From the human T2T-CHM13v2.0 reference genome, Homo sapiens, in NCBI RefSeq assembly GCF_009914755.1, contig NC_060925.1: a DNA stretch of 64,000 nt. One strand, written 5' to 3'. The position numbers were made by a program, and so were the translations under genes. This document shows positions 1-64,000 of this stretch, piece by piece (positions within the stretch are counted from its first letter, which is position 1; each line of letters begins with the position of its first letter). The notes under the pieces were generated by a model. It saw only the letters and a program-made list of their open reading frames with translations. It was not told where the DNA came from and made no database searches.

Positions 1-1822
1 AAAATTGTTTTGGTCTCAGTTCCTCAAAATCACATTTAAGGAGCTTGAGATTTATATTTTCTACTTAATAAGTCTTACAAAAGCAAGTTAAGAAGGAAAA
101 TGGACAATCATTTCTGCACATATAGGGTTTAATAAAACATGTATAATAAAATATCTCATATTTTAAATTTCCACCTTATTGGTAGCTTTCATGACAAAGG
201 GCTAGGGTGCTGGTGGCCATACAATTAAGGTTTTTGGTTAGTTAGTTAGCAGAACTGACTGACTCCTACCTGGTGGGTGTTTCTTTTGTTTGTTTGTTTG
301 GTTGGTTGGTTTTTTCCCAGATGGCTCAGGAGGAAGGTAAATAGCAGTCATTGTATGTGTGACAGAGTTTGAGATAGAATGAGCATATTGAATCTCACAT
401 CCTGTTCTTATTACTGTCAGGCAGCGCTGACCTAGCAGTATAAAACTATCTGAAGCAATGTAGTCACTCAGTTCTCATAAAGTTTATTTCAAGTACTGTA
501 ACAATTCATGTTTGGATTAGAAAAGTCACTAGAAATTTGACTTCCATATAGTAATCTATACTTTTTTCTCTCATTTCCTTCATTTTTTGAGCCGTAAGTG
601 TAAGGCATTTTGGTGGTATTATTACAATGGTTATGAGGAGTTTCTTTGCTTGCCCAAGGTCACATAGCTAGCAAGTTAAAGTAGATTCAAATCCAGGCCT
701 GCTAGATACCAAATTATTATTTAAGAGTACTTTTCACTACTCCTAAATAATGACACAGATATGTTTGTCTTACACATTTCACTTTATTGTCAAGTTATTA
801 GTATGTTTATTTTCAAAAGGTATTTTTTGCAATTTCTTTTTATTATTCCGTACTTTTTAAATTTACTTCATTATCACGTCTTCCTTTATTCTTTTTAAAT
901 AGTTTTTGCTTTTGTTATTTTGTTTTCCCTTTTTTACTCTTGGTTTGTAATACATCTTTCCTTATTTGCTCCTTTCTCATTTGATCTCAATGTTAATCCA
1001 ACTGTTTTCCACATCTGATTCACTAAAATTTTAGCCCTTAAAAAAAAATTCCTGTTTTTCCTATCTCCTCTTGCCCATTCTCTTCTCCTTGCCTCACTTC
1101 TTTTATCTTTTTCCATTTTACTTTCATTTTTTGTTTCTCTAGATGTTGTTTTGACATATGAGTTAATGTACTGGTACAATTTTGCATCTGTAAATTAGAG
1201 CTTCAGAATCAACTGAGTGTATTTATTCTTTATTTTTAGGCCTAAATTTATCTTACCTTTTATTGATTTTATAATATACTATACTCTTTCATTTTAGTCT
1301 GCATATGTTAGCCAAAGAAGATATGCCCCTGTTTTAAGAAATCTCTGTAAAAAATGTCAAGTGTGACAAGAATTCTTCAAGAAACAAGCTCCTCTAGTTT
1401 GTCTTCTATATTTAGAGCTTCAACAGTTACCTATATTACTGGTAACTCCCAAATATACCTTCAAACTTGTTTTTTGGGCCCAAGTTTTTTGCTTCATATA
1501 TATCTGTTTTGAATATCCCATAAATAATTGCATCTAAAGCATACCTCCACTCCATTGTTCTCACAGATAAAACCAAACCTGTGCTTCTTCTTATATTTCT
1601 AGTATTTAAGCGTCACCTGCCACCCCTTTACCTGAGCTACAAGTCACGCATTGCATTAGACTCCTCTGCTTTCTTCTTTCACCTCTAACTAGACTATTCA
1701 CCAAAAATTTTTAAATATAACTTTCAAAAGGTGGGGTTTTATTACATCATTTCCATCCTTTATGTTTGGGTTCGAGCCCTCATTAACTTTAACATGGATT
1801 CTTGGAGTACCCTCCTTACTGA

Positions 1823-2158
<336 letters not shown>

Positions 2159-2433
2159 AATAATTTTTCTTTTTTTTGTGCTAATCATACTACATTTTCT
2201 TTAGAATAAAAGATCACATACTTCAGTTTGCCATTCGCAGTCTGGCCCCATTGTGCCATTCTAGACTTACCTCCTGCCACTCCCCACCAGCTTTGTTTTG
2301 TCTTAGCCACACAAAATAATCTAGCGTCTCTAACCAGTCAAACATTTTACCTTGTGCCTTGGCTCACTCTGTGCCTTTTCTCCAGAATATCTTTCTGTGT
2401 ACTTTTCTCCCATCCTTTTGCCTTTAAACCTGC

Positions 2434-2850
2434 TGCTATGGTTTGGATGTTGTTTGGCCCCTCCAAAACTCACGTTGTAGTTCAATTGCCAATGTAATAG
2501 TGTTGGGAGATGCTACTTTTAAGAGGTAATTAGGTTGCTAAGATGGATTAACATCTTTCTCTTGACACTGAGACTGGGTTCTCCTGGGAATGGTTAGTTC
2601 CCAAGAGAGTGAGTTGTTATAAAACAATGCTGCCTCTTCTATTTTGCACTTTTTGTTTGCACAAACTCGGTCCCCTTCTGTTTCTCTATGATGTTTTGAT
2701 GCAGCATGAGGCAGTCATGAGAACCCACCAGATACAGCTGCCTGATCCTGAATTTCCCAGCCAACAGAACCAAGTGCTAAATAAAACTCTTTTTAATAAG
2801 TTACCCACTCTCAGGTGTTCTATTATCGCAACAGAAAACAGTTTAAGACA
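2434..2850 (+). mobile_element. ERVL-MaLR solo LTR (MST/MLT1A-like)
   Basis: TGCTATGGTTTGGATG start and AACAGAAAACAGTTTAAGACA end (TG...CA). Perfect 5-bp TSD CCTGC at 2429-2433 and 2851-2855. Confidence 0.85.
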
Positions 2851-2855
2851 CCTGC

Positions 2856-5425
2856 TAGGCTCCTAACCTTGAGGGGCTAGAAAACAAAGCCAGAGGTCCA
2901 GTACCAGCCTCCTCAGAGTTAGAATACACAGCTCATGAGTGCTGAGCTCAGCCTTGGCCCCTACAATCTTCCAGAAATGAGGCCACTTGGCTGAGCCCAT
3001 TATATGCAACATTCAGACCCCCAAGGGCATCAAAGAAGACAAAAGCAGAAAAACCTATCCAAGAAACAGCAACTTCAAAGGTTGAAGCAACATCAGACCA
3101 CACAGGTGAGAACCAGCACAAGAACTCTGGCAACTCAAAAAGCCAGAGTGCCTTCTTACCTTCAAGCAACTGCACTATTTCCCCAACAGTGGTTCTTAAC
3201 CAGGCTGACATGACAAAAATAGAGTTCTGAATATGGATAACTTTGAGGAACATAGATGCAAAAATCCTCAATGACTCAATTTGCTGGACTAGCAAACCAA
3301 GCCCAGCAGCATGTCAAAAACGAATCCACCACAATCAAGCAAGCTTTATCCCTGGGATGCAAGTTTGGTTCAACATATGCAAATCAATAAATGTGATTCA
3401 TCACATAAACAACTAAAAACAAAAACCACATGGTCATCTCAATAGATGCAGAAAGGGCTTTCAATAAAATTCAACATCCCTTCATGTTAAAAACCCTCAG
3501 CAAACTAGGCATTAGAGGAACATACTTCAAAATAAGAGCCATCTATGATGAGCCCACAGCCAACATCATACTGAATGGGCCAAATGCTAGAAATACTCCC
3601 TGTGAGAACCAGAATAAGACAAAGATGCCCACTCTCACCAATCCTATTCAACATAGTACTGAGAGTCCTAGTCAGAGATAACAGGTTAGAGAAAGAAATA
3701 TAAGACATCCAAGGAAAAGAGGAAGTCAAACTATCTCTGCAGACAATATGATTCTGTAGAAAACCCCATAGTCTTTGCCTAAAAGCTCTTTGATCTGATA
3801 AACAATTAGCAAAGTTTCAGGATACAAAATTAATGTACAAAAATTAGTGGCATTTCTATACACCAATAGCATTCAATCTGAGGGTCAAAATCAAGAATGC
3901 AATCTCATTCACAATAGCCATACACACACAAAAATACCTAGAAATATAGATAACGAGGTGAAAGATCTCTACAAAAAGAATTACAAAACTACTCAAATCA
4001 GAGATGACACAAACAAATGGAAAAAGATTCCATGCTCATGGATAGGAAGAATTAGTGTTGTTAAAATGGCTGTACTTCCCAATGCAGTTTATGGATTCAA
4101 TGCTATTCCTATGAAACTACCAGTGATATACTTCACAGAATTAGAAAAAAAAACTTTTAAAATTCATATGGAACTTAAAAAAGAGCCTGAATAGCCATAA
4201 CAATCTTAAGCAAAATGAACAAAGCTGAAGGCATTACACTACCCAATTTCAACTATACTACAAGGCTTCGGTAACTAAAACAGCAGGGTACTGGTACAAA
4301 AACAGACACATAGACCAATGGAACGGAAAAGAGCCCAGAAATAATGCTGCACACCTATGATCTGATATTTGAAAAAAGTTGACAAAAACAAGCAATGAGA
4401 AAAGGACTCCCTATTCAATAAATGGTGCTGAAATAAGTGGCTAGCCATATGCATAAGATTGAAACTGGACCCCTTCCTTATGCCATATACAAAAATCAAC
4501 TCATATGAAGTAAAGACTTAGATATAAAACCTAAAACTATAAAAGCCGTGGAAGATAGCCTGGGAAATACTATTCTGGAATAGGACCTGGCAAAGATTTC
4601 ATAACAAAGATGCCAAAAACAATTGCAACTAAAACAAAAATTGACAAATGGAATCTAATTAAAGAGCTTTAGCATAGCCAAAAACAAACAAACAAAACAG
4701 TGAACACGGTAAACAGATAACCTACAGAATGAGAGAAAATATTTGCAAACTATGCATCCTAGAGAAGTCTAATATCCAGAATTTATAAGGAACTTTATAA
4801 GCAAAAAACAACCTCATTAAAAAGTGGGCAAATGACACGAACAGACATTTTTCAAAAAGACATACATGTGGCCAAGAAGCATATGAAAAAATGTTCCACA
4901 TCACTAATAGTTAGAGAAATGCAAATCTAAACCACAATGAGATACCATCTCATACCAATCAGAACGGCTATTAAAAAGTCAAAAAGCAATAGATGCTGGC
5001 GTGGTTGCAGAGAAAATGGAACACTTATATAGTGCTAATGGGAATGTAAATTAGTTCAGCCGTTGTGCAAAGCACTTTGGTGATTTCTCAAAGAACCTGA
5101 AATAATTACCACTCCACCCAGCGATCCCATTATTGGATATATACCTAAAGGAATATAGATTGTTCTGCCATAAAGACACATGCACGCATATGTTCATCGC
5201 AGCACTATTCACGATAGCAAAGACATGGAATCAACCTAAATGCCCATCAGTGGTAGTCTGGATAAAGAAAATGTGGTACATGTACACCATGGAATATACA
5301 CAGCCATAAAAAAATAAGATTATGTTCTTTGCAGCAACATGGATGGAGCTGGAGGCAATTATCCCAAGCTAAATTATGTAGGAACAGAAAACCAAATACC
5401 GCATATTCTCACTTATAAGTGGGAG
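2856..5425 (+). mobile_element. Old primate LINE-1 (L1PA/L1PB-type), internally deleted, degraded ORF2 (RT to C-terminus)
   Basis: ORF fragments [23 protein letters not shown] and DDTNKWKKIPCSWIGRI are L1 ORF2p. Many frameshifts. 2856-3240 resembles 5'UTR/ORF1 start. Ends at CTTATAAGTGGGAGC. Confidence 0.9.
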
Positions 5426-6691
5426 CATGACAATGTTTAGCATGACAATGTCTGTGAGAGAATAAGAGATGGGTGGTGTCACCACTATCTTTCTCTTTCT
5501 GTTCTCCAAATTATAATAATAACAGTCTCTTTTCCTCCTCTAAACATTTTTTATAAAGGAGGTTGAACTCAGTTGAAATATCTTGAAATTACTGTGGCTG
5601 GTTTACAAGCCACTCTGGAAAGTTATGCTCTGGCATAAATTTAGCAGCTATGTTTTACTGTAAAAAGAAACCCAGGGACATAGCTTATTAAGAAAATGTG
5701 GTCAAAGTGAGAATTTTCTTTGGTTTTATGAATAAATATAGATATTATATTACAAAATTAGATTTATATCGTTGAGCTTGATACTAGACAGTAAATATTA
5801 TTTCTTAGGAAAAGGTTAATACATCATTAAATTTTAAAAGTTGAACACAAAATCTCTAACAAATTAAATTTAAATATTTCCATTTCAATATCATTGCAGA
5901 CAGTTCATGGTAGTGAAGTACATTGAGAAAACTTGTTCTTTAAGAAAACAAACTTCTGGGTAAAAGATAGTAATATATCAGCAAAAAAAGATTTTTATCA
6001 AGAGGGTTGAAGGCTATAGCATCATCAAGGTAAAGATCAAATAGCATGGAGGCTAAAATAAACCTGTGCTTTTTTGAGCGGGTGGTCAATAGAAATTGGC
6101 TCTGTTGCTGGAGATCCTGAATTTTAAATTCTGGTGATCAGGCCAGTAATATGCTGATGAAGCAGAAATGTCACAGCATATTTTACCAAGTCAAAGACAG
6201 GCAACAGTTATGAGAGGGACATGGAGAACCTGGTAGAGCTCTGTGTACTATGCTGAATTAATAAATAGACAACTAACTTAAGGTGGACAAAACTGCTGGG
6301 TGTCTCTCAGGCTTCTAATGTTTTCAAAATGTATTTGAAGACTTAAAGCCTTATAATAATAAGAAGAAGACTAGTCCAAGTTCTGTTTATTTCCTTTTAA
6401 AAGGAGTCAACACTTGAGGAGACAATTCTGTACTCCCACAACAGGAAAAATGCATCCTTTTACCGTGTGAATAATTGAACCAGAGTCATTGCCCACTCTT
6501 CAGGAAATAGCTCATGTAAACTTTTGGCCAACTTGTGCTTCACAGTGCACTTACCTCTTGACATCTACCTCTGTAAACTTTTATTTGTATTACCAAATAT
6601 TGACTGCAAACAAAAAAAAAAAAAAAGGAAGAAAAAGGAACCTCCCTTATACAATTACAGAACGTTAGAGCAAAAGAGAACTGAAAGATGA

Positions 6692-7052
<361 letters not shown>

Positions 7053-7618
7053 AAGATCCTCTCTCTTATTGCTTGATGAAAAAATGTATTAGGCACTGGG
7101 AGGATAGAAATTAAAGAGCCCCAATACTTGACATCTAGGAGCTCACAACCCAATAAGAAAAGTACACATGTAGACCACCCTCCAATATTTTACTGTACTC
7201 TGTACACTGTTGCTAGAATGATCTTTCTGAAAATACAAATTGTAATGTATCTAACCCTGTGTAAAACCGTGCAGTGGCTCCTTGTTGCCTGTAAGGTAAA
7301 GCTTTCCCCTTGTTCTCCAGCCTTCTGTCTAAATGGGTCTATGCTGATGCTCAGGATCCAGCCATAGAGAACCAATTGTTTTTCCCTACATATAGCAGGC
7401 TTTTCCCTAAATATAGCAGGCCCTTTCATCCTGCCAGGCCTTTGTTATGCTGTTCTCTGCCTGGAATGACCTCCTCTCATTACCCTCCAGGAGGGTTATC
7501 TCTCTTGTAATAGATTTCCTTAGGTTTCTCTCCTTCCACCTCCAACCCCACAAACAGAATTAACCATTCCTTCCTTTGTTTATTTGTCCTGCCCATATTT
7601 CTCCTACAGCACCTATAG

Positions 7619-8052
<434 letters not shown>

Positions 8053-8379
8053 TAGCTCAGTGCCTGGCTCAGAACAACTCCATTGAATGAACCATCCATA
8101 GAGGCCCTTACATCATGCTATGGGAATGCAACAGAAGGAGCAGTGAACTGTGCTTGGAGGAGTTGCCTTGGAAGCTGAAGCATGTATACCAAATAGAGGA
8201 ACATCAGGGCAGGGCAAGGGTTGGTTCATAGCTGGTCGCCAGAATAGAATGCTCAAAGGTACAGGGGCCTGAGAAGTGGTGGAAAGGTTGGCAGGTTTGG
8301 GAAATTTGAGGATACCTGAGAGGATGCACTGTGGGATGTGGTGGTTTGCTGTTATTATTGTTATTGTTAAACCAGAAGA

Positions 8380-9200
8380 AGAGGCTATGAGTTAGTCAGG
8401 GGCTGTGTGTTAAAAGGCCTGGCAATTCATGCTGAGAAAGGAGTTTTGATTATATTACAAAGAGCTAAAGAAAGAAGAGTTTTGAAGGTCAGTATTCAAG
8501 AGTAGGGATGATTGGATATGCCTGTCAGAGAGAAAGGACAATGCAGTGACCAGGAGAGATTGCTCCAGGGAGGAGTGGGACTGCATCTTAGAGTCTGGGT
8601 GGGGCATTGCTGATCTGAGGGTTCAGAGAACTGAGAATGGTCCAGGTGAAAACTGATGAGGGCCTGAGGCAAGGCAGTGGAGATGGAGAAAATGAGAATG
8701 ATTGGAGAAATAAACACAGCAGTGGTGGAATGGTGAGTGGCAATCAGCTGAAGATGGGGAATAAAGGGAAATGAGGAGTCAAAAATGATCCCAAGTGTTT
8801 ATCTTGAATGTTTAAGCAGATGGCGTTGTCCTGATATGGAATGCAGAAAAATAACATCGAGTTGAGTTTGTGATGCTTTCGAGATACTTAAATGAAAATG
8901 TTGAGAAAGCAGTTGAAATTACATGTCTCATACTCAGGAAAGAGTTGAGGGCATGAGTCTCTCTAGGTAATAACTGATTCCATAGGAGAGGATGAGAGCA
9001 TCTGAGAGCATGTGAGGGCGAGAGAAGGTCTAGAATGAGGCCCTCGGTTAAGGAGGAGAGAGAGGAGAAGGAGACAACAAAGAAATCCAATGTGGAGTCA
9101 TGAGAGCCATAGAAAAAGAGTTTATTCACAGGGAAGAAAGAGTTTGTAGTGTTAAAAATCAAAGAAAGGATATAGATTGAAAAAAAGGTCCTGAAAGAAC
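8380..9200 (-). mobile_element. Ancient LINE-2 remnant
   Basis: Purine-rich degraded L2-like motifs (GAGGAGTCAAAAATGATCCCAAG, TTGAGTTTGTGATGC). Boundaries approximate. Confidence 0.6.
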
Positions 9201-9690
9201 TGTAATATAAGGCTACAAACATACTCATTGGGGGCTGGAGGAAGTCCAACATAAGCCAGCCCCAGAGTTGAGCCAGTGAATCGGAGACAAAAGGCTCCTT
9301 CTCTTTTTTAGTCCCAGCCAGTTCATAAGCCTGAGGTTGAATTGCAACTATGATTTATGCTAAATAGCTTTATCTAATTAGGGCTGGTAAAATTGAAGTG
9401 GTTGGAATACCTCTGGCAAGAACTTGATAAAAATTTGAGAGTCTTTCACGTTAATTTTAATCTTCGTTTGCATGAAATGGGATGGTTAAGGAGAAGTAAA
9501 AGAAAAACATGAAAAGGAAGGCACAATAAGAAGCATTCATTCTTTAAAGGAAAATGGTGTACCAAAGAGTAGTCCCAGAGCTCTTCCTTCTCCTGCCTCC
9601 ACATAGTCTAAGGTCTGTTTACAGGAAAAACATAAGCTAGCGTGGCCAATATAGGTTTTAATGGGTGAGCCAAAAAAAAAAAAAAAATGC

Positions 9691-10763
9691 TTTCATGGCA
9701 AAAATACCAAAAGCAATTTCAATAAAAGCAAAAATTGACAAATGGGATCTAATTAAACTAATGAGCTTCTGCACAGCAAATGAAACTATCATCAGAGTGA
9801 ACAGACAATTTACAGAATGGAAGAATATTTTTGCAATCTATTCATCTGACAAAGGTCTAATATCCAGAGTTTACAAGGAACTTAAACAAATTTACAAGAA
9901 AAAAAAACCCCATTAAAAGATGGGCAAAGGACATGAACAGACACTTCTCAAAAGAAGTCATACATGTGGCCAAAAACATATGATAAAAAGCTCAAAATCA
10001 CTGATCATTAGAGAAATGCAAATCAAAACCACAATGAGATACCATCTCATGCCAGTCAGAATGGCTGTTACTAAAAAGTCAAAAAACAACAGATGCTGGC
10101 GAGGTTGTGGAGAAAAAGGAATGCTTTTATGCTGTTGGTTGGAGTGTAAATTAGTTCAACCATTGTGGAAGACAGTGTGGCAATTCCTCAAAGAGCTAGA
10201 GGCTGAAATAACATTTGACCTAGTAATCCAACTATTGAGTATATACCCAAAGGAATATAAATCATTATATTATAAAGATACATGCATGTTTATGTTCATT
10301 GCAGCACATTCACGATAGCAAAGACATGGAATCAACCTAAATTTCCATCAATGACAGACTGGATAAAGAAAATGTACATACATACCATGGAATACTACGC
10401 AGCCATAAAAAGGAATAAGATCATATCTTTTGCAGGGACATGGATGGAGCTGGAGGCCATTATCCTCAGCAAACTAACGCAGGGACAGAGAACCAAACAC
10501 TGCATGTTCTCACTTATAAGTGGGAGATGAATGATGAGAACACATGGACACATAGGGGGAACAACACATGATGGGGTCAGTCAGAGGGGGGTGTGAGGGG
10601 AGGGAGAGTGTCGGGAAGAATAGCTAATGGATACTGGGCTTAATAAGCAGGTGATGGGATGAATTGTACAGCAAATCACCATGGCACACATTTACCTATG
10701 TAAGAAACCCCCACATCCTGCACATATACCCCTGAACTTAAAAGTTGAAGGAAAAAAAAAAAG
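9691..10763 (+). mobile_element. 5'-truncated LINE-1 (old L1PA/L1PB): ORF2 C-terminus, 3'UTR and poly(A)
   Basis: [18 protein letters not shown] and [14 protein letters not shown] match L1 ORF2p. G-rich 3'UTR and A-tail. AAAAAAATGC on both flanks (9681-9690, 10764-10773). Confidence 0.93.
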
Positions 10764-11599
10764 TAAAAAAATGCCATCATGATACAATTAGGCACTTATA
10801 AAAAATGTGTTCCAAATCCCTCAAAAGTGTTTTAGTAAGGGGCTTACTAAGTATGGAGATTTCAAATGTGGTATGTGGATGGTGCTAAAATTGAGAGTAA
10901 GCATTTAGAAATTTTTAGAGCAAATCGAGAATGCTGTAACATACAAGCACATTGTCAGTGGACTCATGTCAATGAGCAGGGTATGGACTGGTCTGGGTGT
11001 TGTGGAATTCTCATAGTGAGTCACAGGTGGCATGACCTGTGCACTAGTCATACGCAGGAAGACCCTTAGACCACAAGCTTGGAAATTAAAAAAAAATTAA
11101 CCACACAGATAGTTTGAAAATCACTGCTTTAGATCACAACCCATTTGTAAGTTAAGAGGCCCTACAGCTCGTTTGGTGCAAGGAAGTTGACAGAGAGCTT
11201 GAGCATACACCAAAAAATTTAGATATAAAGTGACGGGAAATTTGAAGCCATTGTAGAAGATACGAATTGGAGATGGAACTACCCAAAATTACCTTCTATA
11301 AGGATCTTCTAGATTAAATGCAAGCTAACTTATTCTTAAAATTGTTTTGTTCATTATGATATGAACAGAGTCTATATCAGAACCTGGAACATGGCAGGCA
11401 CTAAATAAATATTTTATGAATATTGAATTAGTTGTTCTAACAACATCGTGGAGAATAGCTTGAGAAGGGTAAAGGCTAGAATCAGAAAAAGTGGCTAGGA
11501 AGACTTTAAAGACTGTCTAGACATAGGTTGATGGGTGGATTAGCCTAGTGGATACAGAGATTCAGAAAATATGAATCTAAGAAATATTGGGAGGAACTT

Positions 11600-12165
11600 C
11601 CAGTTTTTCCCATGTCAGTAAGCACATGGACATTCATCAAAGTCCAAATCAGAAATGTGGGGTCATCCTTGACTCTTCTCTTTCTCCTTGCTCCTCATAT
11701 TTGGTCACTCTCTGAATCCTAAATATCGCTACCCTGCCTTCTCCTGCTATTCACACTGCTTTAGTTCAAGCCCCACCACGTCCCTCCAGGACTTTGTTAT
11801 AGCTTCCTTAAATGGTCTCCCTGCCCTGGGTTCTTCCCCATTAAGCTTTTCTTCCAAAATTGAAAATTCAGTGTTTTTCCTTTTTTGTGTGAAACCATGA
11901 AATGGCTCCTGATTTACCTTCTAAGCTTCAGCATACCTAAGCTCCATGGTAGGGCTGCTCCTTACCAGGCCTTGTGTCATCTGGCACTTGCTTTGCATGC
12001 CAGTGCATTCTTCTGCTCCTTACTTGGTGGTTCTTAAACCAGACCAACACTAAACAACTGGTAACCCCTGCCCCAAGGGTTTGCCATGCTATTTCATGCC
12101 TCTGTGCCTTTGCTTATGCTATTCCTTCTGCCTGAAATGCTCTCACTCCCAACACCCTGGCTGCT
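11600..12165 (+). mobile_element. LINE-2 remnant
   Basis: GTCATCCTTGACTCTTCTCT, TTAAATGGTCTCCCTGCC and TGCCTTTGCTTATGCTATTCCTTCTGCCTGAAATGC are typical L2 3' motifs. Confidence 0.65.
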
Positions 12166-12173
12166 TTTCCATC

Positions 12174-12598
12174 TGTATTCATTTCCTGTTGCTGCTGTAA
12201 CAAACTATCACAAACTTACTCTTTTTGAGGTCAGAAGTCTGAAATGAGGCTATTTCATGAGGCTAAAATTAAAGCATTGGCAGACCTTCATACCTCCTGG
12301 AGCTGGAGGAGAGACACTGTTCTTTGCCTCTTCCAGCTTCTAACCATAGTTTTTGTTTTTTGTTTGTTTGTTTTTGTTTTTGGCTGATGGTCCCTCATTG
12401 TCACATCTCTTTCTCTGACACTCCTGCCTCCTTTTTCTATAAGGACCCCTGTGATTACATCAGGTTCGTCTGAATAATCTAATCTTCCCATCTTCCTTAA
12501 ATGTAGTCATATCTGCAAAGTCCTCATTGACATGTACAGTAACATTTACAAGTTTGGGATGTGGATATCTCTGAGAAGCCATTATTCTGCTTACTGCA
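12174..12598 (-). mobile_element. MLT1C/D-type MaLR solo LTR
   Basis: TGTATTCATTTCCTGTTGCTGCTGTAACAAAC...CCATTATTCTGCTTACTGCA. Near-TSD CCATC/CCACC. Confidence 0.8.
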
Positions 12599-14498
12599 CC
12601 ACCCAACCCCAATTAATCTCTTAAAGCTCTGCTATCACTTTTTCTCTGAAACATGTTCTGCTCAGAGCTAATCACTCTCTATTTTGTGTCATATACATAC
12701 TACCTTCACTGCATGGGTTGGCTTGTATTGCACATAATAACTTTTAAAACACATCTACCTCTCTATTATATTTTGATTTCTTGAGGGGACAGCTTATTTA
12801 TCTTTGTATTACCAGCGGTAAGCATGTTACATGGTATATAGCAAGTAGTAGGAGCTAAATTATACTTTTTAAAAATGAATGTCCCAGGCAGTGCAATGAT
12901 CCATTTGAATGTTAACTAGACATGTAGGTTTAAATGGTGACTACAGTTGCGGTGCATTCCTAACTTTGCAGGGTCGTTGCCTACCACTCTCCCTGCCCAC
13001 GCTTGTCTGCTTCCCCTCCAGTCACATGGCCTTTCTAACCTTCCTTGGTCATGCTGTTCCTATCCCATCCTCATCTCTCTGTCTGTAATGCCCTTCCTCC
13101 AACTTTTCTTTTCATAAATCCCTAATTCATTCTCAAAGCACAAATCAAAACTTTTTCCTTCTGCAATGCCTTTTATTTGTCTCAAGACAGAATTCATCAC
13201 TTCCTCTTTTGAGTTGCTAAGACATTTTGTACAGATCTGTATTACATATTTCACATTGTGTTTTGCTTGGTTTTATATATGTATCTGTTCCATCACAAGA
13301 ATGCACAAAAGCCATATCTTGTTTATATCAGTACTAGGCATATAGCAAGCACTCAATAATGTTTATGACCTTAAAGCGAACATATAAACAGATGAGAATG
13401 GAGGGGCAACAGAAAGGAACCAAAAGATTAAAAGAGTGCCTTTGATAAAAGATAAAGAGGAAGGAAGAGACTGAGAAGACCCTCAAAGACAGCATTCAGA
13501 AGACCCTAGAGGCAGAGTGTGATGAAGGCTGGAGTTAGAGTGGCTGACCTCTAATTAAAGAGGAGAATGTGAGAGGCAGCACCACATGCAGTGAGCTGCA
13601 GGCCTGAGAAAGAGAAAGGCTGTTGGATGTGACCACGAAGAGATCCTAATGGTTTTAGGAAGCATAATGAGAATGCCCAGTCAGGACCCTGGGTCTGCTC
13701 CTGTTTTTAGGTTAGGAGAGATTAGGTTAGGTTAGGATCTCCAGAGGATAAATGACTTGAGGAAAAGGAATATCACACCTCATATCCGATCAACCTGCTT
13801 GAATGCTTGAGGCCATGAACACCTCAGCACAGCTCCAAGTCAGTTTGGAAGGCTTGGTTCTTTCATCTGATACCACGACTTCAAAGTACTAGGAGATGTA
13901 GATGGTTCTCAGGGAATACAGAAGCCAACATAATGTATTCCCCTATAATAATCAGAGATTTTCATCAATAGGGCACAGTTGGCTGGGTGGTCCAGGCTCC
14001 TGAGGAACAAAGGCAAAATGTCTAAATCTGGCTTCAGAACTGAGAATAATTTCTCTTTCACGGAACTTTTCTGGATGATGATATTTCTCTATATAAAGCA
14101 TTCTCTGACCCAGTGGACAAATATTTCTCACATCTCTGCCTGCCTTGAACCTTGCCCTCCTATCTTCCATCAACACTGCTGTCAGCTGTATTCTCCAACC
14201 TGTGTCTTGTTTGGCTAACCTGTATGGCCAACTGTCTGTCTTTACCTTTACAAAGCCTGATCTAGACAAACTTCTATGCCGGACATCTGCACTGATTTTT
14301 GCCCAAATCAATTGTCTAGCATCTATTTCTGTGATCTGCTTCTGCTGTGTCTGAATCAGTCTGCTGTGGTCTGATAGGTTGCACATTCTCAATGGGAGTG
14401 AGAATTGATCTTGGGGGATAAAAAACAACTTAATTTTTTAAATGTACAAAGTGCAGATATACATACAATGCATAAACCGATATCACAATATATCTGCG

Positions 14499-15025
14499 TG
14501 TATTAGGGCTCTCCAGAGAAACAGAACTGATAGCATATATTATATATAGATACACAGAAATAGATTTATTACGAGAGATTGGCTCATGCAATTATGGAAC
14601 CTGTGAAGTCCCATGATCAGCTGTCTGCAAATTGGAAGCCCAGGAAAGTTACTGGTGTATTATAACTCCAGTCCAAGCCAGAAGGCCTGAGAACCAGGAG
14701 AGCCAATCCTGTAAGTCCCAGTCCAAGTCCAAAGGCCCCAAAACCAGAAACACTACTGATATCCAAGGGCAGGAGGAGATGGATGTCCCAGCTCCAGAAG
14801 AGAGAGTGAACTTGTGGTTCCTCCACCTCTCTGTTTTATTCAGGCCTTCAAGGGATTGCATGATGCCCACTCACACTGCCAAGGGTGATCTTTTACTCAC
14901 TCTACCAATTCAAATGCTAACCTTTTCCAAGAACACCCTCCCAGACACACCCACAAATAATGTTTTACCAGTGATCTCAGCAATCCGTAGCCCGCTAAAG
15001 TTGACACACAAAATTAACCATCACA
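14499..15025 (-). mobile_element. MLT2 (ERVL) solo LTR, nested in a hAT-Charlie-like DNA element (about 14385-15125)
   Basis: TGTATTAGGGCTCTCCAGAGAAACAGAAC...TTGACACACAAAATTAACCATCACA. The right flank ends GGTTGAGAAATATTG, resembling a Charlie terminal repeat. Confidence 0.85.
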
Positions 15026-15858
15026 CTATGGTACCAAAATTTGATAGAGGAGAGCAATTTTTAAAAACATCTGAAAAGCCTCCTTAGGAAGGCAATAATG
15101 AAAAGAAAAGGGTTGAGAAATATTGTGATAGGTGATGAGGCTGCAATTCCTGTAACAGAAGGAACATAAGGAGACTGGATTGTGAGGAAATGGAGGTAGT
15201 CACAGTTATTTGACTGAGAAGTAGACTACAGAGAGAATTCCGATGAAGCAAACAAATTATGAGCACTTATTATGTGCCATGAACTGTGTGAAACCCTTTC
15301 ACATTTGTTAGCAAAGAGCTTCTCCTTTAGTAGTAATGTACATATTCCTTGCAGAAAAAACAGTGACATTTTCCATTGAGACAGTAGCGCACCTATCTCT
15401 CCTCTGCTTCAGCAGCCTTTATGCTAATTACTGTTTTGGAAGTAACTCCTCATTCACTTTTTGCAACATAAGATAATGAGAAATACAGCCCAGATTTTGT
15501 TTGTAGAAGCTCCTTTCATGGCAGCCTTTCAACAGTTTGGGTAATTTAAAAGATGCAGTTGTAATCGTGACTAACTCATTAAGATGCTTGATGAGCATCT
15601 TAATGAGTTAAAAAACCTGGACATTTTTAACGCACTTTTGGAAAGAGGCAAGAAAAATATAAGAGTGGGAATAATCCAAGGAAAACATTTCAAGTCTTTG
15701 AACAGTAGACCCTAGAATTTCCTTAGCTTGAGATAGGTTAGGACAAGAAAACAGAATGTTGCTTAAAAGAAGCCCAGTGATCATTTGTGTCTACTTGCAC
15801 TTCTGGAAGATGACTTTTGTTTGTTAGTTGGTTCATTTTGACTTAAAAAGTGTTTTTC

Positions 15859-16201
<343 letters not shown>

Positions 16202-17074
16202 TCATTAAGAATTTACTACTGCGTCTTTAGATTTTATCTCAGGCAGATCAATGCTATGTATTTGTCCCCTGTACTTGATCCCTGTGCTTTCCTTCTCTCC
16301 TACTTTCCTACTCTTGTCATGAGTGCTGAGGCAGGGATGATGTTGGGGTGGAAAGCTGAAGGGCGAAGATGAATGAGCCACAGTGTCCACTTAGAATCTA
16401 CAGCCAACTCTTGGCAGCTTATCCGTGGTAATTCTTGTTTCAGCTTCTTGTTGACTTTATCACCCACTCAATGTGCTTAACTCTATGATGGATGTTATCA
16501 TCAGCTCTGTTTATTCACAATGCCAAGAACACCAGTGGAACAGGGAAATATTCAGGAAAACCCACTTTATGGTGTCAACTTGACCAGAAAACGAAACACA
16601 ACTCCATCATTGCTTTATTGAATTTGGCATCGTTCTAGAAATAAACTATCATTTATATTTTGTCAAAAAGAAGAGGAGAAGAGATTTCAAAAGCACTGCT
16701 TCTGGGGAGGGTCTGGATCAAAGGTAAATGTGTGACTTTAGGTGACAGAAAAGCATCTCCACTCAGATGCATCCAACTTTGAGGGGGCACTGACTACAGG
16801 ACAGTAGAGACAAGGGACACTCATGAACAAGCAGCTTTTCCAATTCTGGGTCCTTTTCAAACTGTAGTATCAACATATATTTTTAAGTTTCATAAATTCT
16901 TGGAACATTAAACATATCCATTCAAACAGTTCTTTCAATATGGTGGATATTTGTAGGCTGCCCTGGAAATCAGAACACCTTGAATTTAATTCCTGCTATG
17001 ACATTGGCTGACTCTGTAACTTTCACCTTTTTTAGTTCTCCAAGATGATATAAATAATGGAAAACATATAGGAC

Positions 17075-17270
17075 TCTAAAATGGTTGCAACATAGGTTCA
17101 AATCTGACCCCTACCACTTGTTAGCTTGTCAACATTGGATAAGTTATTTGACTTCTTTGAGCATCAGTATCTTTATTTGTTAAATGGAGATAAAGATATC
17201 TTTCTTGCAGGAATGTTGTATGGATCTAATGAGATCATGTATGCAAAACACCCAACACATAGTTGTCACT
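17075..17270 (+). mobile_element. MIR SINE
   Basis: GGTTCAAATCTGACCCCTACCACTTGTTAGC...GATAAGTTATTTGACTTCTTTGAGCATCAGT matches the MIR core. Confidence 0.7.
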
Positions 17271-18240
17271 TTATAAATGGCTGTTCTAGTAGCCATTTGC
17301 ACAGAGATGGGGAAAGGCTAGGTGACAAAAGGCATGGGCATTCTGAGCTCATCAGTTGATAGGGCTTCCTTAACATCATAGCTTTATTAGAGAAGGAGGA
17401 GGATACAGCCCAGCCACATAGGAACTCAGGCCTGTTTTATTTCCGCAGGATCTGGTCACCACAACAATCAGAATGTGCAGGGGTAAGACTAAGGAAGAGA
17501 GAGAGAGGAAGAATGGATGGTGGGGGGGGGGGCGGCTCTCTTCTTCCTGGCAGCAGAGAATCCCCCAGTATTCCTTCAGTTGCAGAAACTAAAGGGAAGG
17601 CAAATGGCTGTCTGCTTGTGGTGCATGCACCAAGACAAACTACTAAAGTGTTTCCTGCCCAGTCCCCACAGGTGTTGCTTCTCAGCTTTGGATAAGTCCT
17701 CCAGCAAGTACTTTGTTGAAAGCGAGAAAGGCAGCTGCATAACTCTCCAGTCCACAGAGCTGACAAATCACTGTGTCATCAAAGAAGAGGGAATCATGGG
17801 AAATAGCCTGTGGTTCACCCTCTAAGGCAGGGAGTCAGGAGGCTGTGAGGTGGCACATTTGATTCTTGCTCATTAACATAGTTTCTCTTTGTGTCCTCCT
17901 CCTCCTCTTTGCCTGCTTGCCTGTTCCACTGGGTAAGCAGCAAGTGCCTACTCAAATCATTATTTATCAAATGTGTACTATGTTCCCAACATTCATTCAA
18001 TACACCTATATTGAAAGCCTTTTATGAGAATAACAAAAATAACAAGATAGATTCAGAGTAAGATTCAGAGACTGAAGCAAGTCCGCATATAGTAATCACA
18101 TGATCAACTAGTTGTTAAGTGGTATATATAATACATAGAAACCAACCGTGGAGGACCTCAGGGAAAGGAGCCAGGAAGCTGAGGAAGGCTTTGGAGAGAA
18201 GATGACATTGGAGCTAGGCCTTCACCCAAAATTCCATAGG

Positions 18241-18974
<734 letters not shown>

Positions 18975-19521
18975 CTATGGGTCAACTGTATCACTATGGA
19001 TCCAGGGGAGGATGGGATAGGGGAGGGGAGGCAGCAAGGGCATTATAGGCAAAGGGAAGTGCACATATGAAGGTGAAGAGGACATGAGCCCACAGCATGT
19101 CTGGGGACTGGCTGGTAGCTTGATGTGCCTGGAACAAAGGCTATGCAATCCTGGGCAGCAGCAGGGGGAGAGGTAAATGTGGTCGGAATGCCAACGATTT
19201 TCCATGCCAGTCTGTCCAGTTTGGGCTTTAACTGTAGAGAATGGGGAGCCATTGGTGAGTTTTAAGTATGAAGTGATGGGTTTATACTTGTATTTTGGAC
19301 AATCCTGTGGGCTTCAGAGTACTGAATGGACTAAAAGAGAGGCTAAAAGCTGGGAGACAGTTAAGAGCTCACTGAAATTGCCAATGATGTCAAATGCTGC
19401 AAACTCATCAAGGAAAATGAAGACTGAGAATGAGTTCATTGCATTTGACAGTTGGAGATCTTTGGTGACATCTAAAAGTAATTTCACTATAACGACTGAA
19501 GCAGAAGCTGGATTACTAAGC

Positions 19522-19703
19522 CAGTAGTTCTCAAAGTGTGGTCCCTAGATCAGCAGCACTGGCATCACTTGAGAATGTTATAAATGTAAATTATCTGGCT
19601 CAACCCACACCCCTTTCAAAACTTTGGGAATGAAGCCTAGCAATTGGCATTTTTACAAGTCTTCTGGATGATTCTGATAAATGCTAAAGTTTGAGAACAA
19701 CTA
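19522..19703. mobile_element. MER5A hAT-Charlie MITE
   Basis: CAGTAGTTCTCAAAGTGTGGTCCC...CTAAAGTTTGAGAACAACT terminal inverted repeats, about 180 bp. Confidence 0.8.
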
Positions 19704-20213
19704 GCCTAAATGACTCTTCATCTCTTCCCCAGACGTTCCTTACTCTGATGACACCTCAATTATTTGATATTTCCTAAGTAATCATTAATATGGTTTCTCA
19801 GTTATCTGCATAAATTGTTCCTGTCAGTCATGTGCAATATATGTACAGTCTCTGCCTGGTAATATTGAACTCATTGTTCTAGGCCTAACTCAAATGTCAC
19901 CTCCCTAGGAAGTCTCTCCAATTTCCTCCAGGCAGCCCCCCATGGATACTTGTGCACATATTTATGTCATAAAATGTATTTTATTTGTTGTGTTGATTTG
20001 GTTTACTATCTTCCCTACTAACTAGAAGCTCTTCGGGAGTAGGGACTGCTTTATCGATCTCTATTTCCATATTGTTTTTACATCTTAAGTGCTCAATAAA
20101 TGTAAGAAGAGGAAGCTGTAATAAATTGCAGAAATAAAAACAGAAAGGGACAAACCACTGTTTTAAGAGGTTTGGAAGTGAAAGATGAATTTGAAATAGA
20201 AATACAATAGAAA

Positions 20214-20214
<1 letters not shown>

Positions 20215-20260
<46 letters not shown>
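20215..20260. repeat. (TG)23 microsatellite
   Basis: Perfect dinucleotide run read directly. Confidence 0.98.
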
Positions 20261-20262
<2 letters not shown>

Positions 20263-21024
20263 TGGAAGAAAACTGTTGGCTGAGGGATTAAGCCAGTAGA
20301 GAGGGAAAGATGAATGATGAGACAGTGGGAATCAGTGGGTATTGAATGCAAAATGGTCCTGGAGAAGGCAGAAGGGAATTAAATCAATGGCCAATGCTGA
20401 AGAATTAGCATTGAAAGAAGGAAAGACTCTTTTTTTTCTGAGATACAACCCAAGGAAGTAAAGGTGGATACATAAGTGATGAGTTGTGAGGTTGAGATGG
20501 GAGATGGTAGGGAGTCCTTAGATGGCCTGTCAGTGTAGAAATGGTGAGGGCTAGGGAAGGTTTTGCAGGGGAGGTGATATTTGAACTAGGAGATGTCTTT
20601 AGTGAAGTAGGAAGTGAAGCCTTTTGCTGGGAAGAAAATGGGGAACAGAAAGAAGGAAAGAGGCTACAGCAGAGAGGTGAAGACTTGTAAATGCTAGGGA
20701 GGGGATTGGAGAACAACAGCAGGGGATTCTTTTGGGCTGATCCATCTCCCTGATTCAAGACAAAGAAAGAGTCCACTTATTCATCCAATTGTGATTGGCA
20801 ATAAAAGAAGTATGGAGGGATTGTCCCCAAAGGCTGTCTTTGAAATAAGATGGGCAACTTCTGGATACAGATCCCAATACTAATATAGAAAGTATTCTAG
20901 CTCTATATATTAATTAAGGCTGGAATATTTTGCAGACAATAACAATGCTATGTATGGCAACTATGTACAACAAAGGAAAATATTTATGGTATATGAATTG
21001 CCTAAGAAATCTGGATAAAAACTA

Positions 21025-21354
<330 letters not shown>

Positions 21355-21874
21355 TTACAACTCTGTAAGAACATACATATGAAGAACAAATGAATAAAAC
21401 ACATGAAAATGCTATTAGTGGTGGTATTATAGGTCATTTTTCCTTTACATTTTAAATTGATGTTTTAATGTTTATAATTAGTTGGCAATAAATAGAATTT
21501 TTTTTCCTTGCTGGCTTTAAAAAATTTACTAGGAACACTTAGAAGAGAGTATTTCAAAATAAAAAGTTGTAAGGTGAAAACAATCAGTAGAATTGTAAGA
21601 ACACCTCCCATATAAGGGGCAGATGCCAGGAAAAGAAGTCCTTAAGTTGATCCAGAGTTGGAAGCTGACAAGCAAGAGGTTGGATGCCACGATATAGAAG
21701 AGCACAAAAGAGGTATATGACCTAGCCCTTGACTCACAGTAAACTTGAGAGACTAGGCTTACAATAAATGATTCGAGGATAACTTATTCAGTTATCTAAA
21801 CAACGGATGGGACTGGATCACTGAGGCAGTGACCTGTGGGCAGGCGGGACAATGCAGAGGTCAATTATGTGCCA

Positions 21875-22060
21875 TCGGAGTTGATCAGATGGACCTGGGC
21901 TTAAATCCCTGTGCCACTGCTTAGCAGCTGTGTGATCTAAGACAACTTACTCAGGTTTCATTTTCTGCACTGTGAAGTAGAAATAATAATACCTTCTCAT
22001 AAGCTGTTGAAGCATTACAAACAATAAAGCAGGTAAAGTGCTTAATACAATGTTTGACAC
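21875..22060 (+). mobile_element. MIR SINE
   Basis: GACCTGGGCTTAAATCCCTGTGCCACTGCTTAGCAGCTGTGTGATCT...AATAATACCTTCTCATAAG. Confidence 0.7.
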
Positions 22061-23406
22061 ACAAAATTGCCATTATCGTTATTAACGCTTTATTGTTGCG
22101 TCATCTATGAGTATTTATGATGGAGGAAAGTGATTTAGACTAGGGGCACATTGAATTCTTTGGAGGGACTTCAGGGAGGTATCTTAAGAGCCATGAGAGA
22201 GTCTCGGGGCAGTGAAGACTCCCTCACTGCTGGAACAATGCTGTGGGCTCACCATAGGCCTTCAGGAGGGGAGAGAGATGTGCAAGGAGGAACTCCATGG
22301 TGGTTCTTCTTTTGCTAGTGTTTGTGCTACTTCCCCACTTCTAAACAGGTGCATAGTACTCCAGAGCACCCTTTCATCTTCCTTTCCCACTCTTCTGTTC
22401 TGTTTTTCTTCTCTTCAACTCTTCTTACTTCCCTTTTCTCCTCAAAACCAAGTGGTGGATGGGTAAGGAACTATACTATCTTTTGTGTGTTCTAACTTTG
22501 CCGTTTTTTTTTTTTTTTTTTTTTTTTTTTAATCTTAAAGGTTGTCTTCTAACTTCAGCACTCAGAGTTTACATAAGTAAGCCTGGGTTTACCCTACCCA
22601 CTTCTTCCCTTATTTTTAAAATATCTATTTCCCCAACCATTGTCTTTAGTAAGTACTCTAAAATGACAGTCATCAGCAGAAACGCAAGGATTCCAGGCCA
22701 TAAGAGTTTGATCAAGAAAGGATTTTTTGAGGTAGCTATATCTTGCAAAAGAAACAGAGGTGTGAACTGTCTGCAGGGCTCTTCTCAGCAATGAGGTGTT
22801 CCTTCTGGATTCAGATATAGATCTTAATGGGGTAAACATTCTAGGTCTTACCACCATCTGTTCTTCTTTTTCTGCTTAGACTGTTAGTACCTGTTATAAG
22901 AGGAAAGGAGGCAAAAGTGTGAAAGAAAAATGGTTGGATCAGTGGTCTGAGAAAGAGGATAAAGTAGTCATGTGACATTATTCTTAACAGAGATTAGAAT
23001 GATTAAAAACAAAAACAAGTTGGTATCCAGGATATTCAGGTACAACCACCCCTCACCTGCTGATTCCAATTTCACATTCCATTCCACATTGATGAATAAT
23101 AATAATGATGTACTTTTAGCTTTGTCAGAAATCCTATCTGCATATTTATAAGGTCATTATGTTTAGTTGTTGCTGATACCTGGTCTGAGTCCAGCAATTA
23201 CCACCTCTGTCTCTTTGCACACACTGGTAGACATATACACCACTGATTTGTACTTTCCTATAAAATTACTCTTCCCCTTTTTAATTAGAGTGTTTTCAGA
23301 AGCAAACCCTATCATTAAGGCCATGTATGCTTCCATTATAAATACCTGTTTCCAGCCATTAATTATCTCCCAATGAATTACTTACTTAGAAGGAGATTTT
23401 TAATGC

Positions 23407-23756
<350 letters not shown>

Positions 23757-24317
23757 TGATGTCCCCTCTCTCATACTTAGTTAACCATTTTGAATTCCAC
23801 TTAGTAAGAAAAGTTTCCATTTTCTTTTTCTTTGGGGGACTTAGATATGATCTGCACCTAGATGGTAAGAAGATTTTCCATATTTTGAAGTAGAAACTTT
23901 CTGTATGCCTGAATCTTGCTGTCAAGAATGTCTTGGCTAATCATGAAGGAAGAATATAAGAATGTGAGTAAAAACAATTCAACAGTCCCTGAGAACAACG
24001 TCAATAAATATTCAAAATTGCATAACCATTTTAGTGACTAAAGCACTGAGACTCATCCAATAATACTGTGGTTTGATAATTACACAGTTGTGAATTTATG
24101 ATACTGTTAAATTGGGGAGACATCTTGGTGCATACAGGTCAACCCTTTCATACATCATTATATACAAAAAGTACACACCTACTTAGGAATTGAAGTGTAA
24201 TACCTCCTAGCATAAAATGCTTAAAAGAAGATTTTAAGGGAGTGATACAGTGAGCATTCCTATATGAATTTTCCTGCATATCTCAAGCATAGCAGAAGAT
24301 TTGAAATTTCTAGGTAA

Positions 24318-24615
24318 GTTTTTTTTTTTTTTTTTTTTTGACAGGGTCTTGCTCTGTCACCCGAGCTGAAATGCAGCAGTGGTAACATGGTTCACTGCAG
24401 CCTCAACCTCCTGGGATCAAGTGGTCCTCCCACCTCAGCCTCCCGAGTAGCTGGGACTAGAGACATGCATCACCATGCCCAGTTAGTTTTTTAATTTTTT
24501 GTAGAGACAGGGTCTCACTTTGTGGCCCAGCCTGGTCTTGAACTCCTGGGCTCAAGCCATCCTTCTGCCTTGGACTCCCAAAGTGTTGGGATTACAGGTG
24601 TGGGCCACTGTGTCC
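24318..24615 (-). mobile_element. AluJ
   Basis: CACTGCAGCCTCAACCTCCTGGG...GAACTCCTGGGCTCAAG, an AluJ pattern. Confidence 0.92.
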
Positions 24616-24682
24616 TTCCTTAACATAATAAAATTGAGATAATCACATTCATAAAAGGGCAAAACTATGTCAACAAGCCCAC

Positions 24683-25048
24683 TGTATTAGTCTGTCTTCA
24701 CAGTGCTGTAAAGAACTGCCCAAGACTGGGTAATTTATAAAGGAAACAGGTTAACTGACTCACAGTTTAGCATGGCTGGGAAGGCCTCAGGAAACTTAAC
24801 AATCATGGCAGAAGGCAAAGGGGGAAGCAAGGTACCTTCTTCATAAGGCAGCATGAAGGAAAATTAATGCAGGAGGAACTACCAAACACATAAAACCATC
24901 AGATCTCGTGAACTCGCTCATTATCAGGAGAACAGCATGGGAGAAACCGCCCCCATGATTCAATTACCTCCACCTGGTCTCTCCCTTGACACATGGGGAT
25001 TACAATTCAAAATAAGATATTGGGTGGGGACACAGGCAAACTATATCG
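24683..25048 (-). mobile_element. THE1 (C/D-like) MaLR solo LTR
   Basis: TGTATTAGTCTG...AAGACTGGGTAATTTATAAAGGAAA...GGGTGGGGACACAG...CTATATC. Near-TSD CCCAC/CCCAT. Confidence 0.9.
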
Positions 25049-25759
25049 CCCATATTACAATTACTTACATTACTGATTCCCTTAATTAGAGCAGAGGTAA
25101 TTAATTGGGTCTAGGCTCAGTGGAAGGGTCTGGCTGGTTCTTAATTCTCAGAGCTACTTTGAATCTTGAGGTTAACTTCTTGCCTTCTAGAACTTGTCCT
25201 GTGTTGGGCTGAACTCTGTGAACCTTTCAGAAAGTAGGTCTTTATTGAGCACATACTCTATGCAAGGCAAAGAACCAACTACTGTGGAGTTTACAAACAT
25301 GAATAAGGGGTAAGAAATGACTCTTGTCACATGGTTTACAGTCCCGCTGTGTGGGCCACCACAGTTCATATCTTTCAGGCTGGGGACTGGATGAGAGGAA
25401 AGTGGACTCAAAATTAATCCCAGTGCTCTCTACTTTCCCATATCCCTGTGCTTTATCTCTGTTGTAGTTATGTTATTTGTATGTTGGCCTGCCTCACTGC
25501 TCTGTGATCTCCAAAGAACAGGGACTAGGTTTTATTTATTTCTGCATTGCCGCAGAGCCTAGTATGTGCTTTGTAGAGAACAGGCTCTCAAAAAAATTTT
25601 AAATTAAAAGAATGTATTCACTTATGTTTCCTAGTTACAGTGGGTCAGCTTGTTCTGTGCTAATATGGAAGTGACAAGAAACTGGTGTCCCTCTACGCAG
25701 AGGTCCCCACACTAAATATCATCTTGGATGTGCTTCACATTGTTGCACAAAGGTACAGT

Positions 25760-25980
25760 GGAGTGAGACTGAGTAAGAGGACAGAAATAGTGGGGGGTTT
25801 GTCTCAGCTCACTAATTACTTATTTAACCTTGGGCAAGATACTTAAAGCTCTATCTCAGTTTCTTCATCTGCAAAATGGGGATAATAATGACTGGGGTGC
25901 CTATTTCCCACGATTGTTTTGAGGATCAAATGAGATAATATAATTAAAAGTGTTTTTGGAAGGTCTAAATCACTGCGCAA
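25760..25980 (+). mobile_element. MIR SINE
   Basis: ACCTTGGGCAAG...CTCAGTTTCTTCATCTGCAAAATGGGGATAATAATG...GAGGATCAAATGAGATAAT. Confidence 0.8.
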
Positions 25981-26662
25981 CTGCAAGGCATTATTAAAAG
26001 AAATCTTCCTTTTAATTCCTGCTTCCACAAACATCTCATCACATATCCTTGGGTTCCTGGGTTACATGGAGAGATTCGTGGTGTAGCTCAATCTATGTGT
26101 CATAGCTATCCCACAATCTCTTCTTCAACTTCTCCAACACATCAAGACATTCTTCCAGTCTTGCATTGCTCCCCAGTTTATATAGATATATATGTTCCTC
26201 ATTCAGCATTTATGTAAAGCATATATTATTGAGCACTTATGTGATAGAAACCGGGGCAAAACAGAAAATAAAACAGAGTTTTATTTTGAGAGTTTTTTAC
26301 AGCTTATTGGCTCTGAGAGGACAGACATGAGAACAAATAAGTGCCCAATTCTGCATTTATTTTGGAAGGCAGTTTTATGTGAGTTTAAATCAGTAAAGAC
26401 ATAGATGTATATTTTTAGTTTTGATTAAAACTAAAACAATTGGTAGCCCTTATTCATATTTTTCTATCATTAAAACTTATCTTTAAAAAATGTCTTCAGT
26501 CATATTTTTCCCTTACTTCCATTCATATTTACTCTTTACTTCTCTTGTCCTTACCAGAATGTATGCAGTAAGTTTTCATATTGTAACACATTCAACAAAA
26601 GTTATATGTGAACATAATAGCTGCTTTCTTTAAAACGGTTACTTTGAGAAACTGCATACCTA

Positions 26663-26966
26663 TTTTCTTTTTTTTTTTTTTTTGAGACGGAGTTTCACTC
26701 TTGTTGTCCAGGCTGGAGTACAGTGGCACGATCTTGGCTCACTGCAATCTCTGCCTCCTGGGTTCAAGTGATTCTACTGCCTCAGTCTCCTGAGTAGCTG
26801 GGATTACAGGTGCTCGCCACCATGCCCGGCTAATTTTTGGTATTTTTAGTAGAGACGGGTTTTCAACATGTTGGCCAGGCTGGTCTCGACCTCCTGACCT
26901 CAGGTGATCTGCCCACCTCAGCTTCCCAAAGTGCTGGGATTATGACATAAGCCGCCACGCCTGGCC
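26663..26966 (-). mobile_element. AluSq-like
   Basis: GAGACGGAGTTTCACTCTTGTTG...CTGACCTCAGGTGATCTG. Confidence 0.94.
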
Positions 26967-28419
26967 TGCACATTTATTTTAATAATGTTGTCATAGCTAC
27001 AGTCGCTTCTAGAGTTGCTCTTTGGGGATAACTATCTTATATTCTTCTGAATATATTTTAATAGTGACAAAACTTATCTTTGCAGGTGATTTTTAAAATT
27101 TGTATGCAGCCAAGTCACTATGAATTATCTTTAGTGAGTAAAGAGGAAGATCGAACTGGTAACACTGTGGGTAAACAACTGAAAAATAATGTTATCTTTC
27201 TCTGAACATACTTGCACAAGACAAATTCCAAAAATATTTTGACTACGTTATTTTTGAAAAGGGTTTCCAGTATTTCAATGTGACTACTTTCACTAATGAT
27301 ACTTGCTTACCTAAAGTGCTTGTTAACATGCAGTTTTGGAATTTCATAGGTCTATGCCCATACTGACTTGTACTTGCTTAGTGTTGTTTTACATTCTAGT
27401 TCAACATCTATTATGTGATAGACACTGGGGATTAATAGGCTGTGGTCTTTGCCCATGAGGACCTCAAAACTTAGTTGAGAACACAGAAATACAAAGAGTC
27501 CTGTGTGAAAAATAAGTATTGGTGTTAAGATAAAGAAGCGGCAGTGGAAGACAGTGGAGGGACTGTCTGTTAGAGGGAGGAATTTATTGTGGTGTCGGCA
27601 AAGCCTTCTTTGGACTGAAGGATGAATTATGATTAGAAGTTCATTAAGAGGAGGAGGGAAGGGGACTACAGGAGTCATTCCAAGCCAAAGGAACAAAAGA
27701 TACAGGGACAGAAACAGCAAGATATGTTTGGGGGAATCTCAAGTTAGCCAATACTGTTATTGTGTGAAGTTCACAACAGGGGCAGGGAGGACAGGAGATG
27801 GGGCCCAATGACGAAAAGGCCTTGTATGTACCATGTTTAGAAGTTTGAATTTTATCCTATAGGAGTCAGGGAGAGGTTCTATGGGTAGGATTTCCCATCC
27901 CAACAGGATTGTAAACTCCCACATCCAATTAGTCACACCTCCATTTTTTTTTCTGTTTCTTTAACATTGTCTCAGATTCATTCCTTCTGAAATCTACCTT
28001 ATTAGTTCAGGTCTTCTTAAATTTGTGCCTGGACTGTTCACCAACTCTTGACTGGTCCTGGGGCTCCAGTTCACCTCTTGCTCCCAACAATCAATTTTCT
28101 ACAGAACTATCAGAGCAATCTTCCTTTCCATCAATCTCAACTCTGTTCAAAAACTTTCAATAGTTTTATGTGACCTAAGAGGTAGCTGCCTCCCCACCCT
28201 TTCAGCTTGCCATTCAAGGCTGCATAATTTGGTCCCAACCCCCTTTCCGTCCTTGACTCCTCTCACTGCTAACAGAGACAGAACTCATTTACTTACTCTT
28301 TTGACTGTACCTTTGCTTTCACGAGGGCTCTTTCCTGGAATGATATGTCCATACAACTATTGTTGTTGTTCTTACTTTTAGCTCTTTTCTTAGCCCACTT
28401 GTACCCAGGTTTGATCACA

Positions 28420-28760
28420 CCCCCTACTCTCCTGCCCTGGAAGTAACTACTATTCTGGTTATAGTCTCTTAATATCTATATCTATATCTATATATATGCA
28501 TCCACAGATAATGTGTAGTATTGTCTTGAAAAAAATATACATAAATGGTATACTTTGTCTCCCTCTGCGATTAGTTTTTTCACTATCATTTAGTTTTTAA
28601 GATTTATCCCTATTGACATAAATAGCTATAGTCTTTTCAATTACTGTGTTGCATTTCATTTTATAAATATACCATACATTATTCATCCATTCCTCTAAGG
28701 GTGGGCATTTATGTTGTTTTCAAGGTTTTGCTATTACAGTGTTACAACGAATATCCTTAG
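28420..28760 (-). mobile_element. Ancient L1M 3'-end fragment
   Basis: ATAAATATACCATAC..ATTCATCCATTCCTCTAAGGGTGGGCATTTATGTTGTTTTCAAGG is typical of an antisense L1ME/MC 3' region. Confidence 0.6.
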
Positions 28761-29680
28761 CTTAGCTGGTCTCCTTGTCTTATACAAATTTTACTGACCT
28801 TTCAAGATCCTGCTTTCATCCCAGCTCCTCTGGGAAAGCCTTCCCTGAATCCCCCAGCCCACAGCGGCAAAGTCTTGGTACTCAAAGTTGCTTGTGCATC
28901 TTTGGTATCATCCCACTGCCAAGCACACAGCTACGCAAAGTAAGGCACTTAAGAAATATTCGCTACACGGATGAACAAATGAATGAATGAATGGGGCAGC
29001 ACCACTCCGTGATGGCTCTATTCCTTTTTAATGGACTTTGGCGCCTTGGCCCACTTTCCTTCTTTGACAGCACTGGTCCTACTCCAGAGCATTCCTCTAG
29101 CTAGCAAAGCAGTGTGTGGATGTGTGGGTGTAGGTGGCGATACAGACCTCACTGGATGAGGACCGCCTCTCCCTGCAAGTTCACGATCCCGGCAAACTCC
29201 AGTGCTTGAAGTTCAGAGTCCTACCCCACCCCCCTCACCTCCACGCCCCTTCTGCACTGGTCAAGCCAGCGAGCCGCTGCAGCCCTGATCGAGTTAAGGC
29301 TGCTGGAGAAGGATGCGGACGGGGCCAGTGACTCGTAGTAGATCCCTCCGCGCGGAGCTCGGGCCGGCGCTTCTTCCTGCGGGAAACCCCTGGGTGCCCA
29401 AGGCGGCGGGGCCGAGGCCGCGGCGACAGTGGGGCGGGGCTTGCGGTGGGAGGAGGCGGCTGAGGCGGAAGGACACACGAGGCTGCTTCGCTGCACACCC
29501 GAGAAAGTTTCAGCCAAACTTCGGGCGGCGGCTGAGGCGGCGGCCGAGGAGCGGCGGACTCGGGGCGCGGGGAGTCGAGGCATTTGCGCCTGTGCTTCGG
29601 ACCGTAGCGCCAGGGCCTGAGCCTTTGAAGCAGGAGGAGGGGAGGAGAGAGTGGGGCTCCTCTATCGGGACCCCCTCCCC

Positions 29681-29695
29681 ATGTGGATCTGCCCA

Positions 29696-29727
<32 letters not shown>

Positions 29728-29818
29728 AGGAGGCGGCGACCGAGAAGATGCCCGCCCTGCGCCGCTCTGCTGTGGGCGCTGCTGGCGCTCTGGCTGTGCT
29801 GCGCGACCCCCGCGCATG
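29681..29818 (+). CDS. NOTCH2NLC: uN2C upstream ORF (poly-glycine microprotein), exon-1 part: MWICP(G)14DREDARPAPLCCGRCWRSGCAARPPRM; continues in exon 2 outside the window
   Basis: ATG at 29681, 15 nt before the repeat. 46 codons open to the donor (phase 0). Matches the known uN2C/uN2CpolyG N-terminus. Confidence 0.88.
29696..29737 (+). repeat. NOTCH2NLC: (GGC)10(GGA)2(GGC)2 trinucleotide repeat, NIID-associated STR, non-expanded allele
   Basis: Counted directly: 14 Gly codons, with two GGA interruptions at 29726-29731. Confidence 0.97.
29748..29818 (+). pseudogene. NOTCH2NLC: Frameshifted NOTCH2 start and signal-peptide segment
   Basis: ATG CCC GCC CTG CGC CGC TCT reads MPALR-RSAVG. The rest of the NOTCH2 signal peptide (ALLWALLALWLCCATPAH) lies in a different frame. 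Confidence 0.88.
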
Positions 29819-29901
29819 GTGAGTATCGGGCTGAGGGGCGCTGTCCGCGGCGCCCGGGGCTGCCACCTGGGGCGACCCTTCTCCCCCTCGGTCCTTCTCT
29901 G

Positions 29902-29909
29902 TGTGGGAA
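29902..29909 (+). promoter_or_regulatory. RBPJ/CSL consensus motif TGTGGGAA
   Basis: Exact YGTGGGAA match within the CpG island. Motif only. Confidence 0.45.
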
Positions 29910-29994
29910 GGCCAGGCTCGGCCGCCGGCGCGGAGCGAGGCCACTCGCTGGGTTCCCGAGAGTTTGGACATCGCCGGGGGCCCCTCCCGTGGTG

Positions 29995-30041
29995 CCCCGC
30001 CAACCGCCGGGGTTCCCCGCCAACCGCCGGGGTTCCCCGCC
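29995..30041. repeat. 20-bp tandem duplication CCCCGCCAACCGCCGGGGTT, about 2.3 copies
   Basis: Exact copies at 29995-30014 and 30015-30034, plus CCCCGCC. Confidence 0.95.
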
Positions 30042-31672
30042 GCCTCTGCTCCCCGCGGCCCGGGACCCCTCACACGCCTCCTCGGCAGGAGGGAGGCCGG
30101 CAGCAAGTCTCAGAAACTCCTTTTTCGTAGTGCCAGGGTGCAGGGAGGTGGGCAGTTTTGCCCTTCAGGTTCCGCGTTTCTTGGGGTCGAGCGAGAGCCG
30201 ACGGCGGGCCTCGGAGGGGCTGAGCGAAGGCGTGCCAGATTCTGGCGTGGAGAGCGGGGGCAGGGCCGCCAAGCCAAACGGCCTGCACCTTCGCAGCCAG
30301 CCTCGCCTTTGCCAGGGGGCGGCACATGGGCCGGGTGTGTGGGCTTGGTTTGGATGGGGACGGGGTTTTGCGGCGCGCCTGAGTTTTGACACTCCAACCC
30401 CACCGAAAGTCCGGAGGAGCCGGGTGTGCTGCTCGCGTCTTTGAAAGGTGGAGGCAGGAGAAGTAGGGCAACTGGTGTGGCTGCATGCTGAGGCACATGA
30501 TTTAAAAATCTCAACTGCTGTTATTCTTTCCGAGGCGCGGAGCTCTGCTGCTGTTTCAGGCTGTGTCCAGACCCAGGAATGTGGTGTGACGATCACCAAT
30601 TCCTCCAACCTGGCAGCAGCATTTGCTGCTCCTTTGGCATGGCTGGGGGTGGGGCACGGGCGGGTGAGAAAAAGTGGATACGTCAATTCAAAGGGCTTCC
30701 TTAGAAAGCTTCTTTATGGTTGGATGTTTCTAACACGGTTGGACCAAGGAAAGGGAATCAAATCATATCTTCCCCATCCCACCCACACTTTTAGATTCTA
30801 CATTTCTTCAGACCCTTTAGTGGAAATAACTTGGGCTTTGGAGCCCTGCTCTGTAATCCTGGATTCAAATCCAGCTCTGCTATATGAACTCACCAATAAA
30901 ATGGGAATGAAATTATCCAGCTAATAGGATTAATTAAAATAATGTATATTAAACGGATGACACTCCAAAGGTGTTCAGAAAGTCCTTTGAGGGCCGAGGC
31001 TGTGTTTTACTGCTTCTGAGATTGATGCTCCCAGTGGGATGGTGTCTTGTGCATATTTGTTGAACGGAAAGCAGCCCCTTCTTTTTCTGAGCCTAATCTG
31101 AATAAAGATTTTTACCTTCACCAAAAAACTAGTACATGAACTACATCTGTTTTCAAAGAAAAGGTTAGGAAGATGATGAGCTTCAGAAAAATATGGTCTT
31201 TGTTCATTGTTAACAGTCAGTCGACATGTCAATCGCAGATGTTTAAAAAGAGAACAAGGTTATTTATCACCCGAAAATAGTACTGGGTTGTTCAGCACCA
31301 ACTAGATACTTCTTGGAAAGTTCAAATTTCGTACACGTCTAGGTCACTAAGAATTTCAGAAGTGGACCAGGAGGCTTTGTAGTGATGAAGCAGAGCTGTT
31401 GTTTCTGAAGCATTTAATAAAGAGCATATATGATGGTGTTTTTGCTTTTCCTTTTTCTTTGAATGAAAGCTTTAAGTGTAGCTTTAGGATAGAGAGGAGT
31501 ATAATCAATGAGACAGTCTGAGGGTAATAATCCTTGGTCTATCATTAACTTGTTTTGGTAAATAACTTAATCTTCATGATATGTAGTCTCTTCACCTATG
31601 AAGCAGGACTAAAGGAATAACCTGCTTTAGAGAATTGTAGGGAATAATAAATATGATTGTAAAGTGATTTGA

Positions 31673-31990
<318 letters not shown>

Positions 31991-34900
31991 GTATTAAATA
32001 ATATGTCAGAAATGGGATTACTCTGACACATAGGGCTTCTTTTATTATAGGATCTCAGTGCATAAAACTATGCCCTCCACCTCTGCTCTGCTGAGGTGCT
32101 GCGATTATTAGCTAGCTTTTAGGTAGTCAAGTTGAGTGTTAGTCAAGTTGACTCAAAGGATAGGATTTAGATATTTTGATTTTTAGACAGGTGTTCTTTA
32201 GATGCTAAACTAATGCAGTAGAAGAGATTTAGAAGCCTGTTTCTTGGTACAAATCTTAAATCTTCTTAGAGTCTACAGTGAAGGCTTCTTGAATCCTCTT
32301 AATTTATTATTGTGTTTTGCTAAGGTACCAATTACAGCACACCCTTCTAAACTTTTGAGTGCTCCTGTGTTTGGCTTGTGGCCAATTGTTAATTTAAACA
32401 TCACGGAGTTTCTAAGGCAAGGAGATGTTAGCAGTATGTCTGATTGTCTAAACAGCTATCCAGGACCATCCTCTTGCTCCTTGTTTTCTTTTGCTTTGCA
32501 ATGGGAAGTGACTCCCTGATTTTGCTGCCTGCTAGATAATTTCTCAGCTGAATTCTTCTCTTAAACAAAATCGGAGTAATTTTCTTTCAGATGGTGATGA
32601 AATTTAACCTAAAACTATTTTTCCTTTCACTTTCTTATTATTCCTTTTTTTTTTGGTGTGGTGGAGAGGAGGAGGAGAGTGATTCCTAGTCTCTCTTATT
32701 TTTCTGAATGTTTAGATTTAAAAAATATTTACCCATAACTTCTTGGGATCTCTCTGCTCCATTCCCACCCTACTGCCTCTCCTGTAGGCTTCTATGACAT
32801 AGAGAAGCAACTTTTGGTTCACCTGGATTGTAGTTGCTGACTTCAGGACCTTTAGAGAATGTTTAAATTCAGTGGGATATGCTTGGATGGTTCAGAGCAG
32901 CCTTACAATACATTTTAAAAATATCACACCCACAGAAATTCTATTTTGCCCACAAAATTTGCATTGATCTAGTTCCCACTCTGTGTTGCCATTCCTAGTG
33001 ATCCTCCTCCCTACCTCTCCCATTATGGTAGAAAAAAACTCTGTGTCCTGGCTACATCAAAATCTGTTGGGGTGGATCTTGGACTCAGCACCCAGGGATT
33101 CTGATAAGGTAAGTTTGAGAATCCATATTTTTTCAAGGTTTACAGGTGATTCTGACAAGTAACTTGGTTGCAACCCACTGATTAAGTACATTTTTTTTTA
33201 CCTTCAGGTGTGTGTATGAGGTCTTTCTAAATTTAAGAAATTTCCATAACAAATGTAACCTTAGTCATTCCAGTGTTTAACACTTCTGACTCAAGAATTT
33301 TAAAATTGCTGACGTAAGAGATATAGAATATAATGTCATTTCTTCTGTTTATCTGGGTGCAGTATGTCTGCATTGACCCTTTAGAAGGGCTTCATATATT
33401 TAGATGATATAATAAATTCTCCACCTCTCCTTTTCCCTTTTCTTCTGTTATCTCGTTTTCCTTAAATGTCATTCATACATGTTGTTTTTTGACCCTTTAT
33501 CTATATACGTCTGCAATGATTTTAGAGTAAAAAACTGCAAGGCGTGATTTGAATAAGGATATAAGAAATTTTACATCATTTTCTTTATATTGTGTTCACA
33601 GTCCATAGTTACATGCTTCCTTTCTTGATGTCTCAGTTCGAATGCCTAAATTTGAACTATTAATTTTCCTTCCACCCTTTCCTGATTTTCCTGTTTTTGT
33701 TTCCCACCCTTTCTCTGCAAATGACTTGAAACCAAAAGGTCTTCTTTTCTTTCTTTGTCAGCCTACCATATGTGTAGTATTTTGGACAGATCACTGAACT
33801 AGGAGCCAGAAGACCAGAATTCTTCTCCAGGTCTGTTATTAATTGGTTTGGTGACCTTGTAGGAGAGCCACTGTTTTGGTCCTCCATTTTCTGATGTTCA
33901 TTGTTCATGGTCACAGAGCCAATTAGAGTTGAGACTAGAATTCCTTTCTTCTGGTGTCCAGTGCCTCATTCACTGTCCACATTGCTTCCATCTCATGTAC
34001 AAATGCGCTTATGTGCACAAAAACTCTTATAACATCCTCAAGTGCTTATTGTTAATGCGTACATGAGGAAGGAATCGTGTATTTTCATTTATGTGTTTAT
34101 TCTAATGCCCATACCCTACCCCTGTACCTGGCATGATGCCTTGGTATCTAATAGGCACACAATAAATACTTGTTCAGTCGAACAATTATTTTTAGCCACT
34201 TTCTTATTTTGGACAACTGTGGTACTCCTAGACATTTTAAAAATAGTATTTGCAGGAGTCATGCTTACCTTACATTTGGGGAAAAACCAAATTTTTCCCT
34301 TCCCCAGATGTTTCATTTAAACTTGTAATTTTGAATTTCTTTGTGTGTGGGGTTTCTTTCTTTCTTTTTCTGATCACTTCTGCAATTTATAAAGGTCACT
34401 TTGACTTTGGAATCTCACTTCAAAGGCACTGCCACCCACCCCCTGCCTCTCACTCAAGTTTGCTTCCACTGCTTCCTGTATTACTGTATTACTAGGCCAG
34501 CAATTTCTGTTATTTTGTCCAGAATAGCCACACCTTATTGTAATTTCATCATTTTGGGGACTAGTCATTTTTGGAATACTATTTTTAAAATTAGAGTTAA
34601 CTAAGTTTATATTTATTTTGATAATTTTTTTTGAGATTTTTTTCATTGAGTTGGATATTGCAAACTTGTACTGGATTGAGAGAATATGTACATTTAGTAA
34701 AGTATATTTGCTTTTTTTTTTTTGAACCAAGAGAGTCCCCTGAACACCCTGCTGACAAAAACTAAAGGTGAAATATGATGAATAAATATTTGAGAGAATC
34801 ACATGGTGTTGAGTTGTCTCTGCCACATGATTTTGATCCTTGAGGGCCAGGTCTGTGCTACACACATTTCTTCTCTGTACTACAGAACTTGTCTGGCATG

Positions 34901-37900
34901 TGCCCGAAATTCAGAGTCAACTGAGCGGCAGGTCTTAGTCACAGCATCTATGACTCCTGCTTTCCCACCTTTAGAACATTCTATAGGAGAGGCTGATGGT
35001 GAGTTGGAGTGTGTTTCTATGTTCTTTTTTCCTTTGAAGAGATAGGATCAGTTGAAAGCTGACCCCACCCACAGACTTTTTTTGCTATCTCTTTTAATTA
35101 ATTAAGGAGTGGCTGAAATTTTCCTCTTTGTTGACTTATGCATTGGCGGGAACTTTAAAATTCATCTAGTCTTTCTGTCCATCCCATGCTGGATCTGATG
35201 TTTACAACATTCTAGTCAAGAGGTACCATATTTTCTCTCTTCTTGAACATCTCTTGTGGTAGACAGCTCTCCACAGCAGTTTATTCCATCTTTGGCCAGC
35301 TCTAATTCTTAGAAAGATCTTCTTATATTCAGCTGTAATCCATCTCCTCATGACTTGTCCTCATTGACATCTACTCAGAAATTTGTCTCAGAGTCCTGAG
35401 ACCTGTGCAGGTGATAGGGACCCAAAGAGATGCTTGTCTGTAGACTTTACTGGGCTGACACCCAGCTCTCCATAAAAGGAGTCAAACCCAGTGAGGAGCA
35501 TGTCTGGGGTGATTGCTCAGGTAAAGCATCTTAGCCCTACTTGTTTCATACCTCCCTGCACAGGTGGGCACTGGTGGGAGAATCACATTTATCAAGCAGT
35601 GTTTCCCTAACCTCTCTTATGATAAGAATAGCTCAGGTGTTCTCATGGAGATTCTGATTCAGTGCATCTGGAATGTCATCTGGGAATTTGTGTGTTCAAG
35701 AAATAGCCAGGTGATTCTTACATTAGGAAAGTTTTAGAATCACTGCAGAGTGAATCTGGGAAATCAAAGTGTTTGTTTTTGTTTGTTTGTTTTTTGAGAG
35801 TATTAGAGACAGGTTGCTTTGGCTAGATCCTGTGGTCATTTTTCCCCCTTGGAAATGCCTCCTACTTGCTGGCCTCACTTAGTACAGAGAAGAAAGCTGC
35901 TATGGTATAAGGTTAGTAAAGTTGTTTGTTTTGTCTTAAAAGAAATTTGCGAAATCCAGCATTTTCGGACTTCTGTTTGTGTTGTATGACTTTGTTGTAA
36001 GCCTCCTTATTCCTCCATTAGAATGTTACCTGAGATGTTAGAATGCATAGGAGTTCCACAGCCTTTTTGGTGTCCACTAAAGAATTCTGTCCTCAGCCGT
36101 TGCAAATGGTGCTTCCTTTGAGGATTTCTGCTTCATTAGCTCATGAACACATATTTGGTGTCGGCAGTTTCCCTCAGATGTGTTAGTGTGGAGAGATATA
36201 AAGGTCACTCATTTCTGGTGGTCCTGCTTTTGGGGTTTCTGGGCTGCTGCAGCAAATGAAATAAGGAAAGGAAAATAAAGGAGGAATCTAGGGCTTCTTG
36301 AGCAGAACAAAACAATCTGCAAGAAGGGGCACAGGATTGCTCCTCTCACAAAGACACTTGATAATACTGTCCTTGATAGGAAGAAGGAAGTGGCTTCAGA
36401 TCTGAAAGGATATGCTCATAGGCTTGAGACGGGACAAACTGCATCACTGGTAGTGGTAGGAGGTTTGCCGTAGATCTGTTTTTTCTCCTGTCTCTCTTTT
36501 TTGAGGAGAATATTATCTGTATGGCAGAACATACATTGTGGTCTTAAAAAGGAGAGTAAAGCCAAGAAAGGGGGATGATAAAGCCATAGCTTGGAATAAG
36601 AAAAGCAAAGGAATTATTGTATTAATTTGTGTATGTAAATACATAGGTTTCCATGTAATTCACTGGTAGGATCACTAGCCCTTGGCACTAACATTTGCTA
36701 TCTTTGTAGCTCTGCTGTCTTAGTGGTGTATTGGGGGAGCATTGTGGTGTGTTGTCACACTTAATTTGTGTGCTTCCCTTGGCATCATGTGGTAGCAAGT
36801 ACAGGGTATTCTACTCTTCTAGATGTGTGGGAATCATTGACCAAGTAGAAAATATGGTCCTGCTCCCAAGGAGCTGACATCATCATGGAGACAAGACAGA
36901 TAAGCACACAATTAGGAATATGAAATACAGTTATTTTATCATTTATCTATGCTCTCTGAAAGCAGTTTCCTGCAGTCAGGGTGACTCGGATCTATAGGGT
37001 CTTGGGAGTAAACTTCAGGTCTTAATACCACCAGGGAAAGGCGACCTCCAGCTCACCCTTGCTGGGCTTGTCTGCTGTCGTGAGCTGTCTGCCATTTTCC
37101 TCTTTCTTTGTTGTAATTTAGAAGTATTAGAACTTGGCTTGGGGAAAAGACAAAAACCCCTTTGTCTGGTGAGGGTGTAAATATAAATTTGGCACATGTT
37201 GTTGTGTCTATTATGTCTGTTAGTGGGTTTGCGGCAAGAGAGAGTGCTGTGTTCTTAGTCCCGAATGCCAAGCCTGAACTAGGACAAGTTATGGTGGAAA
37301 TATCTTCCTTGGAAGATGCAGTTCTCAGTGGCAGTGGCTGAAGGAACTTCTCGTCACAGCCAGGCAGTGACTGAAGTGTGGTGTGGACACACCCAGAGTT
37401 GCTGCCTCAGGTGGCATTGATTAATCATACTAATATCTCCCTCACCCTTTTGTACTTGTCTTGGCAAAACCCTGTTCTACTAGCTCCCCAATAGTTTGGC
37501 CTTTATTAGGTATGATTGAACAAGCTCTTGGGGGTTCACCTTAGTGTCCCTTGCCCCTCTCGCATTTCCAGCCAGCTACGTCGCTCCAGCCATGGTACCC
37601 CGGGTCCTCTGGCTAGGCAGTGAGGGGCTGGGTTTTTCTTTCCATTGGACTGAAGCACCTTTCCCTGGAGGCTTGCCTAGGGCAGTTTCTGGTCTCCGAG
37701 TCAGTTCCTTCTGCAGGATACTGGCAGCTGGCAGAACTCTGGGTTATTTGAATACATCAGCCAAACATCTTGCCAAGATGGACTCATTGTTGCATAACGA
37801 CAGGTTGGATCTATGGGTGTTGCAGAACCTGTTTCTGGGTTAAGAGTAGCTCTCTCACCCTTATTATATATGTTTATTCATATGATGAATGTATGTGTGT

Positions 37901-40900
37901 ATTTTGTGAAGTAAGGAAAACATGATGATAATATTGTGGTTGGAGTTAGATACCTTATCCTAAATATGTTGTCTTTTTAACAAATAGCATTCCTTTAAAA
38001 TACAGTTGTGCTTGATGAATAAGGTGTTGTACAAGAAGCTGTGGTTACATTCTAAAATAAACTGCCTTGTTCTGAGGCAGGCATGTTTTAAAATTGTTGT
38101 TTGCTTCTTTTTCATCTCTTTTTATTTTCATCTTTTTTTTTGTGAGAAGATTCTGGAAGTTTTTAAGCCTCAAATATTTTCAATAATCTATTTTAACGGG
38201 TACCTAGCAGGGAGAGGTTGTTCTATTGGTATACCTAACCAACATTCAAATAAGAATAATTGAATACTGTTTACTCACTAATCTATTCTGTTGAGTTTCT
38301 AAGTATGAATAATCACAAAACTAGATAGTGCTGATATATTAACTTCTCTAAATGGTAAATGTGGTAAGTAGCAAAGACATTTTTGTTTAATTCTCTCCTT
38401 ACACATGCTTTGGTTCAGACGCTGTCAAGACACATTGAAGTTTGAGGACATGTGTATTTCGATTATTTTATTATATTTTTATTTGCTGTGAATATGGGTT
38501 TATTTATTTGCTAGATCTTCTTTAGTTAGAAACATTAAGGGCATTTACTTTATTACAACATTTAAAGTGCATTCTAATCTTCATGAGGAATTTTAGGTAA
38601 AAGACCGTATCCTGAGATTCATGCAAGTCTTTGGCATTATGTTACTATTTAAAGTAAGTAATATGTAGTGGCTTCTCTGACATATTCTTTCTAAGAGAGT
38701 TAAGGAAAATAGTTGTAACTAAAAACAAACATTGAAACAGTTTAAGGTAGGTTTACGTAGCAACAGAATTATTCGTTATGTTTACAGATAATTAACTCAT
38801 ATTTAAACTTTGCTGATTTTCTCTGGCACCTTTACAAGATTTTTTTATTTTTGTAATATAAAAAGTAATTATGTTTGAAAAAGTAGTTAAGGATGTTTGA
38901 AGAATCTAGAAAAGCGTAAATAAAATGTCCACAATCATGCTGCCATTAATTTTTTGGTATACGTCTTTGGTTTTTTACCCTTAGATTTAGAAAAGCTGTT
39001 GATTTATTTATATATATATATATATATAATATATATTTTTTTTTTAGTTTATGAACAGATCTACATATATATATATGCACACACACATAATATACTATTG
39101 TCAACACTAGGTTTTATTTTTAAAAATCTTTACCATTTGATAAGTGGTAAATATTACTTAATCTTAATATGCCTCTCTCATTACAGTGATATTGAATGTT
39201 TTTTCATATCATCAGTGGCGTTTGTATTGCCTTTTTTTCTACTTCTTTTGGTAAATTGTGTCTTTTACTCATTTAATTATTTTCTTACTGGTTTGAAAAA
39301 GCTCTTTAAATATTAAGGGTGTTAGTCTTTTGTCTTAAATATGTCACAATATGTATGGAAATAATTAGCAGTATATAACATAACATCAAATTGCTACCAA
39401 TGTTGATATAAAAATTGTTCATTTCATAGGTTAATTTTTTTTAATCCTTTGGTTTCTAATGATATTGGTTAATTCATTTGTTAACTGCTATTTTCTGTAG
39501 CTACTTGAAAGTTCTTATCTGACTGTATCGTAAATCAGCATGCTTTCAGCTGTATATGTCTAGGAAATTGACATTTACTTTAATACTTAATAAAAAAATA
39601 TGTTGGAGAAAAGCAGTGTGTTCTGGAGTCAAATACATGATTTTGGGTGGGTGACGTAATCGGCTACTGTCCTCCTTTTCTAGATAGCCAAGATTTTTGA
39701 AGCATTTAACATCCCTGAAAGGCAGGACTAATGCTATGTCTACCATGCACTGCTAATTCTGACACTTTGACCTAATGGATAAATGCCAGTACAGTGGGTC
39801 TAGTCAGTTAGCTTGGTCAGAGAACAAGATGACTAAGATTCTCTCCCCCTTTCCTCACCAAATTGATTAGTTGTAGGACAGAACTGACTGAAGCAACCTG
39901 TTGTTTTGGCAACCCATGGACACCACCTGTTTCTTCCATTCCTCCGTCCAGCCTCTCACTGCCCTAGTGCAGTGCTGTGTGCACAGTGGGTAGGAGATCA
40001 ATGTTGTTGCTAAAGAATGTAGCAATAAAGAAGAGTAGATTGCTTTTTTTCCAAGCTTTTGTGTTTTTAAGGCACCCCGCTGGTTTTGACATTCGTTGCT
40101 CCAGCTGAACTGCTCTATGCTGAAGCCCTGCAGGTCTCAAGTGTTTGGTTCAGAGTAATTTCAGGCCATATGAATGCTTTCTTAAGTATCATTGGAATTT
40201 ACTGGGCTGGCTGTCTGCCAGCTATTACCATATTTAGCATGAAGAGACCTGGGGAATGAGGACATTTCTGATCAACCAAGGAAGGAAACCTATTTGAAGG
40301 ATTACAATATTTTCTTTTTTTTTTTTTTTAATGGTGTAGTTCAGAAAACGCCAGTTAGACTGAGACTCAAATTTATGTCCACTGGTCTTTGTTTCTGTGC
40401 CCCATCCCAAAATTAATTTATGAATAGGAAAAGAGATTTGATAGTGAAGTTCTTTCTCACTCTGAAGTCTAATACTGTTTCTGGGAGGAAGTAAGAGAAT
40501 TATTATGCCCACACTGTGCACTGAGAGGCTTAACCAGCAGGTGAAGCTGTTGATTAAAAACATAGGTTGATGAGTATTCTCATTTTTCTCCTTTGAAGCT
40601 TTCAGAAATTTTCTGCTTTGTCCTGGTCTAAATTTATTTTGGCCCAGCCCTTGTCTCCACCCTACATTTCAAACCAGTAGCCTTCCCTCTATGGCTCAAC
40701 ATTTCTCTGCCTCAGTTTTTTCCATTTTAAAGATGAAGATATTGTTTGGAAGGACCAGTAAATACAATTAATATAAAAATTGCTTCTGTAGAATCAAACA
40801 ACCTCCAACATTTCTGTTGGAAATTTATAGTTTATAGAGTATTCTTACACAATGATCTCCTTTAATCCTCACAAACTTGGTGGAAATGGAGCCTCACAGG

Positions 40901-40974
40901 GGCTAGGTGACTTGTATACATTGTTTACCCCTACATAATAAGTGACAGAGCTGGTACTTAAACTTGTGGCTTGA

Positions 40975-41274
<300 letters not shown>

Positions 41275-42543
41275 CTTGCAGCTTGATTTTTTAAACATCA
41301 GATTTTTTTTTCTTTTTTGATTTTTATTATTATGTGTCTGTCATTCTGCTAGGGGCTTTGCAAATATTGCTTTATTTAATTCATATGGCTATCCTTTGGA
41401 GTAGACAATATTTTTCTACATTATAGGTAAGGAATTTGGAACTTAGGTTCACAGCTTTGGATGTTGGCCTATGGTTAGTGAGGGGTGTAGCCAGGATTCA
41501 AACCCCTGTCTGGCTCTAGGGCCGCTGCAATAAATCATGGTGTTTTATGTACATTCATACACTTAACACTTTGCAACAACCCTAAGAGACAGGGGTAGGT
41601 ATTTAGGGAAACTGGGGCTTCTAACTTGCACAGGATAATGCAATTAGTAAGTGGCTTAGTCGAGATTCAGAGCTAGATCTGTCTCCATAACCCTCACTCA
41701 TTCCAGGATACTGCAGATGCCTATTTTTATGATATGTATAAGTAAAAATTAATTTAAAAAACTACCTTCTTTGAAGGGTCAGCCAGTTAGAACTCTTTTG
41801 TATCTTCTGAATAAGTAAGAAGTGGATGGACATTAGCTGACCGATACATTGATGGCTTTTAACCTTCTATCAGTTGATTTCCATTACCAGGACAAGCAAA
41901 TATAATTTGGAGGGAAAAGAGGGGAGTTTCCATTAAGGATGAATCTTTAAGCCGAAAAGGGCCACAGTGATGAACTCTTCAGAGGACTGCTCTCAGGAGC
42001 AATGGCCCTTCTCCTCTGGGCTCTGCTTGGGGCATTCCTGTTTGTATTTATGGAGACATCTTTTTGAAAGGCAGATGCCAGCTTTGGTGGGGAGAAGGTT
42101 GGAAAACATACAAGCCTTGCTCTAAATTTACTAGCCCCGTGTCTTTGGGCTAGTTTCTGAAGCATGGTGTGCCTCAATTTTATTATTTTAAAAATAAAGA
42201 TAGTAGCAGTATATTTTGGAGTTGTTATGAAGATAATATCAGTTAATAAATGTTAGATTCATTGGACAGTACCAGGCACATAGTTAAAGTGCAGTAAATA
42301 GTAGTTATTGTTGGTATTGGTGTTATTTTATGTTGCAGTACAGACTGGCTTCTTGGTGCATTCACTTTTCTTTAATCAAAAGTGGATGAGTGATTGGGAA
42401 CCTTCATGAGGAAATAGGAACATCATCTTTGCAGCCTGTGGATTGTTCACTGGTTTCCTGTGATCTAATAATTATTTAAGGGTTTCATATTTGAGTCTTT
42501 TCCCTTAATGAGGTACACTTTCAGTTTGGGGAGATTTTATCTA

Positions 42544-42911
42544 TAGGCATACCTTATTTTATTTTGTGTTCCCTTTTATTGTGCTTCACAGATTTTGTTT
42601 TATTTTTTACAAATTGAAAGTTTGTGGCAACCCTATGTCGAGCAAATGTATCAGCACCATTTTTTCCAATAGCATATACTCACTATATGTCCCTGTGTCA
42701 GTATTTTTTAGCAATAAAGTATTTTTAAACTCAGGTATATGCATTATGCTTTAGACATAATGCTGTTGCATGCTTAATGGACTAGAGTATACTGTAAACA
42801 TAACTTTTGTATGCACTGGGGAACCAAAAAATTTCTGACTTGCTTCATTGTACTGTTTGCTTTATTGAGGTGATCTGGAGCTGAAGCCACAATATCACAA
42901 AGGTATGCTTG
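42544..42911. mobile_element. Tigger1-derived internally deleted TcMar DNA transposon
   Basis: Inverted termini TAGGCATACCTT / AAGGTATGCTTG flanked by TA. Internal TACAAATTGAAAGTTTGTGGCAACCCT. Confidence 0.85.
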
Positions 42912-45900
42912 TATTATGCAAATTGCATTGATAGGTGTTAAATCATTTTCCCAATTTTTATTAACCACACATTTGTGATTGGATGTTATGTTTAGTAAAG
43001 ATATTGTGATTTTCTGAGGTACAGCTTTGAGAACAGTATCAGGTCTAACACTCTTGTTTCCAAATTTCCTATGATATGACAAACATAATCACATGCCATC
43101 CAGTGTCACCATGCAGAGTACTAATGTGAAGCCAAAATACTTGGTGTTTTAATTAGCCTTAAAGCAGTTAATGAACTATCTCTGTTAGACATTTTGAAAT
43201 AATAAAAATATCCCATTGTCTTTTATTGCAACCTCAGGGGCTCCTGGAGATTTTGGGATCTTGTGTGGGGAACCACCCATCTAATCCATCCTTGTTTTAA
43301 AGAGAGAAAACCAAAGAAGCAAAGTGACTGGCCCAAGTACCTAGAGCTGGGTCAGGGTTGGGGCCAGAATTCAATCTCTTGACTTTTAGTCAAGTGATTT
43401 TTCCACTATGCTCAGTACTCAAATTATGTATCAATATGTCGGCCCTTGTTTTTTGAGGTCTGAAAAGGGTTAGTGCCAGTCAACAACAGTAGAGGAGTAG
43501 AAAGGGTGTTGGGATGGGAGAGGTGTGGCTATATTTAAAATTTCAATGACAGCAGTGAAAATAATTTGCCTGTGAACCTCTGCCTGTCCCTTTGGACTTC
43601 TTTGTAGTAGTTGAGACAACCCGGCAGGTCTGGTGTCATTAGTGATTCAGAATTGGATTAACCTGGACTGGTGGAGTTACTTTCTCAGAAAAGGGCTTTA
43701 TATTTTAACATTTGTTTCCCTTGACAGTTTGCTTCTTCTCAAGTTTTGGCAGCCTTGAACAAGTGGTTGTCAGGTTTTTATTTTGTTTTGTTTTAAGAAA
43801 AAATTCCAAATTTTATTTTGCCGATTTAGTAAGTTATCCTCTACCTGCCACTCCCTTCTGCTCCCTCTATAATTATTTCTAAGACTTTATTTTTCCATTG
43901 TGGGAACATTATGGAAGGTTTTCTTTTACAGTCTGAGATATTTATAATTATGTGTAAGCACACAGTTTATGGAATATGTAAATGGTCCATATGTTAACTT
44001 AAATACCCTTAAAATATTTTCCAATAATTTAAATCTTTCCATAAAAGTAGCTGAAGCTGCTTATAATAAAAGAGAAGTATACACGAAGGATAGCAGAATT
44101 TGGATGTAGTTAATATAGATAAATATGAATGTCACTTTGGAGGAACTGGAAGTATTTGCATGAATACTGATCAAGTCATGCCTCCTTGTTAATAGAGTGA
44201 ACAAAACAGATGAATGTTTCTGTTTTCATGAAGTTTATGTGACTATCAGTAGCTTCCATATTCTGAGGGTTTATTATGTGACAGATGCTTGGGGACAAAA
44301 GACTTTACTTGTTTCCTTTAGTCCTTAAAATAGATGTTAGGATTCTTGTTTACAGAAAAGTTAAGGAATGTTCATCCAGATCACCTAGCCAGTCAGTGGT
44401 AAAGAACGGTCACTGGAACCCCTCTTTCCTGATCCAAAGCCAACATACTTAACCATAATAAATAATGCCATTGTCTGGTGGAATCCTGTAGTCCCTTAGA
44501 TAGTGTAATTTTGTATTTAATGTAAACATTTTGTGCACTAAACTGACTTACATTTTACTTTTTAAAACAATATTTTAATTCTGAATGAACATTTGCATAA
44601 TAGGAGAATGATCTAAATTGCAAACTTCCATTTTGAAGAGTTGTAGTTCTTTTAAATCTTTTTGTAACTGGGAAGAAGAATGGAATTATGTTTGTTGTAA
44701 TCCAAGGAAAGTTGGTTAGCATTCTTTCCTGTTACTTTTTGATCCCAAAAGAAATTCTTTAGTAGATTAAGACCAGGAATGAATGTGTGGATTTTTTTAA
44801 ATAAAAAATTGAGAGAGATTGCAACTAGCAATTCAGAGCCAGATTTATGTTCAGAAATGTTTGATGCCAGCCGTTTTAGTTACAAATAGCTTTTTCTTGA
44901 CTGTACAGTTGTGTTCTTATGGTACCATTCTGAAAGTGATGTAAGAGACCATGTAAAATGATTGGAATGCCTCAGCATCTGAACAATGCACATAGCCAAT
45001 TATTAAAATTACCCAGTACTAACCTGTCTTGGCTTAGGAACTATGAAATTAACTGTGGGTAGCATTTCTACACATATCATTACAGAACAAGCATAAAGAC
45101 AAGCTTGTTTTTTTCCTTTTCTGTGGATTTGTTTTTTCTTATTACCATATCTTTTGTTACTGAAAACTGGTGGTCATCTGTACTAATAGATAAGAGAAGT
45201 GTGTTTGACACCAATACCTAATCTTAGATTATCCCTGCTATTTTAAAACACAGTCCTTCACCTGCATGCTCAGACATGTGGGTTCTTTCAAACATACTGG
45301 ACTTCCTCCTTAGGTTTTAGTTGTGTTAGTCAATAGTTGAATGTTGAAGGAGAGGATGCCAAGGGATATTAAAGAAGGTAAAAGAGATAAGTGACAGCAA
45401 ACATTATTTATTTTTAATTATCTCTCAGAATGACTTTTAGATACCCTTCCCTACTACCTTTTGATTTTTGCTTTAGCATAGCTGGTGAGTTTTGGAATCA
45501 GAGAGACTGGGCTCTGATTTGTACTAGCTAAGAATATTAGACAAGCCACTTAACTTCTTTAAGTCTCAGTATCCGTATTTATATAATGGGAATAATAGTA
45601 ATATCTAACTTGCAGGATTGTTTGTAAAGATTGAAAGCAACATATTTAATTGTGCTTGCGTGGTTCTGGGCACAGAATAGGCACCCGAGTGTAGGGGCCC
45701 CTGAACTTTAAAGTTCATTACTTTCATGGTAATTCCTCCTTTGGAATATATAGCCTGGGAACATTTGTCTCTAGACCTTGTTTCAGTTTCTTTTAATGAC
45801 TCCCTTTAGGCTCTGCTTCATGGCCAACGCAAGATTATGGATCACCTAAAGAGTAGACTAAAAGTACTATTGTCTAGTAACTTCAAGTTTGTAGGTTAAC

Positions 45901-48207
45901 TCACTGTGAATCAAAAGCTTTTAAAAATCTTTTGTGTGGTCATAGTTTGTAGTGTCTTGTACCTCTCATCTCAGAAGCAATTGATTCATAGAAAAAATTA
46001 TTTAGGATTTCAGATGAAAGATGAAGAACTCTTTCAATAAGAAGGAACTGATTTGGTTGGATTATTTGTTTCTTTCACCCCTGAGTTTTCATGGAAATCA
46101 GGTTTAAAATGTTAGAAGCAGTTGGTTTTCAGCATTGGGAAAGCTTATCTGATCAGGCATGCGAAGTGGCCTATGTCGGATTTCTGAGCTAGGAAAGGCT
46201 AGGGGAGGTTGAGGAGATTATTGTACTTGTAATTCCTGAGCATGGTTGAGACACAAGGAGAGGATTGTGGAAATTGTTTTTAAAAAATTGTTGAAGTTAA
46301 TGCATTCTTGGGTGGATTTGCAAAACAGAACAAAACAAAAAGTTGTTGAAGTTAGTTACACTGGTCTAACAACGTATACTTACCACCCCCATTTGGGCTG
46401 GAGGAATGGATCTAATAATAATATAGGTGTTTGTGATCTAATTTGAATCATGTAATCATTTATCATTTCTGGGTTAGATGGTAAGGATTTTCTGTTTCAC
46501 AGATTTTTAGACTGGGAATTGTGCTATTATAAAATAATATTTTACATTAAATAATGCTATCTAGGTTGTAATCACCTTAATAGACATGATTTATTTGGGC
46601 CACAAATGAACTCTGGTAAGAATGGAGGGCTGGTTACATTATTTTAGTTTTACAGATGAAAATAATCAGTCTCAAATAGCTTAAGGGAATTCCTTTAGAC
46701 CATATGGTTAGTATATGGAAAAGCCAGAGCTAGAACCCAGGTTCTGATTTCCAGAGCAGTTCTTATTTCATGATACCGCATAATTTTATAATGTCCCTAA
46801 ATCCGAATTTCATTTCTCATGATGTGAAAGGATTCTCTTTATTTCTGTTTGGTTAGCTGCATCAGAGCATGACAGAAATGGAGCAGAATTTGAGTATTCT
46901 TTCCCCAGATGGGTCAGTTAGCTTTTCTTAAAGCTATTCTGTGCTTACATTGTTAATCAGTTGTCCCTGGTTCCTAGACAGGATGTTGATCCATGTGAAA
47001 TAGGCAGGAATATGTGTCTGACTCAGCTTAACTCATCACAACTTTCATATGTCCTGCTAGTGGGTCTATAATGTCACCCTCGTTTACAGGCGTTTTTAAT
47101 TTTCTGATGTCTATTTCTTAGTATTTTTCCTCAGCCATTTTTAATGTCTCAAGCCATAGTTCTTCCTGAGTGGCCTGAAGTGATTTTGCTGCTCTTTAAA
47201 GCTTCCTTAAGGTTTTTCAAGAGCGTACAACATAGGCTGCTTCTAAGTGTATTTTTATTTCCTAGCTCTTAGCATTTCTCACCTTATCATTATAACTTTA
47301 AATTTAAACAGAATACAAATTGTGTACACAGATGGGTGTGTCACTATTGCACTGTCACTTATGTAAGTGCAGTTTAGCATTTCTTCTTTCCTTTTAATCA
47401 AAATGAGGAAATAGAAAATGTTTTGTTATGGTAGTTTTACACATACACCCACAAGGAAATGTGTATCTAGAGCCTGTGGGAACTGTGACTGATACATTTC
47501 AGGGAATAAAATGTATGATGGCTAAAATTTTAACTCTGCCAAATGTTCACAGGGAAAGAAAAATTAACAAACTCACATTTTACACTTTATTTTAGCCTAG
47601 TCTCTGCCTTGTTTACATCTATATGATAATGAAGCTATACTTGTCTTTCCACAACAGTGTATTTTATAAGTTGTACCTTTTGTTTAAGGGAGCCTTCTTA
47701 ACAAACTTTCTTTCAGTTGTCCAGTGTACAGAAGCTTACTGGAAGGAGTGGCCAACTAGTTAAAGGTTTGACACCTCAATATCAACAAAATGCCAAGTGG
47801 ATCATTTTGACTCTCACAGCAATCCAACTGGACATTTGACCATGCCCCGTGGTCAGTGGAGAGCTTCTTCTCTGAAGGCCACTTTTGTCTAGCACATCAA
47901 GGCTATACACCTCTTTCACTAAGAAGAATTTGGCACTTTTATGTTGTGAGAGCTGAGATTCACCATTCTCCACCATCCTGAGAAGAGCTTTGATAGAAGG
48001 GCTACTCCTGAGGTACATAGATTATCCAAAATACATACAATTTTTTCATAGAAAATTATATATGTATTATAATTTTTATTCAAGACAGGTTGAAATTAAT
48101 AGATTTCTTACATTCACTGCATTAAAGGAATATTTATGGCTTTGGTAATATTTTAAATTTCAAATTAAAAAATTTGAATATCTGAATTAAGTATCTCTGA
48201 TTTAACT

Positions 48208-48247
48208 CTGTGTGTGTGTGTGCATGTGTGTGTGTGTGTGTGTGTGT
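48208..48247. repeat. Interrupted (TG)n microsatellite
   Basis: Two TG runs separated by CA. Confidence 0.95.
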
Positions 48248-49996
48248 TGGGAGGAGGAATAGACCTTGGAATTGTTTTTTCAAAACTTTTTTTATAATAG
48301 TGCTTAATCTCAGTTGGCAAGGAATAGCTGTCCAGAATGCTGCATAGATCTAGTGAAAAGATTTAGGGAAGTTGTAACTAGTTTAATAACCATCTGTGGA
48401 GTGACATAGATTGACACACCCAATTATACAAGACCTGAGTCTGAGAACTGTTGATGTGCAATCATCCCATCAGCATCTGCTCGTCATTATCAACAACAAT
48501 AATGGCTCAACTATTTCTTTGAGGCCACATGAAAAGACAGTGTACCCATAGCAAAGGATAAGTCAGACCTGAAAAAAACATAGCCCTCTGCATCCCCTTG
48601 TTCCCAAACTTCTTTTTAAACATAACCTTTTGTGAAGTTCTGAAAGAATTCATTTTATGTTTTCTTTTTATTAATTTTTCTTCTTAAATACCATGTCTTT
48701 CTGGCTGAAATCCTTGCCAAAACCAGGAAGGGCCAGTGTACTGTGGGTGATTTTTCTAATTCATTTCTTTGTCATTTGAAGCCTTCTGTGGCTTCATGCT
48801 GCTTTATGTGTGTGTAAATATTCAGTATCTTTTCTAGTTTGCACTTTTGTCACAACTGCTATTAAGCCACCTATGGACACATTCTAATATAAATTATTTT
48901 GGCCACTGTGAGTGGGAGGGAAAGAATCAGTTCACAGGGATAAATTTGCATGTTGAGAAGATAATATATAATAGTTTGCAAAACACTTCTATGTACATTG
49001 TATCTTTTATAGAGACAAGGCCATGTTTTTATTTGTAGAGACTGAGACAGAGACCCCATGAGATCTAATGCAGAGTCACATGACTCCAAAGCCAGGTCTT
49101 CTATCTGCTCTTTGGTATATAACTGGATCATTATTCTGTTGACAGAAATAAGGAATCTTCTTATTTTTCAAAGGCACCCTTTTGCCCTTGGAAGGTATAT
49201 TTAGAAATCCTTTACCAGAGTAGAAAGAAGACAGTTATATTTTCCTGCCTTTTGATAAAAAACAGTGTGTTTTTTTCTAAATCTTGTTGTGTTTGACTAG
49301 AGTCTGATTAAGGTACCTTTTGGGAAATTAAGGTTCTATAGAAATTACTGGGCTCAATCTAGTGATACAAATATGTGTTGTTTGATTTATCAACACATTA
49401 CAAACCTTAACTTTGGAGTTTTAATATCTGGTTATCTTTAATATCTGGTTATCTTCTTTCTGAAGTGTATGTACACAAAATTGATGCTAAATAAGGTCTT
49501 GTTGTTTTGGCAAATAGTGAAATGCAAGGTATTGGTAGATCAGTACTGTTATAACTTTGGTGCAAAGTTGCTGCATGCAGATTGGCTGTGGGACCTTGTT
49601 CATTTTTTGAGAACTAATGTAGAGTTTGAAAAAACACCGTAAGCCTGCATTCCAGAAGTTCTGGTATGGATAGTGTGAGCCCAGGGAATGTGCTTAGATA
49701 AAAGATCATTTAACAAATAGGTTTTGCATTTTTTTAGCAATCAGGCCTTGTGCTGAATATTAGAGTGGTTGTTTCAGAGAGTTTGCAGCAATTAGGCTTT
49801 ATTGGTGCACTAAGGAGAAGCAGAGAGGAGAAGCAATTCTTGGTAACTTCCTTGGAAGTTGCAGCTAACTCTGAAAAGTCTGGGTTGAACTAGGTAAGTA
49901 ACTAATTCCTAGAATCAATAAACTTTGCAGGAGTCCGTTTGATTGTACATGTAGCTCCCTGGAATTGCTATTGGTCCCTAAATCATCAGTTTGTAA

Positions 49997-50178
49997 TGCT
50001 GGTTTTCAAACTTGAGTGCACATCAAGTTTTGGAGGACTTGTTAGAATACAGATTGCTGGGCTCACCCCCAGAGTTTCTGATCTGGTAGGTCTGGAGCGG
50101 GACCTGGTAGATTGCATTTCTAAAAAGCGTCCAGGTAATACTGCTGCTGTTTGGGAAAGTACACTTTGAGAGTCACTG
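49997..50178. mobile_element. MER5A-like MITE
   Basis: GGTTTTCAAACTT...CAGATTGCTGGGCTCACCCCCAGAGTTTCTGAT...ACACTTTGAGAGTCACTG. Confidence 0.8.
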
Positions 50179-50716
50179 GCTTACAGCAATCTCAAGGTGT
50201 TTGGATTTTTGGGCAGGGGTGCTGTGCAGGCGTTGCTGGGATCTCTTCACAGCACCTCCACTGCATAGAGGTGAGCCTCCAGATGTTTTCATTCATTCAA
50301 CTAATATATGTACCTATTGTGTGCTGGGCACTGCTTAAGTTGCGAGGGGATATTGTGAAGAAAGTAAGCAAAACCCCTTTGTTTGTAGAATTTCAGTGAG
50401 CATAGTCCTGGGTTAACCTGACAACAGTCCTACTGTTTATTGATGCTTATAGGTGAGCCTATTTCTCTTTCTAGCTTTCTTCCACTTAATTTACTTTCTT
50501 TTGGAATTCTTGAATTTAATAATAATAATATTGATGTTATTAGTCATCACTATAACTTTTTATTGAGTGTGTATTTTATGTCAGACACAGTGTGGCTAAG
50601 TGCTTTACATACATTATCTCATCTAATCCTTAGAAAAAACCCTGGTGTATTAGTCTTAATTTAAAAGATGTACTTTGGAAAGGTTAGTAGTTTACCCAAG
50701 ATTATGCAGCTAGTTA

Positions 50717-51139
<423 letters not shown>

Positions 51140-51425
51140 TCATGAAACCAATTTGGTAGGTCTCCAACAGCACTTTGGGGGAAAAAAGGGTAGAATAGAG
51201 AGTATCACATAGTATGGACAAGCATTGTTTCTTGAAATTTTTGTTTTTGCTATGCACGTATATATGTGAATATTGAGGTCTGGTACAAGATATATTTCTC
51301 ACTGTAGGTCACAGTAAAACATGTTGGTAAGCTACTATTTTCTTGGCTATGGGACTATATGTCATCTAATCACTTTTTAAAAACAGATTACAAACTGTAG
51401 GCCTTAGAAAGGTAAGTAATTTTTC

Positions 51426-52110
<685 letters not shown>

Positions 52111-55100
52111 TGACTTTTTAGCCCTTGGTCCATTGCTTTATTCTTCACACCATACCACTTCCTTAGAAGTGCACCTGGAAATGCCTGGGAATTGAATTTT
52201 ATCTTTCCACATGATGGCAGATATGCTATGGAACCCTTCAGGGATGTCGGTGAAACCTGAAAAGGGAAGTTGAATCTCAGCCTGCTCTGAGTAGGTGAAA
52301 ATTCTGCCTTGGATCCCCCAAAGTCTGCAGATAAAGATGTGACATTTCTCATGTTCTGCTGTGCTTGAAGGAAAGAGGGTAATAATCTTAACAGTGCCAA
52401 GCTGTAAGCATGTTGCATATATTAACTTGTTTAATTACCAATTATTTTGATACAGCGGCCATGCCTGGGATATGAACTCAGCTGTTTTGAGTGAGAAGGG
52501 GCATCCTACCAGTGTGAGTTAACACTTCTCTGTACTCTCCCCGGTTCCTCATTTTGTTCCTGCTGAGTTCAGAGCTATGTTCCTCATAGCCTGGCTTACC
52601 TGTGGATGTTCTCAGCCTCGTTTTCTTTTGCTAGATCATATATCTTCATTAGGTGGGTGATTTTGGTTTCTGTTACTTTTTCCTTAATATTAGTATATTG
52701 CTGATTTGGATCAGGGGCCAGGCTGTAGATTTTCAGCATGGTGAGGTGATGATACATGTTGGTCCCCCATGCAGAATGCTGCCTCTAGCACTTTAGCCAA
52801 AGGAGCTCTACAGTCTGTCCAGAAGTACTGGGGGACACTGGTAATAACCTGAGAACACTTACAGAGCCTTCCAGAAAGTGCCCTTTCACATCATATAAAC
52901 AGATCATGGGAAGCTGAGGGAATGCAAAGTCAAGGCCTCATTGGAGAGCGGAAAGGAGGCTGAGATTGGTGGAGAGGAGTGGCTGTTACATTCTAATTAG
53001 AAGAATGACATGTGCAGGGCCATGAAGCAACTAAAGATGGGATGAAAAACTTAACTTGTGAATCGCAAAATTTGAGTAGGAAGGAGCTGGAAAGGCCTGG
53101 AAGTGCGAAGTGATTGGCCCTTGGTCAGATGGCTAGAAGATAGAGAGCCAGGCATAGAACCCAGAATCCAGGCCATCATTTTGTGGACTCTTTTATCCTA
53201 ATGACATGTTAGCCAGAGGTGTCTTCCAAAGCACCTGATTATAGGGAAGAATGAATGTCACTTACCCTAGAGTGAGTGAAATAGAGATGCCAGGAAGATA
53301 TACCAGGTTTATCCAGTTTCTTTGCATTTTTCTGGCATACTGTATACTCTTGAGCGCATATGTATCCTACTTTATGAAATCTGGGGGTAAAGCAGGACCC
53401 TTCACACCCTTAAAAAATGTATACCCCAAGAAAAACATTTTTAAAGCATGAACGGTTCCTCAAGTAAATACATATTTATACATTATATAAATGTCTGGCT
53501 ATTAAACCATGTATGCATATGTTAACTCTAAGTAAAGCTTATTATATGTTTTTTAGCCCATAAATATGGAGATGTTTTAAAATTTCTTCCAGTGCCCCAG
53601 TGGATGGTCTTACACCTCCCCTACTTCTGGGGTACACACACCTAATTTTGCAGACCACTGGTCCAGAATGTAAATTGAAGAGTTTAATGTCTAAGATATT
53701 TGTTCTTTTGTTTGTAGCTTATCTTTTACTCCCCACGTTTCAAATATCCGTTTGCAAAATAATTTTTGAGTTAAAATTTTCAATTAAAAAACTGTATCCT
53801 TGAGGTAGAAAAGATAAAGATAGAAGATATATGTGAATTAGGTTGTATCTCTCCTTAAGAGGGAATACTGTTTTTTATCTAAGGAGAACTAACAACCCTC
53901 CCTTTCATTGTCTGGGTTGGTATAAGTAAAAATCCTTGTTTGAAGTTATTAAGCCTTCCCACCCATATGATGATTAGTTTGGTTCATAAGCTAGAGTTAG
54001 GGCTTGGTAAAGGCTCCTTTTTTTTTTTTTTTTTTTGAAGTCTTTCCACCTTAACTAGCAAGTAAGCTAGAAATGACAGAGCAGTAGAAGGGGGAATCTA
54101 CCAGAGTGTCCTACAGGACCTTGTTGAATGCTACTGCTGCATGCAAGGGTTGTGGATTTGGTGTGGGCCTTCTGCAGTATCACCCAAATTTGAGCAGTAC
54201 ATGTAACTAAAAGTAAGAAAAATAAATTAGACAGTTTATTTCATTTCAGACTTTGGAAGCCCAGGACTGTGGGGATTAGCTATTAGCTAAGACAATGATT
54301 CACTGAGCAAATGCAGTGAAAGATTCTTTTGTTACACTGATCATCATTTGTGGAGAGACTCTGAAGAAGGATAAAGCTCTGGCTGCATAGTCAAACCAGA
54401 CCTACTACTCAAGGACATGCATACTAGATATGTAGGTGTTTCCAAATATTTTTTTCAGTTGTGGGGGTACAAATCATTTCAATAGTAGAGTAACTCAGTT
54501 CATTACTGTTACTGGAAAAACAAGTTTAACCAAGCACATATCCTACTGAGGGTGAGTCAACAGTGTCATTTTAACATAAGAAGGACAGTACATGAAGTGA
54601 GTTATTCCAAGTCCTGTGGTTTTCCTACAGCTGAGCAAAGACAGCTGTTCTTTCGGAAGTGGGGCTCTAAAAAGAAGTTGCCCATCTCCTTTCTTTCTTG
54701 ATTATAGCCTTTTAGTTTTCTTTTGGCCTGAGACATTTCAAAAATTCATTTCCTCCTTAGATTTCTATCACCAAATACCCTGAATTTTGATAATTTATTT
54801 ATAGGGTATATTATTTATTATAGACTTATTATAGTTTAAAACTTTAATTTATCTCCCATTTCAAGATCCATGTTTGCTATATGTGTCAGATGATAAAAAT
54901 GCCATAAGGAAAACAGAGGAGTGATCTTTTTTAATATGTCATTATTTTCTATAGTTCTTTAGTGGTATGGACATGGAATAAGGTGGCATTTTGTGGGACA
55001 GTATACCAAACTTAGTGATAAAATTTATACTTTTAATTTTGGAGGACAAAAGTCTTGTATTCTCAGCCTTGTGGATAAGACAGTGCTCTGAGCTGTCTGA

Positions 55101-55940
55101 GGTTTCCTAAATTGGGATTCAACATCATGAAGGGTATGTGTCTGGATAGTTTATTTGTTGGTTTGGGAAGGTGAGTTTTTGTCTTTTTTCCCCCTCTGAG
55201 TTGATTTCTTTAGTTGGAGAGAAGCAGACCAGATGAAGAAAATACTTTATCTCTTATGGCATTTTTGGTTTACCACATTAGTTATGACCCGTCTTCTCTG
55301 AGCAGCAGGCCATGCTTCTCTGTTCAGTAGTTCAGTTTTCACTAACTTAACTGCAGATGTGTTCTTGGAGGGATTTATTTCTAATCAATTGAATTATGGG
55401 TACTTGGATAAAATGATGATGGGTTACCTACTTTTAATAGGGCCGTCATTTTTAAGAGTAAAATCTTGTCAAGATAGGGTATATCATACTTATGATCTGG
55501 TTCCATCTCTAACTCCATAATTTCCTTTTGCTCCTGTGTTGCTACTCTATTATTGAGAAGAGATGGTATCTTGTCAGTGTCAATTTTACAAAGAAAAAAT
55601 TCTAAACAATTTCAGTCATAGGGTAGTTTTTTTTTTTTTCCTGGAGAAATAATGCATAGTGTAGTATGTTGAATCCTAGAGTTGGCAAGTTTTCAAAAGT
55701 GGGGTTCTTTTGTTGTGTAGGTAGGGGTGATGCTAGTCAATGGGTGTTAGTCATTAGGGCATGTGTATGAGTGGTAGTTCTGAGATACAGCATTGGCAGC
55801 CCCTCTTGTCCCTGGTTTTGTTTTTGATAAGCAAGTCCTGGTTTTGTTTTAATAAGCAGGTCATTAGCTGATCTTTCGTGTAAATGTTTTTGATGTGCAT
55901 AGCTGGTATGTGGGTGGTTACCTACCTGAGAATGTTGTAG

Positions 55941-56303
<363 letters not shown>

Positions 56304-56364
56304 GGATATCAGGTTTTTCTAACTGCGTATTTACAGATGTAGTGAGTGAAAGGAATGTTGGGTC

Positions 56365-56530
56365 AGTAGGTAAAAGACTTGTGCTCTGGTCCTGGTTCAG
56401 ACATCTTGATTTGTGTGACTTTGGGCAAGGCCCTTATTTCTTTGAGTTGCAGTTTCTTGTGTAAAATGGTGCTAATACCAATTTACATGCCTCATAGTGT
56501 TGTTGTGGGGATCAAATGAGATCACTGTTT
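56365..56530 (+). mobile_element. MIR SINE
   Basis: TGTGTGACTTTGGGCAAG...CAGTTTCTTGTGTAAAATGG...GGGATCAAATGAGAT. Confidence 0.7.
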
Positions 56531-57826
56531 ATGAGCAGCCTTCTCAGGAGTGAGAAATAGAGGGTTGTGAGCTGACTTTCTGATTTGTTTGGCTGAGGTG
56601 TTCACACAAGCCATAGAATGCTTTGTAGGCTTGGGTGGAGGAATGTAGATGGAAATCAGCTGAAAATCCCTGCCTATTAGAAGCTGAGATGTTAATCCTA
56701 AATATATTCTATGGAGTACTATCAGATGCCTTGCTTTTCTTCATGATGCCCTATTAGCTTCATCTTCAGGTAGCATAGGTGCCTGTTACTCTCATTTTAC
56801 TTGAAGAAACTAACCAGCCAACTGATTTAGGATATGGCTGGCTATCTTCTGGAACTCACATTAGAGTTACTCCTTGAGAGTAAAGTCTTGTATTTTCTGA
56901 AGGTTGCTGCTTTTGGGGTATTTTCCGTGGAGGTGGGTGGGCACACACAAAAACTCACTGTGCTCAAATTTATAAACTTGTTCTTCTTAACAATTTTAAA
57001 GCCAGATTACATTGGATTGGGGGAGGGGAGGATACTAGATTTATTTAGTGTTTTTTAATATAAAACTTTGTATTTGAAACTTTATGTGGTAACATATATT
57101 TAGGCTCATAGCCAAAGTGATTACAATGCATTGGTTTTAATATTTTCAGTGAGGTAATGTGTGCTTTAGTGGGGAGGAGGAGAAATATTATTTAATCACC
57201 AGCACTACACTAATAACCACATTTACTAAATCCTTTGTCCCTTTGCTTGAACTGAGGGTTCCTTGCTTTTATACTGGTTTTCCAAAGGACTTAATCTTGT
57301 TAATGTGATGAGGTGATGATGGGAAGGACATTCCCACTGGGCCCGAAGTGGTGAAACTGGTAAAACTCCCTTTGTAAGTCCCTCTTGTTCAACATGAGTG
57401 TCACTCCCATGTCCCTAAAGTAGAATGGAGTTTTATTGAAGAGAGAATTTTAAGAGTGATAAACAAAAGAGATGGAAATATCTCCTGTGCCAGGTCATTG
57501 TTACCATTAAAGACTAGAATAAACTGTAATTTTGCAGATTTTCTTTTTGTCTTATGGGAAATTAAAGACTTGGTTATCCTCTCTCGGAGGAAGATAGAAA
57601 ACTACTGGGCCTGCTCATTAACAGTTTAGCTTGGCTGACATTTTTCAAGCACTTACCATGGTATTATAGCTGGGCTGAAGCTAGGTGGAGCAGACCTCAC
57701 TTAGGTGTTGCCTAGCTCCAGAATCTGTCTTCTGGTGGAATTCCCTTAGGCTTCCAGACAGGAGTGGCAACAAAGCAGATGAAATGGAAGGTAGGCCAGG
57801 GCATCTGCTCATTCGCTCGCTCGCTT

Positions 57827-57997
57827 GCTCTTTCTCTCTTTCCCTTTTCTTTCCTTTTCTTTCCTTTCCTTTCTCTCTCTCCTTTCTTTCTTTTGCTTCC
57901 TTCCTCTCTCTTTCCCTTTCCCTTCCTCTCTCTCCTTTCTTTTTTTCTTTCTTTTTTTTCTTTTCTTTTCTTTCTTTTCTCTCTCTCTCTTTCTTTA
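57827..57997. repeat. Polypyrimidine (CT/CTTT-rich) low-complexity tract
   Basis: About 170 nt almost purely C/T, preceded by a short (CGCT)n run. Confidence 0.95.
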
Positions 57998-58716
57998 GCA
58001 GTTTATTACTCATTTGTGAGAATCAGGGAAGCACTGGGCTCAAGAAAGCCAATACCCCTTCTAGGGCTTACCCCCCATTTTAAAATTTAATATATTGGAA
58101 TTTATATTGTTTCTTTTGATCCGAGATCTTCAGGCTGAAGCTGGAGAGAAATCTTTTGACCTCTCTAGAACAAAGAAAGCCTTTATCAAGACAATGTAAC
58201 TTTTTGAGTTTGCCAAATTAGGTGTTGCTGCAAATGGAGAAACCTAGAGTTCTCTTCTGTGCTTAAAGACACAAACATGGAAAGTTTTAAGTTCCAATAT
58301 GGTCACTTAATATATACAAAATTTTCTGTCTTTGCTGTCTTTGTCATTCCAGCAACAACTAGATGAGCAAATAGAATGATTGTGAGCACTTGCAAACCAA
58401 ATTGTGACTGTTAGTGTGTTGAGCTGCTTTTTTATTAAAATGACTGCTACAACTCTGCAGAAATCTGAGTAGTCTTGAAGATAAATTCTTGCTTGCATTT
58501 ACAATAAAGAAAGAATATGAGTAATCAAAAGGCTGATGGAGTTGGAGGACTGGCGTTTTTAAGAGGAACTGATTTGGACATTGAGATTATCAGCTCCTCA
58601 TCAAATATCATTAAGTACCCATTATTATTTTTTTCTGTTGACCAGGAGACCCAGGTTGTGTTGATGTGGGACATAGTTGTATGTCTGAAGAAACAAAGCA
58701 AGGGAGAATAAAATAA

Positions 58717-59064
<348 letters not shown>

Positions 59065-59257
59065 GTTTAGGGCTATATTTTATGTTTTCTTCTCCCTTTG
59101 GTATTTAATAAAGATTTGATATTTTTCTATTATCTGCTTTCCTCTGTTCCAAGGTTTTTGGCCTCAGGTGTGTTCTCTGGAAATGGCAATGATAGGCATT
59201 TATAATCTCCATATTTAGATATTTCCCTCACAGTGCTAGTTTCTGAGCTTATTAGAA

Positions 59258-59382
59258 CCTAATGTTAAATGACGAGTTAATGGGTGCAGCACACCAACAT
59301 GGCACATGTATACATATGTAACAAACCTGCACGTTGTGCACATGTACCCTAAAACTTAAAGTATAATAATAAAAAAAAAGAA
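59258..59382 (+). mobile_element. Very short 5'-truncated L1PA (PA3-5-like) 3' end
   Basis: CCTAATGTTAAATGACGAGTTAATGGGTGCAGCACACCAACATGGCAC...CCTAAAACTTAAAGTATAATAATAAAAAAAA. Confidence 0.93.
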
Positions 59383-60134
59383 ATATCCTGGCTATGAGTC
59401 AAGGGTTTAGGACCTTTTGAGGCACTTAGGTTTAGACAATTCTCAGTGATGTGTACAGGAATTTGGGTACAGGAATACTATTCACAGGTGAACAGAGTTT
59501 GATTTTGGCTGAAGGCATATTATTTGATCCAGATAATAATATAAAAATAATCCAAATGTTAGGACCTTAGCTTCTGCGAACCCTGACTTGAGAATAGTTA
59601 GCCATACATGTAGTTGGACTTTATGTAGGACTAACCAATCTCCTCTGCACTATTTTTGCACAGTACATTGATTATGGTATCCCTGATGACCTCTGTCCCC
59701 ATCCTTGTGAGTAGCCTTCATTGCTACCACCCAAGGATGTTTTAAAAAGGCTATGAGGAAGGATGCATGTAGGGAAATCTGAGGTTGTTCTTTGGATTTT
59801 CCCTGTTTTGTTTTAGGAAGTATCCATGATTTTATATAATAATATGTAGCAATCTTAGGTTTTTCCATTTTCATTTTTAACATAATTTTGTTATTCATTC
59901 TGTTTGGGTGTCTACCTCTAAATTAACAAACATGAGAAATTGTGTACTCCATTTAAAAAGTGTCCTGAGCAATTTAAGCTAAAAGAATATGTTGTTTCTT
60001 TTGGGTGTATAGCAAGAAGATTATATATATTTATAAATTTTTTTCCAGCAAGTGTACTTAAAAGCATGTACTTAAAATTAAGGACTTAAAAAAACTAAGC
60101 TGTACTTAACAAAATAATCTTTAGAAAGCTTTAA

Positions 60135-60699
<565 letters not shown>

Positions 60700-63540
60700 T
60701 CATGTTGGTCAGTGTCATTTGGATCTCGTTGGTGCTTATTGTTCTGCCGATGTGTATTAGTGAACCTACTCATGGGGAAGATAATACTATACAATGAATT
60801 TTCCCATTCAGTTGGAATTTTTTTATTACTCTGTTTTCTATGTTTTTCATTTAGATGTAAATTATTTTGGCTTCCATTCAACCTATTTCAGCTAGTTTTT
60901 ACCATAATACACATGGCTTAAGATTTATAGGAGGCTAAGAGTGGAGAGTGTATCTTCATTCAAACAAATGGTAAGAAAGGAACTTTCAAAACTGTTTTAG
61001 TTTTGCAAAGATTAGAAAAGTACAATTCTACTTTCTCAACTTTTCATCCTTGTTAAAGGCCTGGAAATTTGCAGCATTTTTTTCTTTCTTATTTTACTTT
61101 TCTAATTTGTTACACAAAGTGAAATTCCACACATAAACATGCAAGCTGAAGGTTGGGTTTATTCATAGGTTTTGTCTTAATTATAGATATTTAGTTTATT
61201 GAATATCTTATTGAGTATTGAGTACCTGCTGTGGTCCAGGCATCTTCTTAGGTCCCAGGTGTACAAAGAGGAGCCAATTGTGGTTACTACCTCTATGGAA
61301 TTTGCCTAGAAGTGGGAGAGAGAGAGATGAGTGAGCCAGCACTTATAATACATCTACCTAGGATAAAATGGGAGCACAGAAGAGGAACATCTGTATCAGT
61401 GGGTCTCTGACAGCTTCTTCAGGAAAATAATGCTTTATCTGTGATTTGAAATATAGTAGGAATTTAGCAAGATAGAGAAAAAGGAAAAGGAGGTAAAATA
61501 TTTTTCAGGTAAAAGAATGTACATGGGTATAGAGGTGATCATTATTAGCAAATTGGCTACATCCTAATTTGTAAGTATTTGTGGATTTTTCAAACCTTAT
61601 ATTTCATGTAGAAGAGCTGAATGCATTAGTCTCATCTCCAAGATCCAGGTATTGAAATTTAACCCATGCATAAATTGAATTTTTTTCTGAAGTCTTTAAT
61701 AAGAGAAAAATAAAAGGAAAAACTACACAGTGTATAGTAGATTTCAATATAGCACAGCAAACACTGATGAATTTTTTTTGCAATGAGTTCAATATTATAA
61801 AATAGAACAAAATTGGAATTTTTAAAACCAAAAATTATTCTAGATTTATCAGCTAACTGGAATGATTTTTTTATAGTATGAAAAGTCTATTAGTAATACA
61901 AAAAATATTCATTTATAAGTTGTTATCGTTGATTATATTTTCTTAAGGTATATTTTCAGTTTTTGAAAAGCAGTAATAATTTGCTATGACCCTATAGCCC
62001 AGTTCTTAATATCTGGATCTGATACTAGCATCTCTTAGGTAGAAAACACACTTTCTATATGATAATATCTGTAAAGAGCACATAAATCCTTGGAACACTA
62101 TTAGGAAAACAAAATCGATTTATCTCTTATTGCTTTTTTTTGGGTTTTTTTTTTCCTTTTAATCAAGACAAATTTCAAGGAGGAAGACAGATGTTTCTCC
62201 GCTTCGTTTTTATTTAAATGTACCACTTGGGATTTGAAGCTTCCGCACTTCTTCTGTTTGTTTGGATTTTTTTTTCATGGCTTGGTCCCAAAAAATGGAA
62301 TACAAAATTTAGAGAAAGTTTTGTTTGAAATTGCAGGGCGCTATGAGAATTATTGCAAATCCCTGATGTCTCTTTGTCTGCCCTCAATTCTCCTATTTTT
62401 GGTAATAATGCAGGCAGTCATTTTAGAAAACTTTGCTTTGTTCATTTTACTGAGCCTCTTCCAGAGGCCATGTGCCAGAATCAACAGCAGCCAACCACAG
62501 CCAAGATCCTAGGACGTAAACTCAGACTTCATCTCTCAAATATTGCTACTTGAAATTTGCATAAACGTTGAAGAAAAAGTTAAAAGAGCCTGTATAACTC
62601 CTCTTCATGTATTTTAGGAGCCTCAGACAGTCAAGACATTAAAATACCTTCCGATTGAGCAGTGGGTCTAAGCACAGATACCACACTGCAGATAGGGAGA
62701 AGGATATGAAAAAAATCATGTGAGATAGACGACAGAGGCTTATTTGAAGAAGCTACAAAGCAACAAGTAATGCCAGTTTAAAACGATTACATGTTAATGC
62801 AACAAGTAAAACACATTGAAGGCTGCTCAGATTACACTGGCTGAAGTACAGACTTAATTACTCATGTTAGAGATTCCTAAAACAAAGGGAGGCTTTTAAG
62901 CCAGTGATATGTAGCTGGTATGATACTGAAAAGCATTGGAAAACCTAGGTAAATGCCTAGAGGAAATTTTAAGGAAGATTCCATCAAGTCTGGATACCTT
63001 AGCCTTATCCTTAAATGAATAAATTTCTGAGGCGCTGGAACTGGTTAAAATCAATGGCAGCTTGTTCTGTTGTTTGCAGTTTTGATGTATAATTGGAGCT
63101 GATAAACCTGAATAAATAAAAGAGCCTTGTCTGGATTGAGTTACAGTTAGTGCTAAACATCAAGGGTTCCTATTGTATTTCTTAAAAGTTCTTTTTGGAG
63201 TGATTCCAAGATTGGTATTAAGAGGGTATGCCAAGGGTATATATTGGCAATTTTTATTTTGTTTGTATTTATCTTAGAGTCATTTGGTTAGGTCACATTC
63301 TCTCTGCCCCTACTCCCAACTTCTCATTAGATTGTAAGGACCATGAGGACAGAGATTGTTTGTTTTATTTGTGCTTAATTTTCATGCAGTGCCTAGTAGG
63401 GGACAATGCTGACAGTAGTTTCTTGACAAATATTAGTGGAACTGTATTAAAATTGAGTTTTTGCTCACATATATTGTTTATTTTACCTTTAGTGGATCAC
63501 TTCTCCTTATGCCTTCAGTGCTATAGTTTTTTAAAAGAAG

Positions 63541-63939
63541 TATGTTAGTCTGTTTTGCATTGCTCTAAAGGAATACCTGAGGCTGAATAATTTATAAAGA
63601 AAAAAGGTTTATTTGGCTAATAGCTTTGCATATTGTACAAGAAGTTTAGAGCCAACATCTGCTTCTGGTGAGGGCCCAAAAAACTTTCATGGCTGAAGGT
63701 GAAGAGGGAGCAGGTATGTAACATGGCAAGAGAGGAGGGAGCAAGAGAGATGTCAGTCTCTTTCAAACAACCAGCTCACATGGTAGCGAGAACTCACTCA
63801 TTACTGTGGGTGGGCACCAAGTTATTCATGAGAGATCTGCCCCCATAACCTGAACACCTCCCAGTAGGCCCCACCTTCAACATTGGGGATTACGTTTCAA
63901 CGTGAGATTTGGAAGGGACAAAATAGCCAAACTGTATCA
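63541..63939 (-). mobile_element. MSTB-type MaLR solo LTR
   Basis: TTAGTCTGTTTTGCATTGCTCTAAAGGAATACCTGAGGCTG...CCAAACTGTATCA. Confidence 0.88.
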
Positions 63940-64000
63940 AGCACAAAGAAGATACAGAGATAGTCAATGGTGGAGCTAGTATTCAAACCCAGATTTGTCT

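What the first reader, a model, noticed from the sequence alone, without database searches (positions are those of the whole stretch)
29681..29818. GGC repeat embedded in a poly-glycine uORF (uN2C) of a human-specific NOTCH2 paralog
Seen: an ATG in weak context (CCCC ATG T) 15 nt upstream of 14 Gly codons, open to the splice donor and out of frame with the NOTCH2 ATG. Established: expansion of this repeat in NOTCH2NLC yields toxic uN2CpolyG and causes NIID and related disorders. This is the biological centrepiece of the window, but it is known rather than new. Inference: the weak context would allow leaky scanning to downstream starts.
Basis: partly seen in the sequence, partly recalled or inferred. 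Interest (0 to 1): 0.8.

Follow-up and report, generated by a model that had tools for sequence, protein, structure and literature searches.

The report
NOTCH2NLC polyglycine start frame, normal allele
This is the well-known GGC repeat in exon 1 of the human-specific gene NOTCH2NLC, here at normal length, read as glycines from the first AUG of the mRNA; its expansion causes neuronal intranuclear inclusion disease, so the finding is real but already described.

Summary
ATG 29681 (C at -3, T at +4) is the first ATG of exon 1. Five codons later come 14 Gly codons, (GGC)10(GGA)2(GGC)2 at 29696-29737. The frame stays open for 46 codons to the donor at 29818|gtgagt and lies +1 from the ancestral NOTCH2 ATG at 29748.

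The same assembly holds five copies of this exon. Only the window copy has the 2-bp deletion that defines NOTCH2NLC.

I found exon 2 at 69829-69910 on the window scale. Spliced there, the frame gives 57 codons (5 + 14 Gly + 38) and stops 8 nt before the main ATG, as published for uN2C.

An acceptor 8 nt downstream (69837) joins the Gly frame to the EGF frame. Only 1 of 32 AG sites does this, and only the window copy among five. That product is also in print, as NOTCH2NLC isoform 2 / PolyGN2C-iso2.

The allele is normal length. Ribosome occupancy could not be tested here. Everything found is already known, so interest is low.

The parts
29514..29818 (+). NOTCH2NLC exon 1 (305 nt, GC 0.74, CpG o/e 0.95)
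   Evidence: Boundaries come from the hub's RefSeq table. The donor ATG|gtgagt was read.
29681..29683 (+). First AUG of the mRNA, in weak context (C at -3, T at +4). It starts uN2C in transcript variant 1 and is the annotated CDS start of NM_001364013.2.
   Evidence: plus the hub table (coding 29681-29818). Boivin 2021 passages report MS mapping and ATG deletion.
29696..29737 (+). (GGC)10(GGA)2(GGC)2: 14 Gly codons, a normal-length allele
   Evidence: The hg38 reference allele is (GGC)9(GGA)2(GGC)2.
29681..29818 (+). Exon-1 part of the Gly reading frame: 46 codons, leaving the exon in phase 0
29748..29750 (+). Ancestral NOTCH2 initiator ATG (A at -3), frame +1 relative to 29681. In this paralog it opens only a 31-codon ORF that ends in exon 2.
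29762..29763 (+). Site of the NOTCH2NLC-defining 2-bp deletion: a run of 2 C here against 4 bases in the other four copies (CCCC in three, TCCC in L002)
   Evidence: Alignment A1 and the Fiddes preprint passages.
29819..29824 (+). Intron 1 splice donor gtgagt
   Evidence: It is identical in 5 of 5 copies.
29618..29620 (+). First in-frame stop (TGA) upstream of ATG 29681. It limits any N-terminal extension; the only in-frame near-cognate codon between them is GTG 29651.
29100..30600 (.). CpG island around the promoter, exon 1 and the start of intron 1 (GC 0.68, CpG o/e 0.79, against 0.14 in 27000-28500 and 0.54 in 31000-32500)

Best explanation
The stretch is the 3' half of exon 1 of NOTCH2NLC, carrying a normal-length allele of the NIID repeat. 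A scanning 40S subunit meets AUG 29681 first. Initiation there reads the GGC/GGA tract as 14 glycines and continues in phase 0 to the exon-1 donor.

What follows depends on the exon-2 acceptor:
- With the canonical acceptor (69829 on the window scale) the frame ends after 57 codons at TAA 69862-69864, 8 nt before the main ATG 69873. This is the published uN2C uORF (transcript variant 1).
- With the AG 8 nt downstream (exon start 69837) the same frame runs into the EGF-repeat frame. The glycine tract then sits near the N-terminus of a NOTCH2NLC protein (transcript variant 2, RefSeq's selected model, called PolyGN2C-iso2 in print).

The 2-bp deletion is what makes this paralog special. It kills the ancestral ATG's ORF, gives uN2C a C-terminus that the other paralogs lack, and sets the phase that allows the in-frame fusion.

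Status of each step:
- Shown here: all sequence anatomy, the paralog comparison and the frame arithmetic.
- Shown in print: initiation at this AUG, and toxicity of the expanded polyglycine products.
- Inferred: that NM_001364013.2 uses exactly the +8 acceptor.
For: Sequence:
- First AUG, 14 Gly codons and 46 open codons to the donor.
- Five copies of exon 1 in the same assembly. 5 of 5 carry the upstream ATG with the same context and a Gly run of 10-14 codons. 1 of 5 (the window) has the 2-bp deletion. 2 of 5 (L004, L005) have ATG>ATA at the ancestral start.
- Exon 2 lies at 69829-69910 (82 nt, ttttag|CATTGCAG, donor gtaagt). The spliced frame gives 57 codons, stop TAA 69862-69864, main ATG 69873.
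- With the +8 acceptor the window's frame is open for 269 codons through exon 4. The other 4 copies stop at 50-54 codons with either acceptor.
- Of 32 AG dinucleotides from -500 to +70 around the exon-2 start, only 69837 gives an open frame.
- Exons 3 and 4 hit Pfam EGF (E 1.9e-16 and 6.9e-19). The exon-4 translation's best-scoring solved relatives are Notch N-terminal EGF repeats (9b3n_A, E 3.6e-45).

Print (passages read):
- PMC9565157: NM_001364013.2 uses an alternative splice site expected to bring in an upstream start codon.
- PMC8320266 and PMC13393261: the repeat is coding in isoform 2, and that product is reported in patient inclusions.
- The hub table gives coding 29681-29818 for NM_001364013.2.
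Against: - No ribosome-occupancy data could be examined. My search for Ribo-seq evidence on this gene returned only papers that cite the uORF.
- Zhong et al. 2021 is not held.
- The exon-2 coordinates of NM_001364013.2 lie outside the hub table, so the +8 acceptor is deduced, not read from annotation.
- PMC9565157 states that variant 2 is expressed far less than variant 1, so the weight of the fusion product in normal tissue is unclear.
- Exon 1 RNA folds no better than shuffles (z -0.04; 51 of 100 shuffles fold at least as well). At normal length nothing here supports a special structure that helps this weak AUG.
- The allele here (14 triplets) is not pathogenic, so nothing about toxicity can be read from this window.
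Confidence: 0.95

Rival explanations
1. The Gly frame is mainly the N-terminus of the principal NOTCH2NLC protein (variant 2), and the uORF reading is secondary. The first AUG would then make a polyG-EGF protein as the gene's normal product.
For: - RefSeq's selected transcript starts its CDS at 29681 (hub table).
- The frame is open for 269 codons through exon 4 with the +8 acceptor.
- In variant 1 the main ATG lies behind six AUGs, and uN2C stops only 8 nt before it, so both leaky scanning and reinitiation should be poor (review passage).
- The isoform-2 product is reported in patient inclusions.
Against: PMC9565157 calls NM_001364012.2 the physiologically dominant transcript and says variant 2 is much less expressed. 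The canonical acceptor sits directly behind the polypyrimidine tract, while the +8 AG follows CATTGC.
Confidence: 0.12
2. The repeat matters at the RNA or DNA level (RNA foci, sequestration of RNA-binding proteins, non-AUG translation in the Ala and Arg frames, antisense products, CpG-island methylation), and the AUG-started Gly frame is incidental.
For: - All six frames are stop-free across the repeat.
- The repeat lies in a CpG island.
- The abstract of PMC9683706 reports polyG, polyA and polyR in a mouse model (listing).
- Yu 2021 reports RNA-binding proteins in inclusions.
- Boivin 2021 says RAN translation cannot be formally excluded.
Against: - On the + strand no ATG precedes the repeat in the Ala or Arg frame within exon 1.
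- Boivin 2021 reports translation predominantly in the Gly frame, loss of product when the ATG is deleted, and toxicity of the protein alone in mice.
- As a sole explanation this is poorly supported. As a contributor it remains open.
Confidence: 0.05
3. The window is another NOTCH2 paralog or a mis-assembled copy, and the 2-bp deletion is an error.
For: The five copies are 96% alike over 447 nt, so confusion is possible in principle.
Against: - The window copy differs from the other four by the deletion and by its own repeat structure.
- The hub's RefSeq table names it NOTCH2NLC.
- The deletion is the published mark of this paralog.
- The computed uN2C matches the published 5 + Gly + 38 layout, which depends on the deletion.
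Confidence: 0.01

Closest known systems
uN2C / uN2CpolyG uORF of NOTCH2NLC (Boivin et al. 2021, PMC8186563)
   Same: It is identical in every tested feature: an AUG 15 nt before the repeat, a 5-residue N-terminus, a Gly run, a 38-residue C-terminus, an ORF spanning exons 1-2 and a stop 8 nt before the main ATG.
   Different: Nothing differs except allele length. The window has 14 Gly codons; the paper's control construct had 12 and its expanded one 100.
NOTCH2NLC isoform 2 / PolyGN2C-iso2 from NM_001364013 (PMC8320266, PMC9565157, PMC13393261)
   Same: It uses the same ATG and the same exon-1 coding part (hub table). The papers place the repeat inside the CDS of this variant. The 2026 paper names a 14-Gly wild type.
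   Different: The exact splice junction is not given in the passages I read. I deduce the +8 acceptor at 69837 from frame arithmetic.
Upstream ORFs of NOTCH2 and the other NOTCH2NL copies
   Same: All have the same upstream ATG, the same 5 first residues and a Gly run at the same place, in 5 of 5 copies.
   Different: - Without the 2-bp deletion they leave exon 1 in phase 2 and stop at 50-54 codons with either acceptor. Their C-termini differ, as Boivin 2021 also states.
- Their pure GGC runs are 6-7 units against 10 here, in this one genome.
- The names of L002-L005 are my assignment from position and features, not from an annotation.
FMRpolyG uORF of FMR1 (FXTAS)
   Same: A CGG/GGC repeat in a 5' leader is read as polyglycine within a small upstream ORF that also restrains the main ORF (review passages; Boivin discussion).
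   Different: According to the review, FMRpolyG starts at a near-cognate codon and its uORF overlaps the main ORF. Here the start is a true AUG, and the uORF ends 8 nt before the main ATG.

Membership tests
NOTCH2NLC (Sh-2ntdel paratype of NOTCH2NL) | 2-bp deletion just downstream of the ancestral NOTCH2 start codon | tested here: met
   It is present in 1 of 5 copies, the window (alignment A1). The definition comes from the Fiddes preprint passages.
NOTCH2NLC (Sh-2ntdel paratype of NOTCH2NL) | Downstream exons encode the N-terminal Notch EGF repeats | tested here: met
   Exons 2-4 were found at 69829-69910, 94215-94474 and 102373-102708. Pfam EGF scores are E 1.9e-16 and 6.9e-19. The exon-4 translation's best-scoring PDB relatives are Notch EGF repeats. 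Exon 5 was not located.
NOTCH2NLC (Sh-2ntdel paratype of NOTCH2NL) | Genomic position in 1q21 beside NBPF genes | not tested
   Taken from the hub's RefSeq table only (NBPF19 downstream).
uN2C upstream ORF | Canonical AUG 15 nt before the repeat, Gly frame | tested here: met
uN2C upstream ORF | Spans exons 1-2, ends 8 nt before the main ATG, 5-aa N-terminus and 38-aa C-terminus | tested here: met
   57 codons = 5 + 14 + 38. The stop is at 69862-69864 and the main ATG at 69873.
uN2C upstream ORF | Actually translated in cells | not testable with these tools
   Known from print only: MS and ATG deletion in Boivin 2021. No Ribo-seq data could be examined.
Pathogenic NIID expansion allele | Repeat expanded far beyond the normal range (predicted expanded alleles were 60-436 copies above the reference in Sone et al.) | tested here: not met
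   The window has 14 triplets, one GGC more than hg38's (GGC)9(GGA)2(GGC)2. This is a normal allele.
NM_001364013.2 coding sequence (isoform 2) | CDS starts at the upstream ATG in exon 1 | tested here: met
   The hub table gives coding 29681-29818. The frame is open to the donor.
NM_001364013.2 coding sequence (isoform 2) | An alternative splice site joins that ATG to the EGF frame | tested here: inconclusive
   Only 1 of 32 candidate acceptors (69837, +8) keeps the frame open, which agrees with 'alternative splice site'.
Weak Kozak context | No purine at -3 and no G at +4 | tested here: met
   C at -3 and T at +4. The rule itself is established knowledge (Kozak), as cited in the review passage.

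The most novel reading that the evidence does not exclude
In normal alleles the main route to NOTCH2NLC protein may be the first-AUG fusion product of variant 2. The variant-1 main ORF sits behind six AUGs, and uN2C stops only 8 nt before it. The glycine tract would then be a physiological N-terminal part of a human-specific protein, made possible only by the 2-bp deletion. Normal length variation of the tract could tune the protein's amount or behaviour.
Probability: 0.1. Interest if true: 0.45.

Novelty: already known. Interest (0 to 1): 0.15.

Why it matters
The locus is medically important. Expansion of this tract causes NIID and related disorders through polyglycine proteins. The window shows the normal architecture from which that arises. 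All of it is in print, including the second (isoform 2) product and the six upstream AUGs. The work here adds a clean check within one genome. Among the five copies in T2T-CHM13, only NOTCH2NLC has the reading phase that yields the uN2C-specific C-terminus, and only NOTCH2NLC can fuse the glycine frame to the EGF repeats. This helps with designing paralog-specific antibodies and assays, but it is not a discovery.

Tried and rejected
- RNA structure of exon 1: MFE -166.3 kcal/mol, but z -0.04 against shuffles, with 51 of 100 shuffles folding at least as well. This gives no support for a special structure at normal repeat length.
- Rfam over 28500-31000 at gathering thresholds: 0 matches.
- Pfam on the 46-residue exon-1 peptide: 0 families.
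- Search for Ribo-seq evidence in print: only papers that cite the uORF. Zhong et al. 2021, which may hold such data, is not in the library.
- A whole-window ATG pattern search was uninformative and was replaced by a script.
- Exon 5 and the full length of either protein were not reconstructed. ORFs are reported only through exon 4.
- I did not check supplements of any paper. Boivin's Figures S1F and S2A (uORF alignment) and the 2026 paper's Figure S1C (peptides) may show the junctions directly.

Full report
**Observation**

- ATG 29681 sits in ctcccc ATG tg, with C at -3 and T at +4. It is the first of three ATGs in annotated exon 1 (29514-29818); the others are at 29748 and 29816.
- Twelve bases after the ATG the tract (GGC)10(GGA)2(GGC)2 begins. 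It covers 29696-29737 and gives 14 Gly codons. Tandem Repeats Finder reports period 3, 14.3 copies and score 72.
- The frame is open for 46 codons and ends exactly at the donor, ATG|gtgagt, in phase 0.
- The first in-frame stop upstream is TGA 29618. The only in-frame near-cognate codon between it and the ATG is GTG 29651.
- The ancestral NOTCH2 ATG at 29748 (gagaag ATG c) is 67 nt downstream, in frame +1.
- This is the only GGN run of 8 or more codons and the only pure CGG-class run of 7 or more units in the window.
- It lies in a CpG island: 29100-30600 has GC 0.68 and CpG o/e 0.79.

**Which paralog**

The window's genome is held, and a search with exon 1 found five copies. In the alignment:
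- 5 of 5 copies share the upstream ATG, its context and the donor.
- 1 of 5, the window, lacks two C's from the C run right after the ancestral ATG.
- 2 of 5 (L004 at 146.11 Mb, L005 at 145.35 Mb) have ATG>ATA at the ancestral start.
- L003 (120.08 Mb, minus strand) has the intact ancestral reading. L002 (120.74 Mb) has two further substitutions.

The Fiddes et al. preprint (passages) names the 2-bp deletion just downstream of the NOTCH2 start as the mark of NOTCH2NLC. The hub's table gives the same name. Naming L003 as NOTCH2 and the others as NOTCH2NLR/A/B is my inference from position and features.

Repeat structures in this one genome:

| Copy | GGC-GGA-GGC units | Gly codons |
|---|---|---|
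| window | 10-2-2 | 14 |
| L003 | 6-3-1 | 10 |
| L002 | 7-5-1 | 13 |
| L004, L005 | 7-2-1 | 10 |

hg38 has 9-2-2 at NOTCH2NLC (Sone et al. preprint). The window allele is therefore normal and one GGC longer than hg38.

**Where the frame goes**

Only exon 1 is in the window, so I fetched the next 47 kb.
- Exon 2 lies at window-scale 69829-69910 (82 nt, ttttag|CATTGCAG, donor gtaagt). Exon 3 is at 94215-94474 and exon 4 at 102373-102708.
- Exons 3 and 4 hit Pfam EGF at E 1.9e-16 and 6.9e-19. The exon-4 translation's best-scoring solved relatives are N-terminal Notch EGF repeats.
- Spliced to the canonical acceptor, the Gly frame gives 57 codons (5 + 14 Gly + 38) and stops at TAA 69862-69864, 8 nt before the EGF-frame ATG at 69873.

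This is exactly what Boivin et al. 2021 describe for uN2C: an AUG 15 nt before the repeats mapped by mass spectrometry, no product when the ATG is deleted, an ORF spanning exons 1-2 that ends 8 nt before the main ATG, a 5-aa N-terminus, and a 38-aa C-terminus that differs from the NOTCH2 and NOTCH2NLA upstream ORFs (passages).

**The annotation puzzle and its answer**

The hub's table lists 29681-29818 as coding in RefSeq's selected transcript NM_001364013.2. That cannot be the 57-codon uORF. The frame leaves exon 1 in phase 0, while the EGF frame needs phase 1 at the canonical acceptor.
- An AG 8 nt inside exon 2 (exon start 69837) restores the frame. With it the window's ATG 29681 is open for 269 codons through exon 4.
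- Of 32 AG dinucleotides between -500 and +70 of the exon-2 start, this is the only one that does so.
- Exon 2 with 100 nt on each side is 100% identical in 4 of 5 copies (the window's own copy included) and 99% in the fifth, so the +8 AG exists in every copy.
- Because the other four copies lack the 2-bp deletion, they leave exon 1 in phase 2. They stop after 50-54 codons with either acceptor.

The deletion therefore gives uN2C its paralog-specific tail, and it is also the only reason the glycine frame can be fused to the EGF repeats.

This agrees with what is in print:
- The repeat lies in the coding region of isoform 2 (PMC8320266; Sone preprint figure legend).
- The isoform-2 product, PolyGN2C-iso2, is reported in patient inclusions (PMC13393261).
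- A review mentions an 8-nt shift of the intron-1 acceptor for NOTCH2NLB (PMC8918734).

The exact junction of NM_001364013.2 was not visible to me, so the +8 acceptor is a deduction.

**Leaky scanning**

In the variant-1 leader six AUGs precede the main ATG: 29681, 29748, 29816, 69844, 69850 and 69865.
- The second, 29748, has A at -3. In this paralog it opens a 31-codon ORF that ends at TGA 69851-69853.
- The review states that six ATG-driven uORFs reduce NOTCH2NLC protein, citing Zhong et al. 2021, so this too is known.
- The 8-nt gap after the uN2C stop makes reinitiation at 69873 unlikely. This is inference from the general scanning model.

**Other strands and frames**

All six frames are stop-free across the repeat. 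On the + strand the Ala frame contains only the ancestral ATG, downstream of the repeat. The Arg frame is the post-deletion NOTCH2 frame and has no ATG in exon 1. Boivin et al. saw translation mainly in the Gly frame but did not exclude RAN translation. A mouse-model abstract reports polyG, polyA and polyR (listing). Exon 1 RNA is not more stable than shuffles, and Rfam finds nothing.

**What could not be done**

A literature search found no Ribo-seq result for this ORF in held papers, and Zhong et al. 2021 is not held. The translation evidence is therefore the published mass spectrometry, ATG deletion and antibody work. No supplements were read.

**Verdict**

The feature is real, correctly located and correctly interpreted. 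One refinement: the same AUG is a uORF start in variant 1 and the annotated CDS start in variant 2. The allele is normal length. Everything, including the refinement, is already described, so novelty is 'already known' and interest is low.

Noticed in passing
L004 (G000:C1 146.11 Mb, +) and L005 (145.35 Mb, -), exon 1: Both 1q21 copies other than NOTCH2NLC carry ATG>ATA at the ancestral start, and their aligned exon 1 sequences are identical. In this assembly neither copy keeps the signal-peptide start. The Fiddes preprint describes GRCh38 NOTCH2NLB as the long form. This fits the paratype exchange by gene conversion reported there.
   Followed up: partly
window 29483 (-) and 29514 (+): The annotated start of lncRNA LOC124905736 on the minus strand lies 31 nt from the NOTCH2NLC start. 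The two are divergent transcripts from one CpG-island promoter. The lncRNA does not overlap the repeat (hub table).
   Followed up: no
window 29987-30041: A 20-nt tandem repeat (2.8 copies, 94% matches, score 96) lies in the GC-rich start of intron 1.
   Followed up: no
window 29524-29549: A second short GGC-rich tandem (12-nt unit, 2.2 copies) lies at the very 5' end of exon 1. It is invariant in the 5 copies aligned.
   Followed up: no
window-scale 69862-69867 (outside the window, locus L006): The uN2C stop TAA is followed at once by an ATG in the same frame (TAAATG). That ATG opens a 79-codon ORF overlapping the main ORF out of frame. In L002/L015 the ATG is replaced by an Ile codon.
   Followed up: no
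window 29591, 29601 and 29806 (alignment A1 columns 78-80, 89 and 295): Window-specific substitutions in the 5' leader (T for G at 29591, C for G at 29601). There is also an A/G difference at 29806 that makes Thr or Ala in the old signal-peptide frame; the window, L004 and L005 share A, while L003 and L002 have G.
   Followed up: no
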